Below, in pieces: positions 1 through 64,000 of a DNA stretch of 64,000 bases. The stretch lies in assembly GCF_021028975.2 (NCBI RefSeq), contig NC_059431.1:68200001-68264000 (forward strand). The letters run 5' to 3'. Made by a program: the position numbers and the translations under genes. This DNA is from Sphaerodactylus townsendi (Eukaryota). The notes under the pieces are model-generated. The model worked only from the letters and a program-made list of their open reading frames with translations, searched no databases and was not told the origin of the DNA. Position 1 is the first letter of the stretch. Every line of letters starts with the position of its first letter.

Positions 1-188
1 CAGCTCAAAGCATCGGAGAAAAGACACAGCTGCAAGCCTCCATTCCCCACCCCAAGCTGATTCTGTGCCCACATGGAGCAAAGTCCATGTAAAGTTTGGA
101 AGGAGAAGGGGGGGATGTCATGCTCAATGTGTGCATTTGCAACATCCCTCAGCTCACCAGTAACCATGCCAGGCAGCTGGTCACCCAG

Positions 189-490
189 GAGCAGCAGTGG
201 CGTAGGAGGTTAAGAGCTCGTGTATCTAATCTGGAGGAACCGGGTTTGATTCCCAGCTCTGCTGCCTGAGCTGTGGAGGCTTATCTGGGGAATTTAGATT
301 AGCCTGTACACTCCCACACATGCCAGCTGGGTGACCTTGGGCTAGTCACAGCTTCTCGGAGCTCTCTCAGCCCCACCTACCTCACAGGATGTTTGCTGTG
401 AGGGGGGAAGGGCAAGGAGATTGTAAGCCCCTTTGAGTCTCCTGCAGGAGAGAAAGGGGGGATATAAATCCAAACTCTTCTTCTTGTTCT
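189..490 (+). mobile_element. tRNA-derived CORE-SINE (Squam3-like), full length
   Basis: tRNA-like head (gtggcgtaggaggttaagag...gggtttgattccc), MIR/CORE-like segment (gggtgaccttgggctagtcac...cctacctcacagg), and tail ending caaactcttcttcttgttctt. Confidence 0.85.
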
Positions 491-2155
491 TTATGCTGCC
501 AAGTGTGTCCCCAAGCCAATCCCCGCACCACCCATGCTCATGAAAGAGCTGGAGGAGGAAACAGGAGGGTGAGCTGTTAAGTAGGGACCTAAAGTGTCTC
601 CAACAGATCCGCCAGCATCCTCTCCATGCTCTCCATGTCCTTCATGACAGCAAGCTACTCCTCCAAGTTCCCAGCAGCTGCCATCATGAAGATTTATAGC
701 CCTTCCATCCACTGGTGACCCCTGGAAAAGTATCCCTGCTGCTTTCAATAGCTCTCCAGCTGCTCATGCTCCATTGCCACACACATAGATGAAAGGGTGG
801 GCGATGGGATGATCCAGATTAAGTCCTGAAGACATAGAAAGGCTTGCATCTCCTATGTCACCATGGCATCAGTGGTTACAACACCTGGCTCCGGGGGACA
901 GGACTTGCCTCTGCCACCCTTCCCAGTCTCTGCCACCCCAACTTCACTGCCATCTGGCAGTGTTAAGTCTACCTGCTGCATGTGCTCAGCATCAGCTGCT
1001 ACCCCCAGTGATGCTAACATTCCCAGTGTCCCTAGGTCAAGCCCCTGATGTTTGTCTCCCCAGGGTTAGGGTAAAGAAGTGGTCAGTGACATCCCCAAAT
1101 GCAAGGGAGAATGACCCTGAGGTTGGGAGACAGAGCGCAGAGTATCAGGCCCAGAGGGTAATCTGTATCTCCCCCTGTAGTGCCACCAGTCATCCTAGTG
1201 GTTCCTTCACTTCTGCTTGCCGTTGCCTCTGTCGCCTTGCCACTATCATTCTCCTCTTCATTGCTCAGCTCCATCATCTCCATCTTCATTGCTCAGCTCC
1301 ATCAATTTATTCTGAACTGTTTAAGGCCTTAAATTCATAGCCAAATTAACACCTCAGATTATGGTAATGTATAACCTTAGAAGTTATTGATACTAAGCCA
1401 TAATGAGATCTTTATAATGGTGGGATAAAACCTGCTTTGGTGATGAACCACATTTCAATACCAAAAGTGGTGAGATTTCTTTTCTTACCTGTTGACTATC
1501 CTGAGTCCTTGAAATGAGAAGGATGACCCATCTTGAGAATTCTAATATCACTTATCATACCTTCTTCTTGCATACAACTCTTCCATGCTAACAAACGCCA
1601 TTCAGAAGTCAGCTACAGAGTAGAACTTGTCACTGCATTTTCAGGTGCATCCTTACATAACATACATTCAGCAGTGACTCCATTACAGAAGTGAAATAAC
1701 TGCAATTGTGTCACCTTCACTGTCTTCTCCCTACATCAAATGTAGTAGGAAGCCTTTATCAGATACCAATTAACTACAGTACCAATTGACTGGTGTTGTG
1801 TCAATCATACAGAATATGGTTGTGCATAGACCCTTTGAATTTCCAGAAAATTATAGACGCAGATGATGGTGCAGATGCTTGAGCAGGGGTTACCCAAAAA
1901 GCAAAGCAGTCAGAAACATAGGGGAGGGGTGTGACTCAAAGTCTTTGTGTGAGACAGTTCAGTATCAGAAGCAGATGAACTGGAACTCCTGTTTTAAGTG
2001 TGTCTTTGGGCAACTCCCCTAAGTACTGGTTTACTCTGCATCTGAAATGTGTTGTTACCTAAGGAGAACATATATGGTAATTTTTCCGGTTGCTGGAAAA
2101 CAGAATTGCTGGCCCACATAATTAAATCTTAGTGAGTTTTTTTTTCTTTTGAAAG

Positions 2156-2266
2156 GCACTGTTCCTGCATTTCATCCCTTTGTGGGTCTTCCACACCAAC
2201 AAAGTACAAGAAACAATCCTACGCATGATACCAGAGTACAAGAAAAAGATGCAGAAGAGTACTTGA
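2156..2266 (+). CDS. HSD17B3: Terminal coding exon of 17-beta-hydroxysteroid dehydrogenase type 3 (upstream exons lie outside the window)
   Basis: Polypyrimidine tract and AG (tttttttttcttttgaaag, AG at 2154-2155) are followed in phase 0 by ALFLHFIPLWVFHTNKVQETILRMIPEYKKKMQKST* (36 aa, TGA 2264-2266). This matches in length and motif the recalled human last exon [36 protein letters not shown] (A-x-FL-xx-IP-x-W-x-F). Confidence 0.85.
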   Translation, partial: ALFLHFIPLWVFHTNKVQETILRMIPEYKKKMQKST

Positions 2267-2872
2267 CCAATTACATGGTACATGTAATTATCTGATGATC
2301 TGCTATGAATTATGAATATAAACAGTTGAAACATTTTCAATACAAGTATAAAGAACCCCTCAAAGTCAGTGCTGGTCTTCTTAAAACTATTTTTCCAGTT
2401 ACAGTTTTCATGATCTGTTAACAGCTTCTGCTTTTGCAACCCTTTCTGTAACCTGAGTTTGTAGATGTTACGTATTTCAAAACAATTTAATAGTCAATTG
2501 GTATTACTCATTATTGCAATATTGTCTTTGAAGATTTACTCCCACGGGTGGTGTGAGAACTCTGTAGAAATTGTAGTGTGTGTGAGCATAACGTCATTTT
2601 AAATGGGGTAAAAAGGTTTTCTGGTGATAGAGGAAGAGACTTTCAGAAGTTGTTTCCTTTTAGTGGGAAAGGAGGTTCAGATGCAAGGGCTGGTAGTTAC
2701 AAGCAAATAGAAGAATGGTCATTTAGTTATTAATCTTGGGTGGGGGAATTGCAACAGGAAGACTGAGATGTAAAATGAGAACTAGAAAGATCTGAAGGCA
2801 GCATCAGGGACCTGTGTGTATGTTTGGATTTGACTGGGGTGGGGATGAGCTTTTTAAAAAAGTGAACTTGAA

Positions 2873-2878
2873 AATAAA
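2873..2878 (+). terminator. Candidate polyadenylation signal for HSD17B3
   Basis: First canonical AATAAA I find downstream of the stop (~600 nt); usage unverified. Confidence 0.3.
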
Positions 2879-5377
2879 CTTCAAACCTGACATATAATAG
2901 GAATTGGAAGAAGGTATCCATACCAGTATTTGAGGTGTTTAAAAATTTGCAAATTCTGAAATTTGTTTCCTACCCCAGTTTAATTTCTATTTGAAAATTC
3001 ATACGTCAATTTATATTGAAATTTTTGAAATACAACATCTTTAAGTTTGAGTAAGTTTGAGTAAATTGTTTGAGTAAATTGTGCAGCAACCCATCCATGC
3101 CATGTTTACATTGTGTTAAATTAACGCCCCTAACATTAAACAAAAAATCTGCTTCATGTTACTATGGCAGTTTTTATGTGATACTTTATTCTTTCTTTTT
3201 TAAAAATCAATCAACATAAGTTCTGGACAGACACAGTAGACTGACATTATGACATCTGTAAATTGTGGGACTAGGTTAGGCTTCTGGTTGAAACATCATA
3301 ATATTCAAATCTCATCTAGGTTTTATTCCATGAGGTTGGCTGTGTAACAATTTAAACATGAAGACTCACATTGCTCACCACCCCTTATCTCCAACATGGT
3401 GCTCATTAATATATCTATCCATAAATTTATGCCAATTGGAGCAAATAGCATTCTTCTGGAGCCATTTCATGTCAAAATATGTGTTGAGAAATTGGGCCCA
3501 AATTGGGCCCATACACCTGAGTGTTAAGCTTAATTTTTTGCTGGAACCTCCAAGCACAGAAAACCCAGTGCCCATCTGACTGGTCTCTCAGACTCCCCTG
3601 ACAGATTGCCTTGTTCCTGTGCCACAAGTCCTGCCAGTGCTAAGGATATAGAGAACTGGTAGCTGATTATGTTTTTCTCCTTTTTGTGGCTTGTTTGATG
3701 AGGGGAAGGTTTGGGCCAGAAGGCAAAAGCCTGAGGGTCAAACTAGATACAACATGGAAAATTAGTGATTAGAATCTCCTACTACCGGTATTTACTTATT
3801 TTTACTAATTACGTATCCTATGAAGTTGCTCTGAGAATTGAATGATTGTCAGTGGAGTCAAGTATCTAGCACCTCTCCTGTGCTGTTTGTCTAATGCAAA
3901 TGACACATCCCAACCAAAATGTGAAAATAGCTCTGAGACTGCATGGGAGAAAAGTAGTAAACATATCTCCTTCAGTTCTAGTTTCCCAACCTAAACAGTA
4001 GCTATGTTAGGCTGCTAGTTAATTTTAAAAAGTGGGAAATCATAATCGTGGATGTCTCACAGGACACTCTGAATACAGTACGTGGCTGCAATACTGAAAA
4101 TATCAGAGGAAATATGGTAAATTGAATAACATGTTAGGAAGTGGAAGAACTGTTTCCATGATCAGCATGGTTCCATTTGAAGGATAAAGGCAAAGAGAGG
4201 GTGTTGTGTAAAAAATAAGTAAAGAACAACGATGAAAATTATCATACTTTAATTGACAAGATAATATATGTGTGTGCATCTATCAAAAATGTATGGTGAG
4301 AATTTCTTTTAGATAGATTTCAGTTGCACCAATCCCAGTTTTCAGGAATTTTGAGTCATAAATCTGCACAGCTAGCTTCCTGCTTGGGACTTCACAGGAA
4401 GCAGGGTGGCTAATGCTCTCTAGGAAACTTCCTGGACAATCAGTTGCATGCTGGATGCCATGCTGAGCAAGGAATGTCAAAAGCCACCATCTGGATGATC
4501 CCCTTGGTCACAGCATTCTATTTTGGTCTTTTTATTGACATATATTACTTTTCTAGAAGTTACCAAAATTTTGTTATCCACTTAAGGAGTGTACAACAAC
4601 TATCTCATAATTATTTTTTGACACTTGCGATTCACCATTTGACAAAAATGTTGACGGCTTCTACTCATTCTGGTGTATTATATTTTAGAGGTTTGAAATA
4701 CAAATCATTTTCCTTCTGGGAGGCTTTTCAGTTACTGAGTTTGTCTCAAGGAAACATTGTTTCATACAGAATATTTAAACATTGTCCATCATCAAAATAG
4801 ATCAATTAAGGAGAAAATAAAGAGTGTGGAACACAATTGCCTTTAAATTTAACATGATGTGCTATCAACCTAACAGATTACATCTGCTGTCACATAGCTG
4901 TAAAGTCCCAGGTCTGCAACCACTTGCAGTGGTATAATCCAATCATGTCTTGAAGTGTATCTCTTGAGTAAGTGGCTTGAAGACTGCAGTGAGTAACTCC
5001 AAGCCTTATTTTTAATGAGATGAGAGCCACAAATCTGTCTAGACAAGTAATTTACGGTGCAACCCATTGTGTTTTAAGCGAGCCACTGCTCCACTGTGTT
5101 GTAAACAGTCTATTATCATGATTGGCGGAAAAGACAGGGCCCTTCTGTTCTCAAAGACCGCCCAGAAGAGAAAGAATGTGATGTGCCCACTTGCCTGAGA
5201 TATTGTGATATTTCAGCCTAGACTGGACGAGTCCCTGGGAGAGGTTTGCTCTTGATCGAGTTGGTCTTGGAAATAGCTGCATGGATTTCCGGGAAATGAC
5301 ACAGGGCTTTTGAAAAATAACAAAATTACCAAAGAGTCAAATAGAATGTTGCCTCAAACTTTTAGACTACAGAAGAC

Positions 5378-5553
5378 TTGTCGAAGGCTTTCACGGCCGG
5401 AATTACTGGGGTGTTGTGTGGTTTCCAGGCTGTATGGCCATGTTCTAATAGCATTTTCTCCTGACGTTTCGCCTGCATCTGTGGCTGGTGAAATGTCAGG
5501 AGAAAATGCTACTAGAACACGGCCATGCAGCCTGGTAACCACACAACACCCCA
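5378..5553 (-). mobile_element. Penelope-like element terminal fragment with internal inversion (arms ~5407-5473 / 5487-5553)
   Basis: Reverse complement of the ccggccgtgaaagccttcgacaa end; same sequence as 7689-7906 but truncated before the CTGAAGA ribozyme core. Confidence 0.8.
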
Positions 5554-6254
5554 TATAAGAATTGTTTTTCATGCCCACATTGCAAAGTGCCAAGATCATG
5601 AAATATGTGCAATGAAATGTTTCCACATTTTCTTTAGATTCTTATATCACTTGAGATATGAGAGAACGCGCTTAGGCATAGAACTTTTACAAACGGAAAC
5701 TGAGGGTTTTGAATTTTCCCTGTCTTTTACTCTCATCTGCTTCTCTCACCGCATCTCACTTGCCTTCTCTAACATGTATCCCACTATTTCATATTAAGAG
5801 AGGGCTAACATCCCAGGGCACTCTTTTGCAGAGATACACCATTCTAAATTCACTGAATTTAAAGGGCTTAAAAACTGTAATTCTACTCACAACTGTATCA
5901 GCAAAATGCCCAAGTCATGATAGCAGCATGGCTGACTTCTACATCTTACCTCTACCACTGCAAGCTCACCACAAAATAAACAAAGGATAAAATGAAACAT
6001 ATGTAATAATTAAAGCCAAAAACCATTTAAAAAACCTGCTGAATAAATTTCAGCAAGACCATATCAATAGATATAAGTCACTGGGTAAAGCAAAGACTCA
6101 CTCAAAGAGAGTGGCAACTAATGGCATGACTAATGGCACAAAGAGCACCCCTTTAACTAGCAGCTAAAGGTCATCAAAGAAGGAGTCCCAGGGAGGGAGT
6201 TCTATTGGCATCATTGTTACAAATATGAAGAGGAGATGTGGTCCAGTAATGGAA

Positions 6255-6415
6255 TATCTGCCCTGGGTTCAATCTATGGCATCTCCAGTTAAAAGGATCA
6301 GATAGTAGGTGATGTAAAAGACATCTCCCCAAATCCCTGGAGAGATGCTGCCACTCATAGTACATAATACATACCTTGATGGACCACTCATCTGATGCAC
6401 TAGGATAGCTTAATA
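6255..6415 (+). mobile_element. Degenerate tRNA-derived SINE with CR1-like tail (Squam2/LF-SINE type)
   Basis: B-box-like gggttcaatc, then ggcatctccagttaaaagg...gctgccactc...gatggaccactcatctga tail. Confidence 0.6.
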
Positions 6416-6559
6416 TTTGTGTAAGAATCAAGCAGTAGAAGAGATGAAACTGAAGCTGTGATCGAGAACTGTTAACTTTATTGGGACTGAGAACAACCCA
6501 TGCAGTCTGCAATGATGTAATGAATTTCAATATGACATCACTTAATGTGCATTGTAATG

Positions 6560-6750
6560 GTGGAGGGAAGGTGGCCCAATCTTGTCAGATCTCAGAAGCT
6601 AAACAGAATTGGTAGTCAGCAGGGAGACCACCAAGGAAGACTCTGCAGGGAAATCAATAGCAAAACCACCTCCGCATCTCACTTGCCTTGTAAGTTCCTT
6701 CCTGGGGTCATTGTAAGTTGGTGGTGACTTGACTGCACTTTACACATGTA
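6560..6750 (+). mobile_element. 5S rRNA-derived SINE (5S-Sauria type) with BovB-like tail
   Basis: gcccaatcttgtcagatctcagaagctaa...gggagaccacc resembles the 5S rRNA internal control region; tail is ggggtcattgtaagttggtggtgacttgactgcactttacaca. Confidence 0.75.
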
Positions 6751-7577
6751 TGCTCATAATGTGTGGTCCACACATACTATTATGGATGTAGTGGCAAGTA
6801 CGGACACCTGAATACCACATATATGAACTCAGTATTACTACACTGGAGACTGTGAACCAGTCTTTAATCATTTTCAGTCCAAGGATATTGCTTTTCTTCT
6901 ATAAATTTTACAAGCACTGGGAGTGGTTGGAAAAACCTCAGGGAAAGGGTATTAAAAACTGGAAACACCTGTGTACACAGGTGCATCCTAATACTGACAT
7001 GGTATCATGCATATGTTGGCAGGTGGACATGTTTCACATCATTTTCAGTATTATTGTGTTTGGGATGTTGTACAACTATTGTTAGGCCTACAATGAAGGG
7101 GGTAGCTGGAGAGGTGAACTGGTGACCGTAACTCCACCCTTCAGTCAGTGGATCCAATTTTCTCTGGATCCAGTTCAACATAATATCTGTGAAGATGCTA
7201 CTAATATTTTTTGCTGCCAAAACACTGTATCTATTAATTATATGTTTGTTACATATTCACATTCTTGTATATCTCCTAAGGATACAACAACTCCATGCTA
7301 ATAAATGCTTTATATAACCAACTATATGTATCCAATAAGGTGTAATATATAATCATAACTCACTGCTATTATATGCATCCATTAAGGTATGATACATGAA
7401 CAACTCCTCTCTATATTCTTTGACAGTTCTTCATCCCTTTTGGGGGGGGGGCTATTTGTTGGGCTATTTGTTTCCCTCTGTTACGGCAAAGCTGTTCATC
7501 ACAGTACCTTGAATGGACCTGTTGCACAGTGGTTCAAGCCCAGGTGATGGTTTTCTTAGTCTTAAGGGACTAGATGA

Positions 7578-7635
7578 GGGAGGGCAGGGCTGGGCTGGGC
7601 TGGGCTGGGCGGCGGGCGGGCTGGGCGGCTGGCTG
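7578..7635 (+). repeat. (GGGCT)n / G-rich tract with G-quadruplex motif
   Basis: gggagggcagggctgggctgggctgggctgggcggcgggcgggctggg; at least 9 GGG runs with short loops. Confidence 0.8.
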
Positions 7636-7688
7636 GAAACAAAGTGGTTCGTCTCCATCCTGCTTGATAGAAATAGGAGATACCTTTG

Positions 7689-7906
7689 GTTGCTGTGTGG
7701 TTTCCGGGCTGTATGGCCGTGTTCTAGCAGCATTCTCTCCTGACGTTTCGCCTGCATCTGTGGCTGGCATCTTCAGAGATCCTCTGAAGATGCCAGCCAC
7801 AGATGCAGGCGAAACGTCAGGAGAGAATGCTGCTAGAACACGGCCATACAGCCCGGAAACCACACAGCAACCAAGTGATTCTGGCCGTGAAAGCCTTCGA
7901 CAATAC
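7689..7906 (+). mobile_element. Penelope-like element end (inverted pseudo-LTR) with 14-bp TSD
   Basis: TSD aggagatacctttg at 7675-7688 and 7907-7920; 93-bp inverted arms 7686-7778 / 7782-7874; 3' end gccgtgaaagccttcgacaatac. Confidence 0.9.
7780..7822 (+). ncRNA. Minimal type I hammerhead ribozyme motif (Penelope-associated)
   Basis: tcct-CTGAAGA-t-GCC(loop)GGC-GAAAC-GTC|-agga: core CUGANGA/GAAA/UH, helix I tcct/agga, palindromic ACGT helix III, predicted cleavage after C7818. Confidence 0.75.
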
Positions 7907-9384
7907 AGGAGATACCTTTGTTTTGGTAATATAAGTCACTTTTTGTGGAAGCAATTATAGTAATGAACCATAAAAATATTTATGCATATATGATCTTTAG
8001 CTGCTTTTCAATTCTGCCTGCCAAAACATTTGGTGTTAATGAAAAATTTGCTTTTGTTTCCATTGTTTCAATTAAAGAAGTCATAGAATCCATTTTGTAC
8101 CACTGCCAAAGGATCCTTAGCAGTCAATCCTATGGTTGAAAAATGATTTAGGTTTTCTTTAACAGCAGCACTAGAGGGCAACATTGCCTTGTGTTACTAA
8201 TTCTGGGCCATCTATTCTTCTTTCTTTTCTTGTGGCCTAATTTTCAGAAATGGTAGAGGAGGTGATAGTACCATGCATCTGGACACTATTACTTCATATC
8301 ACAGACAAGGGCTCCCAGGATAGAATTCCCCTTCATGCTGTAAGATTCCTGCAATAAGAGAACAATTCCACATTTTTATGATACACAATTTAAATATGCA
8401 AATTTCTTCATTTCTGCTGTTCAAAAAAGTTCAAAACATTACACATCAAAGAAAGAAGCAAATACAATTCAAGAGTTTATTGTAGGGGTTTCCTAGCCAG
8501 TGTGAAGTCCCATTGGTTCCAACTGAATTAAACACATATCAAAATCTATGGAGCTTTTACAAAATGCTTACATTTGGCTGGATCATGCCTAATTTCATTG
8601 TGTGTTGAAGTTGTGCCCTGAGCCAGCGAGGGTCCAGGGACATGCAGCAACAAAATCCACATAGACAGAAGGATACAGAAACACATTGTGCCAGTGTGTG
8701 TAGGAACCTTAAGATGACTCTTCTTGAACTAACTTCCACAATAATGAATCTTTTGCCCTCATTTAAGCAGCTTAAATATTAGCTGATTGGCTGCCCAAGA
8801 AGGGGGCTGGAGCAAGGGGGCTGAATTCAGTACCCCAGCTGTCCCCTTCCTCCATCAAACAGCTGACTGCTAGGGCTTCAACTTTGTTTAAAGGCTACTC
8901 ATACATAGTCCCACATAGCCCTACTGGATCAGAGTCTGTAAATTTGTTTCTCAATTATCCTAGTCAATCAAAAGTGGATTTGTTGTCTAAGCTTTGCCTG
9001 ACAACACTGTGATCATTTAGGGTTTCAAAAAACAAGGAGCAATCAAATGTTTATGAACTGTGGATAATTCTCCCTGGAATTGCATTTCATCCAGTGATCT
9101 ATTAAAAAATAATCCTCCTACTTATTTTGAGCCATCCTATATTTCTATGTGGTTCTGGTTACTAAAAAAAGAGGTGACCTTCTATCAGCCTTCCATTCCA
9201 TGCACATTACACACTATAAATTATTAGGGCAACTTTTAAGGAGAGTTATTTTTTTTAAAAAAAAAACACACACAACTGCCTGCCTCCACATGGCAATTTA
9301 TTCCACTCAGCTGATAATTTTTAACTGCCTCAAAATCCTCATTTTTAGGTTGAGAGATGGCATACAATGTTTTAGCTAATTGAT

Positions 9385-9625
9385 TAACATTTATTGATTT
9401 TCTTGCTTTTTTTGCTTTTCCCTCCAGTAGGGGGGATCAAAGCAGTTTACTACATTTTTCTCCTCTCTTCCTCTATTATTTCCACAACAACCCTGTGAAG
9501 TAGGTTAGGATGAGAAAGAATTACTGGCTCAGGGTATCCCAGGGAGCTTTCCATAGCGGAACAAGGATTTTAACTTGAGATTCCTAGCAGCTTCTCATCC
9601 AGCATTCCTACTATTACACTGTGGT
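9385..9625 (-). mobile_element. Old CORE/MIR-like SINE
   Basis: ccacaacaaccctgtgaagtaggttaggatgag...ggctcagggtatcccag is the reverse complement of the CORE domain. Confidence 0.65.
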
Positions 9626-10249
9626 AGCTTGTTCCTATTTCATGTAAATCACAGCATTTCCTATGGAGCAGAAGCAAATATGTTAACAATATGGTAGAGA
9701 TAAGTCACATGGTGAGCTCTTGCAAAACATTATGAGCTGGGTCAAAGTGTCTTGCCAGATTTTCAGGGCATATCCAGAGCAACAGTGGGGCTACAGTCCA
9801 GACTTACATATCAAACAGTGTGTAATATTGTTCTGCTGTCATCCTCATCTGTGTCTCTGTCACTGGCATCCCTTTCTTCTAACAAGTCTTTTGTTGGCCA
9901 TGGGATTGCCCAGACCAAAATTGTTTGGAAAGTTCTGAACTGCAAGGATTGGTGCAGAGCAGTGTGAAAATCATGTGCCTGCCACATGTAGATGTTGTCT
10001 GAGCAGGGCCAGGTTTACATGATTATTCCCCATTAAAAGAATATTATTCAACAATTTACTGACACCCTTAGCAGTTGCCTCAAGATGGTTAGTTTGTAGC
10101 CCTTAGCAGTTACCTCAAGACTGTTAGTTTGTAATCCAGATGGGGTAGATGGGCCTGTCTGCTAGAAGTAATTCTGAAAAGCAAGGTGATTCCCATCAGT
10201 CTAAAGGCCCATCAGTCTAAAGGCCACCCTGTGAGTGTCAGGTGGGATG

Positions 10250-11320
10250 GCTTTTCAAAATGAAAGAAGAAAACAAATTAGCATCTGCTGTGCATTGCAG
10301 GGCTGGCTCAAGTGGTTTTGCTGCCCCGGGCAACATTTCATGTTGTACACACACCGCATCTTGTTCTATTTGAACTCTCTTCGAGAGTTTTCCCAACTGC
10401 AACCACTTTTATCTCTTTCAAACTTGTGGAGCCAAGGGAAGGGAATGAGAAAGAAGGAATTGCTGTTAGGATACTGGGAGGGTCAATTGTCTCTGCAGCA
10501 ACCTAAAGCATGGTGTCCCAAGGGTCTGGAGTGAGGGGCCCACGGAGCCATCACTGTTATCCTGGATAACTGCTGTCCCCACCATTGGTCCTGCGGCATG
10601 GGTGATAGCATGGTGTTCTCTTTCATGGATGTATGAGTATGAGAAATTTTGGGAATGAACAGCATTTTCTCTTGTTATCATGAATTGACACATGAAGATG
10701 CAGCTGGGCTGCCTGCCAAAGAAGTCACGTCAGGTTCCAAAGGCTGTGCTGAATATGTCATCAAACATTCTTCCCCATCAAAGGCTGTTGTCACTGCCTC
10801 AGTAAGCAAAATGGAAGGCTCTGCCTGCCCATTTGGAAAGGATCATATCTTGCATTTTGGAGCCAGCAATTACAAGTGATACATATAAAATGCCTTCAGA
10901 AGTTTTCCATCAGCAGGGTCTGAATAACTTCCTTGGCCAAAAGAAAAAAATCAGGAGTGTTAATTAACGCCCGTGGCTGTGTTATATCATTGGAGATGAA
11001 AACAGGGCCAACGGCTGTGTAGCGGCATGAAGAGGTATGCTGAACAACAGCCAGGGCTGAACGTGAGCCTCTCACAGTCAGGCAGCTGAGAGTTAAATAG
11101 CAAAGGCAGAGCTGCTGCGTGCAGGAGATACGGAAATTCACTGTCCTGTGACTTGCAGGCTACATTTCCCAAAGGGAGAGGCAGCCAGCAGCTGCAGGCA
11201 ATTACTGCGCGCTTAGAAGTGTCCCCAAACTGTGCCTGCTGTTCAACTTCAAAGACCCAGGCTGGAAAGCCAGAGCTTGGGTTAAAGCAATTCCTGTAAA
11301 AAGCTTGCCAAGCTGAGTAG
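10250..11320. promoter_or_regulatory. Candidate conserved non-coding element / enhancer
   Basis: About 1 kb unique, repeat-free, ORF-poor block with retained CpGs and clustered motifs (CACGTCA, CATCAAAG TCF/LEF, TTAATTAA, CAGCTG). Conservation not tested. Confidence 0.4.
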
Positions 11321-13129
11321 GGTGGGGAAAGGGAACTCTGAAACTTTTCCTAAAAACAGCTGTATAGTCTATCGACACGTTACATAAGAGTAAGTCACAT
11401 CGGACTCAGCTTACTTTTAAGTAAAAATGTACTAGATCATGCCATGCAAATCTGAACTCAAAGAAAAAAGGCTGATCTAGACTGATTCTCCCATCCTTAA
11501 AAAAAAAAAAAGCCCAGACGGACACTCTCAAATTTGGGATGGTTTGTCATCTCACTAATGGTCTAAGTGACTGATGGGTGTGCCAGCGGGGAAGCAGGGT
11601 GGGGGGTCTATAGCAGGAATCAAGACATTCTCTCACCTGTGAAATTAGGGGCTCTGTTCAAACAGGTATCTTGTGTGATGAGACACATAATGATCTGACT
11701 GGTTTGGCAGGCTTGGAATGTGTGTTTGTAGCACATTCAGTCTTTCACAAATAAGGTGTGGAGTCTGCTTTACTACACTTTCAGACTTCACAAAGGAAAT
11801 AAATCAACAGACTAAACTTGCTTGCATGTCAAGGGTTAGTTTCAACCAGGTTTCTCATTTCATCTCACCTAACTTGGCTTCTCATTGCAGCCTCCATCTC
11901 ATGTAGCTTTTACCCATTCAAATCCCATGATTCTAAGCATAGCCTTTTCAGTAGTTGTAGAGAAGGGCTTTGATAGCCCTACAGAAAAATGGCCTGTCTC
12001 TTTAATAGGAGTTTAGAAGGATGTTATTTACAAGATTTTGTTATTTACCTCCATTCCTTTATTCACCAGTCCATTTTTACACATTAATCCTCTATTAAAG
12101 GGACAGGACATTTTACCCAGGCCTGTTGTCAATTCCTATAAAGGAAAAGAGCCCACTCCCCCTTCTCTTCTTCACCATAGTTGAATCCAGTCTAATTTTT
12201 TTTCTTCTCCACCCTGGCTAGTAGTCATAGATGTATATCAGTTTTATATCAATATTTCCTTCTTGGGGAATATTTCCTAAGATCTTTGAGTGGGAGATTA
12301 CTTCTCAGGATTAAAAAATGACATGATGCAGCAAAGGTGATATTAATGTAGATCTCAGCATACAGTTCTCAAAATGTGTGTAGACAAAAAATTAGCATTC
12401 AAAGAAGTTTAACTGTTTGCAGGATAGGGATTAGAAATTTATTTAGATATCTGTACCAAAGAAACCTATGATGAGACTACCCAAAATGAAAGGAAGCTAC
12501 AGCCCTGTTTTTCCAAGATCTCAGCAACGCAGTTAACAAAAGGACATTTGGGAAGTCATTAATTCATAGGGTTTCCATGTCAGAAGTGACTTGGGCCCCT
12601 TCCACACAGCAAATGTGTAATGGGTTGTAGTGGTAATAAAGGAACCCATTTCTCTGTTTTCCTGTTCACATGCGTTCTGTGCAAGCAGCGATTGGAGGCC
12701 ACGGAAACAATCCGGATTGTTGTTGTACCTTTGCACAGAGATGCTTCTCTTTTTAAAAAAAATGCCCTGCAACACATGCAGAGCTACGCAGGCAAGCTGA
12801 AATAAGCCTCCACAGCCATACTGTTGTCCCATCATATGACCGACTGCACCTGCATAGCCACACAGCTGCAAGCCTCAAAAAAAATTTAAAAGGAAAGGGG
12901 CTCCCCTGCATTGGTGAGTGGCTTCTCCCTCCCCATAGAAGACAGGTAGAAGGGAGGGCAATAAAGCGCCTCCTGCCTGCCTGCTTGGGAGTGGCTTGTT
13001 TAGCAATTTTCAAAAAACCTGGGTTGGGGGAAATAAAATGGGACAGACTATATAACCCAAAATGGACTGTGTGGAATGGGCCTTGGTAGTGCTTAAAACA
13101 CACTCGTGCACATGGTCTGACTTTTCTTT

Positions 13130-13285
13130 ACAAGGAAGATTCAAAGTAGTCTAGGACATCATTCTCTTCTTCTTCATTTTATCATCATGGCCACTACCCT
13201 GTGAGGAAGGTTAGGCTGAGAGAGTCTGACTTGCCCAGGGACACCCATGGAACTTCCATGGTAGGTAAGAAATTGAACTCAGGAT
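13130..13285 (-). mobile_element. Old CORE/MIR-like SINE fragment
   Basis: ccctgtgaggaaggttaggctgagagagtctgacttgcccagggacaccca, reverse-complement CORE. Confidence 0.6.
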
Positions 13286-13839
13286 GTTTTCAATAAAGGA
13301 ACAGGGTTGTGTAGTTTCCGAGTATCTGCTGCAACTGGTAATGCAGCACAGCAGTGACTGGGCTTCCACAAAGCAGGTTTCTTTGCCAGTTTTATTTTTA
13401 TAATCAGCAACTGAATAGTATTCTCTGAGTTCCCATGCTTCTTTTTTTTAAAAAAGTCTCTAGCCCATTTCATTGTGCACTTCCCCATATATCTCTGCAA
13501 GGAAGGAGTTAGACCCTAAAAGCTGGGGATTTAGAGACCCTGATGCATATTTTGGTATAAAAGTACATTGATGCTAATAAATCACCAATTAAAATAAAAG
13601 AAAATCCCCCTGCAATATGCAGAGGAACTAGTTACTATGGGGAAAATGACTGCTGTGTAGATGGAACCAAGGAAATTCGCACCCTAGAGGCAGCCACCCA
13701 GGCTTTCTTGTGCTCTTTCCCAAAACCTCAGAGCATGCAGTTCTGAGAAAAAATGGGGAAAAGCCAAGGAAATCCCAGGAGGTACACAAATGCACCATGA
13801 TATTGTTGGGAAGAAGGAAAAAATCCAAATACCATACAA

Positions 13840-14520
13840 TGTTGGAGATAGCGCTCTAGGTTCTGAAGACTCCTATATAGGGACCTTATTTGTTGGTTAA
13901 TTTTAATACATTCCTTGTCAAACCAAGAATTATTTGAACTTCTTGTATCTCCTCTGGGATGGTCTTTGCTTATCAAAGAGTTTGTCAATTAAGTAATTAA
14001 GTTGTCAAACAGCTCTATCCCCACTCCTGGACTTTTTGCTTTAATTATACCCGATTTTAAATTGGAAACAAAAGGCAATTTTATGGAAGATTTAAAAGTG
14101 GCCTCAATTTGTGATGACCACTTCAAACAAAAATGTAGATCATTGTTGATGGATTCAGGATTTGTGGTAGCCTCAACAGAAAGAGAAAACACTAAAGGGA
14201 GATGGTCACTCAAGGCATAATCATCGGCAACAAACTGGGAAATTGAACCTAAAAGTTGAGGTGAAACAAGGACATAATCTATCACACTACAACCATTGGC
14301 TGACATAAAAGTAAAGTCATCTGCATTAGAGAATTTTCTCAAACCATTCAACCAAAGTTTGTTGAAACGCATAGCAAATTTGGCTAAATTAAGACCTGCA
14401 AAATTACTGATTTGATCTTTTTATTGCCGAACTGCAGGAGTAAACAAAAATTGTATTACTTCGGAGTCACAAGTCACACTGTCCAATAAAGAGTACACAC
14501 AGTTGCCCACTCTAGCATAA
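13840..14520 (-). mobile_element. LINE fragment: C-terminal APE endonuclease and linker (RTE-X-like), disrupted
   Basis: ORFs 13989-14372 (FTFMSANGCSVIDYVLVS...LSDHLPL, APE motifs) and 13728-13988 (NSWFDKECIK) are separated by an in-frame stop. Confidence 0.8.
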
Positions 14521-15179
14521 TCCAAATACCATCAAACTTGGGGTAAATATTCCACGTAGAAACACCTTGGATCTATAAGATTTTAGTCTGACACTCCAAC
14601 CACTACATCGCATTATGCAATAAAATTATGGAGTTGCAATAGAGTTAGTTCTCCAAAGACAACAAAGGGAAGTACTTTTTGCAGGCTTCCTCTTTGTAGC
14701 ATAAGTCACTGATCTGTGGGACTTTTACAAACTGACCTAGGTTCATATGGGCCAAAGTACATGTTATGTCAAGGAGACATAATCACATATTCTGATGTTT
14801 CCTTTACAAGTCACCATGCAGGGGACAATGTTCCACTCCTGGAATTCCCATTTTTTGTCATAGGAAACAAAAGAAGATACTGCTGTAGCTAAAAGCACTT
14901 CTGTTGGAAAAAGGCATGAGGTGAAGGGTTTAGACACTGCCACCAGACACTGTCACAGTCCCAGTCCAAGCCAAGTGCTCCCTGGTTGCATATTTATATT
15001 AGAGAATGCATTGGGAGATCCAGTCATGGATATCTCAGGTATTGTTCAGTTTAGCCTTTGGAGTATTTCCCTTAAGTGATTGGAATCATTGCCTGGAGAG
15101 AGAAAAAATACACACTTTGTTTTTGTGCTTTTAACAGCAACCTTTTTTGATAGCACTCTATCAGCTGGTGCATCTATTG

Positions 15180-16044
15180 CAGGGGTCCCCAAACTACGGC
15201 CCGGGGGCCAAATGTGGCCCCCTGAAGGCATTTATCTGGCCCGCCAGGCATGGCGGCGATGGCTCCATTCATGGGCAGTGGGGACTCGAGGGAGAGGAGG
15301 AACTGGCCCCAACGGCCGTTGATTGCAGTTACATGATGGCACCCCCAAATCTCCATGCATTTTCTGACCCAGAGTTGGAAACCTTACATGTGGCAACGCC
15401 TGCTCCGCCCTTCCCTCCTCAGCTACTTACATGTGTTGCTCCTTCAGGCTTTCTGTTCCGCCTCACTTTCATTGGCATCAGCCAGGCTGGCGAATTGCTC
15501 GCTGGCAGCTAGGGAGGAAAGAACCCAGGAAGATACCTGATCCTGGGTTAGATGGAATGCTTCATTGGGAAAGTTCTGCTTATTTTTTTTTACAGGGGCA
15601 GGTATTCCACAGCCTCCCCAACAATATTTGGAGCCCACCCTGTACTTGACATACTTTGGTCACTGTTCTAAAAATAGACCATGACAGAAAGGCTGAAAGG
15701 TGAAATCAAACATTTTACAATCATTTGTGCATAGGAATTTGTTCATAGTGTTAGGGACAGGGCTTCTATTTTACTGTTATCTGTATTTGTGAGCTTCTGC
15801 TAATTCCTTATCTCCTTGGTGGGGCCCTGTTCAGGCTGCTTTATGAGTTTCGTTTCTTTCAACGAAAGTAAGTTTCTGAAGTGCTTAGTGCCCAGTGAAT
15901 TACACTTATATAACTTATATGATTAAATACAATGGCTTAAAACATTACAAACTATTTGTTCATATCAATAGTTTTTTTAGTCCGGCCCTCCAACAGTCTG
16001 AGGGACAGTGAACTGGCCCCGTTTAAAAAGTTTGGGGACCCCTG
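15180..16044 (+). mobile_element. Non-autonomous hAT (Charlie group, OposCharlie1/OC1-like)
   Basis: TIRs caggggtccccaaact / agtttggggacccctg; exact 8-bp TSD atctattg (15172-15179, 16045-16052); OC1-type subterminal text gtccggccctccaacagtctgagggacagtgaactggcccc. Confidence 0.9.
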
Positions 16045-17429
16045 ATCTATTGGCATGAAGGTCAGTAATATGAGAAAACATTACCAGCATGTGTCTATGG
16101 TTGTAGCCATATGTCACTGTAGAAATAATTCCCTGTTGGATGTCTTGTGTAGACAAGACAACCGAGCTGTGAATAATTACTATAATGCAACAACAGTGAT
16201 GTGTGGATATATCCTGTGGGCGAAAGGCACAAGAGTTTGAAAGATGTCAGTTCTGATGTCTAGTGCAACTTGGTGGTTACATGTCCCTTTAAAAGTCAGA
16301 AGACTGTGAAGACTATTAGTGGTGACATTTCCTGCCAAGTGCTTCCAGGACTCCAGTTATTCCCTACAATGTGGGAATGAAGGGCTGGCTTCTGCAGGAA
16401 TGAGGAAGAAGTTTGCTGGTGCTGCTCCATTAACTCAAAAAATTCTGAACATCTAATGTGAAATGTAACATTGTTAGTTGCAACCATAAGTGCAAGCGGC
16501 CAGGAAGAAAAAGCTGGGGAAACAGCCCACCCCCGCCATTCACCTCTGCTGACTATTGGTCAGCTTCCTAACTATTTCAAACCAGTGATGCTCTAATGCT
16601 CAGTTGTAAGGATTTGCTGGTTTCCTTGAGTATTACAAAACCTGGTGGTTAAGAAAAACAGCTAATGTTGATGGGCCAGCTGGCAATGAAGCCATGTAAC
16701 TGAGCCAGAGGAGCAGTTAAATTAATTTAACAAGGAAGTTTCAGAGGAATAGAAGATGGTTGGGAAGGGCAGATGGTTAGGAAAATAAAATAAGAATGAG
16801 GTTATCGGATGTGGCTAGGAAAAGAGAAAATACAGGTTTTGATGAGTAGGTATTGGAAAAAAGCGTTAATCCAAAGTACCCCAAGCAAAGACTCTGTGTG
16901 GTTATGAAGGAGAGGGGGATAGATTTTCTCCCACCATAGTCATCTAGAAAAATGTTAAATTTTACTTAAGACCAGCATCCATGATTGGAAAGTGAACATA
17001 GGGCTTTGCTGGGAGGTCCAACCAAACTTTGTGCGTGGGCATGGAAGAACCACACATACACTTGGAGGTTTCTTTGAAGCTTTCAGAGCAGCCCCTCTTA
17101 TTATTGAAGACAGAAGCCATTGCATTTGAAACGGAAAGGTGGCTTTCCTCTTCTGAAGAGTGAGCAGTCCAAACAAAATTTTCTTTAAAAGACTCCTGCT
17201 GTGCATGTGGTTTGTCCTGGTGGAACAGCTCTACTATGGGGATAAAAATATGTCTTGGATTCCACAACAGCACAGTTCAGTGGTAACCCTGACTGAAATG
17301 AAAAGGACAGGCATTCTAGAATGCTACCATTCAGTAGGACCCACAAGAGTACAAGGCAGTTTCTCAAGGAGATTTTGTAAATATTTGTTCTGCAACTCTA
17401 TAACCCCCCCCCCCTTTCTTTCTTTAAAA

Positions 17430-17625
17430 GGATAGCGTAGTGGTTAGGTTAGGATCTGGGATACCAAATCTGCACACTGCCATGAACCTTGCTGGGTGAC
17501 TTTGGGTCATTCAGTGTCTTTTAGGCCAATCTACCTCATGCAATTGTGAATATAAATTGGGAATGGAGACTCATGTGTGCTGTTCCTTTGAGGAAAGACA
17601 GAATTAAAATTTATTAGATAGATAC
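17430..17625 (+). mobile_element. Old CORE/MIR-like SINE
   Basis: agcgtagtggttagg head, gctgggtgactttgggtcattc core, ctacctcatg. Confidence 0.6.
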
Positions 17626-19733
17626 AGAAGTCAGTTCAAACATGGGTTTTAAGGAGACCACTGAATTAATCAGGAAAAGATATCTTATAAATGAGCTTTC
17701 AGTGTGAAATCTCTGTTTCTTAAGCTTGGGAGTGCTACTGCTCTGTAAATAACTGTCCTAGTGTGCTTGTCAGTGCAATTTTGTAAATACATTCTCAGTC
17801 ATGACTTCAGGCAAGTAGGCATTTGGGTGTCAGCTAGTGAAGGAGGAACGTAAGTGGAATCTCATCCAGGAACTTAGTTGTTTCAGGTGTGGAGGAAGGC
17901 TGGGGTGTTGACAAGATTTAACTGTAGTTCTTAGATCAAACTGTCTCTCAGTAAGATACTGAGATGGGGCATTTTCTATGGCATCAAAAGAACTTATTGG
18001 GTGGGCTAATACGATGATAGATGCTTGGCTTTGCTGTTCTAAATTCCAGAGTTTAAATCTCTTTAAGAAAAAAACATATCCCACCTGTATTAGGCATACA
18101 TCTCTCAGAATTTATGCTGGGTATCTGGAACACATGCTGGGTATCTGGGGCTGGGGCTGGGGGTGGAATTGGATAGGTGCACTTTATCATGCAAGAACAT
18201 TAAAAGAGGGTTCTGTGGAAATTCCATCTTGTGCTCCACTGTTAAGGGACAAGTAGTAACCTTACTGGTTTCTTTGTGACTTTCTAATAGTTCCTCTTCA
18301 GGGGCTGAATAAAAGTTACCAGAAACATCCATCCAGACTGGACTCTCTGCTTGCTCCCTAGGAACATCTAAACCAAAAAACATGTGATGTCATTAGGCTA
18401 CATATCTCTTCACCCCCTCCCAACATCCTTCCAGTCAATGATATGAGTCATCTACAAAGATATATACAGTGTGGTATAACATCATATCATGTTTGTATTG
18501 GATGTCACAAGGAAGGGAAAGAAAAGAGACTCAGAGAAGCAGCAGGAGCTTTGTGTCTCTGACACCCTCTGGTTTGGCCTTGCATCATCATAAATCATTC
18601 CTCTCTTCAGGGCTGCCCTCCTGAGATTCCAGAACTGTCCCAACCCTGTTTAATTTTCTTTTCCCCTATGATAAACAGGCTCTGTTTCTTCAGAATTTTG
18701 CTTCATTTGTCATCCATCAGACATTTAGTGCTTTACTCCTCATGCGTATGGATCCTCTTCAAAGCACAGGGTGGAATCCTAAATTGAGTTACACTCTTCC
18801 AAATCCCTCAACTTCAGTGAACATGGGGTGTAACTCTTCTCAGGATGGCATGGATAATAATCACAATGTCATTCTCTATTTTACAACTCAACAGCTCTAG
18901 AAAGCAAATCCATGCTATCAAAATGCCTTCAAAAATATAATGTGCCAAGACATCATTGTGCCAATTCTCCTTTCAGAGGGGATAATAATAATAAAATTGA
19001 CTCTGGACTTGTCAAGGGAGGATTCTTGATTTCGTCTCCTCATATATATAGTTTCAACTATCTTCCAGACAAGCTGAAAAGATAAAACTTAGAACAACTA
19101 AACAACTAGACATGCCCTATCACATATCTATTTCAGCAGGGCCCAGCATGAAAAGTAGGATTGCACCACGTTAGCCACTCCCTAGTTCAAGCCACAACTA
19201 TCAGTCAAGCCAGGAAGTCTCATGTCTTTAAAAATAATATGCTCCACATCACTTTTCGAAAGAAAAATCTAAGACTGCAAGTGCAAACATCTCTCCTTTA
19301 AGACCACACAGAGAGCTCTGTAGCCAATGCAGTATTTATCTCATCCAGAAATCAGAATGCCTATAATCTACATCTTCCAGCTGTCAAGAGGAGAGTAAGC
19401 ATGTGATGCTGTCTAGAATTTAGTGCTCTCCACATATCTTCCTGTGCAACAGGCACTTTTTGAAATACAGGTGTTTTTGGTTGACGTTTTGCTTCTACAG
19501 GTTAGGCCAGCTTAATCAAATGCTGTGAATTGGCTGCATCTGGAAGGACATGGAACACATTCTGTAAAGCTCAAAAATTACAATGAAAAACAATTTCCAT
19601 TGTGGCTATGTATGAAATCTATGCAAAGAAAAGAAATTGATCCGTAACAGTCCCCAGAATACTCAGTAGAACATAATAGTTCTACTGGAAATACATTCTA
19701 GGCTTCCTCTCTTTAGGAAGATGTTATTTATTT

Positions 19734-19734
19734 A

Positions 19735-19800
<66 letters not shown>
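19734..19800 (+). repeat. (TTAG)n microsatellite, probably the tail of an adjacent minus-strand L2-type 3' end (19800-19845)
   Basis: About 16 perfect ttag units followed by ttctataccgctctatcaccaaggggctctgggcggtattaca. Confidence 0.9.
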
Positions 19801-19801
<1 letters not shown>

Positions 19802-21057
19802 TCTATACCGCTCTATCACCAAGGGGCTCTGGGCGGTATTACAAGATGGCAGTGTTCTGCTCAGAGTTGTTATCTGTTGTGTAGTTGTTAAAAACACAAA
19901 AGCTTTGCCAGAGAGAAGAGGAGCAAATTCATCAGACTTTGCTTCAAAGATAATGTGCCCTCTCCCCAATCCCTGAAAGCTCCAATGCAATCTGCTCTGC
20001 CAGGGAGAGTCACATGAACAGTGTTGTTCGGGTATTAAGGAGCATTGCCTGTTTCTGGAATCCACATTCAAATTGGGCCACTATGTACCTGTACATTTTA
20101 AAACTTTGCTAGGAGCCTGAACACTGAATTCCCAGCACAGGACTGTTTTGGCCTTCTGTCTCCAAAAGGGTTCAGAAGTTGTTTAATGTGGCCCTTGAAT
20201 GAGAGTAGACAACTTATCTTTAACAACAGCTCACAACTCTAGAATTACCTGGCAAAGCTTGATCTGACACAGTGATAAAAATGTACCACCTGCTAATTGC
20301 TGCAGATCCAGTAGGTATTAGGCACAACTGCAGGGGCCCGATGAAAACAATTCTTACTCCAGGCACTGCAGAACCAATGAAATAAGCTGTCCTCTATGCC
20401 GCCCTTACTGTTCAGAAGGAACCGGTAAGCTCATACAACCAATTGGCTCATGGGGGAACGTAGATGTTACTTTCAAGGCATCTCACCTTCTGTCTGGCTC
20501 AGCACTAGACCAGTAGCACAGGAAGTTACCAGCAGATGTGCTGTGCATGAGAATTACCTAAATATGGATCTGCCTAGTCCTGTGTGTGAGCGCAGTAAAG
20601 AGCTCTTCCAAACAAATATATACCAAAAAGGAAAACTTATATTTATTTCAAGTAACTTCGGATCACAGGCATTGTTCCAGGTGAAAGGTAGATAGATGAA
20701 ACCTTAGTCTAAAGAGATAACTTGCCCTATAACAAGTGGGCATTCTATCATGCCGTCGCGTATGTGTGATATGCTTCTGTGGGAAAGCCCCAGCAGGAGC
20801 AGGTAGCCATTACCATTGTGCTCGGTACAAAGGAGAAGAAGAAAGAAAAATGGCTGCAGGGTGAAGAAGGAGTAATTGGTGGGCAGAGCCTAGACCTGGA
20901 GACCAAACAATAGAACAGCTGAAAGATACACAGCACCCCTCATTGTCCAGGCGTTCATAAGTCACTTATTCCAACACTAATTTGAACACGGAGGCTTTAT
21001 AATTACAGAAACTGGCTAACAATAAGCAAAAGGAGAAAATCTTTTCAGTGCTTCACA

Positions 21058-21496
21058 CATAGGCAAAGCTACAAGGGAGCAGGGGTGTGTGTGTGCCTCA
21101 CAATGGGTACATGCCTGAGGGGAACAGAAAATCGCTCCCAACTCCTCTCCCTTCCCCCACCCCCCCCAGTGACCCCCCTTTGCGCCCGCCCCCCCGATTT
21201 ACCTTAGTTCTTAGTTTCAGGTTTAGTTTCAGACTGAAAAGTGGCCTATTCTGTTCAGGATGAAATGGGCCCTTGTGGGAACTACACTATCCAGAAGACC
21301 TTGCAAGCCCCAAGGGATCCTGGGCAGTGTAGTTCCCATTCAGACTTTTTCAGCCTGAACTGAACAGGCTGCTTTTCAGCCTGAAACTAAGAACTAAGGT
21401 AAGGGGGGGGGGGGGGGGGGGCAGGAGTGGGACCCATGGGGGGGGGCAGAAAATGCAGAGTCTGCCCCAGCACAGTTTGACACAGCTACGCCTCTG
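21058..21496. mobile_element. Non-autonomous hAT-like element (CAGAGGCGTAGCT-type TIR) with internal hairpin
   Basis: Exact 8-bp TSD gcttcaca (21050-21057, 21497-21504); ends cataggcaaagct / agctacgcctctg; internal inverted ttaccttagttcttagtttcagg / cctgaaactaagaactaaggtaa. Confidence 0.85.
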
Positions 21497-21699
21497 GCTT
21501 CACAATACACTACACTGCAAAATAATAAAATAAAAATTAGAGAACCCAAATCAGGTTTTTCTGTTCTCATCACACAAAATACAAAGAGATGTTTCTTACA
21601 ACAGTGTTTTTAAACTATGGACAAATGTGTGACTGGACTCCCACATTTTATAAAGAAATCTTGCAGGACACACCCTTTGTTACAATTCTTCCGGTTAAA

Positions 21700-22800
21700 G
21701 AGCGATTAAATCATGAAATTTGGCTGGATAATACCTTTCCTTACAAAAGGGGCTCTTCAGTCAGCCGTTCCCTTCTAAGCTGTTCCAAGTCATCCTGACT
21801 TCAACAAGTTCACCCCTTCAACAATCAGTGCAGCAAACTGTGGGGCTCGTTTGGATCTAGCAGCTGTTCAACATGCTCTGCTGTAGGCCTCCCCACGTCA
21901 GTCCCTGTCTCCCGCTCCTCATTCTTTCATGAACTAGTTCTCTAAGAAGAGCAAAGGAAAAAGTTGTACAGTATACATAAGATGATGCACTTTATCCACG
22001 ATCTCTATATTTCATTTATAAGAGAGAGCCGTAGCATACGACAGACAAGCCAGATTTTTCGTCTGTTCCATTCCAAGGGCAGCACAGCTGTACAGTCAGT
22101 TTCCCCTCTGCAAATACGATTCCTTCAAGCCATATAGTATCCTTTACACCTAAATCTGCATAGCATAGTGTCCACAAAATGTGAACATGCACAATGTCCT
22201 GCTATGCAACACAGCAGCTTTTTCTCTGGTGCTTCTGCCTGTGCTTCAACCAGTCAACAGAACCAGGAACAAATTGAACTTCCAAATGCAGATGCCTTTG
22301 GAAGTGGTTAATCATGACTGTGACAGCTTCCAGGAGGAGACTAATAACATGGCTTTAGAAGATGAGCCGTTTGCAATCGGGTAAAATTATTTGGTGTACT
22401 AGTTATTGCTTTGGGGGTTGATCCAGCCAGAATGAAGCCATTTTAATTCCAAGGGCTTTAACAGGAGAACTGACACTTGGCAACAACAAATTCCAACTTT
22501 GTATAAAGTGTGCTTTGTTTCACTAAAAGAGGAGGAAAGCATATTTAAATGGCTATTTCTAGTGCAACCCCCACTGCACTTTTCAGGGCTAAAGAAGTTG
22601 GAACGCAGATGGTCTAGAATGTGCTTGCCTCTGTATACAGTGGGTGACTCACTCTGGCAGCCTGAGCGGTTACTTGCTTTTGCGTTGTCCCCAGTGGCAA
22701 GGCTCATACAGTAGTTCTGGCTTATGTCCTGGCCTTCTATGAAGCAGATGTACATGAATGCAGATGGGCATGTTTCAGTGCCTGTACTTTTATTGCTAGG
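21700..22800. promoter_or_regulatory. Candidate conserved non-coding block
   Basis: Repeat-free unique sequence with retained CpGs, CACGTCA and CAGCTG motifs, and no convincing ORF. Confidence 0.3.
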
Positions 22801-22959
22801 AACTGGCAGTTCAGTCCTTCTGTTGACACATTATTGAGGTTAAATGGCTGAGATCCACTGGACACCACACCACATGAATTTTGGTCTCTTACTGCACTGG
22901 CCTCAGGATCACTTAGATCAGTTCTACATTCTCCCCAAAGGCATTTTTATGCTTAGCTC

Positions 22960-23155
22960 AGTAATTTATACAGTGCTTTTCAAAATGCTCCACACACATT
23001 GTCATTTGGTAATCTTTACAACAACCCTGCAAGGTAGGGCTCTATGATTATCCCCATATTACAGATGATGCTGGAACCTCAGAGACAGCAGTTTACCTGG
23101 CCACATACTACAGTCATAACACAAGAGCCATTTCTTAGCTACTACACCACATCAG
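22960..23155 (-). mobile_element. MIR-like SINE
   Basis: ttacaacaaccctgcaaggtagg...attatccccatattacagatg, reverse-complement MIR core. Confidence 0.65.
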
Positions 23156-23248
23156 CTTATTTTGCCTTCTTTAATTTTATAGGATTAAATACACAAAAAC
23201 TATTGAAGCTTCTAAAACCTAGTAAATTAGTATTAAAACTGGTTTAGC

Positions 23249-24865
23249 CAAGGACGTAGGGGGAGGGTTCTCGGGTTCAAACCCTCCCCATTACATGTTC
23301 AAAGCTCCGCCCACCCGTTTGAGGGTTTGTTGTATTTTAAAGTGTTTTTTCAATCTTCGGTCTGCAGGGGACACAATTTTTAAGCTAGCAGCACCAAACT
23401 TTCAGGGTATCTTTAGGAGACCCTCCTGATGAGCCTACCCAGGGTTGGTGAAGTTTGGCTCAGGGGGTCCAAAGTGATGGACTCCCAAAGGGGGTGCCCC
23501 ATCCCCCATTGTTTCCACTGGAAGCTAATAGGAGATGGGGGCTACACATTTGAGGGTCCATAACTTTGGCCCCCATGAACCAAACTTCTCCAAACCTGGG
23601 TGATATCATCAGGAGAGTCTCCTACTGATAACATCTAGGTTTTATGAAGTTTGGTTTAAGGGGTCCAAAGCTATGGACTCCCAAAGGGGGTGCCCCCATC
23701 CCCCATTGTTTCCATTGGGAGCTACACATTTGAGGGTCCATAACTTTGGCTCCCCTGAACCAAACTTCACCAAAGATGGGTGGTGTCATCAGGAGGGTCT
23801 CCTAAAGATACCCTGAAAGTTTGGTGCTGCTAGCTTAACAATTGCACCCCTGACAGCAGGCACCCCCCAAATTTCCCCAGATTCTCCTTTTAAATCCATC
23901 CCCTTCAGCATGGATTTAAAGGGAGAATCTGAGGTCCCCGGTTTAAACATTGAAAGTGATGCTGTTTAAGGGTGGGGGAGAATCCACCCCAAAACAGCAT
24001 CTCTTTCAATGTTGTTTTAACTGGGGACCCCAGATTCTCCCTTTAAGGTGGATTTAAAAGGAGGATCTGGGCTCCCTAGTTTAAACATCATTGAAAGTGA
24101 TGCTGTTTGGGGGTGGATTCCAGCATCACAGCAGCCGACCATGGGGAGGGGAGGCACGCACGCAAAACTCTGATTTTGTACCAGGCTCCATTTTTCCTAG
24201 CTACACCTCTGCCTGGAGGAGAGGACAGAAGGGACTGCTGGCTGGGCACCCAGCCAGTGGGGGGGAGCGGGGCAGGGAATTCTGCCATCCCTGGCCTCGG
24301 AGAGCTGCTCCACTGGGCCTCCCAGGAGGCTCTCGGCCCGGCTCTGACTGGGCAGCGGGATGTGGTGGGTAGAGTGTCGTGCTGAGATTTGGGAGCCCCG
24401 AGTTCAAATCCCCAGTCTCCTGAAGAAGCTAGCTGGATGACCTTGGCCAAGTCACGTGTTCTCAGACTCTACTACCTTGGAGGGCTGTTGTAAGGATGAC
24501 AGTGGAAAACTCTGGGAAGAAGAATAGAGTACCCAAATGTGTTAGAGTGCTCCCTTCTCTTTCTTCTCTACTAAGCTCCTCCAAATTTTTATATTTCTGT
24601 TAATGTATGTTTATATCCTCCAAATGTTAACATTTTTGTAATGTTTTAACGTTTACACTTTGTAACGTTTTATATTATTGTATTTTTATAAGTATATAAG
24701 CCACCTTGAGTCCCTTTGGAAATTGGCGGGGTAGAAATGCAAAATAAAAAAAATAAATACTGAGGCTGGGGCAGGGCTTGGGGAGGCATGGCCACCCACC
24801 TCAGGGGTGGGTGGGGGCATGGCCCCGCCCCAACCCCCCATAAAAAACCTATACCTACGTCCCTG
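23249..24865. mobile_element. Composite non-autonomous hAT-like element, 1.6 kb
   Basis: Exact 8-bp TSD ggtttagc (23241-23248, 24866-24873); TIRs caaggacgtagg / cctacgtccctg. The interior has nested inverted and direct repeats, an internal second TIR (agctacacctctg ~24199-24211), a SINE fragment (~24355-24520) and an L2-like tail (~24685-24760). Confidence 0.85.
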
Positions 24866-24881
24866 GGTTTAGCTTCCTGAC

Positions 24882-25068
24882 CAGAGGCGGGGCTACCAGG
24901 GGGCAGGTATGTGTGCCATGCACCAAGCGCATGGTTTTGGGTCATGTGGGAAGGTGAGGGAGGGGCCTGGGGAAGGGGTCGGGGGGATTTTGCACCCCCC
25001 CACGTGACCCAAAACCATGCACACGGTGCATGGCACACACACACCGCCCCCTGGTAGCCCCGACTCTA
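24882..25068. mobile_element. Palindromic MITE
   Basis: Arms cagaggcggggctaccagggg...gcatggttttgggtca / tgacccaaaaccatgc...cccctggtagccccgactcta; no clean TSD. Confidence 0.65.
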
Positions 25069-25119
25069 TACTTCCCAGACCTTGTGAGCCCCAAGGACTC
25101 CTGGGAACTGTAGGAGCAT

Positions 25120-25172
25120 GGAAACCACACAGCACCCCAGTGATTCCGGCTGTGAAATCCTTCGACAATACA
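25120..25172 (+). mobile_element. Penelope-like 3' end fragment
   Basis: ggaaaccacacagcaccccagtgattccggctgtgaaatccttcgacaatac matches the 3' end of 7689-7906. Confidence 0.75.
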
Positions 25173-25183
25173 GATATTAACAT

Positions 25184-25440
25184 TCACAATATCATTTTTC
25201 CAATTAAATTTAATTTAAAAAAAACATTACTTTGGGGGTCATATAGTCTATTTGATGTAAAAGAAACTTGTAGTTGAAGGGGCAGATGATATCCCTCGAC
25301 ACATGGGAGGACCTGGAATTTTTGAATTTTTGTCAGTAAGGAACTGCACACAAGCATATAGCCTATTGTGCTTCCTCTGTTGCCTGCGACAAATGTCAGT
25401 TGGGGGTCAAACTTTAACAGCTGATATCCTGATGGCATTC
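25184..25440 (-). mobile_element. Degenerate LINE APE endonuclease fragment
   Basis: LTFVAGNRGSTIGYMLV...EGYHLPL resembles TF...S.IDY...SDH.P and the 13989-14372 fragment. Confidence 0.6.
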
Positions 25441-25559
25441 ATGAAAGGCTACTAACAGCATTCAAAGAATTGAACTTAAATATGAGGGAAATGTGTGTGC
25501 TTTCATTTCCACTGGTTTGTGTGCATTTTATTTATTCTATGTAAAAAGAGGACAACCCT

Positions 25560-26420
25560 AGGTTGTTATTTTTTTAAAAAAAACAGCAGGTTCAAAAGCT
25601 TTGGGAAGCCATCTTGAAACAGGCATGGCCACCTGAGGGATAGCTGCTTTGTTCCTCTAGATCCCTGCTCTCCTAAAAGCCCTTTGTTCATGGCTGCCAT
25701 AAAAAACAAAGGGTCAGTTTTTGACACGGCTCTTAGAAATGTTCTTATTATTGTGTTTGTTTATCCAACATCCTTCCATCTAAGAAGGAAGCCTGGAAGT
25801 AACTTTGGTGTTTAGAAGCAGCTGTCTGAAGAAGAGCAAGAAGAATGAGAACTGTGGGAGAATGCAGAGGGGGAAAGCGAGGAGAGGAGGCAAAGGAAAA
25901 TAAGGAGCAGAGCTTTTGCCTCAGGCTATTAGCAAACAGCCTGTGAAAGCCTTTGCCTTAAACATACTCACACACACAGTTGGGCAGCCTGTGACTCAAA
26001 CTGTCATTTCCTTGTAAGGAACAAGTACCGTTAAAGCCTTGGTTCGATGTGGGTGGGCGCCTGCGAAGACACACTGTCTCATCCCATTCAGGAACTGCCC
26101 TCTGTCACTGCAGTCATGGTAGTCTGAATGTTTGTTGTTTGAGTAAATAAACCAGTCAGTGTCTCAGGCTAGCTGTGAATTCTCTTTCCTCCCACCATAT
26201 AGAGCCCTTGCTTCCATCCCTAGGGAACAGAGGGGGAAGGGGGGGAGCAGTCCAATAGCAACAACAAGATGAAAAAATTGGGGGGAGATCCAATGCCACC
26301 CACTAAGCTCTAACCTTCAAACAATCAGTGACCAAATTATGTCAGTACAGACCCTAGCAGCATCCTGTTAGCACTTGGCTTTTTGAATATGGAGTGGAAT
26401 AGGGACTGATTTTGAAAGCC
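25560..26420. promoter_or_regulatory. Candidate conserved non-coding block
   Basis: Unique sequence with forkhead (TGTTTGTTT, GTAAATAAAC), SOX (AACAAAG), HOX-like (CCATAAAA) and GLI-like (TGGGTGGGC, GCCACCCA) motifs. Confidence 0.35.
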
Positions 26421-27487
26421 ACTTGCTTTAAAAAGAAAACCTTGAGAAAATAAATTCTCACCAAAGGCCTGAGTTGTTTGCCAATAAGACATAGTCCAGA
26501 ACCCAAATTTGACAAAAGTTCAGAATTTGGGTTTCCCCTTTAACTTGCTTCCTTAAAATTCCACTTCTCTTATAGCTAAAAAAAATAAAAATCAAACCTC
26601 TTGTCCAGTTTGTGGAAATTCATCTACTTGTGACTGACCTACTTTCAAAAGTGAAAAAGGCAGAAGTTTTATTTTTAAAAATCAAAAACTGCATGCCTGT
26701 TTGCCTGGGGTTTTCTTTGGGGTGGGGGGTTGGATGGTAAATAGCCAATGTTTAATGCATACTATTTGGACAATAGTTATATATAGGCAATAGTTATGCA
26801 TGTATTAAAAGAAAAAATATCACCCCAAAAAACTTTTCCTAGCTTATTTTCTAATAATCACTTCAAAAGACAAAGACACACACTAGATATTAAGAAAATG
26901 TCAGTGAATTTGCAGTACAAGTTTGAACAGACATGTACTCTTCTAACTCCACTGAAGTAAATGAGTAACTCACTCTAGTACTGTACTGTTAGTTTCTTCT
27001 CACTCTTAGATTATTTTTTGCTTTCTCCATAACTCTCTTTGTTTTGTGGTTGGCCAGAATTCTTTTGTTAAGTCTCATCATGAGGCATCTGTGGGACTTG
27101 GAAATTTTGTTTTAAGTCTGCCATGGCAAACATGAGACCCAGAAGTACAAACTGTGGTGCACAGATGATGTACTATTATTTCTCTAACCTTCACTGTGTT
27201 GATGTGCACACCATTCTTTCAAATTTATGTCATTTTCACAGCAGAAACTAGACATTGAAACAAAGGCCTGATCTGTCCTCTGTAAACATCCACTCAGTAG
27301 GTACAGTATTTTCAAAGCCAAAGATAATGTTGGGACCATTAGAGAAAAGGATTTATAAAAAGTTTATATATTATATTTAAAACATTTATATGCCACCTTA
27401 ACATGGCTCAAAAATTGAAATGATAAAATGATGAACATAAAGTTATTAAAATTCACAGCCATTAAAAAGATCATTAAAAAGAAGGAT

Positions 27488-29045
27488 GAAAGGATGACAG
27501 GGAGATTGTAGAGAAGCTGAATGAATTCTTTGCATCTGTCTTCACCCAAGAGGAGATGAGGAAAATTCCTGCACCTGAACCAAGATTCTTAGGAGATGAA
27601 CCCGAGGAACTAGCAAAGATAGTGGTAGACAAGAAAGAAGTTCTGGCAGCCATTTATAAACTAAATGCTACCAAATCCTCTGGCCCAGATTGCATTCACC
27701 CAAGAGTTCTTAAGGAGCTCAAGCATGAAATTGCTGTTCTTACTTTAATATGCAACTTATCCCTGAAATCGGCCTCCATCCCTGAAGACTGGAAGATGGC
27801 CAATGTCACACCAATCTTTAAGAAAGGATCTAGGAGGGACCAAAGGTAAGTACCTAGTCCAGTCAGTTTTGACATCTGTTCCTGAAGTAAATTTAGTACA
27901 GAATCTGCTCCATTAAAGATAAAATTATAAAACATGTAGAAACGCAAGACCTGCTGAGGAAAAGCCAGCATATGAAGCTTTTGCAGAACAAGTCCCTGCC
28001 TTACCTAAAATCCTACTTCAGGAGGTTGGCTTTGACTGTGTAAACAGGCATGTGGATAAGGGGGAACTGTGGACATTGTCTACTTGGATTTCCAAAAGGC
28101 TTTTGACAAGTTCCTCACCAGAGACTATTGAGAAAACTGAGCAATCAAGGAATAAGTGGGGAAGTCCTTTTGTGGATTCAAAACTGGTTGAGAAACAGGA
28201 AGCAAAGGGTGGGTGTAAATGGGAAGTTCTCACAATGGAGAGATGTCGGGAGTGGTGTCCCCCAAGGATCCGTTTTGGGACCAGTGCTCTTTAACCTATT
28301 CATAAATTAACCTGGAAGTAGGGGTGATCATTAGGAAAGGAATTGATAATTAGGATAATTAGGAAAGGAATTTCCTATGATAATTAGGAAAGGAATTGAT
28401 AATAAAACTGCAAAGATTATCATGCCCTTATATGAAGCAGCGGTGCAACCGCACTTGGAGTTCAGTTCTGGTCACCAAATCTCAAAAAGGATAACAAAGA
28501 GATAGAAAAAGTGCAGAGAAGGGCAAAGAGGATGATTGAGGGATTGGAGCACCTTCCTTATGAGGAGAGGCTGCAGTGTTTGGGACTCTTTAGTTTGGAG
28601 AGAAGACGTCTGAGGGGGGATATGATTGAAGTCCATAAAATTATGCATGCGGTAGAAAAGGTTGACAGAGAGAAATTTTTCTCTCTTTCTCACAATACTA
28701 GAACCAGGGGGCATTCATTGAAAATGCTGGGGGGAAGGACTAATAAAAGGAAACATTTCTTCACACAACGCGTGATTGGTGTTTGGAATATGCTGCCACA
28801 GGAGGTGGTGATGGCCACTAACCTGGATAGCTTTAAAAGGGCTTGGACAGATTTATGGAGGAGGAGTCGATCTATGGCTACCAATCTTGATCCTCCTTGA
28901 TCTGAGATTGCAAATGCCTTAGCAGACCAGGTGCTCAGGAGCAGCAGCAGCAGCAGCAGGCCATTGCTTTCACATCCTGCATGCGAGCTCCCAAAGGCAT
29001 CTGGTGGGTCACTGTGAGTAACAGAGTGCCGGACTAGATGGACCC
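27488..29045 (+). mobile_element. 5'-truncated CR1 LINE (degenerate ORF2 reverse transcriptase and 3' UTR)
   Basis: Hallmark peptides [78 protein letters not shown]. Frameshifts and an internal deletion near 28320-28400 with short tandem repeats. Confidence 0.95.
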
Positions 29046-29182
29046 ACACCAGCCCAGCTCTTCCAACCAGGTTGGCATGGGGGAGGAGGGGGTGGGGGCA
29101 TTGTGCCTGGGGTCATTTGACTCCCCTGTCCCCATGGGCGGTATGCCACTGGCTGCAACGATAGGACATACTGGAAAACATT

Positions 29183-29429
29183 GGGCCTTTCCCCACTTAC
29201 ATTTTGCAGCGCGCTACTCTGAGCGCGAACGATTTCCACCCCGGGGTTGTGTTCCCCAGTCAGAAGGTGACGTTTTCTTCAGCGTCAAAAATGACGCATG
29301 CTGAAGGGACGTTAGAGCGCAGAGTCAGGGTGGCTGCGTTGTCGCCGCCCGGACTCGTGGGGAGCACCGCTGGACCACGCGCTATTTGGGGGCAGTAGCG
29401 TGCAGCAAATGGTAGGTGGGGAAAGGGCT
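29183..29429. mobile_element. CpG-rich PIF/Harbinger-like MITE
   Basis: TIRs gggcctttccccac / gtggggaaagggct, 3-bp TSD att, extended palindromic interior. Confidence 0.75.
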
Positions 29430-29545
29430 ATTGATTCATAGAGTCACCATGAGTCAGAAGTAAATTAATGACACTTAACACACACATATCTGAGTATTTG
29501 TTATCAGTATCAGTTATGAATTATGAGTATCATCATAACTCACTA

Positions 29546-29801
29546 CCGTGTTTCCCCAAAAATAAGACAGGGTCTTATATTAATTTTTGCTCCAAAAGAT
29601 GTGTTATGGCTTAATTTCAGGGAATGTCTTACTTTTTCCCATGATTTTGCGCCCCCCACATGACCAAATCAGCTGCACTAGGGAATCTGTAACTAGGGCT
29701 TATTTTTGGAGTAGGGTTTATATTTCAAGCATCCTCCCAAAATCCCAAAAATCATCCTGGGGCTTATTTTGGGGGTAGGTCTTATTTTCAGGGAAACAGG
29801 G
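29546..29801. mobile_element. Tc1/mariner (Tc2-type) MITE
   Basis: TA-flanked TIRs ccgtgtttccccaaaaataagac / gtcttattttcagggaaacaggg; repeated ggcttatttt subterminal motifs. Confidence 0.85.
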
Positions 29802-30019
29802 TAAAACCTCAAACTTTCATATTGTGAACCTTAACCATTATCCCACATTTTAGTCCACATTCTTCACATCATGAAGCCTGTACATTAAAAACTACACTTT
29901 TCAACATTTACACTTGTTCTTGTCCCTATGCCTGCCACTCTGCTATCAGGAAGTCCCAACTTCTATGCAGGTTTAAAGTCTTGCTATCTAGCACAAAATG
30001 GAAATCTCAAGATCTAGAG

Positions 30020-30158
30020 CAGGGGTCTGCAACCTGCGGCTCTCCAGATGTTCTGGGACTACAATTCCCATCAGCCCTTGCCAGCATGGCCAATTGGCAG
30101 GGGCTGATGGGAATTGTAGTCCAAGAACATCTGGAGAGCCGCAGGTTGCAGACCCCTG
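30020..30158. mobile_element. Palindromic hAT-Charlie MITE
   Basis: TIRs caggggtctgcaacc / ggttgcagacccctg; TSD atctagag/atctagaa (Charlie-type TCTAGA target); near-perfect hairpin. Confidence 0.9.
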
Positions 30159-30639
30159 ATCTAGAAGATCCCAAAATAACCACTTTGGTGTCCTGTTGAG
30201 GATATCTTTAACTAAAGAATCACAGAATAACAAAATATGACCAGTGGTCTCAATCATGCCAGAGGCACAATGACAAAGGCATCGAAGAGTGGAATATTAG
30301 CAAATTAGTTCGGCTGTAGTCAAAACATTCAGTCTACCTAGCATAAATGTTCAGCTAGGAACAGTAAGGCATTTTAAATATGAAGGACGATTTGCAGGTG
30401 GGAAGATTCGAAGAGATAGGGTAGGGCATAAATGGCTAGGTTGAAACTTCATGCTAATTCTATCAAGTTTGTTTACCCTCTTTTTGATTTCTCTCAATGC
30501 TTTCTAATAGCCCATATTTTGGATCATTATAATGGAAAGACAAAAACACTTGAATTTGCTATCCACAAACGTCATCTAGGTACTTTAGTAAGTATCATCC
30601 CTTAGAAAATATAAAAGAATTCCATCAGAGAGTGATACT

Positions 30640-31468
30640 GGTGATTTCCCCACTGAAAAACCTGTTTACAACCAGGTTTCAAAAGAAACAACACCTTTTC
30701 ATCATGGTTTCACCCTCCCACTGCAGCATGTGTCTGATGAGGACATCGATGTCTATCACAGTTTCAAACAGTGCAGCACTCCCCACGAACATGCGATCTG
30801 CTCAGCGGCTCTGTTGTTCCTCATCCTGATTGGCTGTTCTGTTGTGTTGGGATGGGAATTTTTTTAACCTTTTTTTTTGCGCAGCTACGTCACTATGTAG
30901 ATTCGTAGACAGAATTTCCCTGCCTATGCGGTAAGGAGCTTTCTTCTGATTGGCTATTGTGTTGGAGCAGGAACGAAAGCTGTTTTTCGCACACAGCTGC
31001 ATTTATGCGCAGCTTCGACATTTTATAAACTCTTTACACTTGCAGGTTTGTTGGCCCAAAAGTCTAATTTCTGTTTACAATTTACAGTCGGCACACAAGT
31101 CAAAGAACGTTTCCACATAGCCATGTTTCAACGTAGCCTCCACTGGCACGAAACAAAAAAAAGGGCTGCGCACACTTTGCACACAGACCACTGCGCTCTG
31201 ATTGGCTGGAAGGCTCCACATCACTCCCTATGGCGGGAAAATAAACCTAGATTCTGTCCCCTGAACTTCCCCACTGATCCGGCTTCAGCTCGTGTTTTTA
31301 AAAAAGGTGCACTTCCATGCAGGTTTCTAAAAAACATGTGATAAAGGGGAGAGCGTGCGCCAGAACCGGGATGAATCTGTGATCAGCAGTTAAGCAGTAG
31401 GGAGTTCTTGCTAAAACCTTGATATTTCGCATGAGTATCACATGATTAATTGACCGTGGGAATCGACC
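30640..31468. mobile_element. Non-autonomous Harbinger-like element
   Basis: TIRs ggtgatttccccac / gtgggaatcgacc; 3-bp TSD act; shares internal blocks with 37879-38548. Confidence 0.75.
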
Positions 31469-32370
31469 ACTGAAAAAAAGAAAGGAAACTGCAGACAAAA
31501 ACAACAGCTTCTAAAATTGTTTCCTGAGAAATACAAGGAAAATGACCAATCCAAAACTGAGCCTGATGTTGAGACAGCAAAAAACAAAGGAAGACAGAGA
31601 GTGCTTGTGGGTCTATTGCAATTTAACTAATATCGCACTAGTTACAAAAGCAGAGTCCCAAGCATACAGTTTGGCCTCCCTCCACTCTGAGGATTCAAGT
31701 TTGACTCTTTACTTTGTTCCAAGGGAATAAAGAAAAGAAAAAAAATGTGACCCTGACCTCCTTTTACTCTCATACACACAAATGATTCTTTTTAATATTC
31801 AGATGAGCTGTGACATGAAGAAGGCCCGTGAGAACAAACACCTGCCATTTCTTTGGGCAGCATTTTAAACAGACATTAGCTATACAGTTTTGAAGCAAAT
31901 TTGATATATTATTGCGACAGATATCTTTCAAAATTACCAAGTGTCTCCCTTTTGGTGCCCACAAACCTCTTCCCTGATGCATTAAAAAAATCAACACTTT
32001 TTGTGAATGAGTGCAATGGGGAACAGGATTTTAGCTAATCCTGAAGAAGTAATCCAAAATTGGCTACTAGAGTCCTGGATTGGGATACCTTTAATTGGGC
32101 TAATTCTAGTAGGTTTTTAAAACATTATGATACTTTAATTACACATAGGATTTTATTAGGTCTAGGTCATGAGAATAATTTCAAATAAGATATTTAAGTC
32201 TTGCATAACCTGACTGATGGTGCCTTTTTGATAGCTTGAGTTAGCAGAATAAAACTTCCAACATCTCTGAACATTAAAGCATATATGGGTCACATGTTCA
32301 GCCATTAGAATCAAGATTACAAATAATCAATGTTGCAAAAGAAAATATTAGAGTTTACAAGATCAGCAAA

Positions 32371-32819
32371 TGTAGTAATGCACTGCTGACCCAGCAGCAC
32401 CGTGGTAGAACGTTGGCACACCAACGGACCTACGGCCTTCTGGTCGCACCGCACCCCCACTCCTCAACCCCGTATGAGTCACGGGTCATGAACTATCTGG
32501 CTCAGTCACCGGGCGCAGGGACAATGGTCTTGCCCCCAGGTGAGGATTAGGCTTAGACGCTTACGCTCTTCCGCAAGACGTAGCCAGGTGAGATCATGCA
32601 TCACATGATGATCTCCCCGACCTCCCGGGCCTCCCGGAACTCCCTCCGTTCCTCCCTTCTACACGCCCCCGATAGAATCACAATAAAAGGTGCCAGGAAC
32701 CAGCACGCGGGAGACTCGCTAGGAACACGGACCTCCGCGCTCCCGCTGCTGGCGATCTCCACCAGATGTTATCTCCGCGTCTCGTCTCGTTTTTGCGCTG
32801 ACCACGTGGGTCGACTACA
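32371..32819 (+). mobile_element. Young solo LTR (449 bp) of a retrovirus with 6-bp TSD
   Basis: Begins tgtagt and ends actaca (perfect 6-bp inverted termini); TSD agcaaa (32365-32370, 32820-32825); CpG- and C-rich; AP-1 TGAGTCA; AATAAA at 32682-32687. Confidence 0.9.
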
Positions 32820-33879
32820 AGCAAATATGTGTCTCCAATTTCATTTGGGGGAAAATGTTGAAATGAATATCTACTATATCAACCATTTTTCTGGTATTAA
32901 ATGGCTGCTTTATAAGCAAAAGCAACTTGTGTCAGGACTAGTAAAATTGGCAATAAATAACATTTCTCTTTATTCCACAAGATCTGCAACATGTGTGTCC
33001 TGAGAGCACTTAGCTAACTACATTTTCTTGACATTATCCAATGAATTTATCTTGAACTAGAATCACAAAGATATTATTATTTTTATTTTTTAAATAAGGG
33101 CGGTCATTTTGCACTGCAGATGATGCAACAAGTAGGAGAGTGGTATGAACGGTGACCTTCTTCAACACCAGCAACAAGGACACCTATGCTGGGCTTCTGC
33201 CTGTTCCCTAGTAGCAAAGCCACATTAAGAAGTTGGAAAGCAGGGGATGTGTCTTCATATAAACTGTAGGACACTCTAGAGTGAAACTAGCTACCAGTCC
33301 AGCACATTATCATGCTTCAAATAGATCAGATTATGTCTTTTACATTTTTACTAATAGAATAAATAGCACAGTTTACCTTCTGTTCTCACAAGATTGGTTT
33401 ATCATATATGAGAACAACAGTTTTCCTGGCACAAAGCAGGAAAAAACATAAAGCAGATCTATTTTGTGGAGACGGATTAGAATGTGTATAAATTTGTATT
33501 TAATCAAGAAACATGGAAGTCATAGAACCAAGAATTTGATGAATCAAAATGGGTTCTGTGTATACAGACCAGCAAGCCTGCATTTTTGCAGTAGGTCAAA
33601 AGGCAGGTTACCAGCTTGCTAGTGAAGATGCAGGCAGGTACAGATACACATCTTTGGGATCTTGTAACTACAGGCTACTACGTGACAGAAGCCATATACA
33701 TTTATTACTCTGTTTTTGGGTTAGAAATGAATGTGATTAATTAAATAAGGAAAAAGTGTTTTTCTATATAGTTAAATGAACACAGAAATGATAATGAGAG
33801 ATTCACATGTATTAGTATTTCACTATAATTATATTGTGTTAGAATCAGTGTATGTAAAATCTTTTAAATGTTTTAACAT

Positions 33880-34510
33880 TTCATGCTGGTAAGGAAGTTT
33901 TATGATGGTAAGGAATGCTGCATTGCTTAAGGACATCTCTCTCTGGGAGAAACTTAGCAAAACGGGTTTTTCTTGGAGATAGAGTCTAGCTTTATGGCAG
34001 CCCTTTGCATATGCCTAGAGGGCCATAAGCTAACAGCATGCAGCGTTTGAGTAACAGAAGGAACATAGAATAAGAGGCTGTCTTACTGTGACCAGGAGAC
34101 AGATTCTGTCCAATGAGATTTGAACATACATGCTTGTAGCACGTGAAAGGGGTATGGATTAATACGTGAAACTTAAGGGGATGAACCGTGTGACGTCTGT
34201 ACTCTTTGCATCTATAAAGACTGGGGTCTTTCATATGCTGGGTGTGACTCTCACTCGAGAGCCACCCGGAAGGGGGCGTGTCTCTCATTCGAGGGCACCC
34301 GGGGCGTGTCTCTCCCTCAGGAGAGTTCACCTTCTGTAACTTTTCTAAATTCTGCTAAGTAAAAACTGTCTGTTTGTTTCTAATGTCAGATGTCTTTTGC
34401 TTTTATTTCTAACTTAGTTTTTCTTAAACTAATTCTGCTGTGTAGGACCAGAGACGTGGTCCTGGCCCCACAGTTTATTTTATTCCTACCCTGCGCCTTT
34501 CTCACCAAGG
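33880..34510 (+). mobile_element. Probable ERV solo LTR, boundaries uncertain
   Basis: Octamer-like ctttgcatatg, CCAAT, TATA (ctataaag ~34211), duplicated cacccgg..ggggcgtgtctctc, AGTAAA, T-rich U5; TSD not resolved. Confidence 0.55.
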
Positions 34511-34980
34511 CTGGGCCCAGGATAGTTAGATGCTACAAGCAGCAGAATCTCTTCCTGTCTCTATTCCTACTAATGTCTGATATAACACTTTTTAATTTAC
34601 TGCTTATTTATAAAAGAATTTATATTCTTATTTTCCCATTTAGTTGTTCAGCCCAAAATATGCAATTATAATAAAATCAGTCAAACTGATTAGTGAGCAT
34701 TAGAATGTGAACAGTGGTTAAAAATCACAGCCAAGAAATCGGTGCAATAATAAAAGCACTAGAGAAACTATGATTTCACCAGCAATATCTTTATTCACCA
34801 AAAATAAAAACAAAATATTCCATCAGAAGCTGTGAGAAAAAATAAGAACAAGACAAAGCTAAAGGAAGAATAAAACAAAGAGTCCTTGACTTTCATCTCC
34901 GGTGAAGGCACTGAATGAATCTCCCACATCCAGCACATTATAGGATGATGTGATGACAGCATAGAAAAGTCAAGAGCATA

Positions 34981-35121
34981 GGCCCCTTCCGCACTCGCAA
35001 AATAATGTGTTTTCAAACCACTTTCACAACTGTTTGCAAGTGGTTTTTGCCATTCCGCACAGCTTCAAAGAGCACTGAAAGCAGTTTGAAAGTGCATTAT
35101 TCTGCATGTGCGGAATGAGCC
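34981..35121. mobile_element. 141-bp Harbinger-like MITE
   Basis: TIRs ggccccttccgcac / gtgcggaatgagcc; 3-bp TSD ata; second copy at 39186-39326. Confidence 0.85.
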
Positions 35122-36961
35122 ATAGAGATAGCTAAGGCATTTCTTTCCATGAAAATGCGCATTAGATATACCTACCAAAGTTGGCAAAAGAAGCTACTAA
35201 GGCAAAAGAGTCACACACACATGCCCCAAGCTGAACCCTCACTGAATTGTGGAAGGAAAAAAATCAGAATGTGAACCAAGGTGTGAGATGGCGGTGGAGT
35301 TCTCACACACTGCTATAAGCCTATTTTTTGATGACCAGCCAGCTTGATACTAAAACTCCAAGCCAAAGCAGGAAAAAGCCCTGAGAGAATGATCTCTGGA
35401 AAACACACCGGTGAGGCCACCCAGCAGCTCTTTTTCTGAGCTGAGATTTGATAGGAGTCCATCCAACACTTTCCTTTGAACCAACCTTACCCTGCCGTAG
35501 GCCAGACAGTAAGGAATACATTTAGCTATAAATAACTTCCTTTGACTGAAGATGCAAATGCATAAATGCCAGATTCATTAGAGAAGCATATGTTCAAAGA
35601 TCTCTAAGAATGATTCCCTTTATGTCATCCTTTTAGACAAAAGACAAATGGAGCCCCTACTTCTAGTGTAGGCTGTAGGCATCATTATGAGATCCATCTT
35701 GAATTTAGTCATGGAGGTCTGGTATCAGTGTACCCCACAGGTACTTGTCATTGCTCTCAAATGTCCAGTAACGCACAGTTGGATTTGATCAATTCTTCCT
35801 TTGGAAAATCTGCAACAGATCCAAAATGGTGTAGTAAAGCAAATGTACATTCCATCGGAAATTTAAAACATGTAAACAGGCTGACAGAAATCATCAGAGG
35901 GATGTGAGAAACTTGTAAATTAACAACAAATGCTGAGGGAAAATGATCAGGACAAATGCAATGATGTTTTTTCACGAGCACACAGAAAGTCTAATCTTCA
36001 GCTTCAAAAACAGATGGTGTACTGAACATCGGATACCCAAAAAGCAGAGAGATCTTTGGCAGATGGCCATTGAAATATAAACAAATGCAATTTGTTGTGC
36101 TTTGTCTTTTACATTTTTTCCTTTTTTTAGTTATGTGAAAACAGTTTGCTACATTCATCATAGACTACATTTTCATTTTAAGACTTGGGTAAGAGCTGGA
36201 AATTCTGCAAACTGCTAGCATGATATGGAATATTAACAAGGGTTGGCTGGCACAGTTACGGTACTTTCCACTCCAGATGTGTAGACCCTGCCTGGGATTC
36301 AGGCAGCACACAGTGAGGTGAAGAAAGAGAAGTATGAACTGGGTTGCAGACTGGTGATATTGCTGTGGAAATTGCTGCTGCCTCTATACATGTATCACCC
36401 AGCTTGTATATCTTTTTTTGCATTTGCCTTAGGATGGGTCTATGACTAATTGTTTGAAGAAGGGAATGCACTTGTGGTGCCCAAGTCTCTAAAAATATCC
36501 TTTAAAATGAGGTTACTAAATAGGTACTTAAAATATTTATGCTCCACCTTTTCAGACATCTGCTCAATGTGTCTCAAAAACGATAACATTGTGAACTCAT
36601 CTAAGGCAACTAAAAAGGCTATCAACCTCTAACAAGGAGAGAAAAATCTCAGAAGAATTTGAAAACATCTTAGTTTATGCAATTTACCACTCTGCACTGA
36701 AAAAGGGGTGGAGGCTGGACAAGGAGTAAACATTTCAGCTCTCATCTGATAGGTGAGGGATAAGACCAGAACAGAAAAGAGATAAAGTGGTGATGGGGGT
36801 GGGGTGGATCAAAGAGTACAGTAGCAAAATAGCTTGCAAACGCTGCAGTGTCAGTATCAGACAACTGGTCAATATGGAGAGTATGCACCTCTCACTTTCT
36901 GTTGTGATTTTTACAATGATGGGCTCAGTCAAAATGAGTGTGCTACTGATTGTGGGGGATC

Positions 36962-36996
36962 ACAACAGCAACAGCAGCAGCAACAACAGCAACAAC
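36962..36996 (+). repeat. (CAA/CAG)n trinucleotide repeat
   Basis: acaacagcaacagcagcagcaacaacagcaacaac. Confidence 0.8.
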
Positions 36997-37485
36997 ACTG
37001 CCAAGCAAGAGGAATAGATTGCCCAAGAATTAACTCCTTGTCATACTTCAGGTTTGTTCAAGAGTTGCCTTTCAGTTTGCCTAAAGCTTGTGTCCTGGTA
37101 GAAGTTAACCAGAGCAAATTCCATTGTGACTTCACTGGAGTTTTGTTTGCATTACTTGGAACCTGGACTAAAATTTTAATATTCCTAGTATCCTGATTAT
37201 GGTGGCTCACATTATGATTGCTATGCCAAACAGCCAGGCACTTGGTTTACTAACTTCTGGCAGAATGCAACATAGTACACAAAATCTATCACATGCAGAT
37301 CAGATGTGATGATCTAACAGGTGTATTTAATTTCATTCCTATAAACAGAAAGTAACTTGGAATGTTCATTGGAGTATGATACCGTATGAGCCTTTATATG
37401 TTCTAGTCTAGGTTGTTGATACTTGATTATTAGAGGATTTTCTGTTTCTGAGTTATTTGATCATACTGTGAAATGCCTGGGAGAC

Positions 37486-38552
37486 CAGGGGTGTATCTAT
37501 GGAAAATAATGCCTGGGGCAAGCTCTCAAAATGTGCCTCTGTCAGTTGACCTGGGTGCTATACTCCCAGCTGCCCCCATGGCCACACGGAAGTCCAACAC
37601 TGACAGAGCAACCCACTGCCCCACCAGGGATTCCACAGCACATGAACTCACCTTGCTGATTTGCTTCACTCACCACATCTCCTGTGGGCCAGAGGGGGCA
37701 GGAAAGCAACTGGCCACCACCGCAACCCAGCGACTCTTTGAATTTTAAAGATACTGTACCCAAAAGGAGGGCAGTTTTTTGGCAGGGTGGGAACCCTGGC
37801 TCAATGGTGCTTTCCATGTGATTCCTAAAAGTGGTACTTGGGTTGGCTGACCCCTCCGGCTCCCCCAGATCTGCTACTGATCGAATCCCCACTTGAAATT
37901 TGCATGCAGGTTCAAACCTGTTAATTGTGAAACCGTGTCCTCTTCATCAGAGTTTCTCCCTCCCCACTGCAGCAAACACACAGCAGACACACCCAGTTGT
38001 AGAACTCTTAGCAATCCCCACTACCAGGCGAGCTGGCTTTGCCGGTCTCCCCTGATTGACTGGCATGCCTTGATGGGGCATTTTTCCCACTGTGGAAATG
38101 TACATTGTATGGGCATGATAAAAAAAACCGTGTAAAAGTTTAATGTTTAACTGTGCAAACAGTTACTCGTTACCTGTGTAAACCATTAACAATTCAAAGT
38201 CACACATTTGATTGTTTAACGTTTGTGTTGGCTGATCGCAAAAGCAAAAACAAAACCAAGGAAAGGCTGCGCACGCATCACAGCACTGATTGGTTGCCCA
38301 AATTCCACGTCACACCCCAGGGCAGGAAACGAGTCAGGGTTTCAACCCTCATCCCTCCACTTGGATCAGCTCTGAACCGTATTAATGGGGTCTATGCCAC
38401 TTGCAACCAGGTCTGGCCAGAACGCGGATTAACAGGGAGAACGAGCGCCAGAAATGGAATCTGCCACGCAAGCAATGGGGCGGTTGTCCCTCAAATCTGG
38501 TTAGTTTGTGTTCTGAAACCTGGCTAAGACAGTAGTGGGGATTCGACCACTG
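37486..38552. mobile_element. hAT-like element whose right TIR is interrupted by a Harbinger-like element
   Basis: Left TIR caggggtgtatct; right TIR agatctgctact...g split by the insertion; TSD tgggagac (37478-37485) / tgggacac (38553-38560). Confidence 0.75.
37879..38548. mobile_element. Non-autonomous Harbinger-like element
   Basis: TIRs gatcgaatccccact / agtggggattcgacc; 3-bp TSD act. Confidence 0.8.
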
Positions 38553-38849
38553 TGGGACACACACATGTGGGAAAATTGTATCTTTATGTGCCATATATGT
38601 AACTTTAAGAAAATGTGTGTGAAGAATGATAATATATTACCACTAATTTTGAACAGAGAGATGCAGAGTTATCTGGGTAACCACCTGCAAGGGTCACTGA
38701 TTCAGCATAAACCACAGACTAGAACATGTTTGTTCTGAAAAGTTTTAGGGCTTCAATCCTCTTTACTTTGGTTGCTTAAATAAAAATAATTGTTCCTGTT
38801 TCAGGCACTGCATATCTAGCATTCTTCTTGCTATCTGCTTGCTCTTTAG

Positions 38850-39860
38850 ATTGATCCAGCTATACTGCCATGTCATAAGGAAAGCTGGATTAGATTTAGA
38901 TGAAAGAGGAATGACAACTGGAAGAGGGAACCTTAACAATTTGAGATATGCAGATGACACAATATTACTGGCAGAAAACAGTAAAGACTTGAAATAACTC
39001 CTGATTTAGGTTAAAGCAAAAAGCACCAAACTTGAGCATGAAGAAGACAAAGGTAATGACCACTGAGGTTTTACACATCTTAAGGCTAATGATAAAGAAA
39101 TTTAAATTGTCAATGATTTTCTATTCCTTGGTTCCATCATCAACCAAAAAGGCAGCCTGCAACCAAAAAAGCAGGAGGAGACTGAGACCCATTCCGCACA
39201 CACAAAATAATGCGTTTTCAAACCACTTTCACAACTGTTTGCAAGTAGATTTTGCCATTCCGCACAGCTGCAAAGAGCACTGAAAGCAGTTGGAAAGTGC
39301 ATTATTCTGCATGTGCGGAATGAGCCTGAGACTGGGAAGGGCATCCTTGAAGAAAGTGGAAAAGATTCCAAAGTGTAAGGAAATGATGCTGGCAACTAAG
39401 ATCAAGATAATCCATACCATAGTATTCCACATTAATATGTATGAGTGTGAAAGCTGGACAATGAAGAAAGCTGACAGGAGGAAACTTGATTCATTTGAAT
39501 GTGGTGTTGGAGTAGAGGTTTGAAGATATTGTGGAGTACCAAAAAAAACAAATAAGTAGTTTCTAGATCAAATTAAACTTGATCTCTCTCTAAAAGCTAA
39601 AATGACCATAATACTTTGGTCACATTATGACCAAAATGTGGTCATAATGACCAACTTTATTGATCAACATTATGACCAACTTTATTGGAAAAATCAATTA
39701 TAGAAAAGTTGAAGGCAGCAGGAAAAGAAGAAAACCCAACATGAGATGGATTGACCCCATCAAGAAAGCCATCACCCTATGCAAGACCTGAGCAAGACTG
39801 TTAATGATAAGATGTTTTGAAGGTCATCGATTCAGAGGGTCACCATCAGTTGGAAGATTA
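38850..39860 (+). mobile_element. BovB/RTE LINE 3' fragment
   Basis: RT motif NNLRYADDTILLAE, then YECESWTMKKADRRKLDSFE, and an RTE-type 3' end; interrupted by the MITE at 39186-39326. Confidence 0.9.
39186..39326. mobile_element. 141-bp Harbinger-like MITE inserted in BovB
   Basis: TSD tga; removing it restores the BovB frame RRRLRLGR; near-identical to 34981-35121. Confidence 0.9.
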
Positions 39861-41699
39861 TAGAAAATGAATAAATCCATTGAAGAGGATTCATTCTTCC
39901 CCAGTTCTTCTTTCAGCTCAGTCAGGGCAGCAGACGGTAAACCTTTCTTCTGTTAAATTCAAGCATTATTATACATAGATCAATATAAGACAAGTTTAAT
40001 TGATGGAAAGCCAAACACTGCATTTTTTAAAGAGGAATTTGGAGTTGTGTGCAGAATGAATAGTGAAAATGTATTTTGAGGAACATTAATATTCCTCAGC
40101 ATTGATTCATCCTGATCCCAGTCATGCTTCTCTTTCCTAAAATGTGTCTTCATTAATAATAAATACATGTTTGTGACTGTATGAACCAACTGATGTACTT
40201 TCAACATTGCATCACTCTGCCTTTAAAAATGTGAACTAATAAAAAATCCCCTGACTTTCAATAAAACATTTTAATTAATCTATGTGAAGTGTTTCTTAAG
40301 GACTGAATCTGATGTTTGCTAGGATAATGACACTGACTTAGATGCATCATGAATACCTAATCTTTACCACTGACAGGGACCACAGGCATTTTAACATCTC
40401 ATGCCTGGGCTCCAAAGAATTTCTTCTGGCTCATCTAAGGACTTGGGCATGTCCAAGGTTTGTTTGTTTGGATTTTTCTTTGTACACTTGACGTTCTTAC
40501 AGTATGCCATATGACAGACAGCATTTGAAATGCTTCAGTTTGAAAAGCAGTTTGCCATATGGCAAGGTGGCAGCTGGTTTTTGACCAACACATACCCAAA
40601 GCTGTCTTGTGAGTGAGGAACTACAGCGCTATCATATGCAGAGTTACACCAATTGACTGCAATTAACTTAGAAGGGTATGACTCTGCTGAGGATATCACT
40701 GCTAGTTATGTAATTGTTTGGATCCTTCTAGGATTTCCAAATTGCAGGTTTTGGATCCAATATTCAAATTTTGGGCCTTATTCTCAAGGCCTCAAAGCAG
40801 CAGGTTTAAATTTCAGGGCTGATCCGCATGCATGATGATTTTTTTCTACTACCTCTTTGCATGGATGTCTGAGCGATCAACTGCATGTGTAATAGTGGTT
40901 TGTAGTAATAAAAGCCCAGTCCATTTCCTCCACTTTCATCCTTTCAACATTACACAGAATCCCTTTGGGGGGGGGGGGAGGCTATGCTACTGCAGTGCCA
41001 TCCTTAGCTACCACACACTCACCCTTCTCCCAGGTTGTTACTGTAGGTGAGCTATTCAGGAGAGCCTTTGCCGGACTAATGTTTCACACACCACCGACAG
41101 TAAGTAACTGACAATTCCTCTCTTGGTGGCATATTAACTCAAATAGTAATTCTGTAAACACAAGCAATTCCTGTAATTATCTAATGCACAAATGGTGGTG
41201 ATTCATATTGTTGGTTGCTTGGTGGAGTAATATTTCCAGATTTACTAAAATGCATATTGGGAAGAAAAGTAAAATTTACTGGGCACATAGTAACAGTATA
41301 TCCTATGAGCTTATGAAGCTGCAACAGTAAAATTAGAAATATCAGAAATTCCACAATGCATTATAGAACGCTACTTACATATCAGTAGATAACCATAATG
41401 GTTATTCAAATCATAAAGAGACTTTGTTTAGTATAGTTGTGCAGCTTCTACAGTCCATTGTTTGCTGTGCTTTCTTTGATCAATGGTAGAGCTTATTCAT
41501 ATCATACTGCAGGCAGCCTATCACATCCCAAATATAACCCGTACAGGAAAATGAATGAAACTTGGACACTGAAAAGGGGCAATGGTGGAAGATCTGTGGA
41601 ATGTGCCAACAGGTGGCAAGAAGAATAGTCACTTTCATAAGGACATGGAATGACAAAACTTTTGACTAGGAGGAAAAAACCTAATACATTCATTCCACC

Positions 41700-42260
41700 C
41701 CATAATAACTTGCTTTGGTCTCCAGGCTGTTGTCAGATTCCATCGTTCTTCCTGGGAAACTGCCTCTGGGAAAGGGGGGCTTGTTTGAAGAAAGGTATTG
41801 AAGACAGCAAGAAAATCATTCCAAAGGCATCATTGTGGCAGAAGATTTCTGTGAGCAACTCATGCAGCATTTATAGATGCTATTGGCAATCCAACTGCAT
41901 TCTGATAAGGGCAGCTTGTGAATGTCAGCCTAATTAGCCAAGTCTAATGTCGGGTTTCCTGTAGAGAGCTTTTGTAGAGTAATTACGTTCCTTGAGGACA
42001 AACTGCTGCAATTATAGGTCTTTAACTAATCGAGATAAACATCCTTTGAATTCTCACAGCAAGTGAGCCAGTCCCACAGAGTGGTTTCTCATCTTGACCT
42101 ATAACAATATAGGGTATTATGACAGGTGACTGCAATGCCTTTTTATTCTTGAATGTTTAGCACACTGATCTGAACACCAATTTATCAGGTAAATGTTTTA
42201 CAAATAACTAGCATGCACTAAATGCTGATTGAAAACAAATATTTGAATCATTGTAATGCC
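41700..42260. promoter_or_regulatory. Candidate conserved non-coding element
   Basis: Unique block dense in homeodomain (CTAATTAG, TAATTA), GATA (CTGATAAG, AGATAA), SOX (CATTGT, AACAAT) and TGACAG (MEIS) motifs. Confidence 0.4.
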
Positions 42261-44419
42261 ATTAGAGAACGTTCAAAGTTTCTAATAAAAAAGGATACAA
42301 TTTGACAGAATGATGGATCATGGTTCACTAGGTATCTTCATACTATAGAATAGTTGGACTTACAGGGTAACTTCTCTTTTTGTTGGTCTAAATATGGTCA
42401 AGGGACCATTTTCCAGATTTTAAACACATTTTAATCCTCTTTCAACTGAAGCTGTTATGCTAGCTTTCTCAGAATCTTTATTCTTGAGTAATCTTTCTGA
42501 GATCAGTAAGTGTTTAGATAAAATTAATCTAGAGTTTGTTCACAGAAATCTACCTTTAATACAGTAAGTACAAATTTTGGTACCTCAGTGACAATCTTAT
42601 TTACAATTTAAGGTCAGTCATACTGGCATGTTACTTTAAGTGGCAGTAGGACAAAAAGTACAACTGTATTGTGAACATATGTTTTATTTCTTTGTTGATG
42701 GCCCCAGTAGAATGTTCATTCATCTTCCCATTGCAAGCTGGAAAGTAGGGATACTTTACACTGTAATTAAAAATGGGAATGCCACCATTTTGTATCTTAG
42801 GTGCCTGAGAACATTTTTATAATATTTCAGCAGGCAAAAAACCTACACTCAAATAACAAGGAAACAACTCTATATATAATCAACACATCAGTTTAAGTAC
42901 ACAATCTATGAGACTGTCCCAAAGTATATGCTAATTTTAAAAGTTTTTTTAAAAAGATTCCTTAAGGGAAATAATGCTTTAGAAGGCATTGAAATATTAT
43001 TGGGAACTTTTAATGGCAAAAGGTATAAAAATAGACATTAAAATACAGCCTGCATCTGCACTGATGGGGGCATTTCTGGGAGCAGAGCTGACAGAATTTC
43101 CTAAGGGCTTCCTACTCAGAAATGCCCCATTTTTCCGGCATAGACTTCCAGCAGCTAAAAATGTGGTGCAGTTCATTGGGCTGCATAGGGGACTTGCAGT
43201 AGAATTGGAGGTTTCCCCCTCTTTTCTTGCAGCATGTGCCACTGAGAACCTCTTAAGTAATGGCAGTGCTGTGCTGTGCCTGGCTGCCGTGAATCTACCC
43301 TCTTCCTTTCTGGATTGGTTATCCAACTTTTCCAAACTGACTAGAAACTGGAATTTCATCAATACTGTCTGAAATTTTCTGTTAGTCCAACATGCAGCAG
43401 CCAGGTTGCTATTAGGTACTACACACAGAGGTCATGGCAGTCCTGTGTTGAAAGATCTGAACTGATAGTCACGTTCAGTTCAAAACTCTCATTCTTACTT
43501 TTAAAGCCCTGTGGAGCCTGAAAGTCCATCTCCCCCAAACTGTTGCACTCTGAAACTGAAAATCCCTATCTTGAGCCCCAACCTCTCTGGTTTTGCCTGC
43601 AGAGGTGAGACAGTTGGAAACAAGAGACAGGTATATTTTGAGTGTATTTTCTTGGTGTTGGCATCCCATCTTGTAATCTCCCCTTGTGGAGAAACTGCAC
43701 TTATTTTGTAAGCATTTAAGGGCCAAAGTTTTTTTGCTGGAGATTTAGGCTACAATCCAAAGGGAACGCTGAAGCTACACTGGAAGCGGAGAGATGGTTA
43801 TGCTGGTGCCAGTGCCACCAACTCTGCACAAAGTGGCATGAACATTGGTGCAGAAGGACTTACCTCAATAGTGGGGCGCCACATAGCACTGCAGCACAAG
43901 AATCTAGAAGTTTTCCTCTGTGCTGGTCTAGGTAGCCTGTTGGAGGTGTCAGGTCATAGCAGGAGGTTGGCCTGGTCTGTGAAGACTCACAATTAGGAAA
44001 AGAGCACAGCATGTAGAAGCCAAAGCAAGACAGAGCCCAAGATCAGAGCCAAATTACCATAACAGGAAGCCAAGAGTCCATTAAGCAAAGTCCAAGGGGT
44101 CCAATCTGAAGATCAGAGCCCAGAAGCAGCAGCAAGGTGAGTATCAACTAGGCAGCAGTGAAGTTGCACATATGCACTGACATATGCATCTCTCAACAGC
44201 CCTTTCATAGGTCTTCACAGGACATTAGCCCTCATCCTGCGAAGACTCACCCCACTCCTGCTCCAACAGATGCTGTGGCATGCAAACAACTAGAACTGTG
44301 CCTTTTATCCTGCATCTCCCTCCAGTGATGCTGTTTGTGATTCTCAGAAAGTTGAGGTGATTCTGGCCAATATGCAGGTGCACGCAAAAACCACTTTGCA
44401 CCAACCCAGTAGTTTTTGT

Positions 44420-44620
44420 GTGCAACTTCCAGATGGGGCCTGGAGTTCTCTTAGAGCTACAGCTAATCTCCAGACTATCTCCGGAGATCAGTTGGAGCAA
44501 ATGGCAGCTTCAGAGAGTGAACTCTATGGCATCTTATTCCTGGGTTCACCAAGTGCCACCTTCCCAGGCTCCATCCCCAAATCTCCAGGAATTTCCCAAC
44601 CTAGAGTTGACAAGCCTACA
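44420..44620 (+). mobile_element. Degenerate squamate MITE-like repeat (TAGGGTTGCCA-type end)
   Basis: ccccaaatctccaggaatttcccaacctagagttgacaagccta end; ggagatcagtt...ggagcaaatggcagctt block also seen near 47315-47370. Confidence 0.5.
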
Positions 44621-45833
44621 CCACTCCTCCTTTACTATTGTCACCCATCAGTAACACTATCCACACATAACGCTATGATGCATGTACTATGCATGCATGC
44701 ATGTAAAGCATTAGTCAATGCATACTGACATCCGGATGAAGTTATGATATCTCTCAGAGCAGTGCACACAGAATGCACTGCCAAGTACCCAGAAAGAAAG
44801 CCCAGTTCCCCCTTGAAAGTTACCATGAAGGACCGCAGAGGATGGCTACATAAATAAGCTACAAACTTCCTATTAAAAGGGCGTGAGTGCCATTCCTGCA
44901 TTAAGTGCACTTCACCAGCAGTTAAACATGAAACTAGAACTGTATTTATATGATGTAATGGACAATGACTATGCGGACATAATTCTGTCCACAATGATTG
45001 ATGTAAAGGAAGATACTTTGGTGGGAGAGCTGGAGCAGCACTTCATGGAGAAATGCAGGAAAGCTTAAAAAGCTCACAAAATTACTCTTTGCCAGCTTTC
45101 TGGGTGGGCCACACTCACTGTGGTGAGCTGCAAAGATAAAAGGAAACTAGGACAGGAGAACTGTGTCTCTCAGTGCTTCCTCCAACACACTGCATCACAC
45201 ATGGTTAAAGCATACACTATCAGTAATCAAGAGGACCTCCCTGACAGGCCAAATGGTGTTGAGGTTATCTTTCTATAAATATCCCTTGAGACACAGCAGT
45301 GCTTCTCATTTAGTTGTATGAGTGTCTCTCTTGTTGATAGCTGCAGGGTTTTTTGTTTTTTTTTGGTTTTAGTAATTATAGTCACCATGTTGCATTAAAC
45401 ATCAAATTGGATGTCTGGGAAAAATAGAGCAAAAAACAGTGGCCAGGTTCTCATTTATGGTTGAAATTTTCAGAACAGATGCCAATTTATAGAGAATGCA
45501 AAACAGAATGTAAACATTGCTTCCGAACTTGCCTCAGCTCCAACAGTGGTCATGTGAGCCAATTTCCTTGAACCAATGAGAAGCCTATAATCTATCCTAA
45601 CCTAGAGTTAGCAACCCAAGGAGCACAGAGATGCCACAGCTAGTCAGTAACAAAGACACACCCTAACTCTGACTGTTTTCATAAGGGACACTAGTTTATA
45701 GAAAGAGGTCCTAATGCAGGTTTTTTTAACTTGTTAAAAGGTTAAAATTTATGTTCAGGATTTATATCCCTCCTTTCTGTCTCAAATGGCACACAAAGTG
45801 GCTGACAACATGAAATGAAAATGTTGATGTGGC

Positions 45834-46383
45834 CATAGGGTGGGGCAATGCTATTTGAGGAAGGAGTGTCATGCACCCTAGACCCCCTTCCCACCCCAGA
45901 AGCCCTGTCCTTTCACCAGTTGGGGGGGGGGGGGCACAGTTCCAGGCTGGGCTTGGCCAGGTCTAGCTTTAAACTGTTGGCTCCACCTCAAAGCTCTCAG
46001 TTTAAAGCTGAACCCAGCCAAGCGAAGGCCAGTCTTGAATTGCAGGCTCAGCCAGGCTGGGTCCAGCTTTATACTGTTGACTCTGCCTCTGGAATCTACA
46101 TGACTTCAAAAGTGGAGCTTCAGAGACAGAGGCAACAGTATAAAGCTGGATCCAGTCAGGGCAGAACTCACAGTTCAAGGCTGGGGTCAACCTGACTGGG
46201 TCTACCTTTAAATTGCAGGCTTTGGAGATGGAGCTCACAATTTAAAGCTGAAGCCAGCAATTCTAGCCTTGAACTGCGCCCCATCCCCCCAACTACATGT
46301 GGCGTTGGGGGTGGGGGTGATGTGCGCAGCTCAATGCTGGGCAGTGCTTGCTCTGGGCGTCATCTTTAGTAGAAATGCCCCTC
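45834..46383. mobile_element. Degenerate hAT-like element with nested internal hairpins
   Basis: Right TIR agaaatgcccctc; TSD gatgtggc/gatgtgac; internal inverted units such as ccagctttatactgttg / caacagtataaagctgg. Confidence 0.6.
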
Positions 46384-48549
46384 GATGTGACAACAGCCTA
46401 TGTCTGATGTCTAAACTTAGAAACTAGGGACTTACATACTATACCCTACAAACCTCTTTTTTCCTCCCTATCCTTTTTTAAATTGAGGCTTTTGACAACA
46501 CTTAGTCTTCCAGTTCTCAGTGAGAGCTATGCTTAGGGAGTCACCCATCATTCACTTGGCCTGTTATGAGGGTATTATAGGCTTGAAGAAACCACACAGT
46601 AGGCTTTGCGAAAACATCAGGAAATAGATTCATTTCAGTGGTATATATGATGTGGTTGTTTCTTTGTTCTCCTTTTTGCCAGCCTTCTCAGTATTACAGT
46701 GTAACAGTTACAAATCAGGTTTGCTTATGGTTGCCAGCCTTCTGTTGGGGCTGCCTCACAGCACCAAGCAGCCTGTTCCATCCCTCTCCCAAATACTCCA
46801 GGTAAATGGCAGGAGGGCCTGGGCAGTAAGAGCAAGCCTCGGCAGTTCCTGGGAAAAGGTGAAGATAGCACAGCTTTGGCCAAATTGCAATCAGCAACCC
46901 ACTGCAGCCTTAAAGAGTGGAGTGGAGTGAAGTGGAGGGGGGGGGGTTGCAGCCCCAACTAGGCTACAATCAAGGAGGAGGACCAGGAGAGCTGAAGAGC
47001 CAGTCCCAGACTGGCAGAGCACAACAGACAGATCACCAGCCACTAGGAGGCTGGAGCAGGGAGCTCCCAGAAGGGAGGGAATCTCCTGAGAGGGATAAAA
47101 GGGAGTCAGGGGGAAAGGGAGGGGGTTGGCATGATGCAGGGACTCAAGCTTACAGGAGTGCCGCTAACTACCTGACAAAAGTAGACAACTTATGAACAGA
47201 ATCCAGAATCATGAACAAGTTTTGCTTGTTCCAAAAGGATAGCCTAGCTCCTGAGAGACCAAGGTGGTCTACCCTGCAGGTGTATGCCAGCAGAGAGTAT
47301 GCTCACAAGACCAGAGAGATCGGTTTATCTGGAGAAAATGGCTGCTTTGAAGCATGAACTCTTTGGTATTGCACCCTGCTGTTTACTTTTGGGTATGTTT
47401 AATGCAATTTGATATGACATCATAATACAGATGCAAGAAATTAAACTATGTGTTAGTAGTTAGCTTCCTTTTCTCAGCCAGGATGGTAGTGGCTGTAAGT
47501 AACATCAAGATAGATAAAAACTCTCCAAAGATCACTGGCTATTCTGGAAAGGGGAGCCTGTCAGGACAAAGGACCAAATTACTAAGTGGATGTAACACAA
47601 TGTGAGCAATGTGGAAAAGTTCTGACCAATGTGTCACTCACCATTATTAATACTAGCAACGGAAAACCGAGCTGTAGGCTGTGATCTGACATTAATTTCA
47701 AACAACACAGAGCACAAATAGAACATTAAATATGAAACAGCTTTGCTCACAGAAAATATGAGGTTTCCCATAGATAACATAGAAACAATACAGTGTTGCA
47801 TTCTGTTCTGCATCTTTTGTTCTGCCCTTTTTTTTCAAAACATGCTCTTCATTCTCCATGTACAACAATAAATATAATTCAGATGGTTAACACTGAGGCT
47901 AAATAATAAGTCTGCTCAGTCCTGACTGAAGACCGTTCCACATGGTAACCTTACTCCCTATTTTGTGTGTGGCTGATTGGCAAGCTTTGAAATCAGCTTG
48001 GTTATGAATGTCGCACACTTCCTATTTACCACTGTATTTTCCAGCCCCTTGTATGCCTTAGATTTGTTTAGGAAGGGTGTTATTTCAGCACACAATCAAA
48101 TATTCAGTCATATACCCCGAGGGTGGCAAAGGTCACTAGTGCTGTCATCGGTGCCATCAGAAAACAACCCTTTAAAAAAGTTTGCACATGTGTTTTAGCA
48201 AAACTACACAGTAGCACTCATTTACACTACATTAGATTGCTTCTCATAGATAGAAAACCACTGCATACAATAAAGACTGAACAGTTTTGTGCAGCTGCAT
48301 ATAAAATCTGTTGGTCATTGGTGGATTAAGTATTTTTTATGCAAGGGAATTTTATTGATTTTTTTAAAAAATTGCATGCTTGTTTATGTCAAGCAATGTT
48401 GTTATGCTGGTTAATGACTGTTTTAATAAATTATTGTGATTTATTACAGTAGAACTAAACTGAGAGCAAGGCAGGTGTCAGGGGTTTAAACGCTGGCGCA
48501 CCCCCCCTCCCTCCATTTGCTTGCGTAGAGGATACTGTGCTATTGAAGA

Positions 48550-49990
48550 AACTTTATGAGGCAGCCACACTGACTTGGTTAAAAGACTGGATAATTCTAA
48601 AAGAAAAAAAAATTATTGCACTTGGAAAAAATTGATTTAAGGAAAGGATTGCATGCTTACCTTTGGCCAAATGAACAAAAAATAAACACAACTCCACTAA
48701 ATCAGAAAGTCAATACACAGAATATGGATGAAATACAAAGACAGGTTTTACAATAAAACACCATTATGGATATCTAGGGCAGAATCATTACAAATTAAAG
48801 ACTTCTTAGAAATAGGAAACTGGCCTAATTACAAAGATTTACTCCAACAATCAAATGGTCAGATGTCAATGAAGGATATAACAGAATTACAAAGCAACGG
48901 TATTCTTTGCAATTGGGATACCTACAAAAACTTAGAGGAAGATTTTATAAAAGATTTAAAAGTAGAAGACTGGAATACTTGAATTCTGGAATTCCCAACT
49001 GGAATACTAATGAATTTGAAGAAATACTATGCAAAAATGACAAAAAATTGATAAATAAAATGTATAAAATATTACTAGGCTACGAAACGGAACATGAAAC
49101 AGTAAAGGAAGTAATGATAAAGTGGGCCTCAGATTTTAACTGGCCAATATTACTAGAAGAGTGGAACAAATGCTGGGAAAGACATAACAAGTTCACCCTA
49201 GCTATTAATTTAAAGGAAAAGTTTATTAAAATATTCCATAGATGGTACTACACCCCCACTAAACTAGCCAAATTTAACACAAGTGATGAAAATAAATGTT
49301 GGAAATGCAAAAAGAAAGTGGGCTCCTTCATCCACATGTGGTGGGAATGCTGTCAAATACAAACCTTTGGGGATAAGATAATTGACATTTTAGATAAAAT
49401 ATTTCACACAAAAATAGCAAGACGTCCTGAAACAATTCTTCTAGGGATGTCCAGCAACAAAGTAATAATTCATAATATTAACCTATTCCTATATTTAGTG
49501 ACAATTGCAAAAATAAAGATCTCAAAAATATGGAAATCAAGTGACATTCCTAAAGTAGAAGAATGGGAAAAGAAAATAACATCCATAATGTCTATTGACA
49601 GACTGACTTGGAAAATAAGGAACAATCCAGAAAAATTTAATAAAACTTGGGGCTTAACAAAATATTTAAATAAATAAGGGAATATAATTGGTTTGTGAAA
49701 TGTTGTCAACATTTATAAAGTATATATTTTATGGAATATGGAATTTTGTTTTTTTCTGTTTGTCTTTCAAATAGCAAGATAACTCCTTCTTTTGATCTTA
49801 GTTTCAAATTTGTTCAAGCTAATGTATTTATAATTTATATATTCATATGTATAGTTCATATAAGAATTAACTTTACATTTTGTACATTATGATGTGCTGA
49901 TTTGTTTGTATAGAATTTAATGAGTTTATTGTAATGATTGAAATGGTTAATAAACATATATTATTTATTTATTTTAAAAAGAAAAAAGAA
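48550..49990 (+). mobile_element. 5'-truncated L1/Tx1-clade LINE (ORF2 C-terminus, AT-rich 3' UTR, A-rich tail)
   Basis: ORF 48907-49677 has FHRWYYTP and the CCHC knuckle KCWKC...GSFIHMWWEC; upstream frameshifted LYEAATLTWLKDWI; AATAAA ~49949 then an A-rich tail. Confidence 0.9.
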
Positions 49991-50119
49991 ACATTGATGT
50001 TTGGCCACATTGTATTCCAGCCAAATATGGTAGCAGCCTTTATTGTAAGAGTTGGAACATTGCTTTATTTATATGAGAAATTAGTCTTTGACATCTCTCC
50101 CCCCCACACACACACATTT

Positions 50120-50500
50120 TAAATTGGAATATAGCTTGAATGTTTCCAGTCTTCCATATTTATGTTTCCAGTCTTCCATATGTTTCCAGTGTTCCATATT
50201 CTTATAACAATTTTGATAGACTGTTTCTGTGGTTTGAAATAGCTCTATTGACATCCCAGTTTCTTCAAGAACACTTTTCACTTCATTTTTTAAAACTGCA
50301 GATTCTTCTTCAAAAGATTCTTCTTGGAAGGAATACATCATCCTATAATCTATTCTATATAGTTCTTCACTGAATTGTTCCTATCTTTTCTTTATTTTGT
50401 CCTGTTCAGTTAAGTTGTTTCCGTGTTCATCTTTCAGCATGCTTAACCTTGCTTTAAATTTCCCCTTGATTTCCCAAATTTTTTGGAACAGATCTCTTGT
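50120..50500 (-). mobile_element. Degenerate BovB/RTE fragment
   Basis: EESFEEESAVLKNEVKSVLE resembles the RTE EP.IL..EV.AL motif. Confidence 0.6.
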
Positions 50501-52599
50501 GCCCCCCCACCCCCCCGGTTCTTGTACATACTTAAGTAAATAAATTCTGCTCACCTCAGCCTACATACATTTGATCATGTGTAAGAGCATTCCACAGCAC
50601 GGACAACCTGACCATGTGTGTGCCTACTTGTCAAAGTATGTTTTCAATTCTTCGAGAAGCAGTTTGGATTCAACCTCTCCTTCTGTTCAAAGGAAGTGGT
50701 CTTCATTATAATGTGAAATGTTGAGATTTCTTTTACTGAAGATGGTATTATCTGATTTTGATTTCAAAATGGAAATGTGGACAGGCCCTGGGTTAATCTT
50801 CAACTCACATTCTTTGCAGACCTGTCAGAGCCACTATGGAAAAAGGTCCTAAGGCATAGCATGTACGAACATTTCCAAATCAGATTTATACTATAGCACA
50901 AAATGTTTTCTTCAATTAAAAATGGGCTCAGGGATTTGAAAAAAAAATTTGTTAGATGTTGATGGATGAGATTACATCATTCTCTCCATATTTAACTCCA
51001 GAGCAATGAATGTGTCAATATAAAAATTGTGTATCTTTGAGGGGAAAAACACACCAGCTACACTTTTACCATCGCCCCATTGGCTTCTAGAAGAGATGAA
51101 CAAAAGTCCTACAAAACCATGCTTCTGGAAAAAGCTGTCAGACATTAACCCCTAGAGCTGAGGGGCAACTATTTGAATTGCAGGAGAACTGTGATCAGAT
51201 AGCTTGGTGTGTTTAATTGCTGAAATAAATTGCTGAAGTTGCTGAAATAAATCTGTGTGGTGGCACTGGGAGAAAGGATTTAATCGTTACTTTCCATGCC
51301 ATTTTCTCTTCTCTTCCATCATGCTGCTATTTGCCCTGACATCTTCAGGTGCAGGAGCAAAAAGAATGGTTTTGTGTGGGTTATAGGACTTTTTTCCACA
51401 GTCAAAAATGACCCGTGGTAGATTCAGAAGTTTACCTGCCGCAGCTTTTTTTGCCCTGCTTCTGATTTTCCACGGCTCCTCGGTTCTTCCCGGCAGAGGC
51501 GTTCCTCCCATTGGGCAAAGGAAAGGAAAGGTTTTGCTGCCATGATGTTTGGCTCAGCAGTGGAGTCAGCAGAGTTACATGGAAGCATTTCAAAATAACC
51601 TCCAATTTAGTGGTTTTTGAAATCTCCGGGGGAAAGGGAAAATGGCAGTGGAACACAGAGGCAGATGCTGTGCAGCTTCAGGAACAGTGAAGAATTCCTG
51701 ACTGCACAGGAGTATTGCCCATGCTAACAACAATGCAATTTTGCTGTGGAAAAACGACCATATGTTTTACTTTAACATAAAATTATAACTTTCGGAAGAT
51801 TTTGCCACAATCAGAGATCTGACTACATTGCGAGATCTAGCCATTTATTTCGCATTTCTAATCTAGTTTTAGCCTTAGTATTTATTAAATATAAACATTG
51901 ATATTTTGGTGACCCTACTACATCTGGGAAAGGGGAAGTTTAGCCACTTTTAAAAACAATTAAAAGTATCAGGATATTTGATCACAGAATTTCTGCATCT
52001 TATCTAGCTGCTCCCTTAGCATGAGGATTTTCCTGGCTCAGCTCATTCCACTGTGCATTTGTTTTCAGTTAAACCAATTCTAATCCAGGGTTATACCCTA
52101 CAAATGCTAGAAAGTCATGAAAAATCATATTAGCAGGCAGGTAATAAATTAAGCAAACTGATTTTTTTTTTAAAAAACAATTTTTTGAATTGCTACCTCA
52201 GTATAATTTATTAGGTGTTAGAGTTGCAAACCCTGTGTTTTATATACTACTTTGAAGAATATAAATATTACATCATGTGAAATCAAGGTGTCAGCCAATG
52301 AGATCTTGGATGGCTCTCTCTTTTTTCAGCAATAACAGTACAGTCACGCTGTTTTACAAGGCAGTAATCCAGCCACCCAATGGAGGGACTTGGAAAGCAA
52401 AACCTTCCTTTTTTATTTCAGCAAGGGGATCAAGTTGTGACCTTGTCAAATAGTGTGACAGAACTGTGACAACTTTTGCTGCAACTGTTTAAAAAGGTAT
52501 TTTATAAAATATGCTTATAAAAGGGAAAAAAATCATAGTAAGTGGCTCAAAGGAAGAGCCAAGTGATTAAGATAGAAGTATTATAGGGATTCCCTGTAA

Positions 52600-52744
52600 C
52601 CATGGTGCCGAACCTTTGGCATTCCAGATGTTATGGACTACAAATCCCATCAGCCCCGCCAGCATGACCAACTGGCCATGCTGGCAGGGGCTGATGGGAA
52701 TTGTAGTCCATAACATCTGGAGTGCCAAAGGTTCGCCACCAATG
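52600..52744. mobile_element. Palindromic hAT MITE
   Basis: Exact 8-bp TSD ccctgtaa (52592-52599, 52745-52752); ends ccatggtgccgaacc / ggttcgccaccaatg; core nearly identical to 30020-30158. Confidence 0.9.
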
Positions 52745-54183
52745 CCCTGTAAGAACTGTGTTAAGACAACCTTTTCTAAGCCTTACTCACCATAGGTTGA
52801 TTATGAAACGCTGAATCAAATTATGCCCGATCTATGAATATTAATATTTCTGGGGGGTTTAAGTGTAAACAATACATTTTAAAGCTACAGTTAATTTACT
52901 GTTGGGTGGTGTAATCCTGAGGCCCAGGAGTTGCACTGCGACCAACACAACCCAGCTTTGACATAGCTGAGCCACCCCTGAAGAGGATATTTCCCAGGCT
53001 GTCAGAGGGAAAACGGAGGGCTTCATATTATTTATTTATTTTTACTGTAAACATCACAATTACACTATCAAAGAGCAGTAGGCAGCCTGCAGTAGCTCCC
53101 ACAGCCAATCAGGGATGCAGAGGAATGGGGGAGGAGTGAGGTGATAGAAACAGGGGAAGAGAGGGATGGTACTAAGCAGATGAGCTGCCAGCCAGTGTTC
53201 TGTCCCCCAGTGAGACCTGGAGATCCCCTGTGATGGCAACATAGCTCCAGACTTCACAGATTCATTCCTCCAGAGATTTTGGCTGAGTCGGGAGGTGAAC
53301 TGAATGGGAACAGACCCCACTGATGTCTCTCTGTGTCAAGGAGCCTGGAACCTCAAGGTCTGTCCGTACAGAAGGGACACCATCATAGAGCTCCATTCAC
53401 TCCGTAAAGAGCTCCATTCACTCCACAGGCAAATTCCAGCATCTGCAATTCCAATAAGGCTCCATCTCTTCCTCTTCAACAACTAACCCTCACTCAGTCA
53501 AATTCTAAAAACACAGTTATGTTTTTCAACACACTTTACTGGTGGAGGCTGCAAAGGCAACAGAACTTGAAGCCTCTGTCTCCACCTCTGAGTCTCCTGA
53601 AGGAAAACAAGAGTGACTCTCCCAGTGTGGCTTTCCATTAAGGTGGAGGACCAATATGTTCAGATTTCTGTATACCTTGGAGATTTCTGTATACCTTGGA
53701 GGCATTTTTTTGTTCTGCAGGCAAGGCTGTGGGTGAAACAGCAGGTCAGTGGTAGGAGCAGAAGCTCTCTCAGTTGGATCAGGATCTGAAACAGAAAAAA
53801 AAATACAAATGCATCACAACAAGGAGCCAAAGGCCAGATAATTCAGTCAGCAGCCCTTTTGTGGGGGGGAGGTCTGTGGTGTCACCACAGCAGATCTCCC
53901 CCCACCCCCTAGGTTTCAAACCTGCAATGGTCAAGTCTCTGTCACCTATCTGCAGCTCCTGTCAATACCTGTCCTAATTGATGGGTCCTCCTGAGCATGC
54001 ACTTTGGGGAGGGGTGTCCTGCAAGGAAATGAGTACAGGGAGTCCTCTGTCACCCACTGTGCTGTCCATAGTGGACCTCCTCCTGCAACTCTACTGCTGC
54101 TGATTGGAGCCATTGTATGATCTGACTCTTCATGTGAGGAGTCCTTCAAATCCCTGGTTTGACTGAGCCTGGCTGGCCCATGA

Positions 54184-55150
54184 CAGTGACACATCTTCTG
54201 AGGTGTGAACCATTCCCATTATGGGTGGCTAGGGGTGGCGTGAAGGTGGCTAGGGGTGGGGGAAGGTGACAAGGGGTGGTGGGGGAAGAGAAGACCTCTG
54301 CCAGGCCCTGTGGGCCCAATTGGCCTTTTGGGGTGGGGCAGGGCGGGGAGGGAAGGCCTTTTGGGGCCTTTTGCGGTGGCGTGGGGGAAGAAAAGGCCAT
54401 GTGTGATTGTTGTGTTCAGACATGTGGTCAGGGGCTTGGGCTATGATTTGATGCTGATTTGGGTGGAACTTAGAGCAAAAATCTTGAAGATCCATGAGAA
54501 TTTGTGTTTTCCAAGCAGGTTTTTGTGCCCCTGTGGCACCACAGAACATGGGATGTGTGATTGTTGTGTTCACACTTGTGTCTAGGGGTATGAGCAGTGA
54601 TGTGCAGGTTATTTTTGGGTGACCAAGTGGAAAAATCATGAGGATTCATTATTTTCAAGCAGGTTTTTGTGCCACTGCAGCACCATGAAGCATGGGATGT
54701 GTGATTGTTGTGTTCAGACATGTGGCTAATGGCTGGAGTTTGGGGTGTAATGTGCTGGTGATTTTGGGATGACAGTGCAAAAATCATGAGGATCCGCATT
54801 TTTCAAACAGGTTTTTGTGCCACTGTGGCACCATAGAGCGTGGGATGCAGAATTGTTTTGTTGTTGCCTGTAGACTAAGACATGTTCTATAGTTTCATGG
54901 TGGTTTCATTTCATTCCAATGCAAAAATCATATGAATTCATGAGGGTCTGTTTAAAATCATCTGGATTGGCTTTTATCCAGATTTGTGAGTTGGGGCATG
55001 TTCTATAATGTGATGATGACTTTGAGATGACCTGGTGCAAAAAAAAAAACACCCGTGTTTGGTCTTGGTGGGGGAGAGCAGCTGCCCATGGGGGAAGGGG
55101 CAGAAAAAGCAGATTTTGCCCCAGGCTCCATTTTCCTAGCTATGCCTCTG
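54184..55150. mobile_element. hAT-like element (CAGAGGCGTAGCT family) with internal ~145-150-bp tandem repeat; left end uncertain
   Basis: Right end ttttgccccaggctccattttcctagctatgcctctg; three repeats at ~54400-54850 (gtgtgattgttgtgttca, caggtttttgtgcc). Confidence 0.65.
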
Positions 55151-55589
55151 CCATGCTGGCTCTCATAAGTTAGTTGTGTAGACAGACAGATGGATGGATT
55201 AGATCAAATATGTTCCCTGTAAAGTGTGCATGGCTATTATTGTTCCAAGGTACATTAAGAACGTATTAGGGCATGTGTGCATGTGCTGAAGTGGGTAGAT
55301 TCACTCAAGGGAGTAGCTCAGGATACACCATTCCAGTAATGTGAAGAGATACCATCTGGAACACGTCTAGCGGCTGACCAAGTTAGATAATATTTCAGAA
55401 CTGGATTTGCAGCACTGGATGTTTAATTTTGCAGATATTAATCTATGACAAATTGCATGTTTTTCAAATGTCCATTTCTGGTCACATATACGTCTTTTGA
55501 ATGGAAACCCTGATGAACTCTGACTTTATCAATTTAATCAAATGTCAATTTAATTAGAACAAAGTAGACAATGCTGGAACAACAACATA

Positions 55590-56645
55590 CCATATATACT
55601 CGAGTATAAGTTGACTTTCTCAGCACATTTCTTAATGCTGAAAAAGCCCCCTCGGCTTATACTCAAGTATATACGGTAATTCCAAGATGGCCGCTGGAGC
55701 TGTGGCACACCGAGAAAGGAGATCACACCAGCTGTGGCAGAAGCATTTTGCCTGCATCCAACTTTGCGTATTAAATTCACCATTCCCTTTTTGTGTTTTT
55801 ATGTAAATCTAGGTTTGTAAATCCTCCAGCTTTGATAAAGCCACAGTCTTTGCAATTAGAGTTGCTCCATTGGCTCTGAATGCCCTGTTAGGTATTACTC
55901 TGTGCCCTTGAAATTTGTGTTCTGACAGGCATGGTATCCTCTTGGAGAGAGATTCCATTGCACTTGTAGCGTTTAAAGACTGCAAAATGCAAGTCAAGAT
56001 TTGTTACTAGTAAATCAGGTCAAGCTGAGTTTTTGTGTAAATTCCTCTCTGTAAAACAGTACAAATTAAAGCTGAAAAAAGAGGGTCTTACAATTCTAAG
56101 GACAGAAATACCCTCTGTGCTATTTAGCAAGTGTGGTAGGAGACAAAGAGACACTGTAGATCTTCCTGATGGGTAAATCTTACCTTTGAATAAAATATGT
56201 CCCTGAACATGCAAGGATAAAAGCATACACTGTTCACAAGGTGGTGCTAGCAAACCAGCTAGTATCTGCTTCCTTTAAAAACTGCCTTGCTTAATGACTT
56301 TTTAAAAAATCTCTAGTGAGCCATTTTTTGGAGGGAGGGGCCTTGTGGGTACCTCACATTGTACTTTTGACATAAAGCTAAGCCAGGCAGTCTCCCCTTC
56401 TTTGCCTTCATCATCCTGTTCCGGTCCTCTGACTTGTGAAGGATTGCCTTTAGTCAACTTTTCTTACAACTAGTGAGATACCTTCATGGATTTTATTGGT
56501 ATCTATTTAATTTTTGAAATTTACCAGTAGCTGCTGCATTTCCCACCCTAGACTTATACTCGAGTCAATAGGTTTCCCAGTTTTTTGTGGTAAAATTAGG
56601 TACCTCGACTTATATTCAGGTCAACTTATACTTGAGTATACATGG
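55590..56645. mobile_element. Tc2-type mariner non-autonomous element with an internal extra TIR at ~55656-55676
   Basis: ta|ccatatatactcgagtataag at left; cttatactcaagtatatacgg|ta at 55676; cttatacttgagtatacatgg at 56645. Confidence 0.75.
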
Positions 56646-57379
56646 GTTCTTTAAATTGAAAATTTTCTGAATGTTGGCATGTTTAACTCACAGGAGTGAA
56701 GGGGAATGGGAACGTAGGCCTAATAGGGAATGTGAACCGAATGGTGGTAAAAGAAGACAGTCCTCTCCAGAATCAGTCTTCTGGCTATGAAGATAGCCGC
56801 TGTTCATATTTCTTAGATTAAAATAATAGTCCTATGTGAGAAACAGTGGCGTTTCTCCATAGGGACGAGGGGTACCCCTTGTCCCCGGGCGCAACAATGG
56901 CGGTCACGTGGGGGGCGCCAAAATGTCGGGTGGTGGGCCCCTCCCCCGCCTCCCCAGACTGCACCAGATCATGTGAAGCCAAGCACATAGCAGTCGGCAG
57001 CCTGCCTTAGCCACGCCCACCCTGGACGGTAGCCTCTCTGGGCCAGTCCCACCATTCAGACAAGCCACCAGAGTCGAAGGGCGGGGAAGCTCCGGCTCCC
57101 TTTGGACCCAGCGTAAAGTGGGCCTTGGCTCTCCTTCTCCTTCTCTCAGCGAGATGTGGCCGGAGGTTGCACACAAACCTCCTCCCCTGCCAAGAGTGAC
57201 TGCAGCAGCGCATAAGGGAAGGGAGAGGTGAGAGAAGGCCCGGGAGGAAGCAAGCAGCCGCAGCAGCAGTGCAAGCACAGGCATCGCGGGCAAAGAAGCG
57301 GGCTCGGGCTTTGCCTTCGAAGTCCTGCCAGTGCCGGACCAACAGCCTGTAGTCCCTCCTAGTCGCAGAGCCACAGCGG

Positions 57380-58580
57380 AAGCAGGTTTGTTTTTTCATC
57401 CGGGTCGCCCACATTGCTCCCCCCTCCCCCTGGCATAACAACAACGGCCTTAGAAGAGGCCTTAGGAAGGGAGTGAGGGAGAAAGAAGGGGGCGTCGCTG
57501 GCTGGGTGCTGGAGGCTTCATCTCGACCTCGCACTCTGCGGGAGGGGGGGATGCGTCGCTTCACACAACAGCCTCCTTCGCTCTGAGCAGAGAATAAAGC
57601 TTTCGGGCCGCACACCATCAAGCGGTCGGGTGCCGCCTGGGCTCCTTTCCTGTGTTTAGAGGCTTCTGAATAGGGTGGGCATGGAGGTGGACTCCAGTCC
57701 TTGCAGGGCTTGTTGCTTCTCCTCGAGGGAGGTTTGTTTAGTTTTCCCTCAAGGGTTTGTTGCTCCCCCCTCCCCTGGCATGCTAACGACTCTCACTCAA
57801 GGCCTTAGAAGAGGCTGAGGAGGGAGAGAAAGCAAGAGGGTTGTTGTTAGCTGGGCTCGAGGCCTATCTCGACCTCATACACTCGCTGGGGAGGGGGATG
57901 ATGCATGCGCTTCACACCGCCTCCCTGTTCTGAGCAGAGAACGAGCGGCTGCACCAGCTGGGCCAAGCCAGGTGCCACACGCCAAAGGGCTTCTGGCTGG
58001 GAGAGAGTAAGTGGCAAGCAGACGCTGGGGCGAAATGCCTGGTCAGCTCCCTCCCCTGCATTTAGAGGCGCCTGGAATAGGTGGGCAAGGCGGAGGGGGA
58101 CTCCAGTCCTTGCAGGGCTTGTTGCTTCTCCACCAGGAAGGTTTGTTTACGTTTTGCTCTCCCCCCTGGCATACCAACCAACTCGGCCTTAGAAGAGGCT
58201 TTTAGGAAGGGAGTGAGGGAGAAAAGAAGGGGGTTGCTGCTGGCCGGGTGCCGGAGGCTTCATCTGACCATGCTCATGCGGGGGGGGGGGATGCGGGCCG
58301 CTTCCCTGACGGCCTCCCTGTTCTGGAGGCAGAGAACGAGCGGGCGGCAGCGCGCCGAAGGGAGCTCTGGCTGGGAGAGTACCCCAGGGAGTAGACGGCA
58401 AGCACACGCTCACGGGGGTGCGGGGTGCATGCAAATGGCCCCGGGGGGCGCAGACGGCCTGGTCAGCTCCCTCCCTTTATTTAGAGGCGCCCAAATAGGC
58501 GGGAATGGGAGGGGGACTCCAGTCCTAGCAGCGCTTGTTGGTTCTCCACCAGGAAGGTTTGTTTAGTTTTCCTCCGTGGG
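57380..58580 (+). repeat. GC-rich tandem repeat, about three units of ~350-415 bp
   Basis: ggactccagtcct(t)gcag..cttgttg.ttctcc recurs at ~57690, 58100 and 58515; ggccttagaagaggc recurs at ~57447, 57802 and 58185. Confidence 0.8.
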
Positions 58581-59439
58581 CCCATCGCTCCTCCCACCCC
58601 AACAGGCAGTTTTGATTCCTTCCTGTGGCCGGTGCCAGGCACTTGTGGAGCAGTAGTGGTTAGAGCGGGTGCAGGTAGTGATGCAGAACCCCAAGGAAAA
58701 CTTCAGGGGTGGTGGGGATGCCAGCTCGGCGCCTTATGATGAGGGGGCTGGGACAAGGAAGGACCAAAGTCCTGGCAGGGAAGTTGGCAAGCGGGAATCC
58801 CCCGACGGCAACAGGCTGGCAAGGTTCCCACCCCGTACCAAACTAGGAGTCTTCCTAGGGGGGCACTTTGTGGTGGGGGGGACACCCTGCTAGGAGGGGG
58901 TCTTGACAGGCACCGGAGATAGCCGCAGATTGCCTTTATTACTGATCCCCAACATATCCTGTTTAAAAATTCAAATAGTGAAGTGCTTAAAAATTACGTG
59001 GATGGAACTGTGGTGCCCTCTTCACCTCTTCCCCAGCCAACCTTCTTTCCCCAGCCCTCCTTGTGGGAGAGAAGCCCCAGCAGCCCCCAGGTGAGGGTTG
59101 CTGGCTTGAGCAACTCTGCTTTCCAAGGAGGCTGCCCAGCTGGTTGGGAAAGATCCAGCTGTTAAAAAATTAGAATCCTACTCACTGCTTCTTCCCATCC
59201 CCAGCCTCACAATGAGGTTTAGGAGGTCAGAAAGTGTGTACTACCAAAGATCTACCAGCATGATTTCTGAATTTCTAGCTTTATAACTCTGCAAAGAATA
59301 AGTCTATTGAGGGGGGGGGTGTTAATGAAAGCTGAGAATTCAGAGATCATGGCAAAGGATTTTTAGAACTTCAAGTGCACACCTTTGGAATACAAATTAA
59401 AGAGAACATTCCATTGAGTTGCAACCCATTCCATGACAA

Positions 59440-59600
59440 TCCTTTGCATGGAGCATCTCCAGGCAAGAAACAGAGGTGGTTAGCTATTGCTTTCCTCTGC
59501 ATAGCAACCTGGTCTTCCTTGGTAGTCTCCTCCTATCCAAGTAGTGACTATGTGGTGACCCTACTTAGCCTTCTAAGTCCTGATTAACCTTGAACCTAAC
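59440..59600 (-). mobile_element. 5S-Sauria-type SINE fragment
   Basis: ccttggtagtctcctcctatccaagtagtgac...ccctacttagccttct is the reverse complement of a 5S-like head. Confidence 0.6.
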
Positions 59601-59809
59601 TAAGCACCTCAGGATGGTGTGATAGCAATAGCAACAGCCAATGTTTTTAAAAAGCACTCTAGTGATACTCGCACCAGAGGAAGCGGGAATGTTGGGGAAA
59701 TAATGGGTGACTCTCTGGGATGCAGTCACAGATAATTAAATCTCAGATTAATCAGTTACCAATAAAATGCTGTGTGTGTGTGTGTCTGTGGGGGGGGGGC
59801 TAATTCTGT

Positions 59810-59875
59810 GCATGCCCACAGAGAGGGCCCTGAGTGCCACCTCTGGCACCAAGTGTTACAGGTTCGCCACCAATG
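59810..59875 (+). mobile_element. hAT1-like transposon 3' end fragment
   Basis: gcatgcccacagagagggccctgagtgccacctctggcacc...aggttcgccaccaatg. Confidence 0.6.
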
Positions 59876-61124
59876 CTATACAGAGTTCTCCAACCCAAGC
59901 CCATGGACCACTGCATACGAAGCCTGGTAAGGAAGGGGGTGGTGGTGACACCACTCATCCCTTTGACAGCTGGAGTAGAGCTGTCTCAGTGATTTTTGAG
60001 AGATTTGCATGCTTACTACCCACTTGCACTGGCTGGGAGCTGTTTCTCAGGCTAACAACCTACCTCATAGGGTTGGTGTGAGGACAAAATTAGGAAAGAC
60101 ATTTGATTGGGGAGAGAGCCATGTATGTTATGCTGGGGCTGGGAGGTGTTTTGTGAGAGATGACGCTGACATTCGTTTGGCAAATGTTTTGTCAGTGACG
60201 GTGATTTGTGAGAGATTTAAGATGCTTACTTGCACTGCCTGGTTTGGAGGAATGCTGCAGCCACTTTCCCTTCTGCCTAGGTATCTAATTGCCGTAGTAA
60301 AACATTTTGAAAGCATTTTGAAAAAATTGTCTAAATGTTTGATTTTTGCTGAGTGGTATAGACTATTGCTGTGTTGGGGCATGTTCTATGGTGATTTAGA
60401 AATGACCTAGTGCAAAAAATCATTGTTTGGTTAGTTTCACTCATCACGGGGGGGGGGGGGCGCCAAACTCAAGTTTTGTCCCCGGGCTCCAGTCTACCTA
60501 GCTACACCTCTGGTGAGAAACCATCAGAAATCAAAATGGAAATCATCACATGTGATTGTACATGCACTATGGCATAATGCGTATGCAGAGCACAAGTGCA
60601 GGGAAGCAGTTCCTAATAATGTATTCCCAGTATGTGGGATTGTCACACAAGGCAATCTACATCCAGGATTTTAAAAAATATGACAGTATATGCTGCAATA
60701 GGAAATATGGAACAGGCTATGGTTTGACTTTCAAACCTTCCACAGACAGAAGTTATTATAACTTACCACAAGATCATCTTTTTACATCACCTAGCAATTG
60801 AAAGCTACTTGGCATTAGACCAACATCCTTGTTCTCCAGTTCCATAGATAGCATTTCAGTCTCTCAGACAGTTTTGCTGCCTGTCCCAAGTGCAGCGCAC
60901 ACACATGCAAAATGGAGACATGAAAAATGCAAGATGCTTTGGGTGTGGAGAGCATGTTGAAGTCAAGACACAGATTACAGGAGAAATCAAAGAGCTCAGA
61001 AATTTTCCTTTGAACTGATTTCCACAAAAGGAATTACACCCATTGCTGTATACATCTACTGGGGCTGGTATCCTTTCTAGAACAGAAAGTCAGATCTGGC
61101 TTATAGTTTTTTAGGGGACTTGGG

Positions 61125-61225
61125 CAGTGGTGGGATTCAGCAGGTTCACACCACTTCGGCAGAAACGGTTGTTAAAATGGTGCTTGTAAACAACCAGTTG
61201 CTAAATTATTTGAATTTCACCACTG
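61125..61225. mobile_element. Short hAT MITE (CAGTGGTGGGATTCA termini)
   Basis: TIRs cagtggtgggattca / tgaatttcaccactg; imperfect flanking repeat gacttggg / gcttggg. Confidence 0.75.
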
Positions 61226-61910
61226 GCTTGGGCCATTTGGACTAGGATGACCTGTAATTGTCCTGATGTGAAAGGGAAGAGAGCAGAAGGATTGTAGGAT
61301 GCACAAGCTGTGGAAATACTATGGAAATACTGCACATACCTAAGAGTCTCTGGATTATATTGGTACTAAACATGTGGCAGGGCAAAAGTTGAAGGATGAG
61401 TATCAAGAAGGCAGTTGTGGCTCATAACAAGTAATTATATCAATTGATCTTGATCCCGGTAACTTTGTTAATCTCCTGTGCTAACCATTAATGAAGTGTG
61501 GAGAAAGAAATTCCTCAAAATGGTAGGAGCACTGAGTCCTTCACAACTTCTATTTTGAAGTTTCAGTGAGAATTCCTGTGTCCTAATTATAAGTCACATT
61601 TTTTAAAAAAAGATTGTATTTGGTCCATAGCTTGACATGACTGTAAAATAATGAATGCAAATCTACAAAATAGTTTCAATTGTATTTTACACTGCTGCAA
61701 AATTGTCTGACTTATAAAATATATTCAGTGTGTTGTGGGTTGGTTGTACATCAGATGTTTACTGGCAGACAGTAAAACCACATAAGCAAAATCAGAGTGA
61801 ATGTAATTGCTGGCCTGCATGGACAGTACTAGGGCACGTGTCTGCACAAGGATATCTCAAACTTCTCTAGTCCTGATCTGATTGCCTCAACTATTCCTCC
61901 AGTAGCCCGC

Positions 61911-63168
61911 TGTAACAGACTTGCCCCACCCTGAAGGGCTGGTGTGTGTGAAAGGCCTAATGAAGAGGTCTTAGTAACAGCCAGAGTTAAGGCAGCAGGC
62001 TCCACTATACAAAAGACCCCATTTGATTGGTCGAGAAAGGCACAGTTGCCTACGGCCAGGGATAGGGGGAGCCAGAGTGCTGGCAGTATAAATAGACAGA
62101 GCAGAGCCTGTCAGTAGGATACACTCTCTCTGAAGAGATTCTGATACAGAGATCAGAAGGAGCCAGAGTTTGACAGAGAGCGGTCTGTCAGATCTGTATT
62201 GTAGGATTCTGTCTCAGCCGAGTTAGCTGACAGAAGTCCAGTCACTCTACAAGCTGAGGATGCTTGTCAGAGGAAGGAGGCCCTGAGTTTGGTGAAAAAT
62301 GATGCGCCAGTCAGTGGCTTGACAGTGAATACTGTCCAGACCTAGAGTCTGTCCTACCCCTGTGTAACACCAGTCTGGGAAAAGCCCGATCAGAAGCAGT
62401 GAGGTCAGTTTGGGATTAGTGTGAGAGAGCGAGGCTTTGTATGCCAGAATCTCACAGGGCATAGGCTGTGTGTGTGTGTGTGTGTATTCAGTGGGTTGTG
62501 GATCACAAAGGACTAGTGTCTGCTTGTGAAGAAAGTTAGTAGATCTAAAGCAAAATCATTCCTGAAGAGACACCTGCGTGTGTCTGTGTGAAACCTAAGT
62601 AACATTTGAACCACTGTAATTTTTAAGTGAAAAGAACCTCTCTGAAACCATCAAGCGTTAGTACCTCTCTGAGCCAGTTTAAGAAGGCTTTCTTTTGTTT
62701 TCAAAATAAATTTCATTCACAGTTCAAGCACCCTCTGTGCCAGCCTGCGTTTGTGTGTGAGCGGTTGAAGAGTGCCTGTCTGTGAGACTAGAATCCCAGC
62801 CAATTTTGAGTTCCCTCCATTTTTGTATATGGGACTATGAAGGACATTCCCCCCAGATCAAGAGTGAATGTGAGGTGGGATCCTTTATATATTTGGCAGC
62901 CAGCAGCAGAGTTCCTTCTCTTTAATGGTGGCAGCAGAGTAAAAAGAAAATCCCTGAACACTAGCCCGGGATATTTGGGGTGGCAAAGGAAACCCCACTG
63001 GTCAGTTTAGTGGGAACCTTGATTGTAGGCCACCTGTCCCGTTATAATTGGTGGCTAGTGGTGGGATAATATCTCTCCCTCGCCCGGAATATAAGGACTC
63101 CATTACAATTGGTGGCTAGTGGTGGGATAATATCTCTCCCTCGCCCAGAATATAAGGACTCCGTTTCA
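61911..63168 (+). mobile_element. Solo LTR (Gypsy/ERV type, 1258 bp) with tandem PBS-like units at its 3' end
   Basis: Starts tgtaac, ends gtttca; exact 5-bp TSD cccgc (61906-61910, 63169-63173); CCAAT (gattgg), TATA (tataaata ~62087), AATAAA ~62705. Confidence 0.9.
63041..63168 (+). repeat. 61-bp tandem duplication: LTR-end hexamer + tRNA-Leu PBS-like sequence + spacer
   Basis: gttata (63041), attaca (63102) and gtttca (63163) are spaced 61 bp apart; the first two are each followed by at-tggtggctagtggtgggat. Confidence 0.9.
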
Positions 63169-64000
63169 CCCGCCATATCAGTCCTGTGGCTTTTGACTGT
63201 GCTGCTGCAGCAGAACTATTCTGTCTTTCAGTCTGCAATTCAAATAAACAAGAACTAGCTCAGAGGGTTTGTATCCAGGGGGTATAAACCAGCCCAATTC
63301 ATCCTTTATCCCTTTAAATAATAAAATACTTAGATTTTTGAGCAAAACAATGATAATTGATGACAGATACATCACTGACTTGTGGATTCCACATTTATCT
63401 CACCATAATAATTTTCCACTCTGTTGAGTAATGAGAAACAAATTGGCAACAGGCTGGCACCAAAGCAGATGGGAAGGCAGATTTAACAGACTGTCTAATT
63501 ACGGTAAATATTTAGGGAAGGAAATCTCCTTGCATTTCAAACTATGCTCAACTTGTTTGTTGCATCTAAGCAAATTGAATTTCCAAATACAATTACCAGT
63601 ATGTATATATGAAATCTTGTAAAGGATTCATTAGGAAAGGAAATTGGCAACATTCACAATAAAATAAACAAGGACAGAAACCTATTCTTTGTAATGGTTT
63701 GATTGTATTCCTAAAAAGAAAAGCAAGCCAAAAGACGCAGGATGTGAATAATTCCCTACAGAAGTAGAACTTCTCAGCATTGTTCCAACCATTACACTTT
63801 TACTGTCCAGAACACACTTCTATATAGTACAGAGTGTAAAAACAGTATGAAGATCGTCATATGTGGGTGGGGACACACTTCACTGTTTCACTGGTCCAGT
63901 TGTTCCTCAGCTCCTAACCATGTAAGAAGAATGCTTCAGCTTAATGAACACTTTTATCCCTTTGCTGAGGTCTTGTCATATTTCCCTACTTTCAATTTAT

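What the first reader, a model, noticed from the sequence alone, without database searches (positions are those of the whole stretch)
32371..32819. Young reptile solo LTR with deltaretrovirus-like 'looped' polyadenylation architecture
Seen: a 449-bp C- and CpG-rich solo LTR with a 6-bp TSD (agcaaa) and only one AATAAA (32682-32687), about 130 nt before the LTR end. It is followed 12 nt later by a 13-bp GC-rich stem with one bulge (ccagca-c-gcgggag 32700-32713 pairing with ctcccgc-tgctgg 32740-32752). Then come CA dinucleotides (32760-32764) and a GU/U-rich tract (gcgtctcgtctcgtttttg). Linear AATAAA-to-CA spacing is ~75 nt, but only ~21-24 nt with the stem folded out. Known: HTLV/BLV place AAUAAA upstream of a structured R region that juxtaposes it to the cleavage site, and they make 6-bp TSDs; betaretroviruses also make 6-bp TSDs. 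Inference: a recently active class II or delta-like squamate retrovirus using structure-dependent 3' processing, with the AATAAAA possibly doubling as the TATA box.
Basis: partly seen in the sequence, partly recalled or inferred. Interest (0 to 1): 0.7.

Follow-up and report, generated by a model that had tools for sequence, protein, structure and literature searches.

The report
Beta-like reptile ERV solo LTR
This is the leftover end-repeat of a recently active, many-copy endogenous retrovirus whose proteins resemble those of betaretroviruses, not deltaretroviruses; it likely uses one AATAAA as both promoter and poly(A) signal with a predicted RNA hairpin bridging the gap to the cut site, an arrangement already described for human HERV-K-type repeats.

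Summary
In detail: a 449-bp solo LTR with a 6-bp TSD, one AATAAA, no separate TATA box, and a hairpin that beats shuffles (z -3.85). The LTR belongs to a large, young ERV family. Its proviral copies carry a tRNA-Phe PBS, beta-type matrix, capsid, dUTPase, protease, RT and integrase, and an ASLV-like TM. The RT sits in a reptile class II clade (100/100; no delta outgroup in the tree). Env ends 12-69 nt from the 3' LTR in 36 of 36 copies, so there is no pX region and 'delta-like' fails. Single AATAAA, no TATA, stem-loop and distant T-rich tract is the published layout of betaretrovirus-like HML LTRs (HML4 is polyadenylated 69/84 nt after AATAAA). Looped 3' processing is therefore likely (~0.65) but already known, and untested here because no RNA data were found. 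Covariation is weak. One refinement: a second hairpin (32710-32760) is predicted when RNA starts ~28 nt after the hexamer, suggesting a 5'/3' two-state fold.

The parts
32365..32370 (+). 5' target-site duplication AGCAAA
32371..32819 (+). solo LTR; orientation fixed by PPT before and tRNA-Phe PBS after proviral copies
32371..32709 (+). inferred U3 (boundary not mapped)
   Evidence: inference from hexamer position and fold B start
32682..32689 (+). AATAAAAG: only poly(A) hexamer and only TATA-like site; likely dual use
   Evidence: one canonical hexamer in 109 of 112 LTRs; <=1-mismatch TATAWAWR at this site in 106 of 112
32710..32760 (+). fold B: alternative hairpin sharing the 3' arm; predicted when RNA starts ~28 nt after the hexamer start; candidate R-region 5' hairpin
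32760..32764 (+). distal CA dinucleotides, candidate cleavage sites (not mapped)
   Evidence: CA in 42 of 42 and 41 of 42 haplotypes
32768..32800 (+). U/GU-rich tract, candidate downstream element
32820..32825 (+). 3' target-site duplication AGCAAA

Best explanation
This is a solo LTR of a young, high-copy betaretrovirus-like ERV family, and it likely works like a HERV-K (HML)-type LTR: the single AATAAAA is predicted to act as the TATA box in DNA and as the poly(A) signal in RNA, with a predicted hairpin bridging the 70-95 nt to the cut site. Shown: LTR identity, family, beta-like proteins, no pX room, single hexamer, conserved foldable region. Inferred: transcription starts near 32709-32713, so the 5' R lacks the hexamer and cannot be cut early; at the 3' end the hexamer is transcribed with U3, and the hairpin (fold A or B) brings it within ~20-30 nt of a site at or after 32761, followed by the GU/U tract. 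This window copy likely arose by LTR-LTR recombination.
For: Family: 40 of 40 scored matches are full-length at 94-100% identity, out of 3753 candidates. Of the top 30, 11 are solo (TSD 6 bp in 9, 5 bp in 2), 12 follow a PPT, 6 precede a PBS and 1 has both. The PBS matches tRNA-Phe genes. Proteins: Gag_p10, Gag_p24, zf-CCHC, RT, RNase H and IN; dUTPase and protease fragments. IN scores 196 bits to 7usf (MMTV, recalled), 154 to RSV-type and 110-114 to HTLV/STLV-type entries. Gag scores 178 to 8c9m (HERV-K, recalled) and 54 to 8pug (HTLV-1, recalled). The RT lies in a 100/100 clade with lizard, snake and sea-turtle ERVs. The TM match ends 12-69 nt from the 3' LTR in 36 of 36 copies. LTR: one hexamer in 109 of 112; a TATA-like site away from it in only 1 of 112. 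Distal CA is conserved (42/42, 41/42) better than proximal CA (33/42, 17/42). Fold A dominates in 37 of 50 haplotypes with U3 attached; fold B in 41 of 50 when the first 26 nt are removed. The same layout is published for HML LTRs, with poly(A) 69 or 84 nt after AATAAA in HML4 (PMC2664473 sections 3 and 10).
Against: No RNA evidence for either the start or the cut site. Fold B has 2 of 11 such pairs. The tool warns that related sequences can beat its shuffles without any structure. The reverse strand also folds well (z -2.79). The start of fold B was chosen after seeing the fold. CA dinucleotides exist at an ordinary +14/+17 distance. For HML-2, another paper places AATAAA in R followed by a CA site and allows TATA-independent initiation (PMC13238051 passages), so dual use is not settled even there. 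The RT tree has no delta or alpha outgroup.
Confidence: 0.65

Rival explanations
1. Same beta-like ERV, but ordinary linear polyadenylation. A TATA-less, GC/C-rich promoter starts upstream of the hexamer, cleavage falls at the CA 14-18 nt after AATAAA, and the hairpin lies in U5, serving packaging, dimerisation or looping-in of the downstream element.
For: CA at 32701-02 and 32704-05; +17 CA in 33 of 42 haplotypes. A 114-nt U5 would be ordinary for betaretroviruses (recalled). TATA-less LTR promoters exist (ERV9, HERV-H; PMC2664473 section 3). Covariation is weak.
Against: The proximal CAs are buried in fold A (pair probability ~0.99) and are less conserved than the distal ones. There is no U/GU-rich tract within 60 nt of them. 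The invariant AATAAAAG fits TATAWAWR with one mismatch and lies ~28 nt before the base of fold B.
Confidence: 0.27
2. A deltaretrovirus-related element using an HTLV/BLV-type Rex-responsive loop.
For: C-rich LTR (35%) and interior (33.6% C in one copy); 6-bp TSD; hexamer upstream of a structured region.
Against: No room for pX/tax/rex (36 of 36). Beta-type matrix family and dUTPase. IN and Gag score far better to beta than to delta structures, and no delta protease is listed among the best 60 protease hits. No separate TATA box follows the hexamer; the loop is ~75 nt against ~270 nt in HTLV-1 (recalled).
Confidence: 0.03
3. The hairpin is a by-product of GC richness or a DNA-level feature with no role in RNA processing.
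For: Few double-sided changes; the reverse complement folds similarly; RNAalifold's covariation term is only -0.34.
Against: This segment alone in the LTR beats shuffles. 36 of 51 haplotypes have z < -1.5. The shared 3' arm is the most conserved block after the hexamer (0.95).
Confidence: 0.05

Closest known systems
HML (HERV-K-type) betaretrovirus-like LTRs, especially HML4 and HML2 (PMC2664473)
   Same: Single conserved AATAAA, no TATA box, G/C stem-loop right after it, T-rich tract far downstream. The paper reports poly(A) 69/84 nt after the hexamer in HML4 and initiation near AATAAA in HML2.
   Different: Shorter LTR (449 bp vs 500-1000), C-rich, tRNA-Phe rather than Lys primer (Lys recalled), reptile clade, ASLV-like TM. 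No sequence comparison of the LTRs was possible. A two-state fold did not appear in the passages read.
Python ERV (PyERV) and related squamate/turtle class II ERVs (PMC3758190, PMC6001957, PMC1224870)
   Same: Class II, beta-like gag-pol with a covalent (CX6CC) type env, in reptiles; nearest RT relatives are Podarcis, Varanus, Naja, Thamnophis and sea-turtle ERVs.
   Different: PyERV is reported without dUTPase and with a murine-gamma-like env; this family has dUTPase remnants and a TM closest to ASLV. PyERV itself was not among my sequences and its paper was not held.
Deltaretroviruses (HTLV-1, BLV)
   Same: Hexamer upstream of the inferred start; structure likely shortens the hexamer-to-site distance; C bias; 6-bp TSD.
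   Different: No pX region, no separate TATA box, short loop, beta-type proteins.

Membership tests
Retroviral solo LTR | TG...CA ends, TSD, same sequence flanking proviruses with PPT and PBS | tested here: met
Class II / betaretrovirus-like ERV | RT and IN closest to betaretroviruses | tested here: met
   (identity of several PDB codes recalled; tree lacks outgroup genera)
Class II / betaretrovirus-like ERV | Beta-type matrix and capsid | tested here: met
   Gag_p10 E 1.5e-11 and Gag_p24; best capsid hits HERV-K
Class II / betaretrovirus-like ERV | dUTPase N-terminal to protease | tested here: met
   dUTPase E 1.1e-5 followed by RVP E 9.7e-17 in one copy; no dUTPase or protease hit in 19 of 36 copies
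Class II / betaretrovirus-like ERV | Two NC zinc knuckles | tested here: inconclusive
   One zf-CCHC found, but in copies deleted just downstream
Class II / betaretrovirus-like ERV | -1/-1 frameshift translation | tested here: inconclusive
   Copies are deleted or error-rich; several have gag in frame with RT-IN
Betaretrovirus genus (strict) | Beta-type env | tested here: not met
   TM has ISD and CX6CC, best match ASLV TM at 48.8 bits; the RT clade is separate from SRV-1/4
HML-type LTR architecture | Single AATAAA and no TATA box | tested here: met
HML-type LTR architecture | Stem-loop between hexamer and T-rich tract, kept across the family | tested here: met
   (prediction; weak covariation)
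HML-type LTR architecture | Poly(A) site 70-85 nt after the hexamer; start site near the hexamer | not testable with these tools
   No RNA holder listed; contigs cannot show ends
Deltaretrovirus | pX region (tax/rex) between env and the 3' LTR | tested here: not met
   12-69 nt in 36 of 36 copies
Deltaretrovirus | Pol/Gag closest to HTLV/BLV; no dUTPase | tested here: not met
Deltaretrovirus | Separate TATA box downstream of AATAAA | tested here: not met
Gypsy or gammaretrovirus (class I pol) | Gypsy or gamma-type RT/IN | tested here: not met

The most novel reading that the evidence does not exclude
The LTR encodes a position-sensing RNA switch. One conserved 3' arm pairs with the first bases of R at the 5' end of the genome (fold B, a TAR-position hairpin) and with U3 at the 3' end (fold A). 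Together with a hexamer that doubles as TATA box, this restricts polyadenylation to the 3' LTR. That would extend HML-type looped processing to a reptile class II clade and add a two-state mechanism that I did not find described.
Probability: 0.25. Interest if true: 0.55.

Novelty: new member of a known kind. Interest (0 to 1): 0.27.

Why it matters
Modestly. It adds a young, abundant reptile family to the beta-like ERVs and suggests the HERV-K-type 'one hexamer plus hairpin' LTR plan is shared well beyond primates. A compact 449-bp LTR with many natural variants is a handy test case for whether AATAAA really doubles as TATA box and whether the hairpin sets the cut site. It is not evidence for a reptile deltaretrovirus, which would have been the surprising result.

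Tried and rejected
RNA evidence: no RNA holder listed; the four runs are contigs, three cover the unique flanks like DNA, and none shows molecule ends.

Poly(A)-tailed retrocopies: five exact patterns. Four found nothing. One found 3 loci: two are unrelated to the LTR and one is a 69-nt A tract inside an error-rich, truncated 5' LTR. It has no partner 3' LTR and the tract was skipped as a repeat in the read check, so it is not used as evidence.

Other searches with no result: Rfam, no match at E<=1; viral contigs, no relative; earlier scan notes, nothing on this sequence or topic; the PyERV paper is not held.

Dating by LTR pairs was rejected as unreliable: 9 of 17 pairs differ by <=4 substitutions (3 by none), while others carry up to 21 indel events that look like assembly error. 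The 'path distance <=30' measure (51 of 51 haplotypes) had no shuffle control and is not used. A tree with delta and alpha outgroups could not be built because no tool returned such sequences.

Literature searches for a prior description found the HML precedent but no paper on this family's LTR or on a two-state fold; subscription papers are not covered.

Full report
Observation. The window shows a 449-bp TG...CA element at 32371-32819 flanked by AGCAAA on both sides: GC 59%, C 35%, CpG O/E 0.92, one AATAAA at 32682-32687 and no TATA word. The predicted fold is longer, though: 32689-32763 forms one extended hairpin with the hexamer unpaired (-36.4 kcal/mol, z -3.85, 0 of 200 shuffles), whereas four other LTR segments do not beat shuffles. 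The reverse strand of the same segment also folds well (z -2.79).

Family. All 40 scored genome matches are full-length at 94-100% identity, from 3753 candidates. Among the top 30, 11 are solo LTRs (6-bp TSD in 9, 5-bp in 2), 12 follow a polypurine tract, 6 precede a PBS and 1 has both; 5 of 8 two-LTR elements checked have 6-bp TSDs. This fixes the + orientation. The PBS is complementary to tRNA-Phe: a pattern built from it found 3 loci, all called tRNA-Phe(GAA) by ARAGORN. Nine of 17 LTR pairs differ by 4 substitutions or fewer, so the family is young, but indel-rich copies make dating unreliable.

Classification. Natural open frames give Gag_p10, Gag_p24, one zf-CCHC, RT, RNase H and integrase, plus dUTPase followed by protease in one copy. 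Against solved structures the RT fragment scores 147 bits to 7sr6 and 75 or less to HIV RT. Integrase scores 196 to 7usf, 154 to RSV-type, 110-114 to 6voy/7pel and about 65 to lentiviral entries. Gag scores 178 to 8c9m and 105 to a named HERV-K capsid, against 54 to 8pug. Protease is best matched by 1nso/3sqf. The assignments 7sr6 and 8c9m = HERV-K, 7usf = MMTV, 6voy/7pel/8pug = HTLV/STLV and 1nso = MPMV are recalled. The nearest RT homologues (57-64% identity) are from sea turtles, Varanus, Naja, Thamnophis and Podarcis. In a tree of 33 of the 120 listed hits plus the query, these form a 100/100 clade apart from bird and mammal beta-like ERVs and SRV-1/4; the tree has no delta or alpha outgroup. 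The env TM remnant best matches ASLV TM. The TM match ends 12-69 nt from the 3' LTR in 36 of 36 two-LTR copies, which excludes a pX region. Beta-like ERVs in squamates and turtles are known (PMC6001957, passages), as is PyERV with class II gag-pol and gamma-type env (PMC3758190, passages).

LTR anatomy across copies. I collected 112 LTRs of 67-100% identity. 109 have exactly one canonical hexamer and 3 have none; 106 have a <=1-mismatch TATAWAWR at that hexamer, and only one has such a site elsewhere. 103 copies collapsed to 51 haplotypes (6 lacked the anchor), with median z -1.8 and 36 of 51 below -1.5. The 42 haplotypes of 80-90 nt were aligned; 9 of other lengths were dropped. Fold A keeps 90.4% of cells paired, against 39-51% for slid controls. 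Only 3 of 20 pairs change on both sides (148 of 500 shuffles reach that), the covariation score is reached by 2 of 500 shuffles, and two inner pairs fail in 15 and 19 haplotypes. RNAalifold chose the same basal helix but a different upper register. That register, fold B (32710-32760), keeps 88.7% of cells paired with 2 of 11 double-sided pairs and has z -2.70 in the window. Partition-function folding gives fold A in 37 of 50 haplotypes with the hexamer attached and fold B in 41 of 50 when the first 26 nt are removed. The shared 3' arm is the best conserved block after the hexamer (0.95). The distal CAs are near invariant (42/42, 41/42) while the proximal ones are not (33/42, 17/42). The structure is therefore conserved and plausible, but not proven by covariation.

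Mechanism (inferred). If AATAAAAG acts as the TATA box, initiation falls near 32709-32713, which is the 5' base of fold B. The proximal CAs would then lie upstream of the start and could not define R, so cleavage must lie further on. The 5' copy of R would lack the hexamer. At the 3' end, fold B puts the distal CAs about 24-27 nt from the hexamer; full fold A puts positions around 32775-32790 at that distance. Either way the GU/U tract follows. The exact site cannot be named. The main rival is a TATA-less upstream start with linear cleavage at +14/+17 and the hairpin in U5 (0.27). No RNA run was listed, and five retrocopy patterns gave nothing usable.

Comparison with what is known. PMC2664473 (sections 3 and 10 read whole, other passages by search; its supplementary figures not seen) reports that beta and HML LTR models have a conserved AATAAA and no TATA box, a G/C stem-loop predicted in 17 of 23 HML consensuses, and a distant T-rich tract. 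It also reports HML4 mRNA polyadenylated 69 or 84 nt after AATAAA, HML2 transcripts starting near AATAAA, and that HTLV has AATAAA before a TATA box. I did not read the primary papers it cites. PMC3601003 (passages) repeats the dual-role statement. PMC13238051 (passages) describes HML-2 with AATAAA in R followed by a CA site and possible TATA-independent initiation, so the precedent itself is not fully settled. PMC1224870 (passages) supplied the dUTPase marker. PMC13568524 (passages) covers alpha-like envelopes in reptiles. PMC9967133 (passages) added nothing specific. The element works like an HML LTR, is a class II beta-like ERV, and is not a deltaretrovirus.

Verdict. Observation confirmed; interpretation partly supported. 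This is a new member of a known kind, interest 0.27. The boldest surviving reading is a 5'/3' two-state RNA switch built on a shared 3' arm (probability 0.25, interest 0.55 if true).

Noticed in passing
L035:3149-7936 (-), L040:1463-5986 (-); one search list: Many young copies lack dUTPase and protease (19 of 36 with no hit; a full protease match in 4 of 36; the set was picked by RT similarity to such a copy). Some of them read gag, RT, RNase H and IN in one open frame (1596 aa in L035). Likely a non-autonomous deletion lineage that spread with a helper; why the frame stays open is unexplained.
   Followed up: partly
L036, L040, L083-L094 (small unplaced contigs): 13 of 14 contigs examined show head-to-tail units sharing one LTR (PPT before, PBS after); the 14th repeats the interior with no LTR. 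Most were chosen for having two RT hits. These are real tandem arrays or repeat-graph assembly artefacts; the ~2-unit contig lengths favour artefact.
   Followed up: partly
G000:C5:3818018-3818069 (L099, L113): A 5' LTR carries a 69-nt A tract about 95 nt after the hexamer (about 20 nt past the base of fold A), with U5 and the PBS continuing after it. It could be a poly(A) tail copied in during reverse transcription, a LINE-tail insertion or an artefact. Single, error-rich copy.
   Followed up: partly
L035:2294-2857 (-): The env TM remnant is closest to ASLV TM (48.8 bits; next best 28), i.e. an alpharetrovirus-like envelope on a beta-like gag-pol. Such envelopes are reported as widespread in reptiles (PMC13568524 passages). 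Only 0.7-1.3 kb separates the IN match from the C-terminal TM fragment, so SU looks partly deleted in all copies seen.
   Followed up: partly
L038, L041, L056, L069: Long C/G-rich low-complexity runs inside or beside family copies produce spurious multi-kilobase open frames (e.g. the 7719-aa frame); likely assembly artefacts.
   Followed up: partly
window 28436-28897 (+), 48829-49674 (+), 13992-14420 (-): Stop-free frames of 143-282 aa. The first looks like a CR1/L2-type LINE RT tail (recalled resemblance); none was searched.
   Followed up: no
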